The notes beneath the pieces are model-generated. The model was not told the DNA's origin. It saw only the letters and a list, made by a program, of their open reading frames with translations, and did no database searches. 64,000 nucleotides of DNA from Minisyncoccota bacterium. GTDB taxonomy: Bacteria > Patescibacteriota > Minisyncoccia > UBA6257 > 2-01-FULL-56-20. Of the stretch, positions 1 to 64,000 are shown in pieces. Made by a program: the position numbers and the translations under genes. The DNA lies in contig DATAXS010000004.1 of NCBI GenBank assembly GCA_036266715.1, forward strand, positions 889-64,888, read 5' to 3'. Numbering within the stretch: the first letter of the stretch is position 1; the number at the start of each line of letters is the position of its first letter.

Positions 1-1
1 C

Positions 2-1351
2 ACGCCGTTCGACGCCTCGTCTTCTTTGACCACCGCGAGCACGACCTCAATCTCGAGCGGTTCGGCAAGTCCAACGTCCACCGAGGAATTGCTCTTCGGC
101 GTAGGGTATTTTAATCCGGCGAGCGGTTCCATTTTGCCGGGGTCGGGATTCACACTGGAGACATCCTCCACGGTGAGCAACACCTATGTGGAAGACCAGA
201 ATGCGTACGTGACGGGCCCGGAAGCCGCCACGTGGAGCTATTCCGGAAGTTCGCCGCCCACCACGAGCTCGTCTGCGGCCATCATCACGTTTATCGGGGG
301 CTCCAATGAAAGTTCCTACACCCCGTGGACCTATTACCGAGCGCTCACCGTAACGAGCAGCGCCGCGGTCGCGTCCGGCACAAACTCCAATTTCCCGATG
401 CTGGTATCGTCGGTCGTGTCTTCATGGGCTTCGTCCGCGCACGGCGGCACCATCCAGAACCTTTGCACTGCGCCGAATGGTTCCCAGGAGCCGTGCGACC
501 TTGCGTTTGCCACCTCGGCGTCCAATTGCCAGGGAGGGAATTATCTCAATTTTGAGACGGAGGCGTACAACTCATCCACGGGTGCCTTGGTTGATTGGGT
601 GAATGTACCCACAATGGCCACGGGCACCGTCATTTATACATGCTATGACTCCGGGGTCGCGTATGACTTGAGTAATCCCGCAGGCACATGGAACAGCAAC
701 TATCTGGAAGTGGCTCACCTCGCAGATGACGCCTCTTCCACGACCGTCGTGGAGTCCACCGCCAACGACCTTACCGGCAAAAGTACGAGCAGCACCAATC
801 AGATAAGTGTACCTGGTCCATTTGGCGCCACGGCGCTTAGTTTCAGCACCAGCGGCATTTCCTTCGCAACCACTTCTTTGCTCAATTTCACCACGTCATC
901 ATTCAGTACGGAACTATGGGAGGATACGCAAACCATTGGTAACTATAATACCTTCTTGGGTCCGGGAGCCTACTGCACCGGTGGATGGTACGAGCAATGG
1001 AAGGGCGGCACTAATCAAGTGCAGTTTTATGTCTGCTCGGCGGGAGGAGCGTATGTTACGGGAGGTACGCTTGCCACGGGTACGTGGAAAGACCTGGTGT
1101 TCACCCGAAATGGTATAAATTGGGCGTGGTATATAAATGGTGCCCTAAGCTCAAGCGGCACAAACTTTAGCAATCCCACAAGCGAGCCGAATGTCCAAAA
1201 CCACCTCGGTATGAACAACGGGGGCAATGGCTATCTTGCCGAAATGCGCGTGGCGAGCGGCGCCTTGTCTTCGCAGTGGATCCTTACGCAATACAACAAC
1301 GAATCATCGCCTTCAACTTTTTATGCGATTGGTTCGCAGACGTCATTCTAG
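2..1351 (+). CDS. Ser/Thr-rich secreted or surface protein with a C-terminal concanavalin-A-like (Laminin_G_3-type) domain; 5'-partial, the frame is open to the window edge
   Basis: The long ORF stays open upstream of position 26, and the track start is TTG. Low-complexity S/T-rich N-terminal region. The C-terminal block WYINGALSS...YLAEMRVASGALSSQWIL resembles the LamG_3 signature. Confidence 0.5.
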   Translation, partial: TPFDASSSLTTASTTSISSGSASPTSTEELLFGVGYFNPASGSILPGSGFTLETSSTVSNTYVEDQNAYVTGPEAATWSYSGSSPPTTSSSAAIITFIGGSNESSYTPWTYYRALTVTSSAAVASGTNSNFPMLVSSVVSSWASSAHGGTIQNLCTAPNGSQEPCDLAFATSASNCQGGNYLNFETEAYNSSTGALVDWVNVPTMATGTVIYTCYDSGVAYDLSNPAGTWNSNYLEVAHLADDASSTTVVESTANDLTGKSTSSTNQISVPGPFGATALSFSTSGISFATTSLLNFTTSSFSTELWEDTQTIGNYNTFLGPGAYCTGGWYEQWKGGTNQVQFYVCSAGGAYVTGGTLATGTWKDLVFTRNGINWAWYINGALSSSGTNFSNPTSEPNVQNHLGMNNGGNGYLAEMRVASGALSSQWILTQYNNESSPSTFYAIGSQTSF

Positions 1352-3520
1352 ATGGACCGCGTGCCGGAACTCCGCCATTTTTACTTTGAGCGCCGGGTAG
1401 GCTTTAAGCGACGGGTCGCTCTTCACCACCGTGACGGCGGCTTCGCGGCTCGCCTTTACGAGTTCGGGGTCCTGGAGCGCGGACATGGCGATGTCGGGGA
1501 GCCCGGTCTGCACTTCGCCGAAGAATTGCCCCGGTCCACGGAGGGCGAGGTCTTTTTCCGCGAGTTCAAATCCGTTGGTTGCTTCCATAAGCGCCTTGAG
1601 CCGCGCGTTCGCGGCCTTGGCATCCGAGTCCGCCATCAAGAAGCAATAGGACTGGTTCTCGCCGCGGCCCACGCGGCCGCGGAACTGGTAGAGCTGCGCC
1701 AACCCGAAGCGTTCCGCGCCCTCTATCATCATGACGGTGGCGTTCGGCACGTCCACGCCCACTTCCACGACGGAGGTGGTCACTAAAATATCGAACTCGC
1801 GGTCCTTAAAGCGGCGCATGGTGTCTTCCTTTTCTTTTGGCTTCATCTGGCCGTGGAGCATGGCGAGGCGGAGGTCGGGGAAAATTTTGGTCCGCAGCTT
1901 TTCGTATTCTTCTTTTACGGAGCGGAGCTCGAGCTTCTGCGCGGTTTCTTCCGCGGATGGCTCAATGCGCGGGCAGATCACAAAAACTTGCCGCCCGGCA
2001 CGCACTTCTTTTTTTACGAAGTCGTACGTGAGCTGCCGTTCTATCGGCATTACGATCTTGGTGTTCACGGGTTTGCGTCCGCCGGGAAGTTCCGTGATGA
2101 GCGAAAGGTCCAGGTCGCCGAACACGGTGAGCATGAGCGTGCGGGGGATGGGCGTGGCGGACATGCTGAGGAAGTGGGGGACAAAGCTTTTGTGGTTCGT
2201 GCCGCCATTTGCGCCATTTTTTTTGCTGCCCAGCGCCGCGCGCTGGCGGACGCCGAACCGGTGCTGTTCGTCAATGATGACGAGGCCGAGGTTTTTGAAC
2301 GAGACCGCTTTTTCAATAAGTGCGTGCGTGCCGAACACGATGGCTACCTCGCCGTTTTCCACTTTCTTTGCCATCGCGGCGCGCGACACGTCCGCCGCCA
2401 TATCGTTTTCGTAGAAGACGACGGCGCTCGTGCCGGTGAGGAGCCCGATGGCGGGTTGCGCGCCGGTGCCCGCAGCGCCTGCGCCGCGCGACATGCGCGC
2501 AAGCAGCCCTTTCATGGTTTCAAAATGCTGGCGCGCTAGGATCTCCGTGGGCGCCATGAAGGCCGTTTGGACGCCGTTCGCGGCCGCGGAAATTGCGGCG
2601 ATCGCGGCGACCACCGTTTTGCCGGAACCCACGTCGCCCTGGAGCAGGCGGTTCATGGGCGAGGGCTTTTCAATATCTTTAATAATCTCCCAGAGCGATT
2701 TTTTTTGCGAAGGAGTGAGTTCAAAGGGGAGCTCCGCGAGAATTGCCTTCACGTGTTCAATGTCCGTTTTTACGACCGGCGCTTTTTCCTGCGCAAGCTT
2801 TAATTTTTGTTGCAGGTTTACGAGCTGAAGAAGGAAAAGGTCCTCAAACGAAAATCGCCGCGTGGCAGCAGACGCTTCTTCCAGTGTTTGGGGAAAGTGG
2901 ACCGCCTGGAGCGCGTGGTTCGCGTCCGGAAAGCCGAGTGCCGCGAGCGTTTCCTGCGGAATCCATTCTTTAAAGGTCGGCACGCGCTTCAGGACGGATT
3001 GCATGATGAAGCGGATGCCGCGCGAGGTGAGCCCGCGGGTTTCCGGGTAGATGGGCACAAGCCGCGCGGTGTGCTTGGTTTCGTCAAATTGTTCGGGCGT
3101 GCCCCTGAGCGCTTCGTACGCCGGGTGGCTCAGGTACATTTCGCTTTCGTCGGAGAGGGATACCTTTCCGGAAAAGTTCGCGAGGCGCCCCACCTTTAAA
3201 ATGTTCGCCACGTAGGGTTGGTTGAACCAAATGGCGCGGATGGTGCCGCTGTCGTCCGCGATGGTTGCTTCCACGATGGACATTTGCCTGCGGAAGCTGC
3301 GCCCGAGGTGTACTTCTTCCACCACGCCTTGGATGGTGGCCTGCTGGCCCGGTTCCAGTTCGGCAACGGAATATACTTTTGAAAAATCTTCGTAGCGCGC
3401 GGGGAAATGGAAGAGCAGATCGCGCACCGTGTGGATGCCCAAATTTTCAAGACGGCGCAGAAACGCGGAGCGCGCGCCCAAGACCTCGTACAGCGGTGTG
3501 TCTAACGCCACTTGGGCCAT
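1343..3520 (-). CDS. recG: ATP-dependent DNA helicase RecG
   Basis: N-terminal wedge/OB region, DEQH helicase motifs (GSGKT, DEQHRFG) and C-terminal helicase domain. I prefer the start at MAQVALD (3520) over the track start at 3619. Confidence 0.9.
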   Translation of the reverse strand: MAQVALDTPLYEVLGARSAFLRRLENLGIHTVRDLLFHFPARYEDFSKVYSVAELEPGQQATIQGVVEEVHLGRSFRRQMSIVEATIADDSGTIRAIWFNQPYVANILKVGRLANFSGKVSLSDESEMYLSHPAYEALRGTPEQFDETKHTARLVPIYPETRGLTSRGIRFIMQSVLKRVPTFKEWIPQETLAALGFPDANHALQAVHFPQTLEEASAATRRFSFEDLFLLQLVNLQQKLKLAQEKAPVVKTDIEHVKAILAELPFELTPSQKKSLWEIIKDIEKPSPMNRLLQGDVGSGKTVVAAIAAISAAANGVQTAFMAPTEILARQHFETMKGLLARMSRGAGAAGTGAQPAIGLLTGTSAVVFYENDMAADVSRAAMAKKVENGEVAIVFGTHALIEKAVSFKNLGLVIIDEQHRFGVRQRAALGSKKNGANGGTNHKSFVPHFLSMSATPIPRTLMLTVFGDLDLSLITELPGGRKPVNTKIVMPIERQLTYDFVKKEVRAGRQVFVICPRIEPSAEETAQKLELRSVKEEYEKLRTKIFPDLRLAMLHGQMKPKEKEDTMRRFKDREFDILVTTSVVEVGVDVPNATVMMIEGAERFGLAQLYQFRGRVGRGENQSYCFLMADSDAKAANARLKALMEATNGFELAEKDLALRGPGQFFGEVQTGLPDIAMSALQDPELVKASREAAVTVVKSDPSLKAYPALKVKMAEFRHAVHLE

Positions 3521-3576
3521 TGATGTGCCCGTAGTATACCATAGCGGCATATGCGCGTACAAAAAATAGAGAACCG

Positions 3577-3650
3577 CGCAAGAAGGCAGAGCACTATTGG
3601 GGGCAGAGTACGGAGCCACACTGCCCCCAATAGTGCTCTGCCTTCTTGCG
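3577..3650. repeat. Perfect palindrome H1: 30-bp stem (cgcaagaaggcagagcactattgggggcag) with 14-nt loop AGTACGGAGCCACA. It lies immediately after the stop of the 3658-4401 gene and is followed on the minus strand by a T-tract
   Basis: Arms at 3577-3606 and 3621-3650 are exact reverse complements. The loop contains GGAGCC. Confidence 0.9.
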
Positions 3651-3657
3651 TAGGCTG

Positions 3658-4401
3658 CTATTCTTCTTTTGTGCTGCGTACTTTTGCCGCGAGGAATGTG
3701 GCTATTTTATCGTCGCGATCGATATAGATAAGGATGCGGCGCAAGAATTCCCTGAGGCCCTTTTGAAGCGTTTCTTGCGGGGCGTTTTTTAAGGACGCCG
3801 GCCATTCAAAATGAGAAACCAATTTTTCGTAGTGCGGTGAGCGTTCTTTTAATAATTCCTCCGCCGAAACAGAGTCGGCAAGTTCAATCTCCAATCCATG
3901 CTTTTTAAGGATGTTCTCAAAAAGCTGGCGCGCCCTCGGAAGATGATATTCGTTGGTTTCCAAAAGAATTTTTTTGATATCTTCCTGGTCCAGCAGGGCA
4001 AGCACATTCTCAATGCCTTCGGAAGTATTTACGGATGTCCCTTCCGTGAGGATGGCATTTTCAGGAATACCATGGGTGAGCAGGTAGTGTTTCATTACCT
4101 CTGCGATGCTCGTATCCGTAGGGAGATCTTTTTGATGGCCGCTCCCGCTTATGATTATCTTTTTTACTTTGCCCTTTTCAAAAAGTTCCAACGCGCCGAT
4201 GGCCCTCATTTTTGATTCAAGCGACGGGACTGCGTTTCCCTCCTTCACCTCAAACCATTCCCCGAAAACCACGACCGCGTCCGCGTCGGGAATGGTTTCG
4301 AGTGCCTCCTCCGTTTCCCGACCGTTTTCCATTTGTTCGGGATCGTGTGGTATTGGCCCTTGTTCAAACTTTCTCGGAGGCATAGCGATATTATATACCA
4401 A
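3658..4401 (-). CDS. DUF218 / YdcF-ElyC-SanA family protein
   Basis: The GSGHQ-containing central region resembles the DUF218 fold. Start is MVYNIAMPPRK at 4401. Confidence 0.55.
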   Translation of the reverse strand: MVYNIAMPPRKFEQGPIPHDPEQMENGRETEEALETIPDADAVVVFGEWFEVKEGNAVPSLESKMRAIGALELFEKGKVKKIIISGSGHQKDLPTDTSIAEVMKHYLLTHGIPENAILTEGTSVNTSEGIENVLALLDQEDIKKILLETNEYHLPRARQLFENILKKHGLEIELADSVSAEELLKERSPHYEKLVSHFEWPASLKNAPQETLQKGLREFLRRILIYIDRDDKIATFLAAKVRSTKEE

Positions 4402-4410
4402 TTTCCTGCG

Positions 4411-4687
4411 GGTGTGCCCTCGCGAGGAATTTCACTGCTCGGCCGCGCAACGCGGCCTGCGCGTGCGGCACCCACGGTGCCGCACTGTCGCCGTAAGAAC
4501 GGCGACACTCCTCCACGGGGAAACTGCGTTTCCCCGACCCCCTTCCTTGTTCAATTCCTCCCCAAAAAACACAAGCATCTTCCTCTGCATTCCAAAGGCG
4601 TCTCGGAGGCACGAAGGTGCCGAGAGAGAGCGGCCATGCCAGCAGGCATGGACCGCGTCCTTTGGAATGCAGAGGAAGATGCTTGTG
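4411..4687 (-). mobile_element. Element A, about 275 bp, inserted at the tRNA-Arg 3' end. It consists of a 29-bp perfect hairpin (4570-4598 / 4659-4687) with a 60-nt structured loop, a conserved core (4508-4560), three small hairpins (4441-4497) and a direct repeat of the tRNA 3' end (4411-4435)
   Basis: The order, when read in the tRNA sense, matches the element at 14447-14726. Core identity spans more than 40 nt and includes GGGGAAACNNNGTTTCCCC. The terminal sequence AATTCCTCGCGAGGGCA duplicates the tRNA-Arg T-loop/acceptor 3' end. Confidence 0.7.
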
Positions 4688-4757
4688 CCCTCGCGAGGAA
4701 TTGAACCTCGATCGACTCGTTAGGAGTGAGCCGTTCTATCCGTTGAACTACGAGGGC
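4686..4757 (-). tRNA. tRNA-Arg (anticodon CCT)
   Basis: Manual fold of the minus strand: acceptor GCCCTCG/CGAGGGC, D-arm GTTC..GAAC, anticodon loop CTCCTAA, T-arm CGAGG-TTCAATT-CCTCG, discriminator A. No CCA is encoded. Confidence 0.8.
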
Positions 4758-4839
4758 GTTCGGACTACACTAATATGTGACCGGTACTCGGGTACTATAG
4801 GCGATTGACGGAAAGGTCGCAATACTTTATATCATATAC

Positions 4840-5121
4840 ATGTCATCAATCAGCGCTTCGTGGGGCGGACCGTTCGCGGCATTCTTTACGGGCTCCGGGG
4901 CGGTGGTCCTTGTGATCATCGTCATCTGGTCCATTTTCTGGAAGGGCCTCGCACTTTGGAGGTCCGCACGGAACGGGAGCAAGATATGGTTCATCGTCCT
5001 ACTCATCGTGAACACCCTCGGCATCTTGGAAATCCTCTATATATATGTGTTCAGCAAGATGGGAAAGAAGAGGGCCGCGATGGAATCACAATCGCAGCAG
5101 GGCGGATCGGAAAATAAATAG
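4840..5121 (+). CDS. Small two-TM membrane protein, possibly PLD-nuclease N-terminal-domain-like
   Basis: Two hydrophobic helices with a W-rich motif (WSIFWKGLALW...IWFIVLLIVNTLGILEILYIY). Confidence 0.4.
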   Translation: MSSISASWGGPFAAFFTGSGAVVLVIIVIWSIFWKGLALWRSARNGSKIWFIVLLIVNTLGILEILYIYVFSKMGKKRAAMESQSQQGGSENK

Positions 5122-5129
5122 CTTGTGGC

Positions 5130-5200
5130 GGGCTCATAGTAAAATGGCATTACGGATCCATGGCATGGATCAGGTCGGGGTTCGATTCCCCGTGGGTCCA
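5130..5200 (+). tRNA. tRNA-Ala (anticodon GGC)
   Basis: Acceptor GGGCTCA/TGGGTCC with the G3:U70 pair, anticodon loop ATGGCAT, T-arm CGGGG-TTCGATT-CCCCG. Confidence 0.75.
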
Positions 5201-5203
5201 CAA

Positions 5204-5289
5204 GGAGGGGTCGGATAGTGGTTCATTCCACCGCACTTGAAATGCGGCGCCCCGAAAGGGGCTCGTGAGTTCGAATCTCACCCCCTCCG
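5204..5289 (+). tRNA. tRNA-Ser (anticodon TGA), type II with a long variable arm
   Basis: Acceptor GGAGGGG/CCCCTCC, anticodon loop CTTGAAA, 17-nt variable arm CGCCCCGAAAGGGGCTC, T-arm GTGAG-TTCGAAT-CTCAC. Confidence 0.75.
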
Positions 5290-5375
5290 CGTCAAGGTTG
5301 ACGGAATTGATAAGAGCAAGGTTCTAATTGATTATTCTCGCTACTCAGTGCTATTGTTTGTCCATGATCTATAGG

Positions 5376-5699
5376 ATGAAGCTGGCAACTGAATATTTCG
5401 ACAAAATAGAAGCCGGTACGAAGAGCATCGAGTGTCGCCTTTACGATGAGAAAAGGCAACAGATCAAAATCGGTGATAACATCGAATTCAGTGATGCCCA
5501 GGATGGAAAAAGGAAGGTTATGTCAGAAGTAGTGGCGTTGCACCAGTTCCGCTCTTTTGGAGATTTGTTTAAGAGATTTTCTGTCGTTGCTCTCGGGGGC
5601 AATACAAAGGATGAAGTATTCTCGGCGTTAAGAAAGTTCTATTCCCCCGAAGATGAAGAAAAGTATGGTGTCGTCGGCATAGAAATTAAACTCGTATAA
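5376..5699 (+). CDS. ASCH-domain (PUA-like fold) protein
   Basis: MKLATEYFDKIEAGTKSIECRLYDEKRQ matches the ASCH N-terminal signature. The gene is lower in GC than its neighbours. The track start is 5328 and I prefer the internal ATG. Confidence 0.65.
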   Translation: MKLATEYFDKIEAGTKSIECRLYDEKRQQIKIGDNIEFSDAQDGKRKVMSEVVALHQFRSFGDLFKRFSVVALGGNTKDEVFSALRKFYSPEDEEKYGVVGIEIKLV

Positions 5700-5740
5700 A
5701 AAAGGCGTCCAAGCATAACTGCGCTTGGACGCCCGTTGTT
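5700..5740. terminator. Bidirectional hairpin between two convergent ASCH genes
   Basis: The 11-bp stem ggcgtccaagc/gcttggacgcc is flanked by an A-run and a T-rich stretch. Confidence 0.5.
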
Positions 5741-5748
5741 CGTTTCCG

Positions 5749-7089
5749 CTAAAGAGGATCGATCTCCAGGACTACCATCCCGAGCTTTTCCTTCTCCGAC
5801 GGATAGATTTGCTTCAGAAGTTGAAACGTCTCCTCCTTTGACGAAAGATCGGGGGCGATTTTTTCCCACGGCTCTTTGTCGAGGAGTAGCGCGATAGTCG
5901 GGTAACGGCGGATGGCCTTCACTCGGATATCGAGCGTGCTTTCGTGTGAGACGAATCTAATGCGCTCACCAACCTGGATACGATTGATGTTATCGTATCC
6001 GACCCTTACCTCCAGCGTCTTTTTTCTGGAGCGGGCCAGATTGATGAAGCGGGGCTTGACTCTCATTTCTCTCATAGTCGTAGCTCCTATCTCCAGACTC
6101 CACTGGTACGTAATAACTCCCGGACGGTACGCGGACGGCATTGCTGCGTCCAGTTTCCAACCGAAGCGTTGCAGTGAAACCACCTCGCTTGCAGTCGGGT
6201 TGATGTGGATATACAGCTTCCGTCCATATTGGACGAGTTGATGGGGGAGATCGACGAGTAGCGCATCGAATGCCGCTCGGCCCTTTGCGATAAAAGGCAT
6301 CACCTTAATGGGTTCGCCCTTCTTCGGCGTCATCCCGGCGACGCCGACGATCTCGCCCGTGCCGCTCACCGCGACGTAAATCAGTTTGAACTTTACGTTG
6401 ATGTCGCCGATGTGCCGCCGTGCGTAACCGCCATAAAGCGCCTTGATCCAATTCTCGTCCACGCCACCGAATGATTCCGGCAACGTGGTGAGAAGTAGCT
6501 TGGAGGTCTCGGCTTCGTGTTTCTCTTCGAGCGGTATCACGGAGATATGCACTCTCTCGTAAGCGGCCATTTCTTCCGCCTCGTAAAGAATCTTGTAGAG
6601 CATCGTTTCCACGACACCCGCCTTGTAGTGACTTGCCGAACTACCGGCACGAACGAATCCCTTCCGAAGAAAGAACTGCATTGCTCCGACATTCGATTCT
6701 GCGACCGTGCAATAGAGTTGGCGGGCATTGTGATCTCGTGCGTATTGCTCGGCGTGTTTGAGTAGGACGCTCCCGATACCAAGTTTCCCGCGAAACTCGG
6801 ACGCAAGGATGAGCGGACTGATCTTGTAGGTTTCTTGCCGTTTGCCGACGAGATGAATCATCCCGGCGCGAACGCCATTAACCTCAACGATAAACATCCT
6901 CTGCTCAAACGAGAAAAAACCTACCAAGTCCATTCCTCCGCTCAGATGAGCTTCGAGAATTCGCTTGGCATGAGCGCGATGATCCCCGCCGTAAAACGGT
7001 TCAAGCGCGTCCTGCATGAGGTCTGAGACCCACGCCGAATCGCTTTCAACCGCTTCGCGAATTACCACTTCTGCCTTTTCAGTTGTCAT
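5749..7089 (-). CDS. Fusion protein: tandem GNAT acetyltransferase domains followed by a C-terminal ASCH domain
   Basis: Acetyl-CoA motif R-GKLGIGSVLL in the first GNAT-like unit, a second GNAT-like unit around residues 170-330, and a C-terminal ASCH-like block (VKPRFINLARSRKKTLEVRVGYDNI...LGMVVLEID). Confidence 0.7.
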   Translation of the reverse strand: MTTEKAEVVIREAVESDSAWVSDLMQDALEPFYGGDHRAHAKRILEAHLSGGMDLVGFFSFEQRMFIVEVNGVRAGMIHLVGKRQETYKISPLILASEFRGKLGIGSVLLKHAEQYARDHNARQLYCTVAESNVGAMQFFLRKGFVRAGSSASHYKAGVVETMLYKILYEAEEMAAYERVHISVIPLEEKHEAETSKLLLTTLPESFGGVDENWIKALYGGYARRHIGDINVKFKLIYVAVSGTGEIVGVAGMTPKKGEPIKVMPFIAKGRAAFDALLVDLPHQLVQYGRKLYIHINPTASEVVSLQRFGWKLDAAMPSAYRPGVITYQWSLEIGATTMREMRVKPRFINLARSRKKTLEVRVGYDNINRIQVGERIRFVSHESTLDIRVKAIRRYPTIALLLDKEPWEKIAPDLSSKEETFQLLKQIYPSEKEKLGMVVLEIDPL

Positions 7090-7314
7090 AGACTCTCCTT
7101 TGAAGATAGCTCTGCACCCGTTTGCACGAATGCAGTGAGCAACCCTAAGGGCTGGCTATTCTATATCAAAAATACATCGCTAAGTCAATGATTTTTCGCG
7201 AGAACGAATGAACTCCATGAACCGCGTTACCTCGGCGGGGATTAGGCAGAAATAGTCAGATAGGTTCGAATATCGTCTACAACACCCCGCTTTGTATAGA
7301 CGCGTACTATCCTG

Positions 7315-8154
7315 ATGAGGAACAATACGCGGCGAGGTGGTATGATCAGATATACTAGGATGAACCAACCCTCCCTACAACAATTGATAGATCTTAAGGG
7401 GAAAACTGCCATGGTGACGGGCGGCGCGATGGGCATCGGTCTCGGCATTGCGCGAAGGCTCGCGGAAGCGGGCGCGAGCGTGATCGTCGCCGACATGAAC
7501 GAAGGTGCGGGCATGGCGGCAGTAAAAGAGCTGCAAGACAACGGCGGCAAAGCAGCATTCGTAAAAACCGATGTGTCCGATGCGCAGAACGTGCAGGCGG
7601 CCGCGGACTTTGCCGTAAAAACATTTGGCGGCATTGATATCCTCGTGAACAATGCGGGTATTTATCCGTTGATCCTGGTGATGGAGATGCAAGCGGCTGA
7701 TTTTGAAAAGATCGTGAGTGTGAACTTAAAAAGTGTTTTTTATTTTACGAAGACGGTGGCCGGCATTATGATCGCCCAGGGAAGGGGAGGAAAAATAATA
7801 AATATCAGTTCAATTGATGCCCTCCATCCTTCGGGGGTCGGCCTTGCGGCATACGACGCCACAAAGCACGGCATTTGGGGCTTTACAAAGAATACTGCTC
7901 TGGAGCTTGCGCCGCACAACATACAAGTGAATGCATTGGCTCCGGGCAGTATCGCGACGCCGGGTAGCGGAGCGGACAAACCTATCTCTCCCGATATGGA
8001 AGCAATGAGCAAGCGCTTTCTTGAGCGGATTCCAATGAAGCGCATGGGCGAGCCCGACGACATCGGCAAAGTCGCGCTCTTCCTTGCTTCTGGTCTTGCG
8101 GGTTACATGACCGGCACGCAAGTGGTGGTGGACGGAGGGGTATTGCTCGCGTAA
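7315..8154 (+). CDS. Short-chain dehydrogenase/reductase (SDR) family oxidoreductase
   Basis: TGGAMGIG Rossmann motif, NNAGI motif and YxxxK-type active-site region. The start could instead be 7342 or 7360. Confidence 0.8.
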   Translation: MRNNTRRGGMIRYTRMNQPSLQQLIDLKGKTAMVTGGAMGIGLGIARRLAEAGASVIVADMNEGAGMAAVKELQDNGGKAAFVKTDVSDAQNVQAAADFAVKTFGGIDILVNNAGIYPLILVMEMQAADFEKIVSVNLKSVFYFTKTVAGIMIAQGRGGKIINISSIDALHPSGVGLAAYDATKHGIWGFTKNTALELAPHNIQVNALAPGSIATPGSGADKPISPDMEAMSKRFLERIPMKRMGEPDDIGKVALFLASGLAGYMTGTQVVVDGGVLLA

Positions 8155-8169
8155 CGAACTTTAGAGGAT

Positions 8170-8198
8170 TTGACAAATTCGTCCGCCTGAAATATACT
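8170..8198 (+). promoter_or_regulatory. Sigma70-like promoter TTGACA-N17-TATACT for the rplJL operon
   Basis: Exact spacing and near-consensus hexamers. Confidence 0.6.
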
Positions 8199-8204
8199 GT
8201 CTGT

Positions 8205-8364
8205 ACTTCCAAAGACCGCAGGCATCCGAGAGAAAACGGAATAAGCACCTGCCGAGGAAAGCACCAATGCCATTAGGGGCGGCGGTGCACCCGCGAATGG
8301 CTTTGGAAAGCCGTTTTTTATTTATCTCGCGGACTCGGGCTTTGCCCCTGCCGCACAAAAACCA
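8205..8364 (+). promoter_or_regulatory. rplJ leader region (autoregulatory L10 leader-like) with attenuator hairpin ggctttggaaagcc plus T6 at 8299-8319
   Basis: About 160-nt untranslated leader between the promoter and rplJ, with a stem-loop and T-run. Its position matches the known L10(L12)4 autoregulatory leader. Confidence 0.5.
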
Positions 8365-16076: not shown

Positions 16077-16829
16077 ATGTCCAAACTCCTCGCCGCCAAC
16101 TGGAAAGAGAATCCAAAGACAGAAAAAGATGCGTTAAAGCTTTTCCGCGAAGTTGGAAGGGCTGCGGACGATAAGGTGCAGGTGGTACTCTGCCCACCTT
16201 TTATTTATTTGGATGAACTTGCACACGCGTTCAAGAAGATAGCGTGCAAAAAACATCTCGCGCTCGGCGCACAGGATGCTTTTTGGCAGGAGAAGGGACC
16301 GTTTACGAGCGAGGTCGGTCCGCGGATGTTGAAAGCGCTCGGGGCGCGGTACGTGATCATTGGACACTCCGAGCGGAGAAAGTGGGCCAAGGAAACGGAC
16401 GCGATCATTAATAAGAAAATAAAACTTGCCCGCGCGGACGGCCTGAAGGTGATCCTCTGCGTGGGGGAGCCGCTCGCGGTCCGCAAAAAGGGCATTCCTG
16501 CCGCGCAGAAGTTTGTGGCTGCTCAACTTTCCAAGGATTTTGCGGGGCTAAAACCACGCGACCGCGCACACATCATCGTAGCCTACGAGCCCATTTGGGC
16601 CATCGGCACCGGCCGCTATGATGAGCCGGAGGATGCGCGGGGAATGGCGGAATTCATCAAGCGGAAGCTCGGCAAACCGGCACCGATCGTGCTCTACGGC
16701 GGATCCGTCACGAGCAAGAACGTCGCCGATTATGTACAATATAGTAGTATTGATGGCGCCCTTGTCGGAGGCGCGAGTCTAAAAGCCGCTGAATTTAAAA
16801 AAATAATAAACATATGCCAAACAATATAA
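16077..16829 (+). CDS. tpiA: Triosephosphate isomerase
   Basis: NWK motif, IIGHSERR, AYEPIWAIGTG and GGS(V)T. Confidence 0.95.
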   Translation: MSKLLAANWKENPKTEKDALKLFREVGRAADDKVQVVLCPPFIYLDELAHAFKKIACKKHLALGAQDAFWQEKGPFTSEVGPRMLKALGARYVIIGHSERRKWAKETDAIINKKIKLARADGLKVILCVGEPLAVRKKGIPAAQKFVAAQLSKDFAGLKPRDRAHIIVAYEPIWAIGTGRYDEPEDARGMAEFIKRKLGKPAPIVLYGGSVTSKNVADYVQYSSIDGALVGGASLKAAEFKKIINICQTI

Positions 16830-17575
16830 AAGAGTGGTTTTGGGGGACGTTCACGGTGCTGCTCGTGGTGATCGTCGTGATACTGATTTTCTTTGTGACG
16901 CCGATGTTGGGACAATTCGCGCATTCGTTCACTTCGTCGCGGACGATCACGGTGACGGGACAGGGAATGACGGTCGCGACGCCGGATGAAGCGGACATTT
17001 CTTTCTCCGTGGTTTCCCAAGGAACAAGTCCGGATGCGCTTACCTCGGACAACAATAATAAGATGAGCGCGGTGATGCAGTTTGTGAGCTCGCAGGGGAT
17101 CGCCTCGAGCGACATCCAGACCACGAACTACGACCTTGAGCCGAACTATTCGTACGATAAGACGACGCAGCGCAACTACATTACGGGCTACACGCTCACG
17201 CAGACCGTGCAGGTGAAGGTGCGTGACCTTGCAAACGTTGCCGCAGTGCTCGGCGGCCTTACGCCGCTCGGCGTGAACCAGGTGGGTGGCGTGAACTTCA
17301 CGTTCCAAAATCCGGATGAATTTGTGGCGATTGCACGCGGCGATGCCATGACGAAGGCGACGCAAGAAGCATCGGAGCTTGCCGCCGAAGCGGGCGCTTC
17401 GCTCGGTCCTGCCGTCACCATCCAAGAATCCTACGGCCTGCCCGGCCCGCAACCTTACCCCGCTTACGCAATGGCTTCGGGGGGTGGCACGGCAGCCGTT
17501 CCCTCAACGGTCTCCGTGGCACCGGGTACCCAAACAGTGACCGACAACGTTACGGTTACGTATGAACTCCAATAA
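16814..17575 (+). CDS. SIMPL/DUF541 (YggE-like) periplasmic protein with an N-terminal TM anchor
   Basis: The block ITVTGQG...YTLTQTVQVKVRDL...GVNQVGGVNF is typical of DUF541. Confidence 0.7.
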   Translation: MPNNIKEWFWGTFTVLLVVIVVILIFFVTPMLGQFAHSFTSSRTITVTGQGMTVATPDEADISFSVVSQGTSPDALTSDNNNKMSAVMQFVSSQGIASSDIQTTNYDLEPNYSYDKTTQRNYITGYTLTQTVQVKVRDLANVAAVLGGLTPLGVNQVGGVNFTFQNPDEFVAIARGDAMTKATQEASELAAEAGASLGPAVTIQESYGLPGPQPYPAYAMASGGGTAAVPSTVSVAPGTQTVTDNVTVTYELQ

Positions 17576-18257
17576 GGAGTCCGCAAAGGACTTCGGCATA
17601 GTCACCATCATCGGCGCGCTCGTGGGGCTGCTCATCCAGCCCGTGCTTGCGAACACGTCGCTTGAAAGCCGGCTTACGTGGGGGATACGCATCGCAATAT
17701 TCCTCGCGCTCGCCGTGCTTGCACCGCTCGCGCTTCTTGTCGCGCGGTGGCTGGATAAGTTTTGGAAGGGAGTTTACCAATTCGCCCAGTTTGCGGCAGT
17801 GGGGACGCTGAACAGCTTTATTGATGTGGGCGTTCTTAATTTGGAAACATTCCTCTATGGATCATCTCCCTTGAGCAACGGATTATTCGCGGCCTTTAAA
17901 GCGGTATCATTTCTTTGTTCCACCACCAACAGCTTTTTTTGGAACAAGCACTGGACCTTTGCTGAGGCAAAAAAGACCAAGACGGCAAAGACGTTGGAAT
18001 TCTACGGTATTGCGCTTATTGGCTGGGGGTTGAATGTGGGCGCGGCGACGCTCGTGAAGGCATTTGGTCCCACGGGGTCAGAATCGCTCACCAAACTGTG
18101 GATAAACATAGTCTCTCCGGTCGCGGGGATCGCGGTTTCCTTCGCATGGAACTTCATTGGCTATAAGTATTTTGTGTTCAAAGTGCCCGCGCCGGCTGCG
18201 GCGACTGCGCCGGGGCCGGGGGAGACCTCCGGGGGAAACGCATTAAAAGATCGTTAA
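17562..18257 (+). CDS. GtrA-family membrane protein
   Basis: Four TM helices and the GtrA signature FxxVGxxNxxID...NFxxNKxWTF. Confidence 0.7.
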   Translation: MNSNKESAKDFGIVTIIGALVGLLIQPVLANTSLESRLTWGIRIAIFLALAVLAPLALLVARWLDKFWKGVYQFAQFAAVGTLNSFIDVGVLNLETFLYGSSPLSNGLFAAFKAVSFLCSTTNSFFWNKHWTFAEAKKTKTAKTLEFYGIALIGWGLNVGAATLVKAFGPTGSESLTKLWINIVSPVAGIAVSFAWNFIGYKYFVFKVPAPAAATAPGPGETSGGNALKDR

Positions 18258-18260
18258 AAT

Positions 18261-18289
18261 TTGCAATTTTGAGGGATATCTGCTATAAT
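18261..18289 (+). promoter_or_regulatory. Strong sigma70-like promoter TTGCAA-N17-TATAAT in the 420-nt gap
   Basis: Consensus -10 hexamer with 17-bp spacing. Confidence 0.55.
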
Positions 18290-18295
18290 GCTTAA

Positions 18296-18385
18296 GAATG
18301 AGTGTGCGCATACGTAGCCGATGATATCGAGCGACGCATGTCCAGACTTTCTTTTTGGCCAAAAGACCCCTTCGCGGGGTTTTTG
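18296..18385 (+). ncRNA. Candidate small RNA of about 90 nt, running from the promoter to the terminator ccccttcgcgggg plus T5
   Basis: The promoter at 18261-18289 and the intrinsic terminator at 18367-18384 bracket a non-coding stretch. Confidence 0.35.
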
Positions 18386-18538
18386 GTTTATAAAGGGCTC
18401 CCGCGCGCTCGCGCACCGGTTCTTTAAGCGTTTTTTCATCTAAATTTAATTGTGTTTTAATGACCATACTTTATACTGAGTATGGAGTCGGCTAGAGAGC
18501 ACTCATTCAATAACAAAAAGAATTGGAGGTCACCATAG

Positions 18539-18623
18539 CCGCTCCGCTCAGTCCTTTTACTCTCCCGCACCTGCACCACGCGCGGTTTCGTAGAAAAGAG
18601 GAGGCCTGAGCGGAGCGGTTTTT
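18539..18623 (+). ncRNA. Structured element whose 13-bp terminal stem (ccgctccgctcag/ctgagcggagcgg) encloses a 54-nt interior and is followed by T5; candidate sRNA 3' domain or terminator
   Basis: Perfect 13-bp stem directly followed by TTTTT, 60 nt upstream of murB. Confidence 0.35.
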
Positions 18624-18680
18624 GTGTGCCCATGAGCTCCTGCGGTGTTTCCAAGATTACAACGATAAAATCTATTTACC

Positions 18681-19652
18681 ATGCCACGATTTCAAGAAAA
18701 TGTGCCACTGTGCACATGGAGCAACTACAAGATAGGCGGCCCTGCCCGCTTTTTCTTTGCGCCCAAAAACGAGCGTGAAGTGCATTGGGCGATCACCGAG
18801 GCGAAGAAAAAAAAGCTTCCCGTATTCATCCTTGGCGGCGGTACGAATCTTTTGATAGGTGATGAGGGGTTTGACGGGCTCGTGATCCGCCCGACGGCGG
18901 CCGCGCTCCACGCACGCGGTACCAAGGTCGCGGCCGGTACGGGCGTTACCATGGAAAAACTTTTGGATTTTTCCGCGGGCAAATCGTTGTCCGGGTTGGA
19001 GTGGGCCGGCGGATTGCCGGGAACGCTCGGCGGCGCCATCCGCGGGAATGCGGGATGCTTCGGCGGCGAGATCAAAGACGTGGTGGCGTCGGTAAAAAGC
19101 TTTGATCCCAAAAAAATGAGAATGGTCACGCGCTCCACGCGCGCGTGCGCATTCGGCTACCGCACGAGCATCTTTAAGAAAGGCGCGAAAGGCGAGATCA
19201 TTTTGGAGGCAACGCTCGCGTTGCGTCCGGGGAAGAAAAGCGAAATTCAAAAAGCGACGCGCGAAAAGATGGAATATCGCAAAAAGAACCACCCGCTGGA
19301 CTATCCGAACATCGGGAGCATCTTTAAGAACGTGCCGCTCGCCACGCTCCACAAGGCCTCGGGCCCAGAGTACAAGAAGGCGCTCCGCGAGGCGACCCTC
19401 GTCTTTCGCGGCTCGCATTTTTCCGTGAAGACGGATCCGTTCCCGGTCATTTCCACGGCAAAGCTTATCGCCGAGTCGGGCCTCCGCGGAGTGAGCTTCG
19501 GCGGCGCGATGTTCTCAGCAAAGCACCCGAACTTCATCGTAAACGTGCTGAATGCCAATGCGGGAGACGTGAAAGGCCTCATTTTGCTCGCAAAATCCGC
19601 CGTAAAAGACAAATTTGATGTAGAATTGGAAGAAGAGGTACAAATCACATGA
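18681..19652 (+). CDS. murB: UDP-N-acetylenolpyruvoylglucosamine reductase MurB
   Basis: FAD-binding PCMH domain and conserved MurB C-terminal domain. Confidence 0.9.
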   Translation: MPRFQENVPLCTWSNYKIGGPARFFFAPKNEREVHWAITEAKKKKLPVFILGGGTNLLIGDEGFDGLVIRPTAAALHARGTKVAAGTGVTMEKLLDFSAGKSLSGLEWAGGLPGTLGGAIRGNAGCFGGEIKDVVASVKSFDPKKMRMVTRSTRACAFGYRTSIFKKGAKGEIILEATLALRPGKKSEIQKATREKMEYRKKNHPLDYPNIGSIFKNVPLATLHKASGPEYKKALREATLVFRGSHFSVKTDPFPVISTAKLIAESGLRGVSFGGAMFSAKHPNFIVNVLNANAGDVKGLILLAKSAVKDKFDVELEEEVQIT

Positions 19653-19996
19653 AAATCAATATAAAAAAATCCGACAATCTCATTACGCCCGCGTTGGAAG
19701 AATATATAGAAGAGAAGCTCATGCCACTCGCAAAGTTCGTCAAACATTTTGACGAAACGGGCGAGGCGGAAATGTGGATGGAAGTTTCCCGCACGACCGA
19801 CCATCACCAAAAGGGAGACGTATTTAAAGTGGCAGTTGACCTGCGCCTGCCGCACAAAATACTCCGCGCGGAAGAAAATGCCGACGACGTCCATAAAGCA
19901 ATCGACGCGGCAAGAAACACGCTCCAACTGGAGATAGAAAAGTACAAGGCAAAGTTCGAGGATGTGCGGCACCAGAGGCGCGAGGGGAAGGAGTAA
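19649..19996 (+). CDS. hpf: Ribosome hibernation-promoting factor (HPF/RaiA, short form)
   Basis: MKINIKKSDNLITPALEEYIEEKL is typical of S30AE/HPF. The gene overlaps the murB stop (ATGA). Confidence 0.85.
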   Translation: MKINIKKSDNLITPALEEYIEEKLMPLAKFVKHFDETGEAEMWMEVSRTTDHHQKGDVFKVAVDLRLPHKILRAEENADDVHKAIDAARNTLQLEIEKYKAKFEDVRHQRREGKE

Positions 19997-20017
19997 GCGC
20001 CTAAGACCCAAGAAACG

Positions 20018-21313
20018 ATGGCGAACACGAAAGCGGAAGTCGTAATAATCGGCGCCGGCGCGTCGGGGCTCATGGCCGCGCGGGAGCTTGGCCGCGCCGG
20101 GAAAAAAGTGATCGTGCTTGAGGCGCGCGACCGCATAGGTGGCCGCATCTTTCCGCTCCCGGAAAGAGAGTTCGGGTATCCCGCGCAGGGCGGCGCGGAG
20201 TTTGTGCATGGACCGGCGAAGGTGACGCGGGCACTGATGGATGAGGCGGGACTCACTTATGTAGCAAGCAAGGGAGAACGTTGGACGGTACGTGACGGGA
20301 AAATCATAAAAAACGAAGATTTTTCCCCGAAAGAGCCCGATGCCTTTCAAGAAAAATTGAGGGCGCTCATGGAGGATGTGCCTATTAGTGATTTCCTTGA
20401 AAAGTATTTTGGAGAAGAAAAGTACGAAGCGTTTAGGAAATCCATCGTGCGAATGGTCCAGGGATACGATGCCGCGGATCCAAGGCGGGCGAGCACATTT
20501 TCCCTTCGCGATGAATGGTTGAGCGGCGATAAGGAATGGCAACAGGGGAGAATCAAAGAGGGATACACCGCACTTCTCGGTTTTTTGTTAGATGAATGCA
20601 AAGCTTTAGGGGTTGAGATGCGACTCGCGCGGGAGGCTGAATCTATTGTCGTGAGCCAAGAGGGGCAAGGAGCAACCATTCGATGCACAAATGCAGAAAA
20701 GTACCACGCGCAAAAAGTTATAATCACCCTTCCATTGCCGGTAATTTCCTCCTTGCATTTCGAGTCCACCCTTTCGGAAAAGATCGAGGCGGCTTCAAAA
20801 ATCGGGTTCGGCGGAGTTATAAAATTACTTCTGCGTTTTAACCTCAAGTGGTGGACAGATATAACGGGGAGTGATTTTAGCAAGATGAGTTTTCTTTTTG
20901 GCGACGAGATTTTTCCAACCTGGTGGGCGCAATATCCGGAATCCTCAGTAGTGCTCACGGGTTGGCTTGCCGGTCCACCTTCGGAAAAACTGAAGGATAA
21001 TTCTTCGGAAGAGATTCTCCAAATGGGGCTTACCTCGCTTGCCCATACTTTTAAGATGAACGTGCGAGATTTTAAAAAAGAACTTATTGCGTGGCAAGCG
21101 GTGAACTGGTTTGCAGATCCGTTTGCACGAGGCGCTTACAGCTATGTCACGGTAGATAGCTACAAGGCGCGCGAGGAATTGATGAAACCAGTGGCGGACA
21201 CGATCTTTTTTGCAGGGGAAGCGCTCTATAGCGAAGAGGAAGAAACGGCCACCGTGGAAGGCGCGCTCGGGAGCGGGAAAGAAGTTGCGGAGAAGATATT
21301 GCGTGGCGCGTAA
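20018..21313 (+). CDS. FAD-dependent amine oxidase family oxidoreductase
   Basis: GAGxSGL dinucleotide motif, the VLEARDRIGGR signature and a C-terminal FAD-binding segment. Confidence 0.8.
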   Translation: MANTKAEVVIIGAGASGLMAARELGRAGKKVIVLEARDRIGGRIFPLPEREFGYPAQGGAEFVHGPAKVTRALMDEAGLTYVASKGERWTVRDGKIIKNEDFSPKEPDAFQEKLRALMEDVPISDFLEKYFGEEKYEAFRKSIVRMVQGYDAADPRRASTFSLRDEWLSGDKEWQQGRIKEGYTALLGFLLDECKALGVEMRLAREAESIVVSQEGQGATIRCTNAEKYHAQKVIITLPLPVISSLHFESTLSEKIEAASKIGFGGVIKLLLRFNLKWWTDITGSDFSKMSFLFGDEIFPTWWAQYPESSVVLTGWLAGPPSEKLKDNSSEEILQMGLTSLAHTFKMNVRDFKKELIAWQAVNWFADPFARGAYSYVTVDSYKAREELMKPVADTIFFAGEALYSEEEETATVEGALGSGKEVAEKILRGA

Positions 21314-21352
21314 CTCGGTAGTAATGCTGGGCATAGTGCCGCGCGGGAGAGG

Positions 21353-21381
21353 TTGAAAAAATGAGGCAAATCGCATATAAT
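21353..21381 (+). promoter_or_regulatory. Sigma70-like promoter TTGAAA-N17-TATAAT upstream of secA
   Basis: Consensus -10 hexamer with 17-bp spacer. Confidence 0.5.
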
Positions 21382-21390
21382 CCATAGGCA

Positions 21391-24162
21391 ATGTTGGGCT
21401 CTATTAAGAAATTTTTTACGAAGCGGTCGCTCGGCGCGCTTGAGGCGCGCGTCACGGAGGTGAACGCGCTTGAGCCGGAACTACAAAAGCTTTCCGACGA
21501 GGAACTAAAGGCGGAAAGTGCGAAGCTCAAGGAGCGCCTGGCGCAGGGCGAGACGCTGGAAGATATTGCGTCCTGCGCATTTGCGCTCGCACGCGAAGCG
21601 GCGCGCCGGACGCTCAACCAGCGCGCATTCGACGTCCAGCTCCTGGGCGGCTTTGCCATACACGAAGGCAGTGTGGCCGAAATGATGACCGGTGAAGGAA
21701 AAACGCTTGCCGGCGTGGCGCCTGCCTATTTGAACGCGCTTGCCGGGAAAGGCGTGCACGTCGTGACCGTGAACGAGTACCTCGCGCGGCGCGACGCGGT
21801 GTGGATGGGCCAGGTCTACCGCGCGCTCGGTTTGACCGTCGGCGTTCTCGTGCCGAACGCCGCATTTATGTACGACCCGCTCTACAAAGCGCCGGAAGAA
21901 GGGAGCGGCAAAGCGGCACAGAATCCCGAGGAATCAAAACTGCTGGACAAAGAGCGCGATACGACGGGCGCGTTCCTGGTGCAGCAGGAATTCTTGCGTC
22001 CCGCGCCGCGCCGTGACGCCTACGCCGCGGACATCACCTATGGCACGAACCACGAGTTCGGTTTTGATTATTTGCGCGACAATCTTATTTACCGCGTGGA
22101 GGACCGCGTCCAGCGCGGGCACAATTTTGCGATTATAGACGAGGTGGACAGCATCTTAATAGACGAAGCGCGGACGCCGCTCATCATTGCGGCGCCGGAC
22201 CAGGAGTCGAGCGATGCGTACAAAGCGTTCGCGCGCGTGGTCACAAATCTTAATAAAGACGAGGATTACGACGTGGACGAAAAGCGGAAGTCGGTCGCCA
22301 TCACGGACGCGGGCGTGGAAAAAGTGGAAAAAATGCTCAATATTCCGAACATCTATGCGCCGGAAAACATCCGCCTCGTGCACTATCTCGAAGAAAGTTT
22401 GAAGGCAAAGGCGCTTTTTCAGCGGGACAAGGATTATGTGGTGAAGAACGGCGAGGTCATTATTGTGGACGAGTTCACGGGCCGTATGCTCGTCGGCCGG
22501 CGCTACCAGGCGGGTCTCCACCAGGCAATAGAGGCAAAGGAAAACGTGCGGGTGAAAGAAGAGTCGCGGACGTACGCCAAAATTTCCATCCAGAACTATT
22601 TCCGCATGTACAAAAAGATATCGGGCATGACGGGGACGGCGCAGACATCGGCCGAAGAATTCCACAAGGTCTACGAGCTTGAAGTGGTTTCCATTCCGCC
22701 GAACAAGCCGCTTGCGCGCAAAGACCTGAACGACCTTATTTACAAGAATTTTAGCGCGAAGGTGAAGGCGGTGGTGCGCGAAGTGGGCGAACGGCACAAA
22801 AAGGGCCAACCGGTGTTGCTGGGCACGACGTCCATTGCAAAGAACGAAATATTTTCCGCGGCGCTTTCGCAGGCGGGGATCCCGCACGAGGTGTTGAACG
22901 CCAAGAACAACGAGCGCGAGGGCGCCATCATTGCGCAGGCGGGCCGCACGGGCGGGGTGACCGTGGCAACCAACGTCGCCGGCCGCGGCGTGGACATTTT
23001 GCTTGGCGGCAACCCGCCGACGCCGGAGGAGGGGAAAGCCGTGCGGGAACACGGCGGTTTGCACGTGATCGGCACCGAACGGCACGAGGCGCGGCGCATA
23101 GACAACCAGCTCCGCGGCCGGTCCGGCCGGCAGGGCGACCCCGGTTCCACGCAATTCTTTTTGTCCGCGGAGGATGATTTACTCCGTATTTTTGGCGGCG
23201 ACCGCATGAAGAGCATCATGGAGCGGTTTGACGTGCCGGAAGACGAGCCGCTTGAGTTCAAGTTCGTGACGAGCGCGGTGGAGCAGGCACAGGAAAAAGT
23301 GGAAGGCGCGAACTTTGACCTCCGCAAGCACTTGCTTGATTACGATGACGTCCTGAACAAACAGCGCGCGGCGGTGTACCGCAGGCGCACGGAAATGTTG
23401 GGCCTCATGAACCGCGAGGATGTGGCGAAGGCGATCACGGACGCGGCACTCGCGCATTTTGACGCGGCGGTTGCGCCGGAACTCGATGAGCTTGCCGCTT
23501 CCGACATGAGCGCGCTTGAGGCCGCAGGTGTGGAAACGGACGCTTCCCGCGAAGCAAAAACGCGCCAGGAAAATATTCTGAAGATGTTCCGGGACGCGAT
23601 GATCATTGACGCTTCGGCACCTTTGCCCGCAACCACGGAGGACGCACGCAAGCTAATAGAAGAGCGCTCCGCGAAAGCCGCGGAAAATCCGCTCGCGCGG
23701 AACCAGTTGCTCGGCACGTTGGACATGCTGTGGATGACGAACTTGGAGGATTTAGAAGCACTCCAGGAATCCGTGGGGCTCCGCGCCTATGGCCAAAAGG
23801 ATCCGCTCGTGGAATATCGCCAGGAGGCGAGTCGCCTATTCAAGAACTTTTGGGCGAGCTTCAACGGGCTCATTTTTGCGAACACGTTCAAGCTTGCGAG
23901 CGACGCTGCCATGCGCACGGCGACGACCGGGAATGAGAACGCCAATCCGAACGCGGGAGCGCTCCGTTCGTCCGGCGGCGGTGGTGCGGCCGCGGGCACA
24001 GAAAAGATAGGGCGCAACGATCCGTGCCCCTGCGGCAGCGGTAAAAAATGGAAAAAGTGCGGTCTCCTGGACACCGAAGAGCACCGGCGCAATATGGCGC
24101 AAAAAGCGAATCCCGCGGCGGAGCACGCATCAAAGCCGAAGCACGAAGTGACGGGTGGGTAA
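21391..24162 (+). CDS. secA: Preprotein translocase ATPase SecA
   Basis: DEAD-like motor domains, PPXD domain, and the C-terminal zinc-binding motif CPCGSGKKWKKCG. Confidence 0.95.
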   Translation: MLGSIKKFFTKRSLGALEARVTEVNALEPELQKLSDEELKAESAKLKERLAQGETLEDIASCAFALAREAARRTLNQRAFDVQLLGGFAIHEGSVAEMMTGEGKTLAGVAPAYLNALAGKGVHVVTVNEYLARRDAVWMGQVYRALGLTVGVLVPNAAFMYDPLYKAPEEGSGKAAQNPEESKLLDKERDTTGAFLVQQEFLRPAPRRDAYAADITYGTNHEFGFDYLRDNLIYRVEDRVQRGHNFAIIDEVDSILIDEARTPLIIAAPDQESSDAYKAFARVVTNLNKDEDYDVDEKRKSVAITDAGVEKVEKMLNIPNIYAPENIRLVHYLEESLKAKALFQRDKDYVVKNGEVIIVDEFTGRMLVGRRYQAGLHQAIEAKENVRVKEESRTYAKISIQNYFRMYKKISGMTGTAQTSAEEFHKVYELEVVSIPPNKPLARKDLNDLIYKNFSAKVKAVVREVGERHKKGQPVLLGTTSIAKNEIFSAALSQAGIPHEVLNAKNNEREGAIIAQAGRTGGVTVATNVAGRGVDILLGGNPPTPEEGKAVREHGGLHVIGTERHEARRIDNQLRGRSGRQGDPGSTQFFLSAEDDLLRIFGGDRMKSIMERFDVPEDEPLEFKFVTSAVEQAQEKVEGANFDLRKHLLDYDDVLNKQRAAVYRRRTEMLGLMNREDVAKAITDAALAHFDAAVAPELDELAASDMSALEAAGVETDASREAKTRQENILKMFRDAMIIDASAPLPATTEDARKLIEERSAKAAENPLARNQLLGTLDMLWMTNLEDLEALQESVGLRAYGQKDPLVEYRQEASRLFKNFWASFNGLIFANTFKLASDAAMRTATTGNENANPNAGALRSSGGGGAAAGTEKIGRNDPCPCGSGKKWKKCGLLDTEEHRRNMAQKANPAAEHASKPKHEVTGG

Positions 24163-24232
24163 TATCCGGACGTAATGAGTAAGGGAATCTGCGTGATTTT
24201 GTAACAATTTCCCCTATAATTCGTATCTCCCT

Positions 24233-24796
24233 ATGGCACGCACAAAAACCAAGCAGGAACCGCACGATTCCTTGACCGCGCTCGCGGTGCGCATGAAGAA
24301 AGGGGACCGCAAGGCCACCGCCGCGCTCTACGATGAGCTCCTGCCGAAGGCGTACGGATTCTTCTTTACGAGGACCGGACGCCGGGAAACGGCGGAAGAC
24401 CTTTCGCAGGACATTTTTGTGAAGCTCGTGGAAAAGGTGAGCTATTTTGACGAAACGCGCGGACGGTTCGTGTCGTGGTTCTGGCAGATGGCGCGCAACA
24501 TGCTCATCGACCACTATCGCGAAAAGAAAGAGGCGGCATTTTCATCCTTTGAGGAGCACGAGGTGGAAGCGATGGCGGTTACCGAGATGCCGGACATTGA
24601 CGACCGGCTCCGCTACCGCGAGGTGCAAAAATTTCTTGCGACCATGACCGAAGAAGAGCGCGAGCTCTTTGAGCTGCGCTTTGTGGCGGGGCTTGCGTAC
24701 AAGGATATTGCGCACATGATCGGCCGTTCCGAAGGCGCGCTGCGCGTGGCCACGCTCCGCATTAAAGAGAAGATACAAAAAGAACTGAAGCAATGA
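24233..24796 (+). CDS. ECF-type RNA polymerase sigma factor
   Basis: Sigma70 region 2 (FVSWFWQMARNMLIDHYR) and region 4 helix-turn-helix. Confidence 0.8.
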   Translation: MARTKTKQEPHDSLTALAVRMKKGDRKATAALYDELLPKAYGFFFTRTGRRETAEDLSQDIFVKLVEKVSYFDETRGRFVSWFWQMARNMLIDHYREKKEAAFSSFEEHEVEAMAVTEMPDIDDRLRYREVQKFLATMTEEERELFELRFVAGLAYKDIAHMIGRSEGALRVATLRIKEKIQKELKQ

Positions 24797-25863
24797 CGAA
24801 CCCATTTTCAAAAAATGAAAAACTGCCGCGCCGCGTGAAGAAGCTTTTCACGCCGGACGGCGATTTCACCCAAAAAGCAAAGGGCAGATTTTTGGCGACC
24901 TTTGACGCGGCGCACGCGGGTGCGGCCGCGCACAGGGGAACGGCGGCCGTGCATGGTTCGCGCTTCGCGCTCATTATTAAAATTATCGCCGTGGGTGCGG
25001 CGGCATTCGCAATATTCATCGCGAGCGCATCCGTCTATGCCGACACGACGAACGTTCCCATTGAAAGTCCGCTTTATCCATTAAAACGGCTGGCCGAAAA
25101 CGTCCAGCTTGCCGTGACGCCGCCTGCGGCAAAACCGCAATTGGAAGCCACGCTTGCCACGCGCCGTGCAAGCGAGATCAATGACCTTGAGGCGACCCAT
25201 CCCACGAGCACGCTTTTACCCACGCTTGCCGCAGACCTCAACGAAGACGTGACCGCTTCTATTAATGGTGCGACGGCGGCAGGGGGAATCACCGCGGCAA
25301 CCTCTTCCGTAGAGATTGGTCATGCGAACGGCGCAACTGGCACAACTGGCGCGAATGGCTCAAGCGGCGCCAAAAAGAGCGCGCTTGAAAGCGTGTGCGA
25401 TACGCTCCGTTCCGCGTTCGGCACGGCTTCCGCATCCGCTTCCACAAGCGCCTCCGCGAACGGCGGCATTTTGCGGAATTTGCAGACCAGCGCGCGCATT
25501 GACGTCTACACGCGGTGCGGCGGCATTTCTCCTCAAGGTTCTTTTGCGCCCGCCGCAGGCTCCGGGTCCAACGCCGGCTCCGGTGCGGGCACGAGCACGG
25601 CCACTTCCACGACCTCCGCGCGGCGCGGAGCATTCCCCGGCGGGCGCCGGATCTTCCCCGGGTCGGGCATACCATTTAATGCATCGTCCACTGCCAGCGC
25701 ATCGTCCACCACCTCTTCCTCGAGCACAAGAATATTTCCTCCGTTCAGAACGTTTGCGTCGTCCAGCATTTCCACATCCACGCGCATGCCGCGCGCGGGG
25801 GTGCATTTCTCCGCTTCATCCACGACCTCGGAAGGAACCCTTGAAGGAACCATCGGCCTTTGA
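24793..25863 (+). CDS. Putative anti-sigma factor or membrane protein with one TM helix and a long low-complexity S/T/A-rich tail
   Basis: Translationally coupled (ATGA) to the sigma factor. Single TM at ALIIKIIAVGAAAFAIFIASA. Confidence 0.45.
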   Translation: MTNPFSKNEKLPRRVKKLFTPDGDFTQKAKGRFLATFDAAHAGAAAHRGTAAVHGSRFALIIKIIAVGAAAFAIFIASASVYADTTNVPIESPLYPLKRLAENVQLAVTPPAAKPQLEATLATRRASEINDLEATHPTSTLLPTLAADLNEDVTASINGATAAGGITAATSSVEIGHANGATGTTGANGSSGAKKSALESVCDTLRSAFGTASASASTSASANGGILRNLQTSARIDVYTRCGGISPQGSFAPAAGSGSNAGSGAGTSTATSTTSARRGAFPGGRRIFPGSGIPFNASSTASASSTTSSSSTRIFPPFRTFASSSISTSTRMPRAGVHFSASSTTSEGTLEGTIGL

Positions 25864-25875
25864 TACAATCGTCTG

Positions 25876-26199
25876 GTGACACTGGACGAATTCCAACGGG
25901 CGGATCTCCGCGTGGGCAAGATCACTCAGGCCGAGCGCGTGGAGGGTTCAGAAAAGCTCCTTAAGCTGCAGGTGGACATGGGCGAACCGCGGCAGATCGT
26001 TTCCGGCATTGCCAAGTTCTATTCGCCGGAAGAGCTCGTGGGGAAGTCGGTCATCATCATTGCGAACCTTGACCCGCGGACGATGATGGGATTTGAGAGC
26101 CAAGGGATGCTCCTTGCGGCGCACGGCGAGGATGGCAGGCCGGTGCTCATTGCGCCGTGGGATGCCGCTTCCGTCCCGCCCGGCTCAAAAATATCGTGA
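25876..26199 (+). CDS. tRNA-binding protein (CsaA / Trbp111 / MetRS C-terminal-like OB fold)
   Basis: The block DLRVGKI...VSGIAKFYSPEELVGKSVIIIANLDPRTMMGFESQGMLLAA is diagnostic of the tRNA_bind family. Start is GTG. Confidence 0.75.
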   Translation: MTLDEFQRADLRVGKITQAERVEGSEKLLKLQVDMGEPRQIVSGIAKFYSPEELVGKSVIIIANLDPRTMMGFESQGMLLAAHGEDGRPVLIAPWDAASVPPGSKIS

Positions 26200-26239
26200 G
26201 CGCCGCTATTAAAAATTAATTATAATTTCATTAATAAAA

Positions 26240-26752
26240 ATGGATAAATCAAAAAGAATTCTTCTCGGTATCATCTTCATTGTGCTCGCAGTCGTCGTGA
26301 TCGGCGGGGCGATGTGGTACAATAATCAATCCAACCAGGCCGTGCAGCAACAGGCGAACGACGAAGCCAATGTGGCGGCGCAAGAACAACAGCAACTCAT
26401 GGCGGAACTTACCATAAAAGACACAGTAGTGGGCACGGGCACGCCCGCCGCGGACGGCGATACCATAAACGTGCTCTACACCGGCACGCTTGATAACGGC
26501 ACGGTCTTTGACGCGTCATCCCTCCACGGCAACCAGCCATTCTCGTTTGTGCTGGGCGAGGGAAACGTGATCCAAGGATGGGACCTCGGCCTTGTGGGCA
26601 TGAAGGTTGGCGGCACGCGCGAACTCACAATACCTCCAGACCTTGGCTATGGCAGCCAGGCGAACGGTCCGATTCCTGCCAGTTCCACGTTGCACTTCAC
26701 GGTCCAACTGCTTTCCATAAGCACGGGGACGCCGTCGAGCACGGGACAATAG
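26240..26752 (+). CDS. FKBP-type peptidyl-prolyl cis-trans isomerase with an N-terminal TM anchor
   Basis: FKBP core VLYTGTLDNGTVFDAS...FVLGEGNVIQGWDLGLVGMKVGGTRELTIPPDLGYG. Confidence 0.85.
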   Translation: MDKSKRILLGIIFIVLAVVVIGGAMWYNNQSNQAVQQQANDEANVAAQEQQQLMAELTIKDTVVGTGTPAADGDTINVLYTGTLDNGTVFDASSLHGNQPFSFVLGEGNVIQGWDLGLVGMKVGGTRELTIPPDLGYGSQANGPIPASSTLHFTVQLLSISTGTPSSTGQ

Positions 26753-26789
26753 GCAATAGCGCGAAAATTATAAAAAGGTTAGAGAAAGA

Positions 26790-26822
26790 AAAGGGGGCGT
26801 TCTCGTGTGAGAACGCCCCGAA
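26790..26822. terminator. Hairpin terminator (11-bp stem gggggcgttctc/gagaacgcccc) after the FKBP gene, with T-rich flanks on the minus strand
   Basis: GC-rich perfect stem. Confidence 0.5.
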
Positions 26823-27205
26823 GCCTTATGGGCTCGTCGGCATTGCTTGGATGAATGCCGTGGCCTTATTAAGGAGCGTCAGGAGGAAGACGCTCAATGC
26901 ATGGAGCACGTCGGGCATGAAGATCCCCACGGCAACCAATACAATCAGCAATCCTATCGCCTTGCTCATGGCCTTAGTGCAGGGTTTTATTTTGAGGTCG
27001 TCGACGTGCGACCAAGGCCGTGAATTGGCCTTCCTCCTGCGGCAAATTTCGCCGCATACGGGTTGCGTGCGGAACTTGCTGCAGGAGAAAGGATTTTTTG
27101 AAGGTGCTACTACTTGGATTGTAGCAAAAATGAAGGGTTCTGTCAACCTTTTTGGCCGTTTTCCATTTTAGAATCTTTTAATGTTCAATCCGTATAATTA
27201 TCTCT

Positions 27206-27877
27206 ATGAGAGTATTACTTTTGGAAGACGAAAAGGACATCGCCCGCTTTATCCTGGAAGGCCTGAAGGCCGAGCGGCTTGCCGTGGACTGGGCGGAGAC
27301 CGGCGAAAAGGGGCTCATGTGGGCCAAGGTCAACTCATATGACATTGGCATATTTGACATCAAGCTCGCCGGCGGGCAGAACGGGATTCAAGTGTGTCGC
27401 ACTATCCGCGAACGCGGTAAGAATTTTCCGATAATCATCCTTTCCGTAACGGGCGACGTGTCCACGAAAATTGAAGCGCTCAATCTTGGCGCGGACGATT
27501 ATCTTGCAAAGCCATTCTCGCTGGCCGAGCTCCTTGCGCGGGTACGCGCGCTCCTGCGCCGCGAACGGAAGATCGTGGGGCCGCGGCTTTCGCTCGGCGA
27601 CCTCGAAATGGACACGCAGGCGCACACCGTGGCGCGGGCAGGGAAGCGGATAGAGCTGAACCGCAAGGAATTCGCGCTCCTGGAATATTTAATGCGCAAT
27701 CCAGGCACCACGCTCACGCGGGCGATGATATTGGAACACGTGTGGGACATGAACGCGGATCCCTTTACGAACACCGTGGACGTGCACATCCGGTTTCTGC
27801 GCGAAAAGATAGACATCGGCCACAAAAAGAAATTATTAAAAACCGTGCACGGGTTCGGGTACAAGATAGAAGAATAA
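27206..27877 (+). CDS. OmpR-family two-component response regulator; no cognate kinase gene is adjacent
   Basis: Receiver domain with the phosphoacceptor Asp (IGIFDIKL) plus a winged-helix DNA-binding domain. Confidence 0.85.
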   Translation: MRVLLLEDEKDIARFILEGLKAERLAVDWAETGEKGLMWAKVNSYDIGIFDIKLAGGQNGIQVCRTIRERGKNFPIIILSVTGDVSTKIEALNLGADDYLAKPFSLAELLARVRALLRRERKIVGPRLSLGDLEMDTQAHTVARAGKRIELNRKEFALLEYLMRNPGTTLTRAMILEHVWDMNADPFTNTVDVHIRFLREKIDIGHKKKLLKTVHGFGYKIEE

Positions 27878-27954
27878 AAAAGCCGCGCGGTTCTCGGGGG
27901 AGAGAATACATCGCGCGGCCGGGTGTTCGCTGGTCGGTTTTGTAAGAGCGCCAA

Positions 27955-28083
27955 TCAGCGATTAAGAAACGGGGCAATGAGAGTCATGATTTTCGGGGCG
28001 TTTACTAAAATCGTCCTCACGATTGCCAGGAGGACGACGATCACGAATGCCGGGGCAATATCTTCTAAGCTCACTGCTCTCAT
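27955..28083 (-). CDS. Small hydrophobic protein, 42 aa (MRAVSLEDIAPAFVIVVLLAIVRTILVNAPKIMTLIAPFLNR)
   Basis: Strong SD GAGGTG 5 nt upstream of the ATG. It is absent from the ORF track because it is under 60 aa. Confidence 0.45.
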   Translation of the reverse strand: MRAVSLEDIAPAFVIVVLLAIVRTILVNAPKIMTLIAPFLNR

Positions 28084-28157
28084 ATGATCACCTCGCTATA
28101 TAGATATTAACATACCCACAGATTTTGTCAAGTCATGCGGTAAGGCGCTATAATCAC

Positions 28158-28817
28158 CCCATGCCATCCGACTATTCCCTCGCCGCACGCAAGAAGCGCG
28201 CGCAAAAGGTGTTCCGCGTGCTCGCAAAGCTTTTTCCGAACCCCAAGATCGCGCTCAACTTCCGCAACCACTGGGAGCTCCTCGTGGCAGTGGAACTTTC
28301 CGCGCAGTGCACGGATAAAAAAGTGAACGAGGTGACGCCCGCGCTCTTCAAGAAATATCGCGCGCTTGCCGACTACGTTCGCGCGGGGAAAACCGCCCGC
28401 GGCGTGCATGAATTTGAGCGCATGGTCCACGCGTGCGGGTTCTACCGCGCAAAAACACGGAACATTCTGGCCGCCGCAAAGGTGGTGCAGTCAAAGTTCC
28501 ATGGCACGCTCCCGCGCACTATGGCGGAAATGGTCACGATCCCGGGCGTGGGGCGCAAGTCCGCGAACGTCATTTTGGGGAATGCCTACGGCGTGGTGGA
28601 GGGGATCGCGGTGGACACGCACGTAAAGCGGCTCGCCGGGGTGCTTGGCCTTTCGCGCGAAAAGACGCCGGAAAAGATAGAGCGCGATCTCATGGCAATC
28701 ATCCCCAAAAAGGACTGGTTTAAGGCGACCTATATGCTCATTGACTATGGCCGGAAATATTGTCCGGCGAGGCCGCATAAGCATGAACTCTGCCCCTTAT
28801 CCACAGTGCTTCGGTAG
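28158..28817 (+). CDS. nth: Endonuclease III (DNA glycosylase/AP lyase)
   Basis: HhH-GPD motif, catalytic Lys region and the 4Fe-4S cluster CX6CX2CX5C at the C-terminus. The track start is 28125. Confidence 0.85.
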   Translation, partial: PMPSDYSLAARKKRAQKVFRVLAKLFPNPKIALNFRNHWELLVAVELSAQCTDKKVNEVTPALFKKYRALADYVRAGKTARGVHEFERMVHACGFYRAKTRNILAAAKVVQSKFHGTLPRTMAEMVTIPGVGRKSANVILGNAYGVVEGIAVDTHVKRLAGVLGLSREKTPEKIERDLMAIIPKKDWFKATYMLIDYGRKYCPARPHKHELCPLSTVLR

Positions 28818-28857
28818 GCCGTTTTTGCTATACTGGTCTGGTAGTTAATACAACGAA

Positions 28858-28895
28858 AACCGTTTTCCGATGTGAGGTCGGAGAGCGGTTTTTGC
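28858..28895 (+). terminator. Rho-independent terminator (13-bp stem with two G-U pairs plus T5) after nth
   Basis: aaccgttttccga..tcggagagcggtt followed by TTTTT. Confidence 0.6.
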
Positions 28896-28976
28896 TTATA
28901 AAAGGCCACTTGTTTTAATTCCTATCGGTATTATGATTGACCGTGGCAGCTTAGCAACACGGAAGGGAGGTCCAGT

Positions 28977-29399
28977 ATGAAATTGCTGTATCTCGACCCC
29001 TACCGATTCGCGAACGAATACGTGGGGAAAATCGAGGAGTCCGATCTTTGGCAACATCTGCGTTTTGTACGGCACTTCCATTTCTTTGTCCAGGGAAAAT
29101 GGCCCAAACCTCCCGAACTGCAGCAGGCGCTCAAGGCACAAGTCCATCACTACCTCCTTGCAAAAAGCGATTGTCGCGCGGGCGAGGCGGGCAAAATCTG
29201 TCCGCTCGAAATCCGACGTCGGAACAACAACACCCGCAAGGAATGGAACAAGTTGATTAGTATGTATCTGCTCGCGAAAAAGTTCTATCCGGAATTTACC
29301 CCCAATGACGTCTTCCCCTTTTTTCCACCGGGATCCACCGAAAAACCGACGAAGGGGGTGAAGGTCAAGCGGTTACACCTTTTGCCCCTGTTGCCCTAG
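28977..29399 (+). CDS. Hypothetical protein
   Basis: GGGAGG SD-like sequence upstream and a terminator downstream. No recognisable domain. Confidence 0.45.
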   Translation: MKLLYLDPYRFANEYVGKIEESDLWQHLRFVRHFHFFVQGKWPKPPELQQALKAQVHHYLLAKSDCRAGEAGKICPLEIRRRNNNTRKEWNKLISMYLLAKKFYPEFTPNDVFPFFPPGSTEKPTKGVKVKRLHLLPLLP

Positions 29400-29415
29400 C
29401 CAATGTTTGAGATTC

Positions 29416-29452
29416 AAACGGCAAGCGCCCCACCCTCGCTTGCCGTTTTTTA
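29416..29452 (+). terminator. Rho-independent terminator (12-bp stem aaacggcaagcg/cgcttgccgttt plus T6)
   Basis: Perfect stem followed by a T-run. Confidence 0.7.
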
Positions 29453-29453
29453 T

Positions 29454-29482
29454 TTGACCCTTGATGTGCTGGCCGTTATAAT
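29454..29482 (+). promoter_or_regulatory. Sigma70-like promoter TTGACC-N17-TATAAT for uvrB, followed by the palindrome TGTGCCGCGGGGCACA at 29522-29537
   Basis: Consensus hexamers with 17-bp spacing, 70 nt upstream of the uvrB ATG. Confidence 0.55.
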
Positions 29483-29553
29483 CGGAGAGAACTGAAAAGC
29501 GGATGACCACCCCTTAGGCCTTGTGCCGCGGGGCACATTGCGCACTTATTCCC

Positions 29554-31560
29554 ATGGACCACTTTGAACTCACCGGAACCAATAAGCCCGCGGGGGACCA
29601 GCCGAAGGCGATCGCATCGCTTGTTTCTGGTTTGGAGCGCGACCTCAGCGACCAGACGCTTCTTGGCGTGACGGGTTCGGGGAAAACGTTCAGCATCGCG
29701 AACGTGGTGGCGGAAGTAAACCGGCCGACGCTTGTGATTGCGCACAACAAGACGCTCGCCGCCCAGCTCTGCAACGAATTCCGCGAACTTTTCCCAAAAA
29801 ACTCCGTCAACTATTTCGTTTCGTATTATGACTACTACCAGCCGGAGGCGTACATCCCCTCAAGCGACACATATATAGACAAGGAGGCGCTCATCAACGA
29901 CGAGATAGACAAGCTCCGGCACGCGGCGACGACTGCGCTCCTCACGCGGCGGGACGTCATCGTTGTCGCGTCCGTTTCCTGCATCTACGGCTTGGGTGCG
30001 CCGGAGGTCTACGCGCAGAATATTTTCCACTTTAAGGTGGGGGACAAGATCGTGCGGAAGGACTTTGCGCGGAAGCTGGTTGAACTGCAATTTTCCCGTA
30101 CGAATGCGGACCTGAAGCGCGGGACGTACCGCCTGCGCGGGGAGAACTGGGAGATAATGCCGGCGGACCGGGAAGTTATCTACAACTTTGAGGTGCTGGG
30201 AGGCGTGATACGCGCCATTTATGAAATTGATCCTGTCGTCGGGTTCCGGCCGGGGAAGACGCCGCACGTGGCGGACGTTATCTTTGCGCCGGCAAAACAC
30301 TTTATTACGGAAGCACCGGAGCGCGAGCGGGCGATAAAGGCGATTCAGGAAGAGCTCAAAACGCAGCTCAAATATTTTGAAAAAGAGAAAAAGTTTCTTG
30401 AGGCGGAGCGGCTTGAACGGCGCACCAAGTTTGATATCGCGATGATGCGCGAAGTGGGCTACTGTCACGGCATTGAGAACTATTCGCGGCATCTTTCCGG
30501 CCGTCGCGCGGGCGAACCGCCGGCAACACTCCTGGATTATTTCCCGCACCGCGAGGACGGCACGCCGGATTTCTTGACCGTGATAGACGAATCGCACATG
30601 ACGGTGCCGCAGCTGCAGGGCATGTTCAACGGTGACGCGGCGCGCAAGAAGACGCTCGTGGAGTACGGCTTCCGCCTGCCTTCAGCCATAGACAACCGGC
30701 CGCTCCGGTTTGAGGAGTTCAAGGAGCGCATTGGGCAGGTCATCTATACGTCCGCCACGCCTTCCACCTACGAGCGGGAACGGAGCATGCCTCCGCACGG
30801 GCAGACGGTGGAGCAGATAATTCGGCCGACGGGACTCGTAGATCCGAAGCTTACTATAAAGCCCGCTCGTGGACAGGTGGAGGACCTCATTCCGCGCATT
30901 GAAGAGCGCGTCGCGAAAAAAGAGCGCGTGCTCGTGACCACGCTCACGAAGCGCATGGCCGAGGACCTTTCCGAATATCTCTTGGAGCGCAAAATGAAAG
31001 TGAACTATCTCCATAGCGACGTGAAGACGCTGGATCGCATCAAGATCCTCACGGACCTGCGGCGGGGGAAGATTGAGGTGCTCGTGGGCGTGAACCTTTT
31101 GCGCGAAGGGCTGGACCTGCCCGAGGTGTCGCTCGTCGCCATTATGGACGCGGACAAAGAGGGCTTCCTCCGGAGCGAGGTGTCTTTGATACAGACGATC
31201 GGGCGCGCGGCCCGGAACGTAGAGGGCGAAGTGCTCATCTACGCGGACGTGATCACGGGTTCAATAGAACGCGCCGTTAGAGAAACCGAACGCCGCCGCA
31301 AGATACAGCTCGCGTACAACAAGGAGCACGGCATCACGCCGCGGACCATCGTGAAGGCCATTACGGACATCTTGCCGAACGTGGACGCGATACTTGCCTT
31401 GGAAACGAAGCCGGTGCCCAAGTCCAAGACCGCGCTTGCGCACCTCCTCGCCGATAAGGAGCGCGAAATGCGCGATGCCGCCAAGCGCCTGGACTTTGAA
31501 CTCGCCGCCATCTTGCGGGATGAGGTAAAGGAGCTGAGCAAGAAGGTGGGGAAGGGGTAG
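29554..31560 (+). CDS. uvrB: Excinuclease ABC subunit B
   Basis: UvrB N-terminal helicase motifs (GVTGSGKT), beta-hairpin region and C-terminal UvrB/UvrC interaction motif. The track start is 29521 (TTG). Confidence 0.95.
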   Translation: MDHFELTGTNKPAGDQPKAIASLVSGLERDLSDQTLLGVTGSGKTFSIANVVAEVNRPTLVIAHNKTLAAQLCNEFRELFPKNSVNYFVSYYDYYQPEAYIPSSDTYIDKEALINDEIDKLRHAATTALLTRRDVIVVASVSCIYGLGAPEVYAQNIFHFKVGDKIVRKDFARKLVELQFSRTNADLKRGTYRLRGENWEIMPADREVIYNFEVLGGVIRAIYEIDPVVGFRPGKTPHVADVIFAPAKHFITEAPERERAIKAIQEELKTQLKYFEKEKKFLEAERLERRTKFDIAMMREVGYCHGIENYSRHLSGRRAGEPPATLLDYFPHREDGTPDFLTVIDESHMTVPQLQGMFNGDAARKKTLVEYGFRLPSAIDNRPLRFEEFKERIGQVIYTSATPSTYERERSMPPHGQTVEQIIRPTGLVDPKLTIKPARGQVEDLIPRIEERVAKKERVLVTTLTKRMAEDLSEYLLERKMKVNYLHSDVKTLDRIKILTDLRRGKIEVLVGVNLLREGLDLPEVSLVAIMDADKEGFLRSEVSLIQTIGRAARNVEGEVLIYADVITGSIERAVRETERRRKIQLAYNKEHGITPRTIVKAITDILPNVDAILALETKPVPKSKTALAHLLADKEREMRDAAKRLDFELAAILRDEVKELSKKVGKG

Positions 31561-31654
31561 TTTCGAATTTTATCACTTCAACTCGTAATACGGTGATTTG
31601 AGAGATCCACCAGATCGGGTTTACTTATAATACTTTCCATTTTAAGATAGGGCT

Positions 31655-31837
31655 ATGAAATCTGCTTTATGGATTCTGTTAATCGTGGGGTTTAACTTGC
31701 TTATTGCTTATATTATTTCCCTGTACTCCTTCGTGATGGCAGTTGGATGGTTCTGCCTTGCAATTGGGTTTCAATTCGGAAAGTGGTATGGAGGTATTGA
31801 AAAAGAAAATAAGATTTCCGATAGGAACACATCATGA
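31655..31837 (+). CDS. Small membrane protein (60 aa, two TM helices) in an AT-rich islet
   Basis: The frame is low-GC and open, and its stop overlaps the next start (ATGA). Confidence 0.45.
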   Translation: MKSALWILLIVGFNLLIAYIISLYSFVMAVGWFCLAIGFQFGKWYGGIEKENKISDRNTS

Positions 31838-32400
31838 TTTTGCCAAAGATACCTTTGGAAAGATTACTTAATTACGCAACGATTGTTGTTGCAGCGCTAA
31901 GTCTCATCTTTGTTATAACAAATCATTTTCACCTCTGGGATAAATGGAGGGGCGTTACTTTACTTGAAGAGGCATCACAAAGTTTCAATCTCTCTTATGC
32001 CCCCAATGCATCCGCTCCCATTTATCCGAATAATCCAGAGTGGACACCACTTATAAATTTAATTAAACGTTATTCAAATGTAAAATTATTACCCAATAAA
32101 GATCCTAAGGTCATTGCACGATTTCAAGCTATTTCCTCAGGTCAAGTCGAAGATGGGCCGGGTCAATATGCAGAATGGACTGCTCCTGGAACCCCTCTCG
32201 CGATTTTATACGTCGCTTGGCCGGGTAATTCTGCTGGTCCCGGAGATTATCAGGTTATTGGTACTATCGGTGATTTACAAAATTGGATTATTCAAGATCA
32301 AAACGACTTTTCCTTTCTAATTAACGATATCATTTTGGGAACACTCTCCTTTTTAATCGGCTTATTGGGAATTATAAAAATAAAGAAGGGTTTATCATGA
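31834..32400 (+). CDS. Hypothetical membrane protein with N- and C-terminal TM helices in an AT-rich islet, translationally coupled to ddl
   Basis: GC is about 38% against about 60% in the flanks. Stop/start overlap with both neighbouring genes. Confidence 0.5.
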   Translation: MILPKIPLERLLNYATIVVAALSLIFVITNHFHLWDKWRGVTLLEEASQSFNLSYAPNASAPIYPNNPEWTPLINLIKRYSNVKLLPNKDPKVIARFQAISSGQVEDGPGQYAEWTAPGTPLAILYVAWPGNSAGPGDYQVIGTIGDLQNWIIQDQNDFSFLINDIILGTLSFLIGLLGIIKIKKGLS

Positions 32401-33371
32401 CTAACAAAAAACTCAAAATCCTCGTCCTGGCCGGCGGTCCTTCTTCCGAGCATGAAGTTTCTTTGCGCACGGCGCAGATGGTGTTGAAGAATCTTGATCC
32501 GCAGAAATACCGGGCATCGCTCGCGGTCATCAAGAAAGACAAAAAGTGGCATTTTCATCCAGGCGGGAAGCCCATGCACATAGGAGATGCGATGAAGCGC
32601 CTCAATCCCTCCCGCTTTGATTTTGTTTTTATTGCCATGCACGGCCCGTTTGGTGAAGATGGCCGGATGCAGGCGATACTTGAGTGGGCCGGCCTGCCCT
32701 ACGCGGGTTCCGGCGTCGTGAGCTCCGCGATGGCGATGGACAAAGGGGTATCAAATATTCTCTACAAGACGAACGGCTTGCGTGTGCCGCGGTACGTCGT
32801 CTTGAGGCGGGGTGCAAACGTAAAGGGTTTGAAGATCGCACTGCCCGTCGTCGTAAAGCCGGTCAATGGCGGTTCAAGCGTCGGGGTTTCCATTGTGAAG
32901 GCAAAGAAGGAGCTCGGCAAAGCTCTCAACGTCGCTTTTAAGGAAGGCGATAGGGTGATGCTCCAGGGATACATAAAGGGGCGAGAGCTTACTTGCGGTG
33001 TGCTGGAAGACGAGGAAGGAACGCCCTTCGCATTGCCGCCAACGGAAATAATTCCTAAAACATCTTCGTTCTTTGACTATCGCGCAAAATATAAGGTTGG
33101 AGGCAGCTTGGAGATCACGCCCGCGCGGTTGGCGGAGCCAAAGCTCAAGGAACTTCAACAACTCGCGCTTAAAGCGCATACGACATTGGGATGCAGGGGA
33201 ATGTCGCGGTCGGACTTTATATTGCGCGGCAACAAATTTTATATTCTTGAAACGAACACCATCCCCGGCATGACCGAAACGAGCTTGTTGCCCCAGGCGG
33301 CGAAGGTTGCCGGGATAGATTTTCCTTCACTGCTTGATTTGATGATTGCGGGAGAGCTCCGCAAAAAATAG
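32397..33371 (+). CDS. ddl: D-alanine--D-alanine ligase
   Basis: ATP-grasp fold. Conserved N-terminal KLKILVLAGGPSSEHEVSL and C-terminal LETNTIPGMTETSLLP. Confidence 0.9.
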   Translation: MTNKKLKILVLAGGPSSEHEVSLRTAQMVLKNLDPQKYRASLAVIKKDKKWHFHPGGKPMHIGDAMKRLNPSRFDFVFIAMHGPFGEDGRMQAILEWAGLPYAGSGVVSSAMAMDKGVSNILYKTNGLRVPRYVVLRRGANVKGLKIALPVVVKPVNGGSSVGVSIVKAKKELGKALNVAFKEGDRVMLQGYIKGRELTCGVLEDEEGTPFALPPTEIIPKTSSFFDYRAKYKVGGSLEITPARLAEPKLKELQQLALKAHTTLGCRGMSRSDFILRGNKFYILETNTIPGMTETSLLPQAAKVAGIDFPSLLDLMIAGELRKK

Positions 33372-33462
33372 TGTTGCGCAGCCATACCCCGCACCGCATT
33401 GACACCCCACGCACAGTGAGGGCATACTGAACACAGTATGAAGTTTTTCGCGGGAGGAGACC

Positions 33463-34161
33463 ATGAAACGAAAAGTTTGGTTGGTACTTCTTTTGTCGTG
33501 TGCGGTGGCTATTCCCGGCTTTCTTCGGGCGCAAGACGCTCCCCCTAATGTCGTCTCGCTTACCGGAAGCCGGTACGTATGCATTCAAAACCATCCCATC
33601 AGTGTGGAAAAGACCGGCGCATACAAGCCAACGAGTGGCATCGATTCGCAGGCGTCCGGCTTTCGCATTGGAGGTCCCTACGTTCTCACGAACGCTCACA
33701 CAATCCAATCAAGTGAGGCGTATGAGGTGGATGGCAAGGAAATACCGGTTCTGAAAGACATTTCTCCCAAGTTCGACTTGATGCTCATCAAGCTCCCGTT
33801 CGCAAAAGCAGTGCCATGGATCAAGATCGCCGATCCGGAGGTTGGTACGATGGTCTACGCCATGACGAACTCGGACGGGAACGATAAGTTCCTCGTGCAC
33901 GGCTTCGTATCGAAGGTGGATGACCACTACCTCTATCTTCAGGAACCGACCATTCCCGGCGCCTCGGGATCCGGTCTCGTGAACGCAAAGGGAGAGCTCG
34001 TCGGCTTTTTCATGCAGGACGAGACGAGCACGGGGGATATTCATGTTCCGTACACGGAAGCGATCCCGGCGTCTATCGTCAGGAGGTTCCTCGAGCAGGT
34101 TTTGCCCGTGGAAGACCTCGTGAAGATGGGCATCACTGTCGATACCGTTGCGGAAAAGTGA
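33463..34161 (+). CDS. Secreted trypsin-like serine peptidase
   Basis: Signal peptide, His region (LTNAHT), Asp, and the Ser motif GASGSGL (a GDSGGP-like motif). Confidence 0.7.
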   Translation: MKRKVWLVLLLSCAVAIPGFLRAQDAPPNVVSLTGSRYVCIQNHPISVEKTGAYKPTSGIDSQASGFRIGGPYVLTNAHTIQSSEAYEVDGKEIPVLKDISPKFDLMLIKLPFAKAVPWIKIADPEVGTMVYAMTNSDGNDKFLVHGFVSKVDDHYLYLQEPTIPGASGSGLVNAKGELVGFFMQDETSTGDIHVPYTEAIPASIVRRFLEQVLPVEDLVKMGITVDTVAEK

Positions 34162-34183
34162 ACATCGCGCTCCGGGCGATTCA

Positions 34184-34217
34184 ATTGCGGGTGGCTTCGG
34201 CCATCCGCAATTTTTTA
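34184..34217 (+). terminator. Rho-independent terminator (attgcgg...ccgcaat plus T6)
   Basis: Stem followed by TTTTTT. Confidence 0.6.
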
Positions 34218-34284
34218 ATAGTTGTCACCTTATAAATAAAAAGGAGCCGGACGCGTGGTGTGCGCCGGCTCCCTGGTGTTGCCG

Positions 34285-34446
34285 TTATGCCTTGCGGGGC
34301 GGATGCTCCGCTGCCTCGCGCTTCGCTGCTGCGACGTCGCGCTTGATCCTTTGCGCGGCCGGTATGGGCGGAAGCATTTTTCTGCGGGATTCCTGTTCCT
34401 TGGAAAGCGGGCCGGGGGTCAGAATACGGGATGCTGCGGTTTGCAT
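34285..34446 (-). CDS. Small basic protein, 53 aa (MQTAASRILTPGPLSKEQESRRKMLPPIPAAQRIKRDVAAAKREAAEHPPRKA)
   Basis: AAGGAG SD 6 nt upstream. Followed on the minus strand by the hairpin ggagccgg..ccggctcc plus T6 (34243-34275). Absent from the track because it is under 60 aa. Confidence 0.35.
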   Translation of the reverse strand: MQTAASRILTPGPLSKEQESRRKMLPPIPAAQRIKRDVAAAKREAAEHPPRKA

Positions 34447-34626
34447 TGTTGGCTCCTTAAGGGTCGCCCTCCCTAAATCTCTGATGAGATTATATCACTT
34501 GGCTAGCGGTACGTCAAGAAATGTTTGACTCCACCCTCCCCGTGCGCTAAACTTCCTTCACATACCCCGTATGAGCGAGCGCTCGGGGGAGTTTCTGCAT
34601 CGCGCGCACCGCGCCCATCACGCACC

Positions 34627-36432
34627 ATGAAATTACTCTACAGCTACCTCAAACAATATAAAAAGATTCTCTGGCTCACGCTCATCCTTGCGGCGATAAA
34701 CCAGCTTTTTTCGCTCGTGGACCCGCAGGTGTTCCGCATTGTGATAGACGATTACGTGTCCAAGATCGGGAGCATCTCAAGCGCCGACTTTCTGAAAGGC
34801 GTTGCGTTGCTGCTCGGCGCATCCATCACGGCCGCGCTTATTTCGCGCATCGCAAAGAACTTTCAGCAATATTACGAGAACGTGATCACCCAGCGCGTGG
34901 GCACGCAGCTTTATGCGGACAGCGTGGCGCACTCGTTTTCCTTGCCGTATGCAATCTTTGAAGACCAGCGCTCGGGCGAACTTCTCCAAAAGCTCCAAAA
35001 GGCGCGGCTGGACAGCCAGGTGCTCATTGTGAGCTTTGTGGACGTCGTTTTTGTGTCATTCGTGGGCATCCTCGCCGTCGTGCTCTACGCATTCTACGTG
35101 CAGTGGATCATCGGTGTTCTCTATTTACTCGTGATTCCGATCATGGGCACGGCGCTTTTCTTTTTGGGACGGAAAATAAAAGCGATACAAAAAAATATTG
35201 TGATAGAGTCGGCGAACCTTGCCGGTTCCACCACGGAAACCATCCGCAACGTGGAGCTCGTGAAGAGCTTGGGGCTTGAAGAGCAGGAAACCAAGCGCCT
35301 AAACGACGTGAACAACAAGGTATTGCAACTGGAACTTTCCAAGCTCACCGTGATCCGCAAACTGAGCTTTACGCAGGGCACCATCGTGAACGCCATCCGC
35401 TCGGCAATTCTCTTTGCCATGCTCTGGCTGATATTCCTTGGCGGGATCACGCTCGGTGAGTTCCTCACGCTCTGGTTCTACACGTTCTACATCTTCTCGC
35501 CGCTCGGCGACATTGGCACGGTGACCGGCCAGTACCAGGAGGCAAAAGGAAGCTTGGAAAAATTGGAAGAAATTCTCGAGATCCCCGTTGAGGAAAAACC
35601 GGCGAACGCGGTGACCATCGGCGCACTCCAGGAACTTGAATTCAAAAAAGTTGATTTTACGTATGGAAGCGGCAGTGCGCCGGCGCTCAAGAACATGTCG
35701 CTGAAGATTGAGAGCGGGGAGACGGTGGCGTTTGCGGGGTATTCCGGTTCGGGGAAGACCACACTCATCAAACTGCTCGTGGGGCTTTATAAGCCGACGA
35801 AAGGCACGATGCTCGTGAACGGCGTGGATGGCGGGAAAATTGATTACGACGCGTTGCGCCGGAAGATCGGCTACGTTTCGCAGGAGACACAGCTTTTTGC
35901 GGGAACATTACGCGAGAATTTACTGTTCGTGAATCCGAGTGCGACGGACGACGAATGCTGGGAAGCGCTCACGAGCGCATCCGTGACGGCCATTGCCGAG
36001 CGCGGCGGCCTTGGGTTGGACACGCGCATCGGCGAAGGCGGCATCAAGATATCCGGCGGCGAGCGCCAACGGCTTGCGATAGCCCGTGCGCTCATTCGCA
36101 ACCCGGACCTTATCATCTTTGACGAGGCCACGTCCAGCTTGGATTCCATTACGGAACGGTCCATCACGGATACGATAAAAGAGATCGCAAAGTCGCGGCC
36201 GAACCTCATCACCGTCATGGTGGCACACCGGCTTTCCACGATCGCGCACGCGGACCGCATCTACGTGCTCCAAAAAGGAAGTATTGTGGAGCAGGGTTCG
36301 CACGCGGCGCTCCTGCGGAACAAGGACGGACTCTACTCGGCGCTTTGGAAGGAGCAGAGCGGCAGCGAGCGGGGCGATGACGACGATGAAAAAACGACGG
36401 TCCAGCAAATTCTTGCCCATGGCACACGATAA
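34627..36432 (+). CDS. ABC exporter, fused permease/ATPase (MsbA/LmrA-like)
   Basis: Six-TM domain plus Walker [10 protein letters not shown], signature [15 protein letters not shown] and Walker [10 protein letters not shown]. The track start is 34525. Confidence 0.85.
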
Positions 36433-38956
36433 AATAATTATTAAAGGCGCGCGCGAGCACAATCTTAAGAATGTGAATCTTGAGATCCCGCGGGACAAGA
36501 TGGTGGTCTTTACGGGCCTCTCCGGTTCCGGGAAATCTTCGCTTGCGTTTGACACCATCTTCGCCGAAGGCCAGCGCCGCTACATAGAATCCTTGTCCGC
36601 CTACGCGCGGCAGTTTTTGGGCCGTTTGGACAAGCCGGATGTGGACGACATTGAAGGCCTTTCGCCCGCGATCTCCATTGACCAAAAGAGCCATTCGGCA
36701 AACCCGCGCTCAACGGTCGCGACGATAACAGAAATTTACGATTATCTGCGTGTTTTGTTCGCGCGCACGGGGAAGCCGTATTGTCCGCGCTGCGGCCGAG
36801 AAATAAAGAAGCTCACCAACGAGGAGATCGTGGACGTGGCCATTGATATTGCGAACGAGAACAACAGCCCCAAGGGCGGGCGCAAAAACATGGTCATCCT
36901 GGCGCCCGTGGTGCGTGGCCGGAAAGGGGAGTATTACCAGATGCTCTACGACTTTTTGAACGCCGGTTTTAGCGAGGTGCGCATTGACGGCAAATATCAT
37001 TCCTTGCGGGAGCGCGTGGAGCTCAGCCGCTACAAAACGCACGATGTTGACCTTGTGGTGGACCGCATCCCTTCGGGCATAAGCTTTAAGGAAAAAGATA
37101 ACCGCCTGCGCTTATCCGAGGCCATTGAGCACGGGTTGAAGTACGGCGAGGGCGTCGTCACCATCATCACGGACAAAGAGGTTTCGCTGTCCGCAAAGTT
37201 CACGTGCCCGCACGACGGATTTTCCTTCCCGGAAATTGAACCGCGGCTATTCTCTTTCAACAGCCCTTACGGCGCGTGTCCCGAGTGTCATGGCCTTGGT
37301 ACAAAAGATTTATGGTCAGAAGAGATTTGCCCGGTCTGCGGCGGCAAGCGCTTGCGCGAGGAAAGTTTGAACGTGTTGATAGACGGCAAAAATATCAATT
37401 CTACGACGGCGCTTTCCATTGAAGATGCGTTCAAGTTTTTTGGCGGGATGAAGTTCAAGAACGCGTCGCTGGACGAAGTTGCCGAAGCGCCGCTCCGCGA
37501 GATAAAAAACCGTTTGAAGTTCATGATGGACGTCGGCTTGGAATATTTGACGCTTGACCGCAAGGCGGGGACTCTGTCCGGTGGCGAGGCACAACGGATC
37601 CGTCTGGCATCGCAGATCGGTTCGCGGCTCGTGGGCACGCTCTATATTCTTGACGAGCCGACGATCGGTTTACACCAGCGCGACAACGACAAGCTCATCA
37701 AGACGCTCCAGGATCTGCGCGACCTCGGAAACACCATTATTGTGGTGGAGCACGACGAGGACACTATCCGCGCCTCCGACTACCTGGTGGACATCGGTCC
37801 CGCAGCAGGGGTGCACGGCGGCCGCGTGGTGGCGGAAGGCCCCATCCCGCAAATATTAAAAGATCCTAAAAAGGATTCTTTGACCCTGCAGTATCTGCGC
37901 GGAAAAAAATTTATTGATGTCCCGTTACAGCGGCGGAAAGTTGACTTTAAAAAGCAGGAATCTTTGAAGATCCGCGGCGCACGTGCCAACAACCTGAAGG
38001 ACATCGATGTGGATATTCCCTTGCACCGCTTTACGGCCGTGACCGGTGTTTCGGGCTCAGGCAAGTCCAGCTTGGTCTACGACGTGCTCTATAAGAACGT
38101 GGCGGACAAGTTGAACCACGCCACGTATAAGGCCGGCGGCGTAAATAGCCTGCTCGGCTTGGAATACATTAACCGCATCATCAATATTGACCAGGCGGCC
38201 ATTGGCCGCACGCCGCGGTCCAACCCGGCCACGTACGTGGGCGCCTGGACGCACATCCGCGACCTGTTTGCTTCCACGGAGGATGCGCGGGTGCGCGGGT
38301 ACAAGGCGGGACGCTTCAGCTTCAACGTGCCCGGCGGCCGCTGTGAGAACTGCGAAGGCCACGGCACAATCGCAATTGAGATGCACTTTTTGCCGACGGT
38401 CTACGTGACCTGCGACGTGTGCAAAGGCAAGCGCTTTGACCGTGAAACGCTTGAGGTGGAATACAAAGGGAAAAGCATCTACGACATTTTGAAGATGACG
38501 ATAGAAGAGGCGGTAAAGTTCTTTGAGGACATTCCGTGGCTCTACGAAAAATTGACCATTTTGGAAGAGGTCGGTTTGGGCTACTTGGAGCTCGGCCAAT
38601 CGGCGACCACGCTTTCCGGAGGCGAGGCGCAGCGCATCAAGCTGTCTGCCGAGCTCGGCAAGCGCGACACGCGGAAAACTTTGTACTTGCTCGACGAGCC
38701 GACGACGGGACTCCACTTTGCGGACGTGGACCAGCTCGTGAAGGTGCTGCACCGGCTCGTGGAGCGGGGGAATACCATCGTCGTCATTGAACACAACTTG
38801 GACGTCATCAAGACCGCCGACTGGGTGATAGACCTTGGTCCCGAAGGTGGCGCGCGCGGCGGCAAGATCGTCGCGCAAGGCACGCCGGAGGAAGTGGCGC
38901 GCAAAGCCGGGAGCGCAACCGGGCATTACTTGCGGAAAGTGCTGGGGGAGAAGTAG
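36419..38956 (+). CDS. uvrA: Excinuclease ABC subunit A
   Basis: Duplicated ABC ATPase domains, zinc fingers (CPRCG, CPECHG, CENCEG) and two LSGGEAQRI signatures. The track start is 36284 and I prefer MAHDKIII. Confidence 0.95.
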
Positions 38957-39019
38957 ATAAGGATTTTGGGTTGATTTTTCCGCCCACTCGTTCTATAAAG
39001 TGGACAAGGAGGTGTCCTT

Positions 39020-39471
39020 TGATAACTTATGTGGAATGGTCTGCGGTGGTGGTTCTCGTTCTCTGCACGATTGCGCTCATGCACTATGCGACCGCGAGAG
39101 AACTGCCGTCGGAAGTGATAAGTCAGGTACTGGAGGCATTCAGTCTTGAGTCCATGAGGCCGGCGCTCTTCGTTCGGTTTGGATCACCGGTGGAGCGGAG
39201 TGGCATGTGGAGCTCGTTTGCAAATTCATTTGTGACGGTCCACTACTCCTACTTGCCCACGCAGGATTGGTGCCGGCAGTACCACACCATCCTCGTCAAG
39301 AAAAATGATATGCTGCTTGAGCTAAGTTTTCTGGGCACTGAGATAAAGTATTGGCGGGAAAAGGGGAGATGTCTCAATCCGAACCGGCCTTCTTTGGAGG
39401 CGATGTACGCTCGCCGCCTACTTTACAGCATCCTGGAGCTTGAATTCACCATGGGGGTCATCCGAGAATGA
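39020..39471 (+). CDS. Hypothetical membrane-anchored protein
   Basis: AAGGAGG SD 5 nt before the TTG at 39020 gives an N-terminal TM helix. The track ATG at 38971 has no SD. Confidence 0.4.
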
Positions 39472-39536
39472 TTATATATCGGACGGCCCCTTTTTTTGCT
39501 ATAATTACTGGAAGAATACACTAATCGCGAAATCGT

Positions 39537-39818
39537 ATGCTCAAAATAATAGACAACAAGATCTGGCATGATGCAGAAAAGATCGGTTGGGTGGATGGCG
39601 CCCACATCCGTTCTGAGGAGAACGGCGAAAAGCTTGGCTACATTCAGGACCCATTCATTTTTAATGAGGCCGGCCACAAGGTTGCGTATATCAAAGAGAA
39701 CGAGCTGATGTTTGAGAACGGGCAGAGCCCCATTGCGCTTGAGCACGTGAATGCCGAGGTGACGGGAACCTATCCGCTTCTTATGAAGTGTGCGGTGTAT
39801 GTGCTGTTGGAGGAGTAG
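39537..39818 (+). CDS. Hypothetical protein with an internal short repeat (KIGWVDGAHI / KLGYIQDPFI / KVAYIKENEL)
   Basis: Open frame with moderate GC. No recognisable family. Confidence 0.4.
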   Translation: MLKIIDNKIWHDAEKIGWVDGAHIRSEENGEKLGYIQDPFIFNEAGHKVAYIKENELMFENGQSPIALEHVNAEVTGTYPLLMKCAVYVLLEE

Positions 39819-39923
39819 AGAGGGGCGATTGACGAAGGCGGCGCGCCTATTGTAAACTGCCAGCAGAAACAGGCTGGCGCACGCCCACTTCGCGCCTGTT
39901 CGTCAAATTTAGGGAGGATTGGG

Positions 39924-40235
39924 ATGTTGAAAAATGCCGAAGTTGGTAACTCGGGAAACGAATCAATATCGGTGGAAGGGAAGAGGATGTGGATTGCCGT
40001 GGTTGACCAAGCACTCCAGGATTTACAAAAAGCGTATGGCAGGAGAGCAACCGAAGCGGCGCAGTACTTCTTTACCGCCCCCGTTCCGGAAGAAGAGAGA
40101 GACCCCCATACCTTCGCCGGTGCTTGTGGTGTGATCGGTTTTAGGCACGATGCCGCTGCGCGGTCGATCTTCAAGAAGCTCCCTCCCCTGAGACAGAGAT
40201 ACATTCGTTCGGTTCTCCAGGAAAGTTGCCGCTGA
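39924..40235 (+). CDS. Hypothetical protein
   Basis: GGGAGG SD-like element 7 nt upstream. Confidence 0.4.
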   Translation: MLKNAEVGNSGNESISVEGKRMWIAVVDQALQDLQKAYGRRATEAAQYFFTAPVPEEERDPHTFAGACGVIGFRHDAAARSIFKKLPPLRQRYIRSVLQESCR

Positions 40236-40313
40236 TTCTGTCCATTATCCCGTTCGGGGCGTCGCAAGACGCCCCGGTTTCTTTTCTGGCGTATAATCTA
40301 AAAGATTAAAAAG

Positions 40314-41570
40314 ATGTTAACCGCACGCGATTATAAGAAATTGCCGGACGAGCCGGGCGTCTACTTGATGCATGACGCCGCGGGGCGCGTGCTTTACGTG
40401 GGCAAGGCCGGCAATCTGCGCCGGCGCGTTTCGAGCTACTTTGAGCGGCCGCACGATGTGCGGATAGAGACGCTCGTGCGGAAGATCGTGCATATTGATT
40501 TCCGGCAAACGGACACCGCCCTTGAGGCGCTCATTTTAGAGGCCGAGCTCATCAAAACGCTCACGCCTCCCTTCAACGTGCGCGAGAAGGACGACAAAAG
40601 TTTTCTTTATGTGGAAATTACAAAAGAGAAATTCCCGCGCGTGCTCCTTGTGCGCGGGAAGGACGGCGAAACGGGCAAGCGGTACGGGCCGTTCACTTCC
40701 GCATCAAGCATTCGCGAGGCGCTGCGCATTCTCCGTAAAATATTTCCATGGAGCACGCACGACCCGGAACGGCTCGGTAAGTTTACGCGGCCCTGCTTTG
40801 ATTACGAGATAGGCCTCTGCCCGGGCACGTGCGTGGGTGCCATCTCGCACGAGGAGTATATAAAGACCATAGAACGGCTCAAACTCTTTTTTGAAGGCAA
40901 AAAGAAAAAAGTGCTCAGGTCGCTTGAAGCCGAAATGAAGGCGGCGAGCAAGACGCTGGATTTTGAGAAGGCGCAAAAGCTCCGCGGGCAGATATTCGCG
41001 CTCACGCATATTCGCGACACGGCGCTCATTTCCGATTCGGAAGTGCTTTTGCACGGCGATGCGCCAAGCGAGAATGCAGGCGCGCGCGATTACCGCATTG
41101 AGGGCTACGACATTTCCAATATTTCCGGCACGGCCGCGGTGGGTTCCATGGTGGTTTTTGAAGGCAACGAGCCGAACAAGAACGAATACCGCAAGTTCAA
41201 GATACGGACCATTTTTACGCCGAATGATGTGGGTATGCTCACCGAAATGCTCACGCGGCGTTTTAGCCGCGCTGCCGCGGGCGGCAAGCGCAGTGAAATG
41301 ACGGAGCGCCACTCATGGCGCCTGCCGGACCTCATCCTTATAGACGGCGGTATTGCGCAGGCAAACGCGGCAAAAAAAGTGCTCATGCGTGCGGGACTGC
41401 GCATTCCGCTCGTGGGCATTGCAAAAGGCCCCGAGCGCAAACGGAACGACATCCTGGGCGCCGTTCCCAAATGGACCAACAAACAGACGCTTATTAAAGT
41501 GCGCAACGAGGCCCACCGCTTTGCGATTGGGTATCACAAAGCGGTGCGAGGGAGGAATTTTCTTTCCTAA
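40314..41570 (+). CDS. uvrC: Excinuclease ABC subunit C, short form lacking the C-terminal (HhH)2 domain
   Basis: GIY-YIG domain (GVYLMHD...LYVGKA), UvrBC-interacting region and RNase-H-like endonuclease domain. At 418 aa it is shorter than canonical UvrC, which is about 600 aa. Confidence 0.85.
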   Translation: MLTARDYKKLPDEPGVYLMHDAAGRVLYVGKAGNLRRRVSSYFERPHDVRIETLVRKIVHIDFRQTDTALEALILEAELIKTLTPPFNVREKDDKSFLYVEITKEKFPRVLLVRGKDGETGKRYGPFTSASSIREALRILRKIFPWSTHDPERLGKFTRPCFDYEIGLCPGTCVGAISHEEYIKTIERLKLFFEGKKKKVLRSLEAEMKAASKTLDFEKAQKLRGQIFALTHIRDTALISDSEVLLHGDAPSENAGARDYRIEGYDISNISGTAAVGSMVVFEGNEPNKNEYRKFKIRTIFTPNDVGMLTEMLTRRFSRAAAGGKRSEMTERHSWRLPDLILIDGGIAQANAAKKVLMRAGLRIPLVGIAKGPERKRNDILGAVPKWTNKQTLIKVRNEAHRFAIGYHKAVRGRNFLS

Positions 41571-41631
41571 CGGATTGTGCTACGGTAGAAGCAGAATCGG
41601 ATTCGCCATATTTCACTTCAGGAGGTAGGTG

Positions 41632-41889
41632 ATGGAACGCATGCTGATCCTTTTAATGGCCGCGCTTCAAGACGGATATATTGAGCAGGAGGAATCCATT
41701 GTTTCATGCACCATCTGCCCGAGCGACCTTTTTGATTGGATGGCGGACCTTACCTCTTTTCTCTCCGACGCGGAAGCGGATAATATCCTCGTTCGCTTAA
41801 GCCCATTGTACGCTTCGGACGAGCGCAGGCATCGAATAAGAATACTCCGCGAAGTGAGAGACGCCGCCGAAAGAAATTCTGAAAGATAA
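41632..41889 (+). CDS. Hypothetical protein
   Basis: GGAGGT SD 5 nt upstream of the ATG. Confidence 0.4.
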   Translation: MERMLILLMAALQDGYIEQEESIVSCTICPSDLFDWMADLTSFLSDAEADNILVRLSPLYASDERRHRIRILREVRDAAERNSER

Positions 41890-41940
41890 AATGCCGCGCT
41901 GGCCTTTACTGGTCGGCGCGGTTTCTTTTTGTCTAGGCGT

Positions 41941-42567
41941 TTATTGCACAGTAGAAGTGTCCGCGACGATCGTGAACGGCTGGCTCGTAATAGCCGGCAG
42001 GTTGTTGCCATCAAACGAAATGCGGATTATGTATCGGCCGGGGGTCACGGTCAGTTTTGACGGGCTCGTGCGGCTTTGCAAAAGATCCCGCGTGTTCCAC
42101 GTGTAAGAGGTCTGCGCCGGGCCGATCTCGTTCAAGATGACGCCCACGAGCTGGGAAGTGGTGGCGCTCAAGAGGTCTATCTGCCCCGTCACGCCGGCCG
42201 CCTTGCTCCACTGGACCGGATTCTGCATGGTTGCGATCCAGGTGTCGCCGGGAACAGGAGTTATGAGCGTGATAGTCGCCTTCGGCGCGCTTGGGGCTAC
42301 GGTGCCGTTCGCGCCGCCCGCGTGGCTGGCGCTGGAACTCTGCATGTCCATTCCCGGCATGGTGCCGCTTCCATTTTCCATCGCCATGGTCCCGCTTGCC
42401 GGCATACTGCCGTTGTCCGAGAGCGTGGCATTCGTGTTGCCGTTCGCGCCCGGGGCCGCCGGATTGTTCGTTCCGTTATTACCGCCATAGAACGCGATGA
42501 TAAGAATTGCGACCACGATGACCACTATCAAGATGGTCCATTTGCCCGTTGGGCTTAAGTTATTCAT
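41941..42567 (-). CDS. Membrane-anchored secreted hypothetical protein with a Met/Gly-rich segment (MPASGTMAMENGSGTMPGMDM)
   Basis: N-terminal TM anchor, N/G-rich linker and a C-terminal beta-rich domain. Confidence 0.55.
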   Translation of the reverse strand: MNNLSPTGKWTILIVVIVVAILIIAFYGGNNGTNNPAAPGANGNTNATLSDNGSMPASGTMAMENGSGTMPGMDMQSSSASHAGGANGTVAPSAPKATITLITPVPGDTWIATMQNPVQWSKAAGVTGQIDLLSATTSQLVGVILNEIGPAQTSYTWNTRDLLQSRTSPSKLTVTPGRYIIRISFDGNNLPAITSQPFTIVADTSTVQ

Positions 42568-42617
42568 ACTCTATTTATAGCGCAATTGGCCGCACAAGCA
42601 ATCCCGACGCTATACAC

Positions 42618-43223
42618 ATGCCATCCCCAAATTCTTTAACACCATTTTCATTAATTGCCCGCGAAATTGCCCCCGACTTGCGTCGGGGTGAGGTGGGCAT
42701 CCTGCCGACCGACACGCTCTACGGGATCGTGGGTTCCGCGTTGAACGCGCGCACGGTTCGGAAGATATATTCTCTCCGCCGTCGGAATCCCACAAAACCG
42801 ATGATCGTTTTGATTGCTGATCTGCGCGACCTCGCGCGTTTTGGCATAACGCCGGCGCGGGCGGCGCACGCGATAGTAAAGCGCGTGTGGCCCGGAAAGG
42901 TGAGCGTGGTCCTGCCAATCGGCAATTCGGCGGCAAAAAAATTCAAATATCTCCACCGGGGTACGAACACGCTCGCGTTCCGCCTGCCGCGGCCCGCATG
43001 GCTCCGCTCGCTTTTAAAGAAGACGGGACCGCTCGTGGCACCCTCGGCGAATTTTGAGGGAAAGCCGCCCGCGCGCACGGTCGCAGAGGCAAAAAAATAT
43101 TTCGGCGACAAAGTGAAATTTTATGTTGATTTTGGTCGGGTCGCCTCAAAACCATCGACGCTTATTGCGATCAACGGCGGCGAGGTAAAAGTTTTACGCA
43201 AAGGCGCAGTGAAAATCCACTAA
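42618..43223 (+). CDS. tsaC: L-threonylcarbamoyladenylate synthase (TsaC/YrdC family)
   Basis: YrdC fold motifs PTDTLYG...NPTKPMIVLIAD...SANFEG. The track start is 42549. Confidence 0.8.
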   Translation: MPSPNSLTPFSLIAREIAPDLRRGEVGILPTDTLYGIVGSALNARTVRKIYSLRRRNPTKPMIVLIADLRDLARFGITPARAAHAIVKRVWPGKVSVVLPIGNSAAKKFKYLHRGTNTLAFRLPRPAWLRSLLKKTGPLVAPSANFEGKPPARTVAEAKKYFGDKVKFYVDFGRVASKPSTLIAINGGEVKVLRKGAVKIH

Positions 43224-43275
43224 AATCCACTAAAAAGAAGACGCCTACGGCATACGGAATGGTATACTTTGAATA

Positions 43276-44967
43276 ATGTTGGCCGACGAGATAAAACAGT
43301 TCTTTCATGGCGATGTGGCGGCGGATGACGCGACGCTTGCAACGTACAGCCGCGACTATTCCATCTTTAAGGTGAAGCCGCAGATCGTGGTATTCCCGAA
43401 GGATGTCGACGACTTAAAGAATCTTGTGCAGTTCGTCTCGCGCAAAAAAGCCGCGGGGGATGACATTTCGCTCACTGGCCGTTCGGCGGGCACCGACATG
43501 ACCGGCGGCCCTTTGAGCCAGTCCATCATCGTTTCCTTCACCAAATATTTCAATCATATTAAAAGCATCGACGCTGCCGATACGCCGGGTGATGTTGCGG
43601 AGGCAAAAGTGGAGCCGGGCGTGTACTTCCGTGATTTTGAAAAAGAGCTCACCGCGCGCGGGCTTTTGTATCCGGCATACCCTGCTTCAAAAGATCTTTG
43701 CGCGTTGGGCGGCATGGTGAACAACAATTCCGGCGGGGAAAAGACGCTCGCGTACGGGAAGACGGAAAAATACGTGCGTGCGGTGAATCTTGTGATGAGC
43801 GACGGCGGCGAGCACACGCTCTGGCCGCTTTCGGGAGATGCGCTCGCGGCACAGCTCGCACAGCCGGGTTTTATGGGCGACGTGTACCGCAAACTCTACA
43901 AGCTTATTAAGGACAACTGGGACGTCATCAACCGGGCGCGACCAGATGTGTCAAAAAATTCCGCGGGCTACTACCTTTGGAACGTGTGGGACCCGCACAC
44001 CGGCGTGTTTGATATCACGAAGCTGATTGTGGGTTCGCAGGGGACGCTCGGCCTCCTCGCCGAGGCCAAGCTCGGTCTTGTGCCTTTAAAAAAGCATTCG
44101 CGCATGGCGGTTGTGTTTCTTAAGGACCTCAAGCCCGTGGGCGACCTCGTTACGGAAGTCTTGAAGTTCAAGCCGGAAAGCGTGGAGTCGTACGACGATA
44201 AGACAATAGAAGTGGCGGTCAAACTCTGGCGGCAGGTCATCGCATCCATGAAGGGGAACATATTTTCGCTCGGCCTGCAGTTTCTCCCGGAGGTATGGAT
44301 GGTCCTGCGTGGCGGCATGCCCAAAATGATCATGCTTGTGGAGCTCACGGGCGACGACCCAAAGGCGCTCGCGGAAAAACTCGCCGCGCTCGTGGCCGCG
44401 ATAAAGCGATTTACCAAGATGTATCCCTCGATCCAGGTGCGTGCCTTGAAGAACGAAAAAGAAGAGGAGAAATACTGGGCCATCCGCCGGGAAAGCTTTG
44501 CCCTCCTGCACAACAACACAACGGGCAAGGACACGGCGCCCTTCATAGACGACTTTATTGTGAAGCCGGAATACATGGCCGAGGTGTTGCCCAAAGTAAA
44601 TGCCATTTTGAGCAAATACAAGAACGATCTTATTTACACGATTGCAGGGCATCCCGGCAACGGCAATTTCCACATCATTCCGCTCATGGACCTGAACGAC
44701 CCGCGCGTCCGGGCGCTCATTCCCGTCATTGCCGACGAAGTGTACAAACTCATTTTGCAGTACCACGGTTCCATTACCGCCGAGCATAACGACGGCATCA
44801 TCCGCACGCCCTATCTCCCCGAAATGTACGGTCCGGAAATAATGAAGCTGTTTGCGGAGGTCAAAAAAATCTTTGATCCTTTAGACATTTTTAATCCCGG
44901 GAAAAAGGTGGGAGGGGATATGCAGTACAGCGTGGCGCACATTGCGGCGACGGTGGCAGCGAAATAG
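43276..44967 (+). CDS. FAD-linked oxidase (GlcD / D-lactate dehydrogenase-like)
   Basis: FAD-binding PCMH domain with a C-terminal FAD-oxidase domain. Confidence 0.75.
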   Translation: MLADEIKQFFHGDVAADDATLATYSRDYSIFKVKPQIVVFPKDVDDLKNLVQFVSRKKAAGDDISLTGRSAGTDMTGGPLSQSIIVSFTKYFNHIKSIDAADTPGDVAEAKVEPGVYFRDFEKELTARGLLYPAYPASKDLCALGGMVNNNSGGEKTLAYGKTEKYVRAVNLVMSDGGEHTLWPLSGDALAAQLAQPGFMGDVYRKLYKLIKDNWDVINRARPDVSKNSAGYYLWNVWDPHTGVFDITKLIVGSQGTLGLLAEAKLGLVPLKKHSRMAVVFLKDLKPVGDLVTEVLKFKPESVESYDDKTIEVAVKLWRQVIASMKGNIFSLGLQFLPEVWMVLRGGMPKMIMLVELTGDDPKALAEKLAALVAAIKRFTKMYPSIQVRALKNEKEEEKYWAIRRESFALLHNNTTGKDTAPFIDDFIVKPEYMAEVLPKVNAILSKYKNDLIYTIAGHPGNGNFHIIPLMDLNDPRVRALIPVIADEVYKLILQYHGSITAEHNDGIIRTPYLPEMYGPEIMKLFAEVKKIFDPLDIFNPGKKVGGDMQYSVAHIAATVAAK

Positions 44968-45027
44968 GTTTCCCCACTATCTAGCCGTCAGGCCATATTT
45001 TACAAGGATTTGCTATAATGCAACCCT

Positions 45028-45315
45028 ATGGCGGAAAAGGGATTACTCAAACATTTGAATATTAAGGTTTCCGGCCGCGTCCAGAGGGTCGGCTTCCGTT
45101 ATGGCGCAAAAAAGCATGCGCAGAAATTGGGGCTCGTGGGTTTTGCGCGGAATGAGGCGGATGAATCGGTCTATATTGAAGCGGAAGGGGACGAAGAAGC
45201 ATTAAAGAAATTCTCTGACTGGTGCCACCGCGGACCGTGGCTCGCCAAAGTGGAGCGCGTGGAAGAGGAATGGACGGACCGTTCCAAAAAATTTAATGGT
45301 TTTTTAATCGCGTAA
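45028..45315 (+). CDS. Acylphosphatase
   Basis: Signature VSGRVQRVGFR...GFARN. Confidence 0.85.
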   Translation: MAEKGLLKHLNIKVSGRVQRVGFRYGAKKHAQKLGLVGFARNEADESVYIEAEGDEEALKKFSDWCHRGPWLAKVERVEEEWTDRSKKFNGFLIA

Positions 45316-45334
45316 GGGGTATAATGGACGGGTT

Positions 45335-46081
45335 ATGCCTGCACGAAAATCCTCCGCCGCATCCGCAACCGGGACCGGAACTTCCCGCGCCGCGGGCCCC
45401 GTCACCAAACTCTCCCGCTCCAAACTGGAACTCTTTACCGACTGCCAGAAGTGTTTTTGGCTGGATGTAGTGAAGGGCGTGAAGCGGCCGCCAAGCATGC
45501 CTTTCACGCTCAATAACGCCGTGGACTATTTACTTAAAGAAGAGTTTGACGTGCACCGCGAAAAAGGGACGCGGCACCCCGTCATGGAGAAGTTCAAGAT
45601 AGATGCCGTGCCGTTCCAGCATGCAGACATGAATAAATGGCGGCATAACTTTACCGGCGTGCAATTTTTACACAAGGAAACGGGGATACTGATCACCGGC
45701 GCCGTGGACGATGTGTGGGTGAGTCCGGCAGGCGAGCTCAGCGTGGTTGACTACAAGGCGACGGGTGCAAAAGAGCACAAGATATACGATTCGTACGGCA
45801 GGCAGATGACCATTTACCAATGGTTGCTCCGGCAGAACGGCTTTAAAGTCTCGCCCACCGGCTACTTTGTGTTTGCCCGCGTGAACAAGGCGGATGGATT
45901 TGGACATGGGGATGCGGCGCTCGCGTTTGACCTCTTTGTGGAGCCATTCACGGCAAATGATGATTCTTGGGTGGAACACACGATCGTGAATGCGCGGAAG
46001 GCGATGGACAAGGAGACCGCGCCGGAGGCAAGCGTGAATTGCCCGTATTGTGCGTACCGCGCCGCCGCGGCGCATTATTAA
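45335..46081 (+). CDS. PD-(D/E)XK nuclease superfamily protein (Cas4/RecB-nuclease-like) with four Cys residues (CxxC N-terminal, CxxC C-terminal)
   Basis: Core motifs D..VDDVW and VVDYKAT (D/E-x-K), N-terminal CQKCFW and C-terminal CPYCAYR. Confidence 0.6.
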   Translation: MPARKSSAASATGTGTSRAAGPVTKLSRSKLELFTDCQKCFWLDVVKGVKRPPSMPFTLNNAVDYLLKEEFDVHREKGTRHPVMEKFKIDAVPFQHADMNKWRHNFTGVQFLHKETGILITGAVDDVWVSPAGELSVVDYKATGAKEHKIYDSYGRQMTIYQWLLRQNGFKVSPTGYFVFARVNKADGFGHGDAALAFDLFVEPFTANDDSWVEHTIVNARKAMDKETAPEASVNCPYCAYRAAAAHY

Positions 46082-46105
46082 AGTCGCGATAGCAATATTT
46101 TTTAA

Positions 46106-46534
46106 ATGGACATCTTGCGTTCAAGAACGCTTGCGTGGACCGCGCACGCACGCGCAAAGATGAATTTCTACCGCCTCTCCGAGGGCCGCGTGCGGCGCGT
46201 GCTCCATGCGCCGAAGCGGGTGGAAGAAGGCGTGGCGCCAAGGACGATTGCGCTCATGCAACCGGCGTCCATGAAAACAGCGACCACGTGGGCGCAGGAG
46301 ATTTGGGTGATGGTGCAGGACGCGGGCAGCAAGAGGAAAGTGATCAGCGCGTGGCGCTATCCGGGCGTCACGAAGCCGCGCGCGGTGCTCCAGATGATGC
46401 AGAAGGAATATAGGGAATACGCCAAAGAGATCCCGAAAGAAAAGCCGGCCGCAAGCGAGTTCCTGACCCGTCCCGTAACCAAAAACAAAAGAAGGCGGTT
46501 ATATACGCATGATTTTAACAAGCCCGTCGTTTGA
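46106..46534 (+). CDS. Hypothetical basic protein
   Basis: Open frame that overlaps the next gene by 26 nt. Confidence 0.4.
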   Translation: MDILRSRTLAWTAHARAKMNFYRLSEGRVRRVLHAPKRVEEGVAPRTIALMQPASMKTATTWAQEIWVMVQDAGSKRKVISAWRYPGVTKPRAVLQMMQKEYREYAKEIPKEKPAASEFLTRPVTKNKRRRLYTHDFNKPVV

Positions 46535-46958
46535 GGACGGCGGCGAGATTCCAAAAAAGTTCACATGTGACGGCGGGGACATTAACCCGGAGCTTTCAAT
46601 ACAGAACGTACCGGAGGATGCGGAAAGCTTGGCCATCATCATGCACGATCCCGATGCCCCGCGCGAAGGCGGCTTTACGCACTGGGTAGTGTGGAACATT
46701 GTGCCTACGACCGCGGTCATTAAAGAAGAGAGCACGCCGCCGGGAAGTGTGGAGGGTCTGAACGGTGCCAAAAAAAGCGGCTACATGGGTCCGTGCCCGC
46801 CTTCCGGTACGCACCACTACGAATTCCATATTTATGCGCTTGATACCATCCTGGAACTTCCCGAGAGCGCGGACAAAGCGGCGCTCGAGCGGGAGATAAA
46901 AAAGTATTTGATCGAAGAGGCAGTGCTCGCGGGAGTTTATAGCCGCCACGCCACGTAA
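46509..46958 (+). CDS. YbhB/YbcL-family phosphatidylethanolamine-binding protein (PEBP)
   Basis: Motifs DPDAP...HWVVWNI...GPCPPSGTHHYEFHIYALD. Confidence 0.8.
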   Translation: MILTSPSFEDGGEIPKKFTCDGGDINPELSIQNVPEDAESLAIIMHDPDAPREGGFTHWVVWNIVPTTAVIKEESTPPGSVEGLNGAKKSGYMGPCPPSGTHHYEFHIYALDTILELPESADKAALEREIKKYLIEEAVLAGVYSRHAT

Positions 46959-46987
46959 TTGACCTTTTGCAGGAGATAATGTATAAT
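46959..46987 (+). promoter_or_regulatory. Sigma70-like promoter TTGACC-N17-TATAAT
   Basis: Consensus hexamers, followed by a GAGGAGG SD for the 47035 gene. Confidence 0.5.
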
Positions 46988-47034
46988 CTTGGCAGTAAGA
47001 AAGATAACGGATAGATAACAGAGGAGGAAGTGCA

Positions 47035-47310
47035 ATGATTGCTGTAGTGCTCCTGATCGTGGCCGTGATATGTGCCGCGGTGATCTATTTTGCAGTGGGA
47101 TTTTTCCCAAGAGGGGGAAACGGACAATCCATACTCCTTGTATCTGTTGCCGGTGCTCTTTTTACGGCTACTCTGATTTTTTACCAACACCTGCTGTCCG
47201 TCGGGGCGCCCCATCCGGCGCGCACGACATTTATTTTTCTTTCCGTCGGTCTTGCGATGTTATTTCTTTCAGGGTGGCTGGGGTTTCGTTCCAACCGACC
47301 GCGCCGCTAA
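47035..47310 (+). CDS. Small membrane protein (three TM helices)
   Basis: Promoter and SD immediately upstream. Confidence 0.45.
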   Translation: MIAVVLLIVAVICAAVIYFAVGFFPRGGNGQSILLVSVAGALFTATLIFYQHLLSVGAPHPARTTFIFLSVGLAMLFLSGWLGFRSNRPRR

Positions 47311-47363
47311 GCTTACGGCGAACGGAGGAGAGCAATCTCCTCCGTTTTTGTTATACTTAATTT

Positions 47364-47738
47364 ATGAAATCGAACCTGGCGGCGACCATGTTGCGATGGG
47401 GGCTCGCGTTCGTGTTTTTTTATGTGGCGATCGCGGCGCTCAAAGTGCCTTTTGTGTGGGCGGCATATCTTCCGGGCTTTCTGGCATTCATTCCGTCAAA
47501 GGGCTTCATTATTTGTTTTTCAATATATTCGTTTATCCTGGCCATTTGGCTCTTTTGGGGGAGGAAAGTGATATGGTCCTCCATCGTCGCCGCAATCACG
47601 CTTGCGGTCGTGATCCTTGTGAAATTAAGCGATTTAGATCTTGTATTCCCCACGATCGGACTCTTTTTTTCGGCCCTTGCGCTCCACAATCTTGCCCGCG
47701 AAAAAGATTTCAAGGAAGAGAACGGGGAAGAGGTGTAA
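47364..47738 (+). CDS. DoxX-like small membrane protein
   Basis: Four TM helices with a pattern typical of DoxX/DUF417-like proteins. Confidence 0.45.
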   Translation: MKSNLAATMLRWGLAFVFFYVAIAALKVPFVWAAYLPGFLAFIPSKGFIICFSIYSFILAIWLFWGRKVIWSSIVAAITLAVVILVKLSDLDLVFPTIGLFFSALALHNLAREKDFKEENGEEV

Positions 47739-47785
47739 GCGCCAAAATTTGAGCGCAGCGCGTAGTATGGTATAATGGCCATACG

Positions 47786-48364
47786 ATGGATACGACTATA
47801 AAAACCGATGCAGAATTGGTGCGTGCGGTCCTCCGGGGCGACAAGAACGCATTCCCGGTGCTTTTGGAGCGCCACATGGACTCGGTGTACAAGTTCGCGT
47901 TCCGGTATGTGCGGAATGGAGAGGATGCCGATGACGTAACGCAGGAAGCATTCATCCGCGTGTGGAAAAATCTCAAGAAATTTGATACCTCCAAGAACTT
48001 CAAGACCTGGCTTTTTACGATAGCCAAGAACGTGGCGCTTGATATCCTCAAAAAGAAAAAGCCGCTCAACTTTTCGCAGATCGCGGAGGAAGACGAGCAG
48101 CTGGATGCGGTCTTTGCGTCACATTTGGAAAGTCCGGAATTGCCGGATTCGCTTTACGAACGCAAGCTCGTAAAAGCAGGCCTCGGCGCCGCGCTCACCA
48201 CGCTCCCGCAGAATTACCAAACAGTGCTCACTATGCGCTACGAAGGAAATCTCAAATTCCGTGAGATCGCGGAAACGCTCCATGAGCCGATTGATACCGT
48301 GAAGAGCAAACATCGCCGCGGGCTTATGATGCTGAGGAAGGTCGTGGGGAAAGACAAGGCCTAG
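47786..48364 (+). CDS. ECF-type RNA polymerase sigma factor
   Basis: Region 2 (DVTQEAFIRVWKN) and region 4 helix-turn-helix (YREIAETL). Upstream is a near-leaderless promoter TTTGAG-N17-TATAAT with a TGn extension. Confidence 0.8.
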   Translation: MDTTIKTDAELVRAVLRGDKNAFPVLLERHMDSVYKFAFRYVRNGEDADDVTQEAFIRVWKNLKKFDTSKNFKTWLFTIAKNVALDILKKKKPLNFSQIAEEDEQLDAVFASHLESPELPDSLYERKLVKAGLGAALTTLPQNYQTVLTMRYEGNLKFREIAETLHEPIDTVKSKHRRGLMMLRKVVGKDKA

Positions 48365-48435
48365 CAAAAAGAGAGGGGTTTTCCAGACAGAGGGCTCCCT
48401 TTACTGTCTGGAAAACCCCTCTCTTTTTGCTAGGC
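48359..48435. repeat. Perfect palindrome H4: 32-bp stem (ggcctagcaaaaagagaggggttttccagacag) with 13-nt loop AGGGCTCCCTTTA, overlapping the stop codon of the sigma factor gene
   Basis: Arms at 48359-48390 and 48404-48435 are exact reverse complements. Confidence 0.9.
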
Positions 48436-48521
48436 ATACATTTTCCCCACGATCCTTTTGGAGTGTTAGGAGCGGGAGGCGGGAAGGCACCCAAATAGGG
48501 CCAATTTTCGTATTAAGAGCG

Positions 48522-48935
48522 ATGGAAATGCAACCACAAGCGCCCAATAATGGACAGCAACACGGGCACGAAAAGGATCTTGGCAAAAAGATCCTCCTTC
48601 GCATTGAGCGCCGCGAACGGCGGATCATGACGACAAAAGCGACCGCGTTCGCCATGCTCCTCGCGGCATCGGTCTTTATCTCGATCTACGGCGTGTTTGA
48701 CGTGGTGAACGACGCGTCGCATTCGGGATTTTTTGCGTTCGCATCACTTTTCTTTTCCGATTTTTCCATGGCGATGGCGAACTTCTCCGACTTCGCGCTT
48801 TCCATGGTGGAATCATTCCCGATCTTGGCCATGATCCTTTTCCTTTCCGGAGTGCTTTTTGCGTGTTGGTCCCTTTCGCGCCTGCTGGAAGAAAAAGAAC
48901 TGATGCACCACCACACGTTTTCCGCGCTCCAGTAA
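48522..48935 (+). CDS. Putative anti-sigma factor or membrane protein (three TM helices)
   Basis: Located downstream of the ECF sigma factor. Basic N-terminus followed by hydrophobic helices. Confidence 0.4.
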   Translation: MEMQPQAPNNGQQHGHEKDLGKKILLRIERRERRIMTTKATAFAMLLAASVFISIYGVFDVVNDASHSGFFAFASLFFSDFSMAMANFSDFALSMVESFPILAMILFLSGVLFACWSLSRLLEEKELMHHHTFSALQ

Positions 48936-48999
48936 TCTTCACCAAAATCCCCACCAACCCGCACGCCACAGAAACCGAGATCCCGGATATTAAATCTTT

Positions 49000-49500
49000 A
49001 TGAAAAACTTCTTGCAATCGTCAAAGGGAAAGGCCATCCTTATCATTATCGGAGGCGTGATCGTGGTCCTTGCGGTGTTTGCGTTCGGCGCTTCCGTGGG
49101 ATATCATCGCGGGCTTTTTGCGGACCATTTCGGCGAGAACTATTTTAAGAATTTCTACGGCGGTCCTGCGGGCAAGATGACCATGACCATGCATGGGGTT
49201 GCGGGGGACGTGATAGGCGTGTCGAGCGCCACGATCGCCGTGGAGGCCGCGGACGGGGACGAACAATCGGTATTTGTGCCGGCGGGCGTCGTCATCCGGG
49301 AAGAGGACAATACGATCATGGTGCAGGACGTGAATGTGGGCGATGGCATTACGGTCATTGGCGACCCCACGGAAGAAGGCCAGATAGAAGCCCGTTTTAT
49401 AAGGGTGTTTCCCGCATCGTCTTCCATGATGCAGATGGTCATGCCCGCCATGCCGGTTCCCGTACAGATCATCGTGCCTCCCGGTCAGGGGCAACCATAA
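49000..49500 (+). CDS. Hypothetical membrane-anchored secreted protein with a Met/Pro-rich C-terminal tail (SSMMQMVMPAMPVPVQ)
   Basis: N-terminal TM anchor and a beta-rich domain. Confidence 0.45.
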   Translation: MKNFLQSSKGKAILIIIGGVIVVLAVFAFGASVGYHRGLFADHFGENYFKNFYGGPAGKMTMTMHGVAGDVIGVSSATIAVEAADGDEQSVFVPAGVVIREEDNTIMVQDVNVGDGITVIGDPTEEGQIEARFIRVFPASSSMMQMVMPAMPVPVQIIVPPGQGQP

Positions 49501-49524
49501 AAACTAATTGGTCGTATAAAAAGC

Positions 49525-51387
49525 ATGTTAAAAAGGTTCGGTACATTCGTGAAGGCGCATAAAGTCATCAGTTTGGTAGTGGTCGTTGTGGTGGTGGGCG
49601 GCGGATACTATTGGTACAACGGGTCGCACGGCGCCACGGCGGTCACTAAATATGTGATCCAAGACGCCACGCAGGGGACGGTTGTCGCGTCCGTTACGGC
49701 AAGCGGCCAGATAAACCCCGTTACGTCAATCGACGTGAAGCCGCAGGTTTCGGAAAACGTGACCAAGATCTACGTGCAGGTGGGCGACCAGGTGACGGAG
49801 GGTGAGCCGCTCGTTCAGTTGGACGACACAAATGAAGAACAAGCGCTCAACCAGGCCCAACTTTCCTTCCAGCAGGCGCAGCTGAACCTTGACCAGCTTA
49901 CCCAGATCTCTACCACGACCCTTCTTGGGGACCAGGATTCGGTGACGCGGGACGGGCAGGCGCTCGTCACGGCGTCCGCCACGCTCACGAGCGATTACCA
50001 GAGCGGATTTGATACAATATCCTCCGCATTTGTGAGCCTGCAGGCGGTTATGACCGGACTCCAGGATTTTGTGCAGGGGAACGACATCAGTAAGGTGCAG
50101 GCGGATCCGGATGCATACGTAAGTCTTATGCCCAATTATCTCCAGCCGAGCACGCTGCCCTACAGCAACGCGCTCATTGCGGACTACAACGCGGCCCTCA
50201 CGGCGTATCAGCAGAACCTCGTGGACTACCACGCCACGGATCGCACGGCTGCTCCTGCCACACTGGACGCCCTTTTTTCCGAAACCTACAACACGGTGGA
50301 GCTCGTCAGTAACGCAACGAAGGACGCGAATGACCTCATCAATTACGTCATCAATAACTATCCGAAGGATGCCGGGCTCCAGGCGCTTCCCTCCGTCACC
50401 AACACCTTCCAGACGAATTTTGGGAACTACACCAATACGGCGGACAGTGAAGTGACAAGCATACAGGGCGTGATCACGGGCCTCTTGAACGACAAGAACG
50501 GCTACGCGAACGACGGGACGTCGCTTGAGGAAGCAAGCGAGACGCTCGCGGAGCTCGTCGGGGGTCCTACTCAGACCGACCTCCTTTCCCAGCAGATCAG
50601 CATCCAGAGCGCGCAGAATAATCTTCAGACCGCGGAGAACAACCTTGCGTATACGACCATCCGCGCGCCGATTGCGGGAGAAATTTCTGCAGTAGACGCG
50701 GTAGTAGGGGAAACCGTGGCCTCTCCTGCGGTGAGTATTGTGGGGACGGGGAACGAGGCGGATGTCACGCTGAACGAAGTGGACGCCGCGAAGGTGCAGG
50801 TGGGCAACCAGGCAACGCTCACGTTCGACGCCCTGCCCGACGTGTCGCTTGCAGGTACCGTGACGGAAGTGGACCCGGTGGGCACGGTGAGCCAGGGTGT
50901 GGTGAATTACACCGTAGAGATCGGTTTCAGCCAGCCGGCGAACACTTCGTCCAGTAATCTTGTGAAGCCGGGCATGACCGTGACGGCAGCGATTGTGACG
51001 CAAGCGGACCAGAATGTGATCGCGGTGCCGAACTCGGCGGTGACGACCGTTGGCGGCGCAAGCTACGTGCTTGAGCCTGCGACACCGGTCTCGGCCGACG
51101 TGCTCGCCGCGAGCGCTACGGGCGGCGTCGTACTTTCAGAAGCGCCGACGCGGGTTCCCGTGACGACTGGCCTTTCCAACAACACCATGACCGAGATCAC
51201 CTCGGGCGTGAACGCGGGCGACCAGATAATTACACAGACGCTCACGACCTCCGCGAGTACCGCGCCCGCCGCGACGGGCGGCACGAGTGCCCTGCGCGCG
51301 TTGGGCGGCGGAGCGGGTGCGACGTTCGGCGGGGGAGGCGGCGGCGGCGGAGGCACTTTCGTGGGCGGCGGCGCGCGCGGCGGGTAA
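49525..51387 (+). CDS. Efflux periplasmic adaptor / membrane fusion protein (MacA-HlyD family) with a Gly-rich C-terminus
   Basis: N-terminal TM anchor, biotinyl/lipoyl-like hairpin (VKPQVSENVTKIYVQVGDQVTEGEPL), long coiled coil and beta-barrel (TIRAPIAGEI). Confidence 0.7.
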   Translation: MLKRFGTFVKAHKVISLVVVVVVVGGGYYWYNGSHGATAVTKYVIQDATQGTVVASVTASGQINPVTSIDVKPQVSENVTKIYVQVGDQVTEGEPLVQLDDTNEEQALNQAQLSFQQAQLNLDQLTQISTTTLLGDQDSVTRDGQALVTASATLTSDYQSGFDTISSAFVSLQAVMTGLQDFVQGNDISKVQADPDAYVSLMPNYLQPSTLPYSNALIADYNAALTAYQQNLVDYHATDRTAAPATLDALFSETYNTVELVSNATKDANDLINYVINNYPKDAGLQALPSVTNTFQTNFGNYTNTADSEVTSIQGVITGLLNDKNGYANDGTSLEEASETLAELVGGPTQTDLLSQQISIQSAQNNLQTAENNLAYTTIRAPIAGEISAVDAVVGETVASPAVSIVGTGNEADVTLNEVDAAKVQVGNQATLTFDALPDVSLAGTVTEVDPVGTVSQGVVNYTVEIGFSQPANTSSSNLVKPGMTVTAAIVTQADQNVIAVPNSAVTTVGGASYVLEPATPVSADVLAASATGGVVLSEAPTRVPVTTGLSNNTMTEITSGVNAGDQIITQTLTTSASTAPAATGGTSALRALGGGAGATFGGGGGGGGGTFVGGGARGG

Positions 51388-51411
51388 ACATTTCGCCGAA
51401 ATAATACTCCA

Positions 51412-52227
51412 ATGCATCACGAAGACCATGCCACAAAAAATATCATTGAGTGCAAGGATATCAAAAAGACCTATCACACGGGCGGGATTGATACCGTCGT
51501 GCTGAAAGGCATTACGTTCTCCGTCAAAGAAGGGGAGTTTGTGGCGATCATGGGACCGTCCGGTTCGGGCAAATCCACACTCATGCACATTATTGGCGCG
51601 CTTGATACGCCGACCTCGGGTGAATATTTCCTTGACGGGAAAAATATTGCCAAGCTCACGGACGAGGAGCTCGCGGATATCCGCCGCGAGAAGATCGGCT
51701 TTGTGTTCCAGTCGTTCAATCTTTTGCCGCGCGCGTCCGTACTGAGGAACGTTTCCCTGCCGCTCGTCTACGCCGGCATAGAAAAGGAAAAGCGCCTCAC
51801 GATCGCAAAAAAGGCGCTCAATGATTCCGCGTTCCCGCAAAAATTCTGGGAGCACCACTCCAACCAGCTTTCAGGCGGCATGATGCAGCGGGTGGCCATT
51901 GCGCGTTCGCTCGTGAACGACCCGGCGCTCATCCTTGCGGACGAGCCGACCGGCAACCTTGACTCCAAAACCGGCGAGATCGTGCTCCACACGTTCCAGG
52001 CGCTCAACATGCAGCACGGGAAGACGGTAGTGCTTATTACGCACGAGCCGTATGTAGCCGAGCACGCGGACCGCATTATCCACATTCGCGACGGTGATAT
52101 TATGAGCGACCAGGTAAACCACAAAAAGCGTATTGCGCGGAACGAAAAAGACATAGACGTGCAGGCCGGCGAGGAGCACGCCTCGCACGCAGTGCGGGCG
52201 GGGTCGCACGCCGCGGCGGAAGAGTAG
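51412..52227 (+). CDS. ABC transporter ATP-binding protein (MacB/LolD/FtsE type)
   Basis: Walker A GPSGSGKST, Q-loop, signature LSGGMMQRVAIARSL and Walker B LILADEPTGNLD. Confidence 0.9.
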   Translation: MHHEDHATKNIIECKDIKKTYHTGGIDTVVLKGITFSVKEGEFVAIMGPSGSGKSTLMHIIGALDTPTSGEYFLDGKNIAKLTDEELADIRREKIGFVFQSFNLLPRASVLRNVSLPLVYAGIEKEKRLTIAKKALNDSAFPQKFWEHHSNQLSGGMMQRVAIARSLVNDPALILADEPTGNLDSKTGEIVLHTFQALNMQHGKTVVLITHEPYVAEHADRIIHIRDGDIMSDQVNHKKRIARNEKDIDVQAGEEHASHAVRAGSHAAAEE

Positions 52228-52242
52228 CACAGAAATTTTATT

Positions 52243-53487
52243 ATGAAAACCGAAGATCTTTTTGAAGAAACATACAGTGCGGTGACCGTGAACAAAGTGC
52301 GGTCGGGTTTAACGATGCTTGGCATCGTGATAGGCATTGCGTCCGTGATCGCGCTCCAGGCAGTGGGGCAGGGCGCGCAAAGCTCCATTCAATCCAGCAT
52401 CCAGTCGCTCGGTGCGAATTTGATTATGGTCACGCCGGGCGCACAGAAGACGATCGGTACCACGGTGAGCACCGGGTTGGGGAGCGCGGAGACCCTCACG
52501 GCAGACGACGCAACCGCCATCTCCCAGCTTCCCGACGTCACCGCCGTGGCGCCCGAGGTAAGCGGCCGCTACCAGGTGGTCTATAAAGGACAGAACACCA
52601 ACGTGAGCGTGATGGGGACGACCTCCGCATATCCCACGGTGCGAAACGTGCAGGTCGCCGATGGAAGCTTTGTGACCGATACCGACAACACCGAATCGAA
52701 TCTCGTGGCCGTGATCGGTCCCACCGTGCTCCAAACGCTTTTTGCGCCGAGCGCGAACGCAAGCGCAACGCCCGACATGGCGATAGGGCAGAATATCCTT
52801 ATTAAAGGAAATGTGTTTACGGTGGTTGGCGTCACGGTCTCAAAAGGCGGTAGCGGTTTTAACAATCAGGACGACATGATCTACGTGCCACTCACGACCG
52901 CCCAGCACTACTTGATCGGCAGTACTGCGTATGTGACGGAGGTGGACGTGGAGGCATCGAGCCAGAACGACATGACGACGGTCCAGAACGACATCACGTC
53001 GCTCTTGCTCCAACGGCACAATATTTCCGATCCCACGCAGGCGGACTTTACGGTATTGAACCAGCAGGATATTGTCTCCGCCGCCTCAAGCGTCACGGGT
53101 ACCTTCACCACGCTGCTTGCCGCAATTGCAGGCATCTCGCTCGTCGTGGGCGGCATCGGCATTATGAACATGATGCTTACGACGGTCACCGAGCGTACGC
53201 GTGAAATCGGTTTGCGCAAAGCCATCGGTGCAAAAAAGAACGACATCACGATGCAGTTTCTTGCCGAGGCCGTCACGCTCACGTTTGGCGGTGGGATAAT
53301 TGGGATCGTGCTCGGGTGGCTCGCGGCATTGCTCATATCCACGCTCACGGGAACGGCAACGAGCGTGTCGCTCAGTTCCATTATTCTTGCGTTCTGCGTG
53401 TCCGCGGGCATCGGGATCGTGTTCGGCTATTATCCCGCCCGCCGCGCTGCGAGCCTTTCACCAATAGAAGCATTGAGATATGAATAA
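52243..53487 (+). CDS. ABC transporter permease (MacB-like; MacB_PCD plus FtsX domains)
   Basis: N-terminal TM helix, periplasmic domain and C-terminal three-TM FtsX module. Confidence 0.85.
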   Translation: MKTEDLFEETYSAVTVNKVRSGLTMLGIVIGIASVIALQAVGQGAQSSIQSSIQSLGANLIMVTPGAQKTIGTTVSTGLGSAETLTADDATAISQLPDVTAVAPEVSGRYQVVYKGQNTNVSVMGTTSAYPTVRNVQVADGSFVTDTDNTESNLVAVIGPTVLQTLFAPSANASATPDMAIGQNILIKGNVFTVVGVTVSKGGSGFNNQDDMIYVPLTTAQHYLIGSTAYVTEVDVEASSQNDMTTVQNDITSLLLQRHNISDPTQADFTVLNQQDIVSAASSVTGTFTTLLAAIAGISLVVGGIGIMNMMLTTVTERTREIGLRKAIGAKKNDITMQFLAEAVTLTFGGGIIGIVLGWLAALLISTLTGTATSVSLSSIILAFCVSAGIGIVFGYYPARRAASLSPIEALRYE

Positions 53488-53519
53488 TTCTTTTAAAATT
53501 TATTTTGAAGTGACGACTA

Positions 53520-53595
53520 TGGATGGAACGCTCCGGTGCTTTTCCGGCAGTGTGGCTCTGAACTCTGCCGGAAAAGCACCGGAGCGTTCCATCCA
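53520..53595. repeat. Perfect palindrome H5: 31-bp stem (tggatggaacgctccggtgcttttccggcag) with 14-nt loop TGTGGCTCTGAACT. The reverse complement of the loop matches the H1 loop at 12/14 positions
   Basis: Arms at 53520-53550 and 53565-53595 are exact reverse complements. Confidence 0.9.
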
Positions 53596-53629
53596 AAAAC
53601 GGTCGAACTAAAATAAAATATTAACAATT

Positions 53630-54130
53630 ATGAAAAAATACAAAGTGCACATCATCTGGGTCATCGTGGCGGTCGTCGCGCTCGCGGGAGGTTTCTTCTG
53701 GGGCAAGTCGATGGCGCCGGCCGCTACCGGGTTCCCGGGCGGGGGATCGTTTGCGGGAGCATCGGGAACAAGGACGTTCGCGCGTGGCGGTGCCGCCGCG
53801 GGTGCGGGAGGCGGGCTCGTGACGGGCCAGGTCCTCTCCATGAGCGGGGACAGCATGACGGTCCAGCTTACAAACGGCAACTCGCAGGTGGTATTCTATT
53901 CAAGTTCCACGTCGGTCATAAAGCCGGAGCCCGCGCCTGTAAGCGCGCTTACGCCGGGCACATCGGTCATGATCGTGGGTACCACGAATTCTGACGGCAG
54001 CTTGACCGCACAGTCCATCCAGGTCCGCACAGCGAGCAGCACGGGTGGTTTTGGCGGCGGTGCGGGAGGCGGGGGCGGAACGGGCTCGGGCTCGGGCACG
54101 GGTGCAAGTGCCAATACCAGCGGGCAATAA
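53630..54130 (+). CDS. Hypothetical secreted Gly-rich protein with an N-terminal TM/signal anchor
   Basis: Open frame with a terminator downstream. Confidence 0.5.
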   Translation: MKKYKVHIIWVIVAVVALAGGFFWGKSMAPAATGFPGGGSFAGASGTRTFARGGAAAGAGGGLVTGQVLSMSGDSMTVQLTNGNSQVVFYSSSTSVIKPEPAPVSALTPGTSVMIVGTTNSDGSLTAQSIQVRTASSTGGFGGGAGGGGGTGSGSGTGASANTSGQ

Positions 54131-54165
54131 CGCAAAAATAGAAGCCCTAGGCGAACTTTTTTAAA

Positions 54166-54196
54166 AGCAGTCCGGGCCGCCCGGGCTGTTTTTTTG
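54166..54196 (+). terminator. Rho-independent terminator (cagtccggg-ccg-cccgggctg plus T7)
   Basis: Stem of 9 bp with one G-U pair, followed by TTTTTTT. Confidence 0.65.
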
Positions 54197-54213
54197 CGTT
54201 GCGCCCTATGCAC

Positions 54214-54241
54214 TTGCGCACGGGGCGCCCGGCGGTATAAT
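54214..54241 (+). promoter_or_regulatory. Promoter TTGCGC-N16-TATAAT upstream of the MarR gene
   Basis: Consensus -10 hexamer. Confidence 0.45.
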
Positions 54242-54267
54242 AGTTAAGTAACCTAATTATTCAGTTT

Positions 54268-54702
54268 ATGAAAAAAGAATTTTCAAAGCAAGAAACGGGA
54301 CAGCTTGTGTCACTTGTCTTCGTGATGGGACGGCACATAAAAGAGGATTTCCAAAAGCTTGCGCGGCAGGCATCATGCTCGTTCATCGGGTTCCAGGCGC
54401 TCCGCTACATAAAAGAAACGGAAAAGCCGTCCATGCGGGACGTGGCGAGCCATTTTATGGTCACGCCGCCCGCGGCGACCCTGCTCATTGACGGTCTCGT
54501 GGAAGAAAAGCTTATCGCGCGCGTGGCGGACAAGCGGGACCGCCGCGCCGTGCGCCTTTATGTTACTCTCAAGGGTAATGCGCTGCTGGAGCGCGGCACG
54601 CGTGTCATGACCCGCGCGCTCGCAAAGCTCTTCGGGAACCTCACGCCCGCGGAAAGGGCGCAATTTATCGCGCTTCTCAAAAAAGTCGTCAAAGAAAAAT
54701 AA
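54268..54702 (+). CDS. MarR-family transcriptional regulator
   Basis: Winged helix-turn-helix of MarR type. It precedes the efflux genes. Confidence 0.8.
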   Translation: MKKEFSKQETGQLVSLVFVMGRHIKEDFQKLARQASCSFIGFQALRYIKETEKPSMRDVASHFMVTPPAATLLIDGLVEEKLIARVADKRDRRAVRLYVTLKGNALLERGTRVMTRALAKLFGNLTPAERAQFIALLKKVVKEK

Positions 54703-54718
54703 TATACCTATCTCTATC

Positions 54719-64000: not shown

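Follow-up and report, generated by a model that had tools for sequence, protein, structure and literature searches.

The stretch of DNA that we analysed (64,000 nucleotides from a Minisyncoccota bacterium, referred to here as the window) is an ordinary segment of a bacterial chromosome, with 55% GC and with recG, secA, mraZ, ribosomal protein genes, and tRNA genes. A preliminary description of this sequence pointed out three perfect palindromes, H1, H4, and H5, with stems of 30, 32, and 31 bp. A census of exact stems agrees with that description on both the lengths and the positions. The census found five perfect stems of at least 28 bp in the window; when the window was shuffled 30 times with its dinucleotides preserved, perfect stems reached 14 bp at most. 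As RNA, H1, H4, and H5 have predicted folding energies of -70.9, -84.4, and -69.2 kcal/mol, with z-scores of -13.7 to -15.7.

H1 (3577..3650) has perfect arms of 30 bp (3577-3606 and 3621-3650) around a centre of 14 nt (3607-3620, AGTACGGAGCCACA). It is flanked by two genes on the minus strand: on one side, H1 begins 7 nt past the stop (at 3658) of a DUF218 gene (3658-4401), and on the other side lies the start of recG, at 3520. (This start agrees with an identical NCBI protein, P0121.) H4 (48342..48452) consists of a core palindrome (48359-48435) with 32-bp perfect arms around the centre AGGGCTCCCTTTA (48391-48403) and an outer extension of 11 bp, in which 48342-48352 are paired with 48442-48452 across a bubble of 6x6 nt. 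The stop codon of the preceding sigma factor gene had been placed within the stem of H4, and this is correct: the last codons of an ECF sigma factor gene (47786-48364) and its TAG stop (48362-48364) are inside the left arm. H5 (53520..53595) has perfect arms of 31 bp (53520-53550 and 53565-53595) around the centre TGTGGCTCTGAACT (53551-53564), and lies between a MacB-type permease gene (stop at 53487) and a DUF5666 gene (start at 53630). We also identified a decayed fourth member of the family, I4 (9408..9486), between rplL and a tRNA-Val gene (9489-9561). I4 has arms of 33 nt, with 4 positions that are not Watson-Crick pairs, and the centre TAAGGGAAGGCCT. No strand is assigned to these four hairpins, nor to the two long-centre palindromes that are described below.

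The centres of these hairpins are related to each other. When reverse-complemented, the H5 loop (AGTTCAGAGCCACA) is the same as the H1 loop at 12 of 14 positions (that is, the two are in opposite orientations), and the H4 loop contains GGCTCC, as had been reported. For one pair of loops in one orientation, the chance of a 12/14 match is about 3e-6. In addition, the I4 centre and the reverse-complemented H4 centre agree at 10 of 13 positions (P = 1.3e-4 for at least 10 of 13). All four of these short-centre copies end in CAG on the left of the centre and in CTG on the right, and the stems of H1, H4, and H5 have a run of T at 8-13 nt from the loop.

We used homologues of the sigma factor, RecG, and SecA to obtain syntenic loci from relatives (66-87% protein identity), and found six or seven further copies in related contigs of Paceibacteria. 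There are three copies in locus L027, two in L031, and one clear copy in L022, along with one long perfect hairpin that has a different centre. The centres in the relatives are TACTCGGAAGGG (twice), TACTCAGAAGGG (twice), and TACTAAGAAGGG (twice), each in otherwise different perfect hairpins, so the preliminary description was right that this is a real family with a conserved centre. The inner stems in the relatives have the form ..GGGTTTGRnnGAG before the centre and CTC..CAAACCC.. after it. The window's centres can be aligned to those of the relatives (GAGTAC-GGAG.., TAAAGGGAG.., and TAAGGGAAGG..). Overall, the centre is asymmetric and 12-14 nt long, is similar to TACTCGGAAGGG in the relatives, and has diverged to AGTWCRGAGCCACA and TAAAGGGAGCCCT in the window.

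We aligned eleven members, which come from four genomes, and all of them have the centre and the inner stem in common. The loop-proximal stem has, family-wide, a run of T and then (C/G)AG beside the loop; the outer stem varies from copy to copy. The stems of H1, H4, and H5 had been described as completely different from each other. This is true of their outer halves, but the loop-proximal stem is common, and the stem of H4 (CAAAAAGAGAGGGGTTTTCCAGACAG) is recognisably homologous to stems from L027 and L022. The conserved unit is a core of ~40 nt, and the stems are unrelated in the outer half only. Loci that are unrelated, and that belong to different genomes, have identical 12-nt centres and homologous inner stems; with the 12/14 match between loops, this implies that the ~40-nt core is of common descent.

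Copies occur at a density of 4 per 64 kb in the window and of 2-3 per ~20 kb in L022, L027, and L031; any number of copies per genome is extrapolated from less than 300 kb of sequence. We found no copies in the 12-22 kb of the relatives L024, L025/L021, L028, and L029, so the load of hairpins varies between lineages.

The window also contains two palindromes of a sister class, which have long centres and adjoin tRNA genes. B1 (4570..4687) has 29-bp perfect arms and a structured centre of 60 nt (ACGCGG...CCTCCGAGACG in the sense of the tRNA). It begins at the 3' end of a tRNA-Arg(cct) gene (4685-4757, minus strand), and TTTTTT is next in the sense of the tRNA. B2 (14447..14591) has 28-bp perfect arms and an 89-nt centre that is homologous to the centre of B1, and it overlaps a tRNA-Glu(ctc) gene (14376-14453), whose last 7 nt (GGTACCA) are the start of the left arm.

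B1 and B2 are each followed by a conserved and highly structured module of ~125-150 nt. Of the 39 pairs that RNAalifold predicts for this module, 11 show compensatory changes. Its closing helix combines an inverted copy of the T-arm of the neighbouring tRNA with a direct copy of that tRNA's T-loop-to-acceptor end. With a covariance model, we found copies of the module at a tRNA-Ala in L026, at a tRNA-Glu in L027, weakly at a tRNA-Ala in L027, and away from any tRNA in L028. The orthologous tRNA-Glu(ctc) in L028 has neither a B2-like element nor the structured module. A hairpin of the short-centre (H1-type) class lies between the tRNA and the module in L027 and L031, which implies that the two classes of hairpin are interchangeable at this position. 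The module follows the principle seen in the hairpins: a conserved core with a flanking helix that is built from local sequence.

We searched more broadly for related sequences. The pattern of the H1 and H5 centres (CAGAGTNCNGAGCCACACTG) had 7 matches in species-representative genomes and 11 in metagenome contigs, none of which were flanked by inverted repeats, so we consider these to be chance matches; the lineage is evidently not represented in those collections, and no member of the family turned up beyond this clade. In viral contigs, there were zero matches to the centre from the relatives or to two conserved stretches of the tRNA-linked module. In Rfam, only tRNAs passed the gathering score and no family matched the hairpins; a permissive search returned, below the threshold, matches to generic miRNA-precursor hairpins only. 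A search of the literature turned up no description of such elements in CPR bacteria.

Comparison with relatives indicates how the hairpins come and go. The closest sampled relatives for the sites of H1, H4, and H5 have ~79-87% protein identity and align at the nucleotide level only at the gene-end anchors; with that limit, the DUF218-recG spacer (with H1) is 137 nt in the window versus 59 nt in L025, with the same anchors (TAGCAG ... ATGGTATACTACGGGCAC), the spacer between the sigma factor gene and the next gene (with H4) is 157 nt versus 39-44 nt in L022 and L024, and the MacB-DUF5666 spacer (with H5) is 142 nt versus 42 nt in L024. By eye, the 34 nt that follow H5 can be aligned to the 3' part of the L024 spacer, and neither arm of H5 is present there. 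Similarly, L027 has a copy after recG, and L026 has a 19-nt spacer at that place.

A finer comparison is provided by five loci from five metagenomes (L031-L035), which encode the same RecG and are 99.6-99.99% identical. At one site, between the 3' end of a tRNA-Lys gene and the stop of a convergent EamA-type gene, these strains have a 70-bp copy with a 29-bp perfect stem. The copy is perfect in three of the five strains; in L033, it has one G>T change, in a single arm; and in L034 it is missing, due to a 74-nt indel that leaves ~6-8 nt from the end of the tRNA to the stop codon. The junction in L034 is not clean: no target motif can be defined, and a deletion and an empty site both fit. Thus, whole hairpin units of ~70-77 bp are gained or lost in very short spacers after genes and tRNAs. 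This turnover of whole units occurs on very short time scales and leaves the neighbours unaffected.

The preliminary description had named, among the outcomes that would refute it, an absence of the palindromes from close relatives that has no consequence for the neighbouring genes; for presence and absence, this is what we see. Such a pattern suggests that the element is mobile and dispensable, and not that it is an essential signal. The mismatches in I4 are of random type, and such decay is expected of a dispensable element. Neither the window nor the ~250 kb of related loci that we examined contains a gene for a transposase, an integrase, or an HUH-type enzyme. We also saw no target-site duplication, and no direct repeat flanks H1, H4, H5, or the L031a copy. 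Because we found neither a mobilising gene nor a target-site duplication, we infer mobility only from presence and absence.

The pairing of the arms is almost entirely Watson-Crick. Helices that are kept by selection for RNA folding alone normally tolerate G-U pairs. Across 11 copies, we counted 331 Watson-Crick pairs in the stems, 6 mismatches, and just 3 G-T pairs (3 of 340). The near-absence of G-T pairs implies that a process acts at the level of DNA or that both strands need to fold, and a rule at the DNA level accounts for it better than does selection for pairing in RNA.

Furthermore, in several copies, the outer edges of the arms copy host sequence. The outer right arm of H4 (TTTCCCCACGA, 48442-48452) is an exact inverted copy (11/11 bp) of the outer left arm (TCGTGGGGAAA), and the outer left arm is homologous to the coding sequence of the sigma factor in L022 and L024. 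Since the left arm is conserved coding sequence, it is the right arm that is the copy. The 3' ends of tRNAs are also drawn in, with 6-7 nt paired in both L027a and B2. The stem of L027a starts with the CCACCA of a tRNA-Ala (CCACCAGG and CCTGGTGG are paired there), and in the window, the arms of B2 pair GGTACCA with TGGTACC at the tRNA-Glu. The copying of the sigma factor sequence into the outer arm of H4 and the pairing of tRNA ends both directly support the suggestion, made in the preliminary description, that a central sequence is preserved as palindromes are generated by a templated snap-back mechanism. That description had also argued from the swallowed stop codon that an arm was copied from local sequence. 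This holds for the outer edge but not for whole arms: the inner arms are not pre-existing sequence, as they are missing from the L024 spacer that is orthologous to the H5 site and from the L034 allele. Indeed, comparing H5 to L024 and L031 to L034 rules out the idea that both arms are pre-existing local sequence. As for paired changes in both arms, the sole variant among the five strains L031-L035 is the single-arm G>T change, so if the arms are corrected against each other, then this is not immediate.

We propose, with moderate confidence, that H1, H4, H5, and I4 represent a palindromic, non-coding insertion element of ~70-77 bp that is specific to its lineage, a clade of the ultra-small Paceibacteria (CPR bacteria). 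This proposed element is similar to MITEs and REPs, and snap-back template switching would perfect its arms and lengthen them. Because the hairpin is absent from empty sites and its outer edge is host-derived, insertion followed by template switching is the simplest account. The core hairpin would insert, and intrastrand (snap-back) template switching during replication would then copy one arm, along with its flank, into the other. This would homogenise the arms and would push the palindrome outward until it met constrained sequence. Snap-back template switching would account for arms that are perfect within a copy and different between copies, and for the swallowed stop codon or tRNA end. It is documented that inverted repeats and hairpins can arise, become homogeneous, and grow through template switching (PMC8794818; PMC13100816; PMC5941160), as in quasipalindrome mutagenesis (PMC7202029).

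Template switching alone does not explain why drift affects the arms and spares the centre; for this, the centre must be under selection or be read by an enzyme. A putative enzyme that recognises the centre is the obvious candidate reason for the centre's conservation, and new sites would be reached via this assumed enzyme, which would be encoded elsewhere in the genome and would read the centre of the hairpin. If transcribed, a copy would form a hairpin of -60 to -85 kcal/mol at the 3' end. Copies whose outer arms are A-rich on the left and U-rich on the right are laid out like a bidirectional intrinsic terminator, so the family is probably tolerated or co-opted as a terminator or as a 3'-end barrier, although H1 and H5 lack the U-tract.

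A doubtful but possible alternative is that the hairpins are functional RNA signals that are selected at 3' ends, as intrinsic (possibly bidirectional) terminators, as barriers to 3' exonucleases, or as sites for RNase III or for a loop-binding protein. Selection would then act on the perfect stems and the conserved loop, with the spread of the hairpins being secondary. All of the copies are just after genes or tRNAs, and several of them are between convergent units. Four copies (H4, L027a, L027c, and L031b) have an A-rich outer left arm, a GC-rich inner hairpin of 14-16 bp, and a U-rich outer right arm, and so they look like bidirectional intrinsic terminators, with complementary A- and U-rich flanks around a GC-rich hairpin and with convergent genes on either side; this putative role is read from their layout. 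A T6 follows B1, and GTTTTATTTG follows L031a. The folding energies are extreme, the B class has a single orientation relative to the upstream gene in 5 of 5 cases, and the pairing of a bidirectional terminator on both strands would, like a DNA-level process, forbid G-U pairs.

Several observations stand against the RNA-signal explanation. Typical intrinsic terminators have stems of 5-14 bp and loops of 3-8 nt with no fixed sequence, whereas the hairpins have stems of ~30 bp and a conserved loop of 12-14 nt, which far exceeds what is needed for termination. A U-tract is required for Rho-independent termination (PMC3993855), and neither H1 nor H5 has one within 2 nt of the stem. H1 had been described as having a T-tract on the minus strand, and a T6 is indeed present there, but it does not adjoin the stem: it starts 11 nt away (CGGTTCTCTATTTTTTG). 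H5 lacks an adjacent U-tract altogether, and a scan with a terminator consensus did not call H1, H4, or H5 as whole hairpins. The orientation of the asymmetric centre relative to the flanking genes is of antisense type in H1, H4, and H5 and of sense type in I4 and in all of the tRNA-linked copies. That the centre occurs in both orientations to transcription argues against a strict reading of the loop at the RNA level. Orthologous genes have no hairpin in relatives and in a 99.6%-identical strain, I4 is decaying, and H4 lies between the sigma factor gene and the next gene, where the spacer in relatives is just 39-44 nt. We therefore rank a selfish palindromic element, which is terminator-like and possibly co-opted, above a dedicated RNA signal.

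The GC skew is positive across the whole window, and centres in both orientations are found on one replichore. This uniform skew, with centres pointing both ways, disfavours a replication strand bias such as that of IS200/IS605-like elements, and also an insertion that is specific to the lagging strand.

We consider it quite unlikely that the family is explained by the centre being a DNA site for a putative enzyme (an HUH/Y1-type nuclease, a recombinase, or a hairpin-binding protein), with the arms serving to extrude a hairpin or cruciform. The elements would then be substrates, much as REPs are for RAYTs or as rolling-circle origins and attC sites are. The centre is kept while the arms vary across genomes that are ~65-80% identical in protein, its orientation is independent of both transcription and replication, the symmetry is strictly at the DNA level, and whole units are gained and lost, all of which would suit such a site. 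On the other hand, no gene for a candidate enzyme was seen in the loci examined (~300 kb), the centres in the window have drifted (AGTACGGAGCCACA versus TACTCGGAAGGG), and the hairpins lack a conserved foot motif such as GTAG/CGTC (in REPs) or GTTRRRY (in attC sites).

It is very improbable that each hairpin was born in place by a template-switch mutation, with no mobile element involved and with the similar centres reflecting a mutational hotspot or convergence. Outer arms demonstrably copy local sequence, and a single template-switch step can yield a long perfect stem (PMC8794818), but neither arm is found in the alignable L024 spacer (compared to H5) or in the L034 allele, and the loop match, the identical 12-nt centres, and the homologous inner stems indicate common descent. 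Finally, an artefact of sequencing or assembly (such as palindromic chimeras among the reads, or contigs wrongly joined at an inverted repeat) is excluded. Although a short-read assembly, L002, breaks exactly inside H4, this independent Logan assembly contains the left arm of H4, and a JGI contig (L001) has 100% identity to the window through both H4 and H5. Moreover, each hairpin is well within a long contig, between flanking sequences that are unique, and family members recur base for base in five metagenomes.

Returning to the insertion element, we find it most like a combination of REP- or MITE-type palindromic repeats with the growth of inverted repeats by template switching, which is unusual but not unprecedented. 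Like REPs and BIMEs, it is a short, non-coding hairpin repeat that is present in multiple copies in spacers after genes, varies in its presence between strains, and is suspected of acting as a terminator or a stabiliser of mRNA. REPs are imperfect palindromes of 20-40 nt with a shared stem and a conserved GTAG/CGTC foot, and are mobilised by RAYTs (PMC3733652, PMC12306157). Here, in contrast, the centre and the inner stem are conserved, the outer stem is variable, and the arms, of 26-33 bp, are essentially perfect. The GTAG/CGTC foot is absent from the short-centre (A-type) hairpins; the centre of the B-type palindromes does start with CGTC in one orientation, but this is inside the palindrome. 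There is no gene for a RAYT (Y1 transposase) in the 64-kb window or in the related loci that we examined.

The element also resembles MITEs in being small (<300 bp), non-coding, non-autonomous, intergenic, and multi-copy, with insertion polymorphism. MITEs (such as Correia/NEMIS of Neisseria) have conserved terminal repeats, which are read by a transposase, and direct target duplications. In contrast, the termini of our hairpins are their least conserved part and are partly host-derived, and we found no target duplication. With hairpins that arise by template switching, the family shares the templating of one arm by the other, perfect Watson-Crick stems, and extension into adjacent sequence. 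An arm that is an exact inverted copy of adjacent sequence is seen at the outer edges only, however, and the published cases concern single loci or rRNA and miRNA stems, which are not mobile, whereas the hairpins described here are a family that is dispersed, has a common core, and is gained and lost in whole units.

Other known systems were considered and rejected. The hairpins share with integron attC sites a conserved structure with variable sequence and a location at the 3' ends of genes. AttC sites have RYYYAAC and GTTRRRY ends and extrahelical bases, and occur in cassette arrays beside an integrase. The ends here are CGCAAG../TGGATGG../GCCTAGC.., the arms are perfectly paired, each copy stands alone, and we saw no gene for an integrase. 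Nor are these the guide arrays of CRISPR or TIGR systems, as the copies are solitary and kilobases apart, and we saw no array and no cas- or tas-like genes. (TIGR systems are reported to occur in this phylum; PMC12045711.) The defining features of retron msd and of tmRNA are absent as well.

A bolder version of the insertion element, which we think is unlikely, is a new type of mobile element whose only heritable part is the conserved centre with ~14 bp of inner stem. A putative loop-specific enzyme would move or nick this core, and snap-back (rolling-hairpin-like) synthesis would rebuild the arms from the host's flanking sequence, so that the element would make its own inverted repeats. The same principle of arm rebuilding may also build the B-class palindromes (with centres of 60-120 nt) and the closing helix of the tRNA-linked module, and may bring the ends of genes inside the element (as for the stop codon of the sigma factor gene in H4).

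CPR bacteria (Patescibacteria) have tiny genomes with little space between genes, and there has been almost no exploration of the non-coding DNA in them. At roughly 1 copy per 5-15 kb in the carriers that we sampled, the hairpin family may make up a sizeable share of their longer spacers. The insertion of a hairpin alters the 3' ends of genes and breaks short-read assemblies. The linked arrangement of tRNA, hairpin, and structured RNA suggests that there is further undescribed non-coding RNA in these bacteria. If the centre is the recognition site of an enzyme, then the family would point to an undescribed system of mobilisation. More broadly, the family may offer a natural series of palindromes that have been inserted, perfected, extended into host sequence, have begun to decay, or have been lost. 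Such a series would make template switching, which is usually inferred from isolated events, testable at the scale of populations.

In the window, two of the long hairpins that follow a tRNA are in turn followed by a module of about 125-150 nt that is both conserved and highly structured (4413-4563 on the minus strand and 14601-14726 on the plus strand). The module recurs in loci from related genomes (L026 8250-8402, L027 15484-15631 and, there without a tRNA, L028 5561-5684, with a weak copy at L027 8400-8527). The helix that closes the module is formed by two copied pieces of the adjacent tRNA: its T-arm, inverted, pairs with its 3' end from the T-loop to the acceptor, copied in direct orientation. 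Because the closing helix is built from the sequence of the neighbouring tRNA, it covaries with tRNA identity (Arg, Glu, or Ala). RNAalifold predicts 39 pairs in the module, 11 of them compensatory, and Rfam contains no match for it. The module could be an undescribed non-coding RNA or a miniature integrative element that targets tRNAs.

L026 also carries, at about 15040-15065, a segment that repeats in part, and inverted, the T-loop-to-acceptor 3' end of tRNA-Glu(ttc), with a match at 20/21 positions; the intact tRNA lies roughly 130 nt upstream. Neither a hairpin nor a structured module accompanies this partial copy, which a similar event may have left behind. Separately, ARAGORN reports two 74-nt tRNAs with Ser anticodons in the window (cga, 14921-14994, and tga, 15957-16030) that lack the long variable arm a tRNA-Ser should have and score low against the Rfam tRNA model (45.9 and 38.6 bits); a gene of the endonuclease/exonuclease/phosphatase family (15004-15762) lies between them.

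The second class of palindromes has perfect arms of 13-29 bp around a conserved centre of 60-113 nt (window 4570-4687 and 14447-14591; L026 8096-8238 and 9171-9257; L031 13262-13410), with the pattern ACGSSG...CTCTCTCGG...CCTCCGAGRYG. In all five cases the palindrome points the same way with respect to the tRNA or gene that precedes it. The 3' end of this centre (GCCTCCGAGACG) is similar to the centre of the short-centre hairpin H1 (GGCTCCGTACT). A third type, with an unrelated 120-nt centre between perfect 29-bp arms, forms the entire spacer between the convergent genes for RecG and a methyltransferase in L031 (12189-12366) and is likewise present in the near-identical strains L032-L035.

In the short-centre hairpins of relatives (for example, L027 12165-12185), the final 3 bp of the stem and the initial 5 nt of the centre form an 8-nt palindrome, GAGTACTC. 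In L022b, L027a, L027c and L031b, the copies that have G-T pairs or mismatches, these are grouped at a distance of 4-6 bp from the loop. The Logan contig L002, from a short-read assembly, breaks off at window position 48388, at the end of the left arm of hairpin H4. It is probable that such palindromes break up CPR assemblies and that MAGs under-represent them.

An imperfect but conserved hairpin in the spacer upstream of murB (window 18531-18626; L028 8489-8567) is unrelated to the palindrome family. Its arms, CCGCTCCGCTCAG and AGCCGCTCCACTCAGA, are about 47-54 nt apart, and in the window the hairpin is followed by GGTTTTTGTG. A leader or a small RNA is a possible identity for it.

In a relative (L029 12683-15708, and L030), an insertion that separates secA from the second ECF sigma factor gene holds a small ORF, a gene with an ORF6N domain and a 457-amino-acid reverse-transcriptase-like gene (a weak match to RVT_1). 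The window has no such insertion between these genes. The ECF sigma factor encoded at 47786-48364 of the window ends in ..VVGKDKA*, while its orthologues in L022 and L024 are longer (ending in ..VVTGEAPDSSFA* and ..VISGDATASGSSFA*). Since its stop codon lies within an arm of H4, insertion of the hairpin may have reshaped the C-terminus of the sigma factor.

What the first reader, a model, noticed from the sequence alone, without database searches (positions are those of the whole stretch)
4411..4757. Non-coding element of about 275 bp inserted at the 3' end of tRNA-Arg(CCT), with a 29-bp perfect hairpin and a duplicated tRNA 3' end
Read in the tRNA sense direction, the tRNA 3' terminus runs directly into a 29-bp perfect hairpin (4570-4598 / 4659-4687; the arm overlaps the last tRNA nucleotides) with a 60-nt structured loop. 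Next comes a conserved 45-nt core (4508-4560) containing the mini-hairpin GGGGAAAC-TGC-GTTTCCCC and an antisense copy of the tRNA T-loop (ttcaattcctc). Then three small GC hairpins (4441-4497). The element ends with the 17-nt direct repeat AATTCCTCGCGAGGGCA (4411-4435) of the tRNA-Arg T-loop/acceptor 3' end, only about 10 bp from the start codon of the YdcF-like gene. A duplicated tRNA 3' end is the classic scar of site-specific integration into a tRNA gene, yet the element has no coding capacity. It could be a non-autonomous integrative element of MITE size, or a tRNA-linked structured ncRNA. The two overlapping ORFs in the supplied track (4391-4612 minus and 4333-4704 plus) are artefacts of this element.
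Basis: seen in the sequence. Interest (0 to 1): 0.8.

Follow-up and report, generated by a model that had tools for sequence, protein, structure and literature searches.

The report
Hairpin insertion element tailing tRNA genes
The 275-bp stretch after tRNA-Arg belongs to an uncatalogued family of small protein-less, hairpin-rich elements found across several bacterial phyla and in at least one archaeon, and each tRNA-linked copy carries a sequence antisense to its host tRNA's T-loop plus a duplicate of that tRNA's 3' end, a layout no known mobile element or RNA family explains.

Summary
Downstream of tRNA-Arg(CCT) lie, in order:
- a 29-bp perfect hairpin;
- a 12-nt antisense copy of the T-loop;
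- a conserved core;
- three hairpins;
- a perfect 19-bp repeat of the tRNA 3' end.

A second copy follows tRNA-Glu(CTC) at 14447-14726. It has the same core, but its antisense segment and repeat match tRNA-Glu.

Collection scans found relatives in Patescibacteria, Omnitrophota, Nitrospirota, Bacillota and DPANN archaea. Nothing matched in Rfam, phage or plasmid collections, or the literature.

At 11 tRNA sites the order is tRNA, terminator-like hairpin, anti-T, core, perfect 15-64-nt copy of the tRNA 3' part. The same rule holds at protein-gene ends (rpsI, fusA, one other ORF). The rule is target segment X, an inverted copy of the start of X, the core, then a direct copy of X.

Orthologous loci show full, truncated and empty states. 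The P3 helix covaries, and G-U pairs outnumber A-C pairs, so the tRNA-sense strand folds. No integrase, transposase or recurrent neighbouring protein was found.

Best reading (about 0.5): a non-autonomous, strand-specific insertion element with long, variable target duplication and a target-templated closing stem. Mechanism and enzymes are unknown.

Main rival: a co-transcribed tRNA-trailer RNA switch.

The parts
4794..4822 (-). Promoter-like site (TTGCGA-17-TATAGT) upstream of tRNA-Arg. It is the likely start of any tRNA-plus-element transcript.
   Evidence: This is a consensus match only.
4685..4757 (-). tRNA-Arg(CCT), complete, with no encoded CCA.
4684..4702 (-). X: the proximal copy of the 19-nt repeat (sense AATTCCTCGCGAGGGCACA). 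It covers T-loop A57 through the discriminator plus 2 nt, and is part of the functional tRNA.
   Evidence: (D1)
4570..4687 (-). Terminator-like long hairpin with 29-bp perfect arms (4659-4687 and 4570-4598) and a 60-nt loop (4599-4658). The base of the hairpin pairs with the last tRNA nucleotides. The loop carries motifs shared with the Glu copy (CTCTCTCTCGGC, GCCTCCGAGACG).
   Evidence: (I1)
4561..4569 (-). U-rich linker (sense UUUUUUGGG). It lies opposite the unpaired acceptor 3' strand when the hairpin extends.
4549..4560 (-). anti-T: sense GAGGAATTGAAC, the exact complement of tRNA-Arg G53-C64 (T-loop plus the T-stem 3' strand).
   Evidence: (I3)
4536..4548 (-). S1: conserved purine-rich strand, AAGGAAGGGGGTC.
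4517..4535 (-). P1 hairpin, GGGGAAAC-GCA-GTTTCCCC. The loop sequence is free in relatives, and the stem is replaced by GGGAGGGGC/GCCCCTCCC in L139.
4508..4516 (-). S2: conserved purine-rich strand, GTGGAGGAG (family consensus GTGTAGGAAA).
4486..4507 (-). Variable hairpin V (TGTCGCCG-TTCTTA-CGGCGACA). It is absent from the Glu copy.
4463..4485 (-). P3 hairpin with the conserved tip ACC-GNG-GGT. The outer pairs covary across the family.
   Evidence: (I5)
4435..4462 (-). P4 hairpin block, GCGCAGGCCGCGTTGCGCGGCCGAGCAG. It matches the Glu copy at 26 of 28 positions.
4413..4431 (-). X': the distal perfect 19-nt copy of the tRNA-Arg 3' part. It is preceded by GTGA in place of GTTC. Its T-part can pair with anti-T to close the core.
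14376..14453 (+). tRNA-Glu(CTC) with encoded CCA, host of the second copy.
14447..14726 (+). Second copy of the element:
- hairpin arms 14447-14474 and 14564-14591 (28 bp) with an 89-nt loop;
- U-rich linker 14592-14602;
- anti-T GGGATTCGAAC, 14603-14613;
- S1, 14614-14626;
- P1, 14627-14645;
- P3, 14660-14680;
- P4, 14682-14709;
- X' GTTCGAATCCCGATGGCG, 14709-14726, identical to 14430-14447.

Best explanation
The segment is one of two copies in this window of a small (about 150-290 nt), protein-less, strand-specific insertion element.

Order of parts, read in the sense of the upstream gene:
1. a terminator-like hairpin that starts on the last nucleotides of the host gene;
2. a U-rich linker;
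3. an 'anti' segment complementary to the first 8-13 nt of a host segment X (here the T-loop and T-stem 3' strand);
4. a conserved core: purine-rich strands S1, S2 and S3 separating hairpins P1, an optional V, P3 and P4;
5. X', a direct copy of X (here the tRNA from the T-loop to its 3' end).

Shown:
- The architecture, its recurrence at many different tRNAs, and three protein-gene ends.
- Anti matches the local target at each site.
- The upstream gene always stays intact.
- X' is perfect at tRNA sites and decays at one of the protein-gene sites (rpsI).
- Orthologous sites are full, truncated or empty.
- The two window copies share identical 39-nt and near-identical 28-nt blocks.
- The tRNA-sense strand folds.

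Inferred:
- The element is, or recently was, mobile DNA that inserts at gene ends.
- Insertion copies a stretch of the target in both orientations. That would produce a long, variable 'target duplication' (15-64 nt) and a closing stem around the core.
- This probably runs through a single-stranded intermediate, using host or trans-acting enzymes that recognise the conserved P1, P3 and S1 core.
- The flanking repeats then allow precise loss, tandem amplification and partial deletion.

The T-loop would be a favoured target because it is the most repeated conserved sequence in the genome, and because duplication of the 3' part leaves the tRNA functional.
For: Anatomy and significance.

Family:
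- 95 genome loci carry the 19-mer. My estimate of the chance expectation is about 4. Most also have AAGGAAGGGG upstream.
- 31 metagenome loci show the extended core S1-P1-GTGTAGGAAA-P3-AGGAG.

Recurrent layout at 11 tRNA sites (Arg, Glu twice, Leu twice, Met, Lys, Thr, Gly, Gln, Pro):
- perfect repeats of 15-64 nt;
- anti-T exactly complementary over 10-12 nt to the cognate tRNA in 5 of them, and over 7-13 nt in all 11 when G-U is allowed.

Same rule at non-tRNA targets:
- fusA start: 62-nt duplication and a 13-nt anti segment;
- rpsI end and another ORF end.

Gain and loss:
- murF-tRNA-Glu locus: full in the window and L139, 5' remnant in L137, empty in L135, L136 and L138;
- tRNA-Arg-ydcF locus: decayed in L130;
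- fusA: single start in L141;
- tandem partial second unit in L105.

Copies elsewhere:
- Multi-copy in several MAGs, inside an ORF in frame (L018), and a convergent pair in L116.
- Co-oriented with the adjacent tRNA in every element-bearing tRNA-adjacent locus; the one opposite-strand case (L017) has only the hairpin and looks like a plain terminator.

Folding:
- P3 covaries: 6 of 9 pairs have double changes, 97% of cells are paired, and 0 of 500 shuffles reach this.
- G-U extends the pairing much more than A-C does.

No coding partner.
Against: - No transposase, integrase, reverse transcriptase or other candidate enzyme was found. No mechanism is known that yields an inverted plus a direct copy of the target.
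- No insertion event was caught between near-identical genomes. The 'empty' sites come from relatives at 72-90% protein identity, so loss cannot be told from gain.
- The conserved part is the interior and the variable part is the ends, the opposite of ordinary MITEs.
- The repeat at the Glu site stops 3 nt before the discriminator base (6 nt before the end of the encoded CCA), so it is not a simple staggered-cut duplication.
- The perfect identity of X' at all tRNA sites, together with the G-U bias, could instead reflect selection on an RNA function.
- Homology of the Bacillota, Nitrospirota and Omnitrophota relatives rests on S1 plus P1, and partly on P3-like hairpins, so the 'one family' claim across phyla is weaker than within Patescibacteria.
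Confidence: 0.5

Rival explanations
1. A cis-acting structured RNA co-transcribed with the tRNA, acting as a trailer 'switch'. In a read-through transcript, four segments can pair in two mutually exclusive ways. The segments are the tRNA 5' acceptor/T strand, X, anti-T and X'.
- State 1: a native cloverleaf, plus anti-T paired with X', which closes the core.
- State 2: X paired with anti-T, which extends the terminator hairpin, plus the tRNA 5' half paired with X'.

Such a switch could control tRNA 3'/5' processing, termination versus read-through into the downstream gene, or release of a core RNA that carries a tRNA-like 3' tail.
For: - The MFE of both full precursors uses the second state: the 5' acceptor pairs with the distal copy and the T-loop pairs with anti-T.
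- G-U is strongly preferred over A-C in anti-T:T-loop pairing.
- P3 covaries.
- The element is always co-oriented with the tRNA.
- X' is perfect at all 11 tRNA sites but diverged to about 70% identity at the rpsI site.
- In the upstream-type relatives, the element's 3' end (..GCGAC) abuts tRNA position +1 exactly. That fits a leader removed by RNase P.
- A promoter-like site lies upstream of tRNA-Arg, and there is none inside the element.
Against: - The hairpin plus U-tract between the tRNA and the core looks like an intrinsic terminator, so the core may be transcribed only rarely.
- The same element occurs antisense to fusA, inside an ORF, as convergent pairs and as multi-copy MITEs. That is typical of selfish DNA, not of a host regulator.
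- It is present, absent or truncated at orthologous tRNA loci, so it is dispensable.
- G-T pairs are also tolerated in folded single-stranded DNA.
Confidence: 0.27
2. A scar or miniature derivative (CIME-like) of tyrosine-integrase elements that integrate in the T-loop of tRNA genes. In this reading:
- the proximal tRNA 3' end and the terminator hairpin came in with the element (attL);
- X' is the displaced native end (attR);
- the core is a conserved arm of attP.
For: - Repeats run from the T-loop to a few nt past the tRNA end and are 15-26 nt long at most sites. That is the typical size and position of att repeats at tRNA genes (established knowledge of tRNA-integrating elements).
- The element supplies a terminator right after the restored tRNA.
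- At rpsI and another ORF end, the two copies encode slightly different C-termini. This resembles integrative elements that carry an alternative gene end.
Against: - There is no integrase among the 30 largest window ORFs, and no recurrent neighbouring protein at about 125 loci.
- The targets are at least 10 different tRNAs plus unrelated protein-gene sequences, with no common core sequence.
- The Glu repeat lacks the last tRNA nucleotides, so neither copy-plus-flank arrangement fits a simple crossover.
- An att model does not predict the antisense segment that matches each target.
- Upstream-of-tRNA and in-ORF copies have no such repeats.
- There is no match in the phage or plasmid collections.
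Confidence: 0.12
3. Not a mobile unit at all. In this reading, the local structures were produced by replication template switching (quasi-palindrome extension and slippage) around pre-existing terminator hairpins, with a conserved core kept for an unrelated reason.
For: - The hairpin arms at the same tRNA-Glu locus are unrelated in sequence in the window, L137 and L139, yet each is perfect over 24-29 bp. Templated palindrome correction would produce this.
- Tandem partial units and truncations end at microhomologies.
Against: - It does not explain how the same core arrived at dozens of unrelated loci, genomes and phyla.
- It does not explain why the inverted and direct copies always flank the core in the same order.
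Confidence: 0.06

Closest known systems
Integrative elements and cis-mobilizable elements (CIMEs) at tRNA genes (tyrosine integrase, T-loop sublocation)
   Same: - A direct repeat covers the T-loop to the 3' end of the tRNA and a few nt beyond.
- The tRNA stays intact.
- The element has no mobility genes of its own, as in CIMEs.
- Sites are present or absent among relatives.
   Different: - The size is 150-290 bp.
- No integrase is known for it.
- The repeats and an internal antisense segment are different at every site.
- Targets include protein-gene ends.
- The conserved part is an internal structured core, not an att core.
MITEs and REP/REPIN-type palindromic repeats (including Rickettsia palindromic elements, which insert in frame into genes)
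   Same: - Small, non-coding, hairpin-rich and multi-copy.
- Sometimes tolerated in frame inside ORFs (L018).
- The Bacillota relatives have about 40-bp terminal inverted repeats.
   Different: - The Patescibacteria copies have no constant terminal inverted repeats.
- The only 'terminal' pairing is between an internal segment and the duplicated target.
- The duplication is 15-64 nt and variable.
- The core is conserved across phyla and in archaea, whereas REP and MITE sequences are usually lineage-specific.
IS1634/IS1549-type insertion sequences (long, variable target duplications)
   Same: The target duplications are long and variable in length. This point is from my own knowledge and was not tested here.
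   Different: Those are autonomous DDE elements with terminal inverted repeats. Nothing of the sort was found here.
Guide-bearing mobile elements (IS110 bridge RNA; IS200/IS605 omega/reRNA; group I/II intron guide sequences)
   Same: A structured non-coding scaffold carries a segment complementary to the sequence at its insertion site. The scaffold's 3' end runs directly into target sequence.
   Different: - Those elements make no long target duplication.
- Their guide is constant for a constant target, or the intron interrupts the gene.
- Each has a dedicated protein or a known catalytic core.
- None of their Rfam models match.
Folded single-strand recombination sites (integron attC; CTX-phage attP hairpin)
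   Same: A stem formed by two inverted segments mimics a duplex site. In 3 of the 11 copies the closing stem reads ..GAAC / GTTC.., which resembles the AAC..GTT ends of attC.
   Different: The core is multi-branched rather than a single imperfect hairpin. The stem sequence is the local target, not a family consensus. No integrase was found. Target duplication occurs.

Membership tests
tRNA-integrating integrase element / CIME | Direct repeat equal to the tRNA 3' part flanking the element | tested here: met
   19 bp at the Arg copy, 18 bp at the Glu copy, and 15-64 bp at 9 further tRNA sites. All are perfect.
tRNA-integrating integrase element / CIME | A cognate integrase, in cis or elsewhere, with a constant att core shared by copies | tested here: not met
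   No integrase among the 30 largest window ORFs. No recurrent neighbouring protein family. The repeats share no common sequence across targets. Whole genomes were not available, so a distant trans-acting integrase is not excluded.
MITE | Constant terminal inverted repeats | tested here: not met
   The window and Patescibacteria copies have none: the ends differ between copies. The Bacillota relatives do have about 40-bp TIRs.
MITE | Short target-site duplication of fixed length | tested here: not met
   The duplications are 15-64 nt and variable.
MITE | Small, non-coding, multi-copy, with sites present or absent | tested here: met
   Only 2 copies occur in this 64-kb window.
REP/REPIN with RAYT | Single-copy RAYT (Y1 transposase) gene in the same genome | not testable with these tools
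   Only 64 kb of this genome and 1-14-kb loci of the others were available. None was seen in them.
IS200/IS605 PATE / omega-RNA, HEARO | Match to known scaffold RNA models; insertion without target duplication | tested here: not met
   No Rfam hit, even at E<=10 on the window copies and E<=1 on 8 related loci. Duplications are present.
IS110-type bridge-RNA element | Recombinase gene; guides for a constant target; no target duplication | tested here: not met
   No such gene was found. The guide-like segment differs at every site. Duplication is present.
Group I intron in tRNA (known in Patescibacteria, PMC13011429) | Group I catalytic core; the gene is interrupted and restored by splicing | tested here: not met
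   No RF00028 hit. The upstream tRNA is complete without splicing.
Small self-cleaving ribozymes (hammerhead, HDV-like, twister, pistol, hatchet) | Match to the family covariance model | tested here: not met
   None was listed at E<=10 on the window copies or at E<=1 on 8 related loci. Catalysis itself is not testable here.
Integron attC | A single imperfect hairpin with RYYYAAC / GTTRRRY ends and an integron integrase nearby | tested here: not met
   The core is a 3-4-way junction. The ends are the local target. No integrase was found.
Intrinsic terminator only | GC-rich hairpin followed by a U-tract, and nothing else conserved | tested here: inconclusive
   The first hairpin plus the U-rich linker fit this by eye at most sites. 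The scan tool did not call them because their loops exceed 8 nt. This reading does not account for the core or for X'.

The most novel reading that the evidence does not exclude
A protein-gene-less mobile element whose conserved folded core is recognised by host or trans-acting machinery that is widely shared across bacteria and archaea. At each insertion its 'guide' would be re-templated from the new target. The element would end up carrying both an antisense copy and a sense copy of the target, here the tRNA from the T-loop to its 3' end. It may cycle through a small circular or single-stranded intermediate made of the core plus the tRNA 3' piece. That would be a new class of mobile element, and a new way of using tRNA genes as safe harbours.
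Probability: 0.25. Interest if true: 0.95.

Novelty: new variant of a known kind. Interest (0 to 1): 0.8.

Why it matters
- Patescibacteria, DPANN archaea and Omnitrophota have tiny genomes in which non-coding DNA is scarce. A conserved, structured, repeated element that persists there, next to essential single-copy tRNA genes, needs an explanation.
- The layout does not correspond to integrase, transposase, intron or retroelement products as currently described. That layout is intact host gene, hairpin, antisense to the target, conserved core, then a sense copy of the target.
- If the element is mobile, it points to an unknown insertion chemistry or guide-copying step, possibly programmable.
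- If it is an RNA device, it would be a new kind of tRNA trailer or leader that competes with the tRNA's own helices.
- Either way, it gives annotators a reason to stop calling ORFs there. It also gives experimenters a compact 110-150-nt core to test.

Tried and rejected
- Rfam, at gathering and permissive thresholds, on both window copies and on 26 related loci: only tRNA and rRNA hits.
- Viral contig scans with two core patterns: 0 hits. Phage and plasmid BLAST: no match.
- Literature searches by topic and by sequence words: nothing relevant. The Patescibacteria tRNA group I intron paper (PMC13011429) concerns anticodon-loop introns, not this element.
- Search for a recurrent neighbouring protein by clustering ORFs within 3 kb of about 125 copies: only generic families, at inconsistent positions.
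- Pfam scan of 30 window ORFs for mobility genes: none.
- Cognate complementarity between upstream-type elements and their downstream tRNAs: absent.
- The idea that the hairpin-loop module is an inverted copy of the upstream-type 3' tail: borderline for the Arg copy, not significant for the Glu copy, so not relied on.
- Retro-copy of the mature tRNA, with a reverse-transcription stop at m1A58: rejected. The repeats contain genomic trailer nucleotides rather than CCA, and they start at variable T-loop positions.
- Simple staggered-cut duplication: rejected for the Glu copy, whose repeat ends inside the acceptor strand.
- Coding potential of the core: rejected. The reading frame is not conserved, and a TAG lies in the conserved GTGTAGG.
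Full report
**1. The observation**

tRNA-Arg(CCT) lies at 4757..4685 on the minus strand. A promoter-like site lies at 4822-4794. Read in tRNA sense, the next 270 nt contain the following:
- A 29-bp perfect hairpin (4659-4687 / 4570-4598) with a 60-nt loop. Its base includes the last tRNA nucleotides.
- UUUUUUGGG.
- GAGGAATTGAAC (4549-4560), the exact complement of tRNA positions G53-C64 (I3).
- AAGGAAGGGGGTC.
- The hairpin GGGGAAAC-GCA-GTTTCCCC (4517-4535).
- GTGGAGGAG.
- Three GC hairpins (4486-4507, 4463-4485, 4435-4462).
- After GTGA, a perfect 19-nt copy of AATTCCTCGCGAGGGCACA (4413-4431 = 4684-4702). It has two matches in the window against 0.07 expected with up to three mismatches allowed.

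The strand folds far better than shuffles. The tRNA plus element gives z = -11.9, and the element alone gives z = -6.1.

**2. A second copy, and what co-varies**

The same 39-nt block GAACAAGGAAGGGGGTCGGGGAAACGCAGTTTCCCCGTG and a 26/28-identical P4 block occur after tRNA-Glu(CTC), in the region 14447-14726. Several things differ there:
- The hairpin arms are unrelated in sequence but again perfect (28 bp).
- The antisense segment is GGGATTCGAAC, which matches the Glu T-loop.
- The terminal repeat is GTTCGAATCCCGATGGCG, which is Glu G53 onward.

So three parts of the element track the host tRNA, while the core is constant. A covariance model finds only these two copies in the window.

**3. The family**

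The 19-mer occurs in 95 loci of the species-representative genome set. My own estimate of the chance expectation is about 4. Most loci also carry AAGGAAGGGG a few to about 40 nt upstream. Hosts include Bacillota and Clostridia MAGs (many copies each), Nitrospirota, Omnitrophota, Patescibacteria, and DPANN archaea (Micrarchaeota, Iainarchaeum).

The L020 contig encodes a thermosome-like protein. That is my reading of the translated sequence, not a family search. On that basis it looks genuinely archaeal.

A metagenome scan with a Patescibacteria-type pattern gave 31 loci. These reveal a longer consensus, in order:
- S1, GGAAGGGGGTC;
- P1, with a free loop sequence;
- S2, GTGTAGGAAA;
- an optional hairpin;
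- P3, with the tip ACC-GNG-GGT;
- S3, AGGAGCG;
- further hairpins.

P3 covaries: 6 of 9 pairs have changes on both sides, 97% of cells are paired, and 0 of 500 shuffles reach this. In L139 the P1 stem is replaced by GGGAGGGGC/GCCCCTCCC. The apparent invariance of P1 is therefore partly an effect of my search pattern.

Nothing matches in Rfam 15, in viral contigs, or in phage or plasmid records. The literature searches also found nothing relevant.

**4. The layout rule**

Eleven tRNA-downstream copies were examined: Arg, Glu twice, Leu twice, Met, Lys, Thr, Gly, Gln and Pro. All have the same order:
1. a complete tRNA;
2. a hairpin whose base pairs with the last tRNA nucleotides, followed by a U-rich tract;
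3. a segment antisense to the T-loop;
4. the core;
5. a perfect copy of the tRNA 3' part.

Details of the copy:
- It starts at G53, R57 or T60.
- It is 15-64 nt long.
- It ends within -6..+8 nt of the ARAGORN-called tRNA 3' end in nine cases, and at the end of the terminator hairpin in the other two (L105, L123).

Details of the antisense segment:
- Exact complementarity to the cognate tRNA is 10-12 nt in five copies, well above non-cognate values. The exception is tRNAs that share a T-loop.
- With G-U allowed, it is 7-13 nt in all eleven.
- Allowing A-C instead barely extends the runs. This shows that the tRNA-sense strand is the one that folds.

The same rule holds away from tRNAs:
- In L120 and L140, the first 62 nt of fusA are duplicated around an element lying antisense to fusA. 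A 13-nt segment next to the core is complementary to the start of the duplicated block.
- In L112, the last codons of rpsI are duplicated. The distal copy has decayed to about 70% identity, while the antisense segment still pairs perfectly with the functional copy.
- L111 shows the same at another ORF end.

In general terms the order is [X][spacer/hairpin][inverted copy of the start of X][core][direct copy X']. The gene on the outside is always left intact.

Other family members look different:
- Some sit directly upstream of tRNAs, with their 3' end ..GCGAC abutting position +1. They show no cognate complementarity.
- Some lie in rRNA spacers.
- One lies in frame inside an NrdJ-like gene.
- One locus has a convergent pair.
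- In Bacillota they are about 190-bp MITEs with about 40-bp terminal inverted repeats.

**5. Gain, loss and decay**

I used neighbouring proteins to fetch orthologous loci.

The murF-tRNA-Glu site:
- carries a full element in the window and in L139;
- carries only the hairpin, the anti-T and the first G-run of S1 in L137;
- carries nothing in L135, L136 and L138.

The tRNA-Arg-ydcF site in L130 keeps a long hairpin and a degenerate anti-T/S1, but no core or repeat. L141 has a single fusA start. L105 has a tandem, partly deleted second unit.

The hairpin arms at the Glu site are unrelated in sequence in the three genomes, yet each is perfect. The two window copies resemble each other more than the window Glu copy resembles the L139 Glu copy. 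These facts fit a unit that moves or is homogenised within a genome and is lost by recombination between its repeats. They do not prove recent transposition, because the compared genomes are only 72-90% identical in the flanking proteins.

**6. What moves it**

Nothing was found. There is no ORF in the element. There is no integrase, transposase or reverse transcriptase among the 30 largest window ORFs. No protein family recurs next to about 125 copies.

**7. Interpretation**

I rate as most likely (about 0.5) a non-autonomous, strand-specific insertion element. Its insertion would copy part of the target in both orientations. That would give a long, variable duplication and a target-derived closing stem around a conserved folded core, which some trans-acting or host machinery recognises. 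The architecture, its generality and the site polymorphism are shown. Mobility, the single-stranded intermediate and target-templated synthesis are inferred.

The rivals, in order:
- **RNA switch (about 0.27).** The tRNA-linked copies act as RNA. In a read-through transcript, the tRNA 5' half, X, anti-T and X' can pair in two exclusive ways. The predicted MFE of both window precursors is the alternative state. The G-U bias and the perfect X' at tRNA sites favour this. The terminator-like hairpin in front of the core, the dispensability of the element and its non-tRNA contexts argue against it.
- **Integrase scar or CIME (about 0.12).** This explains the position and size of the repeats. It does not explain their site-specific sequences, the antisense segment, the Glu repeat that stops inside the acceptor strand, or the absence of any integrase.
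- **Template switching around terminators (about 0.06).** This explains perfect, fast-evolving arms, but not the spread of the core.

**8. Comparison with known systems**

The element behaves like a tRNA-site integrative element in one respect (the repeat restores the gene). It resembles a MITE or REP in another (small, hairpin-rich, repeated). It resembles guide-bearing elements in a third (an internal segment complementary to the insertion site). It fails defining tests for each, as listed in the membership table.

I therefore file it as a new variant of small non-autonomous elements. I give a real chance (about 0.25) that the mechanism is categorically new.

**9. Limits**

- The genome and metagenome DNA scans were capped at one each. 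Both used patterns containing the P1 stem, so the sampled family is biased toward that stem.
- Cross-phylum homology rests mainly on S1 plus P1.
- ARAGORN and Rfam do not call the archaeal tRNA-like gene in L020. Its identification is by eye, although the 17-nt repeat there is a tool result.
- No expression data exist.

Noticed in passing
window 14745-15010 and 15786-16050: Two similar modules of about 260 nt (roughly 70% of aligned columns identical). Each has these parts:
- a promoter-like TTGAC..TATTAT;
- a small hairpin RNA with a terminator;
- the conserved string TTTTCATTTTAGATAGTTTTAA;
- a 74-nt tRNA-like gene;
- the hairpin CGGCACGGCCGTGC.

ARAGORN calls the tRNA-like genes tRNA-Ser(CGA) and tRNA-Ser(TGA). 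They lack the long variable arm of real tRNA-Ser (a genuine 87-nt tRNA-Ser(TGA) is at 5204-5290). They also have a C-A mismatch or a 9-nt anticodon loop. The anticodon stems differ by compensatory changes. They sit among cell-wall genes (murF, ddl, murB), so they could be non-ribosomal or otherwise unusual tRNAs.
   Followed up: partly
window 15004-15762 (+): An Endonuclease/Exonuclease/Phosphatase-family gene lies between the two tRNA-like modules, just downstream of the tRNA-Glu element. A 253-aa gene occupies the same position in L139. No link to the element was shown.
   Followed up: no
L018 2800-2965: A copy of the element lies in frame, with no stop codon, inside an NrdJ-like ribonucleotide reductase ORF. 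It falls in a region that does not align to solved RNR structures. This resembles the in-frame palindromic elements of Rickettsia.
   Followed up: partly
L120 6088-6340 and L140 1290-1500: The first 20 codons and the start of fusA are duplicated around an antisense-oriented element. The upstream pseudo-start, which keeps the native 5' region, would open a short ORF of about 37 codons that ends inside the element. The real fusA follows. The str-operon neighbour rpsG, present in L141, is not upstream here.
   Followed up: partly
L020 560-920 (minus strand): An archaeal (Micrarchaeota) locus holds several features:
- an apparent multi-intron tRNA-like gene, not called by ARAGORN or Rfam, with a roughly 20-nt hairpin inserted in its T-loop;
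- a short element with the order S1-P3-P1 and a 17-nt repeat of the tRNA-like 3' end;
- a second, degenerate core 90 nt further on.
   Followed up: partly
L005 1640-2111; also L010, L038, L043: Omnitrophota tRNA genes (Phe, Met, Leu) are preceded by long structured leaders of about 300-450 nt. These are built from related modules, sometimes in tandem, and end in ..AGCGA(A/G)CGAC just before tRNA position +1.
   Followed up: partly
L014, L028, L033, L044, L058, L073 (one Bacillota MAG) and similar MAGs: A MITE of about 190 bp has about 40-bp terminal inverted repeats, each holding a terminator-like hairpin. Its interior carries the same AAGGAAGGGG plus GGGGAAAC-N3-GTTTCCCC motif. In a few copies the hairpin loop is inverted relative to the flanks.
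   Followed up: partly
window 4599-4658 and 14475-14563 (loops of the long hairpins): The two loops share the motifs CTCTCTCTCGGC and GCCTCCGAGACG. The reverse complement of the Arg loop weakly resembles the 3' tail (CTCGAG-hairpin-GAGAGAGAGCGG) of the upstream-of-tRNA elements. The similarity is borderline and is not significant for the Glu loop.
   Followed up: partly
L116 4600-5075: Two copies of the element face each other (convergent) in one intergenic region. Each starts with its own AT-rich hairpin.
   Followed up: no
window 14376-14453 versus 4685-4757: tRNA-Glu encodes its CCA end, while tRNA-Arg does not. The long hairpin of each element nevertheless pairs with whatever the last nucleotides are (GGTACCA and CACA).
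   Followed up: no

What the first reader, a model, noticed from the sequence alone, without database searches (positions are those of the whole stretch)
5328..7089. Convergent gene pair: a standalone ASCH protein and a GNAT-GNAT-ASCH fusion, next to the tRNA cluster
ASCH domains are PUA-like RNA or nucleoside-binding modules. The characterised E. coli ASCH protein YqfB is an N4-acetylcytidine amidohydrolase. Fusing two GNAT acetyltransferase units to an ASCH domain (5749-7089) and placing a second, low-GC standalone ASCH gene convergently beside it (5376-5699, sharing a bidirectional hairpin) suggests a writer/eraser or reader pair acting on an N-acylated nucleobase or nucleoside, such as ac4C in RNA or an acylated nucleotide metabolite. 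I do not recognise this exact architecture as a described family.
Basis: partly seen in the sequence, partly recalled or inferred. Interest (0 to 1): 0.55.

Follow-up and report, generated by a model that had tools for sequence, protein, structure and literature searches.

The report
Cytosine acyl-writer fused to its eraser
A tiny symbiotic (CPR) bacterium carries a conserved two-gene module: an acetyltransferase related to an antibiotic-pathway enzyme reported to acylate the amino group of cytosine, fused to, and sitting next to, enzymes of the kind that remove such acyl groups, which makes it a testable candidate for a new cytidine acetylation/deacetylation system.

Summary
Window 5376-5699 (+) encodes a 107-aa ASCH protein. 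Window 5749-7089 (-) encodes a 446-aa protein with three domains: an N-terminal GNAT with an acetyl-CoA loop, a second GNAT fold that lacks that loop, and a C-terminal ASCH domain. The two genes converge on a shared hairpin.

The pair is a conserved module in Patescibacteria (CPR). A second ASCH gene lies beside the fusion in 15 of 17 genome loci and 52 of 58 informative metagenome loci. No other neighbour is conserved, and the adjacent tRNA genes are incidental.

The tandem-GNAT core is 34-43% identical to Streptomyces proteins in cytosine-nucleoside antibiotic clusters. One occupies the amiF position of an amicetin-type cluster. From memory, AmiF links cytosine N4 to an acyl group. In relatives the ASCH domain is replaced by MazG-like or Ham1-like nucleotide pyrophosphatases, or by a different ASCH-like domain. 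Both window ASCH units keep the Lys/Glu/Arg residues needed for N4-acetylcytidine hydrolysis.

My best reading is a writer/eraser set for N4-acylcytosine, more likely on free nucleosides or nucleotides than on RNA. No biochemistry exists. I found no description of this architecture in the searchable literature.

The parts
5376..5699 (+). Standalone ASCH gene (107 aa; possible alternative start ATG 5364 giving 111 aa). It is of the PF0455/PH0355 type and carries the motif G-T-K-S-I-E-C-R.
   Evidence: Pfam ASCH 42.9 bits. PDB 2z0t and 1s04 at E about 1e-14. K16, E19 and R21 are invariant in 22 sequences. A gene of this kind is adjacent to the fusion in most related loci.
5307..5335 (+). Promoter-like site (TTGATA-17-GATTAT) between tRNA-Ser and the ASCH gene. 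Weak evidence only.
   Evidence: Consensus scan. One site was found against 2.5 expected in shuffles, so this is not significant.
5704..5733 (.). GC-rich hairpin between the two convergent stop codons, a likely bidirectional terminator. A T-run follows it on the minus strand.
   Evidence: 11-13 bp stem. dG -23.6 kcal/mol, z -3.9. An equivalent hairpin is present in all 10 related genome loci that have an intergenic gap.
5749..7089 (-). Gene for the 446-aa GNAT / degenerate GNAT / ASCH fusion protein.
   Evidence: ORF. Pfam hits. Identical protein P0001 from a Candidatus Paceibacterota MAG, with more than 860 homologues of about 446 aa. AF2 model at pLDDT 86.8.
6589..7068 (-). GNAT unit 1 (residues 8-167). 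It has the acetyl-CoA loop R100-G-K-L-G104-I-G106 and Tyr155 in the S-H-Y-K motif.
   Evidence: Pfam Acetyltransf_1 57 bits. G104 and G106 are invariant, and Y155 is near-invariant across the family. Fold.
6091..6546 (-). GNAT unit 2 (residues 182-333). It has the GNAT fold but no glycine-rich CoA loop, and it keeps a Lys-rich loop T254-P-K-K-G-x-P-I-K262-x-M-P.
   Evidence: No Pfam hit. GNAT topology in the AF2 model. Tandem-GNAT structures are the top Foldseek hits. Motif conservation.
5752..6069 (-). ASCH domain of the fusion (residues 341-446). Its motif is R-K-K357-T-L-E360-V-R362.
   Evidence: Pfam ASCH 22.6 bits. PDB 1s04 at E 7e-13. Foldseek 2z0t at TM 0.88. K357, E360 and R362 are invariant in 42 sequences.
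7095..7100 (-). Shine-Dalgarno-like AAGGAG, 5 nt upstream of the fusion gene's ATG.
   Evidence: Read directly from the sequence.

Best explanation
The locus encodes a self-contained two-gene module that writes and erases an acyl (probably acetyl) group on the exocyclic N4 amine of a cytosine moiety. The substrate is most likely a free cytosine nucleoside or nucleotide.

In the 446-aa protein, GNAT unit 1 binds acyl-CoA. Together with the degenerate GNAT unit 2, it forms the acceptor pocket and transfers the acyl group to cytosine N4. This is inferred by homology to the AmiF-type tandem GNATs of cytosine-nucleoside antibiotic pathways.

The fused C-terminal ASCH domain and the neighbouring standalone ASCH protein are N4-acylcytidine amidohydrolases that reverse the reaction. 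This is inferred from conserved catalytic residues and from published ASCH biochemistry. The result is one bifunctional enzyme plus one free hydrolase that set the level of N4-acylcytosine.

Shown here: the domain structure, residue conservation, pair conservation, family relationships and genomic contexts.

Inferred: the chemistry, the substrate and the physiological role. The role is possibly handling of acetylated cytidine in a nucleotide-scavenging CPR cell.
For: 1. Architecture and folds are established.

2. The tandem-GNAT core (residues 7-338) is 43% identical (E 2e-87) to Streptomyces P0395 and 34% identical (E 1e-57) to P0402.
- P0402 is the sixth gene of a cluster with this order: ADC lyase, aminotransferase, hexose 2,3-dehydratase, ketoreductase, NTP-transferase, GNAT, GT, MT, nucleoside 2-deoxyribosyltransferase-like, unannotated 403-aa ORF, epimerase, CoA ligase, PABA synthase. 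As I recall the cluster, this is the amiA-amiM order of amicetin. PMC7040171 confirms only that amiA is the ADC lyase, the first gene, and that the cluster is unidirectional.
- P0395 and P0392 are followed by a MazG-like gene, a CMP-hydrolase-family gene, two CGA-synthase-related genes, a radical SAM gene and an aminotransferase gene.

3. Relatives of the core carry other partners in place of ASCH: MazG-like, Ham1/ITPase-like or a different ASCH-like domain. All of these act on nucleotides or nucleosides.

4. Family-wide near-invariant residues are shared by the CPR and Streptomyces members. This argues for the same kind of acceptor.

5. Both ASCH units keep the Lys, Glu and Arg of the GxKxxExR motif. 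Lys and Glu are essential for ac4C hydrolysis in the tested GKER-type ASCH proteins. All 19 tested ASCH proteins removed ac4C.

6. A second ASCH gene is adjacent in 15/17 and 52/58 loci, with no other conserved neighbour.
Against: - No enzyme assay exists for any member of the CPR family.
- The experimental basis for AmiF (gene knockouts that accumulate cytosamine) is recalled from memory. The paper (Zhang et al. 2012, AEM 78:2393) is not in the held library.
- P0402 is an AmiF equivalent by position only. It was not compared with the published AmiF sequence.
- A writer fused to its own eraser looks futile unless it is regulated.
- The CPR loci contain no MazG-like or CMP-hydrolase partners and no biosynthetic cluster, so the acceptor could differ from that of the Streptomyces enzymes.
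- The AF2 inter-domain geometry is unreliable (pTM 0.46), so nothing shows the two active sites cooperating.
- The best NCBIfam GNAT hit is RimI-like (34.8 bits, far below the 86.4 cut-off), so sequence alone does not exclude a protein substrate.
Confidence: 0.45

Rival explanations
1. The chemistry is the same, but the substrate is RNA. The fusion would be an ATP-independent tRNA or rRNA cytidine N4-acetyltransferase unrelated to TmcA/NAT10. Its ASCH domain would dock on or flip out the target cytidine, and the standalone ASCH protein would be the tRNA ac4C eraser.
For: [quoted passage not shown]
- PUA/ASCH domains are commonly fused to RNA-modifying enzymes.
- The fusion is more conserved than neighbouring housekeeping proteins. 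It is 65% identical between the window and L006, against 53% for MraZ. That level of constraint is typical of enzymes acting on conserved macromolecules.
- Many invariant Lys, Arg and His residues are present.
Against: - The Lys-rich loops and the His cluster are shared with Streptomyces relatives that sit in small-molecule pathways, so they are not RNA-specific.
- The alternative fusion partners (MazG-like, Ham1-like) act on free nucleotides.
- The proximity to tRNA genes is not conserved.
- No helicase, THUMP or other RNA-handling domain is present.
Confidence: 0.2
2. The pair is a selfish or defensive cassette of the toxin/antidote type. The GNAT would acylate a cytosine-containing target (the nucleotide pool or a tRNA end) to stop growth or phage replication. 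The ASCH units would be the cis and trans antidotes. This is analogous to the predicted (PIN)-GNAT-EVE + ASCH systems and to the PADLOC candidate PDC-M11.
For: - It is a two-gene module with no other conserved neighbour.
- The closest relative (84% identical, L001) shares no flanking genes with the window.
- The gene composition is offset from the host genome.
- One copy lies beside prophage genes and one lies in an Asgard MAG.
- Distant relatives (P0331 type) carry an ASCH-like domain that hits PDC-M11B at 65 bits.
- GNAT-EVE + ASCH operons have been predicted to be TA or defence systems.
- A GNAT2 + MazG-like + CMP-hydrolase-like triad sits among transposases and integrases in Streptomyces.
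Against: - Sequence conservation is unusually high and uniform (59-65% across many CPR lineages), and the length is constant at about 446 aa. This is unlike fast-evolving, patchy TA or defence genes.
- The window proteins do not match PADLOC models beyond a generic GNAT motif (18.9 bits).
- The family is essentially absent from phage collections.
- No att-like repeats flank the pair.
- Composition still correlates with host GC (r about 0.5-0.6).
- Six of 58 loci lack the second ASCH gene, which would be lethal for a strict toxin.
Confidence: 0.12
3. The fusion is a protein N-acetyltransferase (RimI/RimL-like, for example for a ribosomal protein). Its ASCH domain would merely tether it to RNA or the ribosome, and the neighbouring ASCH gene would have an independent nucleoside-salvage role.
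For: - The best NCBIfam hit is RimI (34.8 bits), and JGI names the protein RimI-like.
- In this window the gene lies 1.3 kb from rplJ-rplL.
Against: - The RimI score is far below its 86.4-bit cut-off.
- The rplJ/rplL proximity is not seen in the other loci.
- This reading does not explain the conserved adjacent ASCH gene, the MazG-like and Ham1-like swaps, or the cytosine-nucleoside cluster relatives.
- The catalytic residues of the fused ASCH domain are invariant, which a simple tether would not require.
Confidence: 0.08
4. The two genes are neighbours by chance and have no functional link.
For: They are convergent and not co-transcribed.
Against: Adjacency holds in 67 of 75 informative loci across very different genomic contexts. 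In nearly all of these the arrangement is the same convergent one, with the shared hairpin present in all 10 genome loci examined for it.
Confidence: 0.02

Closest known systems
AmiF-type tandem GNATs of cytosine-nucleoside antibiotic clusters (amicetin amiF position; Streptomyces proteins P0402, P0395, P0392)
   Same: - The tandem GNAT core is homologous over about 330 residues, at 34-43% identity and E 1e-57 to 2e-87.
- The signature residues are the same.
- Unit 1 carries the CoA loop in both.
- Both are associated with enzymes that act on cytosine nucleotides or nucleosides.
   Different: - The Streptomyces proteins are fused to, or followed by, a MazG-like domain and a CMP-hydrolase-family gene, and they sit in biosynthetic clusters.
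- The CPR protein is instead fused to ASCH, is paired with a second ASCH gene and has no cluster around it.
- The function of AmiF is known to me only from memory of Zhang et al. 2012.
ASCH N4-acylcytidine amidohydrolases (E. coli YqfB; T. thermophilus TthASCH; Pyrococcus and Archaeoglobus ASCH proteins; human EOLA1 and TRIP4-ASCH)
   Same: - Both have the PUA-like barrel.
- Both have the GxKxxExR octapeptide of the Glu-containing (GKER) type, with the Lys and Glu needed for catalysis.
- The closest structures are the Pyrococcus proteins PH0355, PF0455 and PF0469.
   Different: - None of the characterised ASCH proteins is fused to a GNAT.
- The exact Pyrococcus homologues matched here were solved by structural genomics and carry no assigned function.
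- The activity of the CPR proteins is untested.
(PIN)-GNAT-EVE + ASCH operons (Iyer et al. 2013; Bell et al. 2020, PMC7641849) and PADLOC candidate system PDC-M11
   Same: A GNAT carries a C-terminal PUA-superfamily domain and is accompanied by a separate ASCH protein. These systems were predicted to acetylate a base or to target modified nucleic acid.
   Different: - Here the fused domain is ASCH, not EVE.
- The GNAT is a tandem of the AmiF type.
- There is no PIN domain, AAA_17 ATPase or restriction-modification neighbourhood.
- The PADLOC models are not matched beyond the CoA motif.
- The distribution is CPR-wide rather than in proteobacterial prophages or restriction-modification islands.
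TmcA / NAT10 / TmcAL (known ac4C writers)
   Same: The proposed product is the same (N4-acetylcytidine), and a GNAT catalytic domain is used in TmcA and NAT10.
   Different: The fusion has no helicase/ATPase or tRNA-binding domain, and there is no sequence relationship beyond the GNAT fold. TmcAL is not a GNAT.
Bifunctional opposing-activity enzymes with free small hydrolases (Rel/SpoT plus small alarmone hydrolases). This is an analogy only.
   Same: A synthetase and a hydrolase for the same group sit in one polypeptide, and a standalone hydrolase is encoded elsewhere.
   Different: There is no homology. The comparison is purely organisational and comes from general knowledge.

Membership tests
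GNAT superfamily (Pfam clan, PF00583) | GNAT fold (beta1-alpha1-alpha2-beta2-4-alpha3-beta5-alpha4-beta6/7) | tested here: met
   Both units show this topology in the AF2 model. GNAT and tandem-GNAT structures are the top Foldseek hits. Unit 1 matches PF00583 at 57 bits.
GNAT superfamily (Pfam clan, PF00583) | Acyl-CoA pyrophosphate-binding loop Q/R-x-x-G-x-G/A after beta4 | tested here: met
   Unit 1 has R100-G-K-L-G104-I-G106, one residue longer than the canonical loop, with G104 and G106 invariant. Unit 2 lacks any conserved glycine loop (consensus IATNxVAFEALL). The feature is therefore met for unit 1 only.
ASCH domain (PF04266) | Profile match above the curated cut-off and a PUA-like beta-barrel | tested here: met
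   The standalone protein scores 42.9 bits and the fusion C-terminus 22.6 bits, against a cut-off of 21.2. PDB hits 2z0t and 1s04 are at E 1e-13 to 1e-15. The fold matches 2z0t at TM 0.88 and rmsd 1.7 A.
ASCH N4-acylcytidine amidohydrolases (YqfB/TthASCH type) | GxKxxE/TxR octapeptide with catalytic Lys and Glu/Thr | tested here: met
   The standalone protein has G-T-K16-S-I-E19-C-R21. The fusion has R-K-K357-T-L-E360-V-R362. K, E and R are invariant in both families.
ASCH N4-acylcytidine amidohydrolases (YqfB/TthASCH type) | Measured hydrolysis of ac4C or N4-acylcytosine | not testable with these tools
   This needs an enzyme assay.
AmiF-type tandem GNAT (cytosine N4-acyltransferase of nucleoside-antibiotic clusters) | Full-length homology of the tandem core to cluster-encoded members | tested here: met
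   34% identity over 332 aa (E 1e-57) to P0402 and 43% over 331 aa (E 2e-87) to P0395. Near-invariant residues are shared.
AmiF-type tandem GNAT (cytosine N4-acyltransferase of nucleoside-antibiotic clusters) | Location in a cytosine-nucleoside biosynthetic cluster with MazG-like and CMP-hydrolase genes | tested here: not met
   The CPR loci have no such neighbours. The window protein is therefore a relative of this family, not a biosynthetic-cluster member.
AmiF-type tandem GNAT (cytosine N4-acyltransferase of nucleoside-antibiotic clusters) | Identity of P0402 with the published AmiF, and the published N4-acylation role | not testable with these tools
   The AmiF sequence and the paper (PMC3302616) are not held. 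Equivalence rests on gene order, on PMC7040171 for amiA only, and on my memory for the rest.
(PIN)-GNAT-EVE + ASCH system | EVE domain fused C-terminally to the GNAT | tested here: not met
   The C-terminal domain is ASCH, and there is no EVE hit.
(PIN)-GNAT-EVE + ASCH system | Separate ASCH gene in the same locus | tested here: met
   An adjacent ASCH gene is present in 67 of 75 informative loci. It is convergent rather than operonic.
PADLOC PDC-M11 candidate defence system | Matches to both the PDC-M11A and PDC-M11B profiles | tested here: not met
   The fusion scores 18.9 bits on the CoA-motif region only, and the standalone ASCH protein has no hit.
TmcA/NAT10 RNA cytidine acetyltransferases | Helicase/ATPase domain plus GNAT plus tRNA-binding domain | tested here: not met
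   No such domains appear in the Pfam or NCBIfam scans.
RimI (TIGR01575) | Score at or above the curated cut-off of 86.4 bits | tested here: not met
   The score is 34.8 bits.
GNAT toxin-antitoxin (TacT/AtaT type) | Single-domain GNAT of about 170 aa with an upstream RHH/DUF1778 antitoxin in one operon | tested here: not met
   The protein has three domains and 446 aa, there is no RHH or DUF1778 gene, and the partner gene is convergent.

The most novel reading that the evidence does not exclude
The tandem-GNAT/ASCH fusion would be the founding member of a third family of cytidine N4-acetyltransferases, ATP-independent and unrelated to TmcA/NAT10 and TmcAL. It would be physically coupled to its eraser.

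In that reading it works like a Rel/SpoT-style synthetase-hydrolase that sets the level of N4-acetylcytidine, either in RNA or as a free nucleotide that reports acetyl-CoA status. The neighbouring ASCH protein would act as the free hydrolase. The system would be conserved across the Patescibacteria.
Probability: 0.2. Interest if true: 0.85.

Novelty: new variant of a known kind. Interest (0 to 1): 0.62.

Why it matters
Cytidine N4-acetylation is an active topic. Only the TmcA/NAT10 and TmcAL writers are known, and ASCH proteins were proposed as erasers only in 2020-2026.

A protein that fuses a putative cytosine N4-acyltransferase to an ASCH amidohydrolase, and that almost always has a second ASCH gene beside it, is genetic evidence that N4-acylcytosines are the natural ASCH substrates. 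It is also a concrete, easily expressed candidate for a new writer.

The finding links an antibiotic-pathway enzyme family (AmiF type) to a module that is more conserved than neighbouring housekeeping genes in the poorly understood, nucleotide-scavenging CPR bacteria.

If the protein proves active, it would be a compact ATP-independent tool for installing and removing N4-acyl groups on cytidine.

Tried and rejected
- **Mobile-element boundaries.** No att-like direct repeat of the tRNA-Ser 3' end and no terminal inverted repeats flank the pair.
- **tRNA linkage.** This was tested and rejected. Only 4 of 44 metagenome pairs have a tRNA within 500 nt, against a background of 0.05 tRNA per kb. The figure is 5 of 18 in the window plus genome/viral loci L001-L018.
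- **Phage origin.** Only one IMG/VR contig carries the gene, beside RecT, SSB, YopX and VRR-NUC genes and with no ASCH partner. In GenBank phages only the ASCH part matches, in three Streptomyces phage records.
- **Defence-system membership.** The PADLOC hits are generic.
- **RimI, PseH, streptothricin acetyltransferase and similar families.** All are far below their cut-offs.
- **Literature on AmiF.** The paper is not held under its DOI or PMC id, and searches for AmiF, cytosamine and amide-bond terms gave nothing usable. The AmiF function is therefore cited from memory.
- **Iyer et al. 2013.** This paper is not held and is cited through Bell et al. 2020.
- **Pyrococcus kukulkanii ASCH proteins.** The sequences tested in the 2026 preprint are not in its supplement. 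I could not tell which of them corresponds to the PF0455 or PF0469 types.
- **Profile search with variant relatives.** It returned only 13 proteins because of the candidate cap.
- **Inter-domain geometry.** The AF2 arrangement (pTM 0.46) was not used for any conclusion.
Full report
**What is in the sequence**

The window comes from a Candidatus Paceibacterota (CPR/Patescibacteria) MAG. The 446-aa protein is identical to database entry P0001 on a 65,001-bp contig.

ORF A is at 5376-5699 (+) and encodes 107 aa. An upstream ATG at 5364 is also possible.
- It is a clear ASCH protein, with Pfam PF04266 at 42.9 bits.
- Its closest solved relatives are the Pyrococcus structural-genomics proteins PH0355 and PF0455, at E about 1e-14.

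ORF B is at 5749-7089 (-) and encodes 446 aa.
- It has a good Shine-Dalgarno site (AAGGAG, 7095-7100).
- Residues 58-145 match GNAT profiles. Residues 344-444 match ASCH just above the Pfam cut-off, and more convincingly match PF0455 at E 7e-13.
- The middle third has no profile hit.
- An AlphaFold model built on 42 homologues (pLDDT 86.8, pTM 0.46) shows two complete GNAT topologies (residues 8-167 and 182-333) and a PUA-like barrel (341-446).
- Foldseek returns tandem-GNAT structures first (2wpw/2wpx, 3tt2, VipF, histidine acetyltransferase). It also returns PH0355 at TM 0.88.

The two stop codons are 49 nt apart and share a stable hairpin at 5704-5733. The one qualification is that only GNAT unit 1 has an acetyl-CoA loop (R100-G-K-L-G104-I-G106). 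Unit 2 has none.

**The pair is a conserved module**

The fusion has more than 860 homologues of almost constant length (about 446 aa). They are 59-65% identical across lineages named Wildermuthbacteria, Jacksonbacteria, Andersenbacteria, Moraniibacteria, Doudnabacteria and Minisyncoccia. Berkelbacteria and Saccharibacteria members are 49-55% identical.

- In 17 loci from species-representative genomes, an ASCH gene of the standalone type lies next to the fusion in 14. Twelve of these are convergent and sit directly after the fusion's stop. Two are upstream on the same strand. A further locus (L013) has a co-directional ASCH gene downstream.
- In 74 metagenome loci, 58 are informative and 52 of those have the second ASCH gene. 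Forty-eight are convergent, one is upstream and three are downstream and co-directional.
- No other neighbouring gene is conserved.
- A hairpin sits between the convergent stops in all ten genome loci that have a gap. In six loci the two stop codons overlap by 4 nt.
- The tRNA genes next to the pair in this window are not a conserved feature.

**What the tandem GNAT is related to**

A search of 1.84 billion cluster representatives showed that residues 6-334 form a unit that also occurs in other arrangements:
- on its own;
- with a C-terminal MazG-like domain (P0259, P0276, P0292, P0298);
- with an N-terminal Ham1/ITPase-like domain (P0354, and probably P0390, whose extension aligns by eye but has no Pfam hit);
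- with a different ASCH-like domain carrying a G-x-K-x-F-E-L-R-K motif, at either end (P0331, P0337, P0339, P0375, P0335). The one tested, P0331, matches the PADLOC candidate PDC-M11B at 65 bits.

A profile search found named members in Streptomyces, and I then looked at their genomic contexts.

P0402 (tandem GNAT plus MazG-like) is the sixth gene of a unidirectional cluster. The order is ADC lyase, aminotransferase, hexose 2,3-dehydratase, ketoreductase, NTP-transferase, GNAT, glycosyltransferase, methyltransferase, nucleoside 2-deoxyribosyltransferase-like, an unannotated 403-aa ORF, epimerase, CoA ligase, PABA synthase. As I recall the cluster, this is the amiA-to-amiM order of amicetin. 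PMC7040171 confirms only that amiA is the ADC lyase, the first gene, and that the cluster is unidirectional.

P0395 and P0392 are followed by a 125-aa MazG-like gene and a CMP-hydrolase-family gene. After those come two cytosylglucuronate-synthase-related genes, a radical SAM gene and an aminotransferase gene. This is the core of a blasticidin/gougerotin-type cytosine-nucleoside cluster.

The window protein is 34% identical to P0402 (E 1e-57) and 43% identical to P0395 (E 2e-87) over about 330 residues. The near-invariant residues of the family are shared by all branches: Y33, D54, G57, K83, K89, P92, G104, G106, R123, Y126, T128, Y155, E161, K256, G258, K262, P265, Y293 and Y321.

From memory, the abstract of Zhang et al. 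2012 (AEM 78:2393) reports that knocking out amiF or the CoA-ligase gene amiL makes the producer accumulate cytosamine. AmiF was therefore assigned as the amide synthase that joins cytosine N4 to the PABA acyl group. That paper is not in the held library, so this key point is recalled, not verified here.

**What the ASCH units are likely to do**

YqfB is an N4-acylcytidine amidohydrolase (PMC6972931). [quoted passage not shown] Many of them also hydrolyse the free nucleoside. In the Glu-type (GKER) proteins, the Lys and Glu of the GxKxxExR octapeptide are essential.

- The standalone protein has G-T-K16-S-I-E19-C-R21.
- The fusion has R-K-K357-T-L-E360-V-R362.
- K, E and R are invariant in both families.
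- The two ASCH units are only 23% identical to each other. By eye they resemble two different Pyrococcus paralogues, PF0455 for the standalone protein and PF0469 for the fused domain. They are therefore not recent duplicates.

**Most likely mechanism**

The tandem GNAT probably transfers an acyl group from acyl-CoA to the N4 amine of a cytosine moiety. The fused ASCH domain and the free ASCH protein probably hydrolyse that amide.

I favour a free nucleoside or nucleotide as substrate (confidence about 0.45 for this full reading), for two reasons:
- The alternative fusion partners (MazG-like and Ham1-like pyrophosphatases) and the partners in clusters (CMP-hydrolase family) all act on free nucleotides.
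- The positively charged signature loops are shared with the small-molecule enzymes of Streptomyces.

An RNA substrate remains a serious rival (0.2). ASCH proteins work on tRNA, and the fusion is more conserved than neighbouring housekeeping proteins (65% against 53% for MraZ between the window and L006).

A toxin/antidote or defence role is possible (0.12). The module is self-contained, its context varies even between close relatives, and GNAT + PUA-like + ASCH sets have been predicted to be conflict systems. Against this, the uniform high conservation, the absence from phage collections and the lack of PADLOC matches argue otherwise.

A RimI-like protein acetyltransferase role is weakly supported (0.08). 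Chance adjacency is excluded.

A fused writer and eraser looks futile. However, it has organisational precedents such as Rel/SpoT, and it would suit homeostatic control. This is inference only.

**Unexplained feature**

The two genes keep opposite compositional offsets.
- In this window the ASCH gene has 42.6% GC (GC3 48%), against 53.4% (GC3 63%) for the fusion gene.
- In 44 non-redundant metagenome pairs, the fusion's GC3 exceeds the ASCH gene's in all 44 (mean difference 0.17).
- Of the 33 pairs with enough flanking sequence, the ASCH gene is below the flanking GC in 32 (mean -8.7 points). The fusion is above it in 24 (mean +3.7 points).
- Both still correlate with host GC.
- In the genome loci, the fusion often has the highest GC3 of its locus.

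This could reflect expression tuning or cassette transfer. I could not decide between the two.

**Comparison with what is known, and novelty**

The domains are known, and the proteins are in databases under generic names ('GNAT family N-acetyltransferase', 'ASC-1-like protein/RimI-like enzyme').

I found no description of a GNAT-GNAT-ASCH protein, of its pairing with a second ASCH gene, or of any ASCH system in Patescibacteria.

The closest described organisation is the predicted (PIN)-GNAT-EVE + ASCH operon. It differs in the fused domain, the GNAT type, the accessory genes and the distribution.

I rate this a new variant of a known kind. Interest is about 0.6, because it offers a directly testable candidate for a new cytidine N4-acyl writer coupled to its eraser.

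Noticed in passing
window 5376-5699 vs 5749-7089; loci L001-L017 and L026-L099: The two genes have opposite composition offsets across the family. The standalone ASCH gene is GC- and GC3-poor: it is below flanking GC in 32/33 pairs, and its GC3 falls as low as 0.09 in L002. The fusion gene is GC3-rich and often has the highest GC3 in its locus. Fusion GC3 exceeds ASCH GC3 in 44/44 pairs. The cause is unknown.
   Followed up: partly
L023 8001-10163 (Streptomyces sp. 2231.1): A three-gene set (tandem GNAT of this family, a 125-aa MazG-like gene and a nucleoside 2-deoxyribosyltransferase-like gene) stands alone among IS21/Tn3 transposases, integrases and a relaxase-like gene. It lies outside any biosynthetic cluster and may be a mobile cytosine-nucleotide-processing or depletion cassette.
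   Followed up: partly
proteins P0259, P0276, P0292, P0298, P0354, P0390, P0331, P0337, P0339, P0375, P0335: Relatives of the tandem-GNAT core carry MazG-like, Ham1/ITPase-like or a distinct ASCH-like ('GxKxFELRK') domain instead of the PF0455-type ASCH. For P0390 the Ham1-like assignment is by eye only (no Pfam hit). The ASCH-like domain of P0331, the one tested, matches the PADLOC candidate defence component PDC-M11B at 65 bits.
   Followed up: partly
window 14921-14994 and 15957-16030: ARAGORN calls two 74-nt tRNAs as tRNA-Ser (anticodons CGA and UGA). They are too short to have the long variable arm expected of bacterial tRNA-Ser, and they have the lowest Rfam tRNA scores in the window (45.9 and 38.6 bits). 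A normal 87-nt tRNA-Ser(UGA) is at 5204-5290.
   Followed up: no
L013 5971-7645 (contig of a Promethearchaeota MAG): A CPR-type fusion gene (53% identical) is followed by a co-directional 107-aa ASCH gene on a 267-kb contig binned as an Asgard archaeon. This is either horizontal transfer or a mis-binned contig.
   Followed up: no
L018 3-998 and 2735-8591 (IMG/VR contig): A fusion-gene fragment (47% identical) at the contig end lies beside prophage-type genes (PDDEXK nuclease, RecT, SSB, YopX, VRR-NUC). No ASCH partner is present.
   Followed up: partly
L010, L014, L056, L068, L087, L094: In these loci the convergent fusion and ASCH genes overlap by 4 nt at their stop codons, so there is no intergenic hairpin. 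Elsewhere a 27-74 nt gap separates the two genes, and it carries a strong hairpin in every gap I folded.
   Followed up: partly
L016 1275-2225 and 3371-3781; L011, L073, L086, L091: There are natural split or broken versions of the gene. In L016 the tandem GNAT and the fusion-type ASCH domain are separate genes 1.1 kb apart. Several other loci have frameshifted or truncated fusion genes.
   Followed up: no
window 9815-13998 vs L006 8412-12993: The mraZ/dcw cluster lies a few kb from the pair both in the window and in L006 (MraZ 53% identical), but in inverted orientation. By contrast L001, whose fusion is 84% identical to the window's, shares no flanking genes with the window.
   Followed up: partly
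window 5364-5375: An in-frame ATG 12 nt upstream of the annotated ASCH start would add MIYR. This matches the 111-aa homologues that begin MIYKM or MVYQM.
   Followed up: partly

Follow-up and report, generated by a model that had tools for sequence, protein, structure and literature searches.

The window analysed here, a stretch of 64,000 nucleotides, belongs, to judge by the proteins encoded around the hairpins described below, to the metagenome-assembled genome of an uncultured Candidatus Paceibacterota bacterium (Patescibacteria/CPR), whose 65-kb NCBI contig also occurs in JGI metagenome 3300036820 and in Logan SRR11836411. Within this window, an HlyD-ABC-MacB operon ends with the gene of a MacB-type ABC permease (ORF 52243-53487, stop codon at 53485-53487; Pfam MacB_PCD 6e-48 and FtsX 4e-21), and the following gene, on the same plus strand, encodes a DUF5666 protein (53630-54130). 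Direct reading of the sequence between them reveals a near-perfect hairpin of 76 nt, H5, at 53520-53595. Its left arm (53520-53550, 31 nt, TGGATGGAACGCTCCGGTGCTTTTCCGGCAG) is perfectly complementary to the 31 nt of its right arm (53565-53595), and the 14-nt loop at 53551-53564 reads TGTGGCTCTGAACT on the plus strand and AGTTCAGAGCCACA on the minus strand; with two further pairs inside the loop, the arms extend to 34 nt at 97% complementarity. The 31-bp perfect palindrome following a MacB-like permease that the initial annotation had described is thus found again, arm for arm, with Pfam MacB_PCD confirming the permease. Folded as RNA, H5 reaches -75.1 kcal/mol, compared with -28.7 +/- 3.2 kcal/mol after dinucleotide shuffling (z = -14.5); the structure formed by the opposite strand is almost as stable.

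H5 is one of four very long hairpins that an inverted-repeat scan and a separate hairpin scan detected in the window, where eight hairpins have a stem of at least 11 bp against none or one in random shuffles of the window. H1 (3577-3650) has a 30-bp perfect stem and the loop AGTACGGAGCCACA at 3607-3620; it is located 8 nt after the stop codon of a minus-strand DUF218 gene and upstream of recG. H2 (9413-9481), with arms of 28 nt forming 26 pairs around the loop TAAGGGAAGGCCT, separates rplL (stop codon at 9394-9396) from the gene of tRNA-Val (9489). Finally, H4 (48359-48435), whose 32-bp perfect stem carries the loop AGGGCTCCCTTTA, stands between an ECF sigma gene and the gene of a small membrane protein, a putative anti-sigma factor, with the sigma stop codon (48362-48364) inside its left arm. 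All four are found 0-33 nt after a stop codon and have co-directional genes on both sides; they fold with extreme energies (z between -10 and -15) that are nearly the same on both strands.

A hairpin in such a position calls to mind an intrinsic terminator, which is likewise a stable hairpin placed just after a stop codon; the hairpins described here differ from it in having no U-tract, a stem three times the usual length and a loop of 13-14 nt instead of 3-8 nt. The spacers of bacterial post-gene inverted repeats are likewise short, mostly 4-5 nt (PMC13155455). No run of T follows the H5 stem on either the plus strand (AAAAACGG) or the minus strand (TAGTCGTC), and H5 is absent from the output of a terminator scan that detects canonical sites elsewhere in the window (47320-47347, 5734-5703 and 8295-8316). 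The earlier remark that the missing T-tract speaks against a simple terminator holds, and terminators of the canonical design, in which a T-run follows a short-looped stem, do occur in the same genome. Because of the missing U-tract and the 13-14-nt loops, it is unlikely that H5 acts as a canonical intrinsic terminator. At the gathering threshold, Rfam 15 recognises nothing but tRNAs in the window, and what permissive scans add is limited to pre-miRNA models of eukaryotes; these score far below threshold and reflect the generic shape of a long hairpin.

What relates the four hairpins to one another lies at their centre. All four stems are closed by CAG...CTG around loops of 13-14 nt, and once oriented alike these read CAG-AGTACGGAGCCACA-CTG for H1 (plus strand), CAG-AGTTCAGAGCCACA-CTG for H5 (minus strand), CAG-TAAAGGGAGCCCT-CTG for H4 (minus strand) and CAG-TAAGGGAAGGCCT-CTG for H2 (plus strand). 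A GGAGCC-like core stands 5 nt from the CAG in every one of them, the looser consensus being CAG-N5-GGAGCC-N2-3-CTG, and an apical stem of the form G.TTTTSC.G(A)CAG is common to H5, H4 and H2. BLAST among the elements returns two cross-matches only, H1 with H5 and H2 with H4 (20/23), and these two loop types differ substantially from each other. Between H1 and H5 the identity amounts to 22/24 over GGCAG, loop and CTGCC, so that the match runs 5 bp into the stems. It had been noticed before that the reverse complement of the H5 loop agrees with the H1 loop at 12/14 positions, which is what we find (AGTTCAGAGCCACA versus AGTACGGAGCCACA); identity of at least 12/14 between two loops has a probability of 3.7e-6 per comparison and of 4.4e-5 after the 12 comparisons made (all pairs and orientations). 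As a free pattern in the window, the H1/H5 14-mer is not enriched (three occurrences at up to three mismatches, 3.0 expected). The basal 15-18 bp of each stem are unrelated between copies, and neither the window nor the other loci compared contain any further match to the stem arms. With a core and a clamp in common, an apical stem shared by three of them, and unrelated bases, the four hairpins are homologous through their centres and not through their ends. The initial statement that conservation resides in the loop rather than in the stem is accordingly correct for the loop (12/14) and has to be widened, since the CAG/CTG clamp and the apical stem are conserved as well. We also considered that the conserved apex might be a word comparable to an uptake sequence and rejected this candidate, no related k-mer being over-represented in the window.

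The relative orientation of H1 and H5 deserves a comment. H5 had been described as opposite to H1, and this is true in window coordinates alone, because H1 lies between minus-strand genes (DUF218 and recG) and H5 between plus-strand genes; relative to transcription the two loops read the same way, both as UGUGGCUC[C/U]G[U/A]ACU. The stems being perfect palindromes, orientation is defined by the loop alone, and as template switching can invert loops there is no need to regard H5 as having been inserted in the opposite orientation to H1. With respect to the proposal that loop orientation might follow the direction of the upstream gene, H1 and H5 agree with each other and H4 agrees on the GGCUC core, which brings GGCUC into the loop of the transcribed strand in 3/4 hairpins; H2 is the exception, and a ratio of 3:1 is not significant.

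Could such regular structures be artefacts of assembly or amplification, for instance fold-back chimeras? Assemblies often break at palindromes, and indeed the Logan contig L002 (SRR11836411) ends at window position 53549, inside the left arm of H5; moreover, the assemblies compared may stem from the same reads. This explanation is nevertheless hardly credible: a JGI contig (L001), from an independent assembly, carries H5 identically, H1 and H4 are likewise identical in the two assemblies, the flanks continue into conserved genes, and a specific loop and clamp shared by four separate loci go beyond what any artefact produces. Long palindromes of this kind break short-read assemblies, and in CPR MAGs they may be under-represented. 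Over the 34.8 kb in which the NCBI-derived window and the JGI assembly overlap, we counted five differences. Three are clustered within 10 nt (12223-12232) inside a PBP transpeptidase gene, and the other two, at 9455 and 9466, fall in the right arm of H2, where both break pairs. H2 has therefore two mismatches in the window, one of which is a G.U pair on the transcribed strand, and four in the JGI assembly; it looks to be decaying, the alternative being sequencing error at the hairpin.

The comparison with relatives suggests that the hairpins are recent arrivals. The spacer between the MacB and DUF5666 genes measures 142 nt here, against 40 nt in one relative (L021, MacB 91% identical) and 37 nt in a second one (L022, 82%), and in their alignment the sequence described here is longer by about 104 nucleotides, which follow the macB stop codon and precede a conserved AAGGTCG...ATG block. 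In the same way, the spacer between the sigma gene and the next gene is 157 nt long here and 44 nt in L021, and that between DUF218 and recG 137 nt here and 59 nt in L025 (RecG 82% identical). In these relatives, at 82-91% protein identity, the spacers are short and hairpin-free, so that each of the three sites has an empty counterpart as expected of a MITE-type insertion: H5 in L021 and L022, H4 in L021 and H1 in L025. Judged by these alignments, H5, H4 and H1 are insertions that postdate the split from relatives at 82-91% protein identity; mobility is deduced here from presence and absence between species rather than from polymorphism within a population. Absent at 3/3 of the relatives' sites tested, the hairpins are not needed for the operons concerned. 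H4 and H5 interrupt gene pairs that lie 37-44 nt apart in the relatives, in which these pairs are probably co-transcribed.

The insertions comprise more than the inner palindromes. At H1, H4 and H5, each flank repeats the other in inverted form, and this inverted similarity is in register with the inner palindrome; each extended intergenic region folds as a whole, from end to end, into one long hairpin. At H4, the left outer helix (48338-48352, plus strand, AAGG-TCGTGGGGAAA) is ancestral coding sequence of the sigma factor (..VVGK..), and the right one (48442-48457) is its derived mirror (15/16, p = 0.0005). At H1, the ancestral outer arm (3658-3690, minus strand) consists of the last 10 codons and the stop codon of DUF218, and a derived copy of this 3' end is found on the recG side at 3544-3569, which the empty site of L025 lacks (p = 0.004-0.011 for the mirror). 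We take the coding-side arms as ancestral in both cases because the C-termini of the proteins are homologous in relatives: the sigma factor ends with LMMLRKVVGKDKA, aligned with LMMLRKVVEKGGEA in L021, and DUF218 with FLAAKVRSTKEE, aligned with FLATKLRSSQKEEKE in L025. At H5, it is the stretch of 32-36 nt from the macB stop codon to the stem that mirrors the DUF5666 leader (p = 0.002 against random 45-mers of the window and 0.04 against composition-matched shuffles, a borderline value that makes this the weaker case), and the centroid fold pairs the left flank, 53484-53519, with the right flank, 53596-53631. This right flank is the ancestral one, the DUF5666 leader, for the complete 37-40-nt spacer of both L021 and L022 aligns with it; its imperfect mirror on the left is AT-rich and absent from both relatives. 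Outer and inner arms therefore have different histories. Local DNA was the source of the outer arms, which mirror it imperfectly (70-94%) and which at H5, H4 and H1 comprise an ancestral arm and a reverse-complement copy lacking in outgroups, the signature of a template switch; neither of the inner 28-32-bp arms is present in outgroups, and they are not locally derived.

One of these mirror copies lies close to the start of recG. This gene is preceded by TGGTATACT, an extended -10-like sequence on the minus strand (window 3520-3545) that is conserved in L025, and a -35-like TTGTAC recognised by eye upstream of that sequence lies inside the mirror copy adjoining H1; the promoter scan did not flag this -10/-35-like site. 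The insertion may have remodelled the recG promoter, as the position of these motifs suggests.

In replicating inverted repeats, template switching is documented to create a perfect stem in one event, to extend stems by adding the neighbouring sequence as its reverse complement and to invert loops (PMC8794818), and further precedents for hairpins made by template switching come from PMC8604942 and PMC13100816. Perfect stems, stem extension and loop inversion are all seen here. One may then ask whether the four hairpins were simply born in place, independently of one another, by template switching of local sequence, in which case they would be new terminator-like hairpins and no dispersed family would exist. 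The mechanism is a documented one (PMC8794818), the outer arms clearly mirror local flanks, and a Patescibacteria MAG (L023, GCA_028865305.1) offers at 12664-12709 a perfect palindrome of 21 bp around a GGTC tetraloop, the left arm of which includes the end of the upstream LigT-like gene (its last codons and stop codon), so that here, too, a hairpin mirrors the end of a gene. Still, four separate births appear improbable to us. The inner arms (28-32 bp) do not come from the ancestral local sequence of the relatives, and such births would not yield a common loop (12/14), the CAG/CTG clamp in 4/4 or a common apical stem; template switching is a mutational mechanism and not a family of elements, and it leaves the same loop and apex at four unlinked loci unexplained.

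The reading that we prefer, with a probability of about 0.5, combines both aspects: the hairpins would form a lineage-private family of REP/MITE-like repeats, conserved at the centre and shaped by hairpin-primed template switching. According to this scenario, a family of hairpin repeats of roughly 70-80 nt would have spread into short spacers just downstream of stop codons. The perfect pairing, mirror flanks and flipped loop would result from intrastrand (hairpin-primed, snap-back) template switching during replication, a process that we infer from the sequence patterns and that would homogenise the arms, extend the palindrome by copying the flank as its reverse complement and invert the loop. 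After copying a perfect palindrome, the nascent strand would snap back and continue on itself, which would leave a mirror flank. The hairpins thus look like a small selfish or self-growing repeat and not like an ordinary terminator, and they are probably neutral or only mildly consequential. Against a family stands that four copies are visible in about 72 kb and that their similarity is limited to loop and apex; the perfect 30-bp pairing could reflect selection for function instead.

How far this family extends was explored with several searches. As MAFFT misaligned the arms when the four elements were aligned at full length, a covariance model was built from the apical 18 bp and the loop only. 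With filters off, the sole elements that it finds in the window are the four hairpins, at 58-66 bits, the next match being a generic 11-bp hairpin at 18 bits; it also recovers the copies of the elements in a contig of the same organism (L024) and detects none in about 152 kb from the loci of nine relatives. Together with 7.5 kb of L024 beyond the left end of the window (13521-21001), which contain no hairpin element, the part of this genome covered amounts to about 72 kb, less than 10% of the genome, and within these 72 kb there is no further loop of the H1/H5 type. The exact H1/H5 loop pattern, CAGAGTNCNGAGCCACACTG, has 7 matches in 185,579 species-representative genomes, and JGI metagenome contigs contain 11 and the viral contigs of IMG/VR 4; these counts are close to the chance frequency and no match lies in a hairpin. 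We rejected these matches as further copies, for their "stems" of 3-5 bp mark them as chance occurrences. The type-B loop pattern has no match in viral contigs, nor do 20-mers taken from the stems of H5, H1 and H4, in their variable part, have an exact one, and the basal 15-18 bp of the inner stems match neither empty sites nor window nor viral contigs; the one match in a phage database concerns the AT-rich flank of H5 only. Stems made of captured foreign, spacer-like DNA were accordingly rejected, there being no viral match to the 20-mers and no other match to the arms. To the extent covered by public data, the hairpin family is private to this lineage, a conclusion drawn from these sequence searches, and no description of such elements in CPR genomes was found in the searchable literature.

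No enzyme that might mobilise the hairpins is encoded nearby. Pfam annotation of essentially all window genes, and of the contigs L001 and L024, yields only housekeeping genes in the window, and neither the window nor L024 (about 72 kb) encodes a transposase, a RAYT/HUH enzyme, a reverse transcriptase, a recombinase or an integrase; a locally encoded mobilising enzyme was rejected for want of any candidate. On L024, a Terminase_2 gene (phage small terminase, 20149-20568) adjoins a PG_binding_1 gene, and this region may be a prophage remnant. It is tempting to go one step further and to see in the hairpins an undescribed palindromic mobile element of CPR bacteria, conserved at its centre, whose snap-back synthesis would run into the target and leave an inverted duplication of the flank instead of a direct target-site duplication. 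We consider this more specific version rather unlikely.

The closest analogues of the preferred family are the short interspersed palindromes of other bacteria. Like REP and BIME sequences, which RAYT transposases mobilise, the hairpins are short palindromes, dispersed in intergenic DNA just after genes, forming hairpins in the mRNA and specific to a lineage. REPs, according to one account (PMC3733652), are credited with stabilisation of mRNA or termination, and their hallmark is a GTAG or CGTC tetranucleotide at one end of an imperfect palindrome of 20-40 nt. Here the stems are perfect and 28-32 bp long, there is no such tag at the 5' ends of the four elements (TGGATGG, CGCAAGAA, GCGATGCC and GCCTAGCA) and no RAYT in the window or L024; REPs are similar over their whole length within a genome and usually accompanied by a RAYT, whereas here apex and loop alone are shared. 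MITE-like repeats (Correia/NEMIS, ERIC/IRU, Rickettsia palindromic elements) are similarly non-autonomous hairpin insertions found in the spacers of compact genomes, sometimes reaching the ends of genes and present or absent between close lineages, and the hairpin-forming repeats of reduced organelle genomes (PMC2800124) bear the same likeness. They have conserved terminal inverted repeats and usually a direct target-site duplication; in the family described here it is the termini that vary and the centre that is conserved, and the duplicated flank is inverted. No terminal inverted repeat is conserved between the copies, whose outer stems and termini are unrelated, and no direct target-site duplication flanks H5, H4 or H1. 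The attC sites of integrons are, again, imperfect to perfect palindromes placed after ORFs, in which structure is conserved over sequence; they conserve the base of the stem (R''/R', GTTRRRY), have extrahelical bases and vary at the centre, the reverse of what is seen here, where the stems are perfect, the boundaries contain no GTTRRRY and the annotated genes include no integrase.

A conserved loop on a variable stem is also the architecture of rolling-circle origins and of other substrates of HUH endonucleases, which raises the question of whether the hairpins could be recognised as DNA, for example as nicking or recombination sites, the loop being read on its variable stem, in extruded or single-stranded DNA, by a HUH endonuclease (RAYT, Rep or TnpA of the IS200/IS605 type) or by an integron-like recombinase. 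The symmetry of the elements, either DNA strand of which folds equally, would suit such a site, and a HUH-type Phage_CRI replication gene exists in related Paceibacteria. On the other hand, the 72 kb contain no gene for a HUH enzyme, integrase or transposase, the hairpins lack the GTAG/CGTC tag, the GTTRRRY core and extrahelical bases, and two substantially different loop types would have to be read, so that recognition at the DNA level seems improbable. The Phage_CRI gene (L031, 13770-15175; replication initiator of filamentous phages) adjoins an HTH_17 gene, which suggests an integrated ssDNA element in the clade.

The alternative that deserves most attention is a functional RNA under selection: an RNase III site, a stabiliser of the 3' end, or a terminator or attenuator independent of a T-tract, which would uncouple the neighbouring genes in each of the pairs macB/DUF5666, sigma/putative anti-sigma, rplL/tRNA-Val and DUF218/recG. 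A perfect RNA helix of 30 bp is a textbook substrate of RNase III and a barrier to 3' exonucleases, and effects on mRNA processing are for this reason plausible. If transcribed, the elements would add a helix of roughly 30 bp between cistrons, where it may be cleaved by RNase III or hold up 3' exonucleases. In favour of selection on RNA, all four hairpins occupy the same position, 0-33 nt after a stop codon and between co-directional genes, three of the four stems are perfect, z of the four lies between -10 and -15, GGCUC recurs in the transcribed-strand loop of 3/4, one mismatch of H2 is the G.U pair on the transcribed strand, and many long post-gene hairpins exist in other Paceibacteria, one pair of them with a compensatory change. 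Yet the nearest relatives lack the hairpins at 3/3 tested sites, a U-tract is missing, loops of 13-14 nt are atypical beside spacers of mostly 4-5 nt (PMC13155455), both strands fold almost equally, and H2 is gaining disruptive changes. On balance we regard selection for a function in RNA as possible but doubtful. It would be compatible with the family of template-switched repeats that we favour, since an inserted element could have been exapted.

The long hairpins of other Paceibacteria help to put these considerations into perspective. They are common, and most of them have tetraloops and outer stems made of an A-tract and a T-tract, the design of a bidirectional terminator. In the spacer between def and fmt, a 25-bp hairpin with an 11-nt loop is present in L031 (9928-9992) and L035 (about 9925-9990) and lacking in L037 and L022; between L031 and L035 its pairing is kept by a T-A to C-G compensatory change, which implies that hairpins of this kind are not always neutral in the clade and that some insertions are maintained. 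The window itself contains, between tRNA-Glu and tRNA-Ser, a 13-bp perfect hairpin (TGAAAACAGCCAC-AGATC-GTGGCTGTTTTCA, 14838-14868) of the same A-tract/T-tract design as the bidirectional terminators of relatives. The Patescibacteria MAG L023 carries a different, AT-rich repeated palindromic element with units such as CTAATTAATAATATCTAATTAATAACGAATG, which fills the 263-nt spacer after its MacB gene (11250-11500) and has another copy after the HlyD gene (8966-9034). At this site L023 thus possesses a separate family of intergenic insertions.

CPR/Patescibacteria have very small, densely packed genomes, of whose non-coding DNA, and of the birth of structured elements in it, little is known. In the lineage studied here, palindromes of about 100 nt arise inside spacers of 40 nt over a short evolutionary distance, and they overlap a stop codon and the leader of the gene that follows; their mirror flanks, flipped loops and perfect arms speak for hairpin-primed template switching as a source of structured RNA and DNA in bacteria. 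Should the family turn out to be abundant throughout the genome, it would provide a natural setting in which to study how palindromes are born and spread, and at the same time a practical warning for the assembly and annotation of CPR genomes; if it is limited to four neutral insertions, it would be a minor curiosity.

Three further observations on the window concern other genes. The segment 8191-8329, which directly precedes rplJ (8365-8985) and follows a strong promoter-like site (8170-8198), matches the ribosomal protein L10 leader of Rfam below threshold (32 bits, gathering threshold 44) and is plausibly a diverged L10 leader. Two genes encode tRNA-Ser(TGA), at 5204 and 15957. Respiratory oxidase genes are uncommon in CPR bacteria, and at about 62541-64000 (from 20299 onward in L001) the window contains a gene for subunit I of a haem-copper oxidase (PF00115, COX1), with DsbB nearby.
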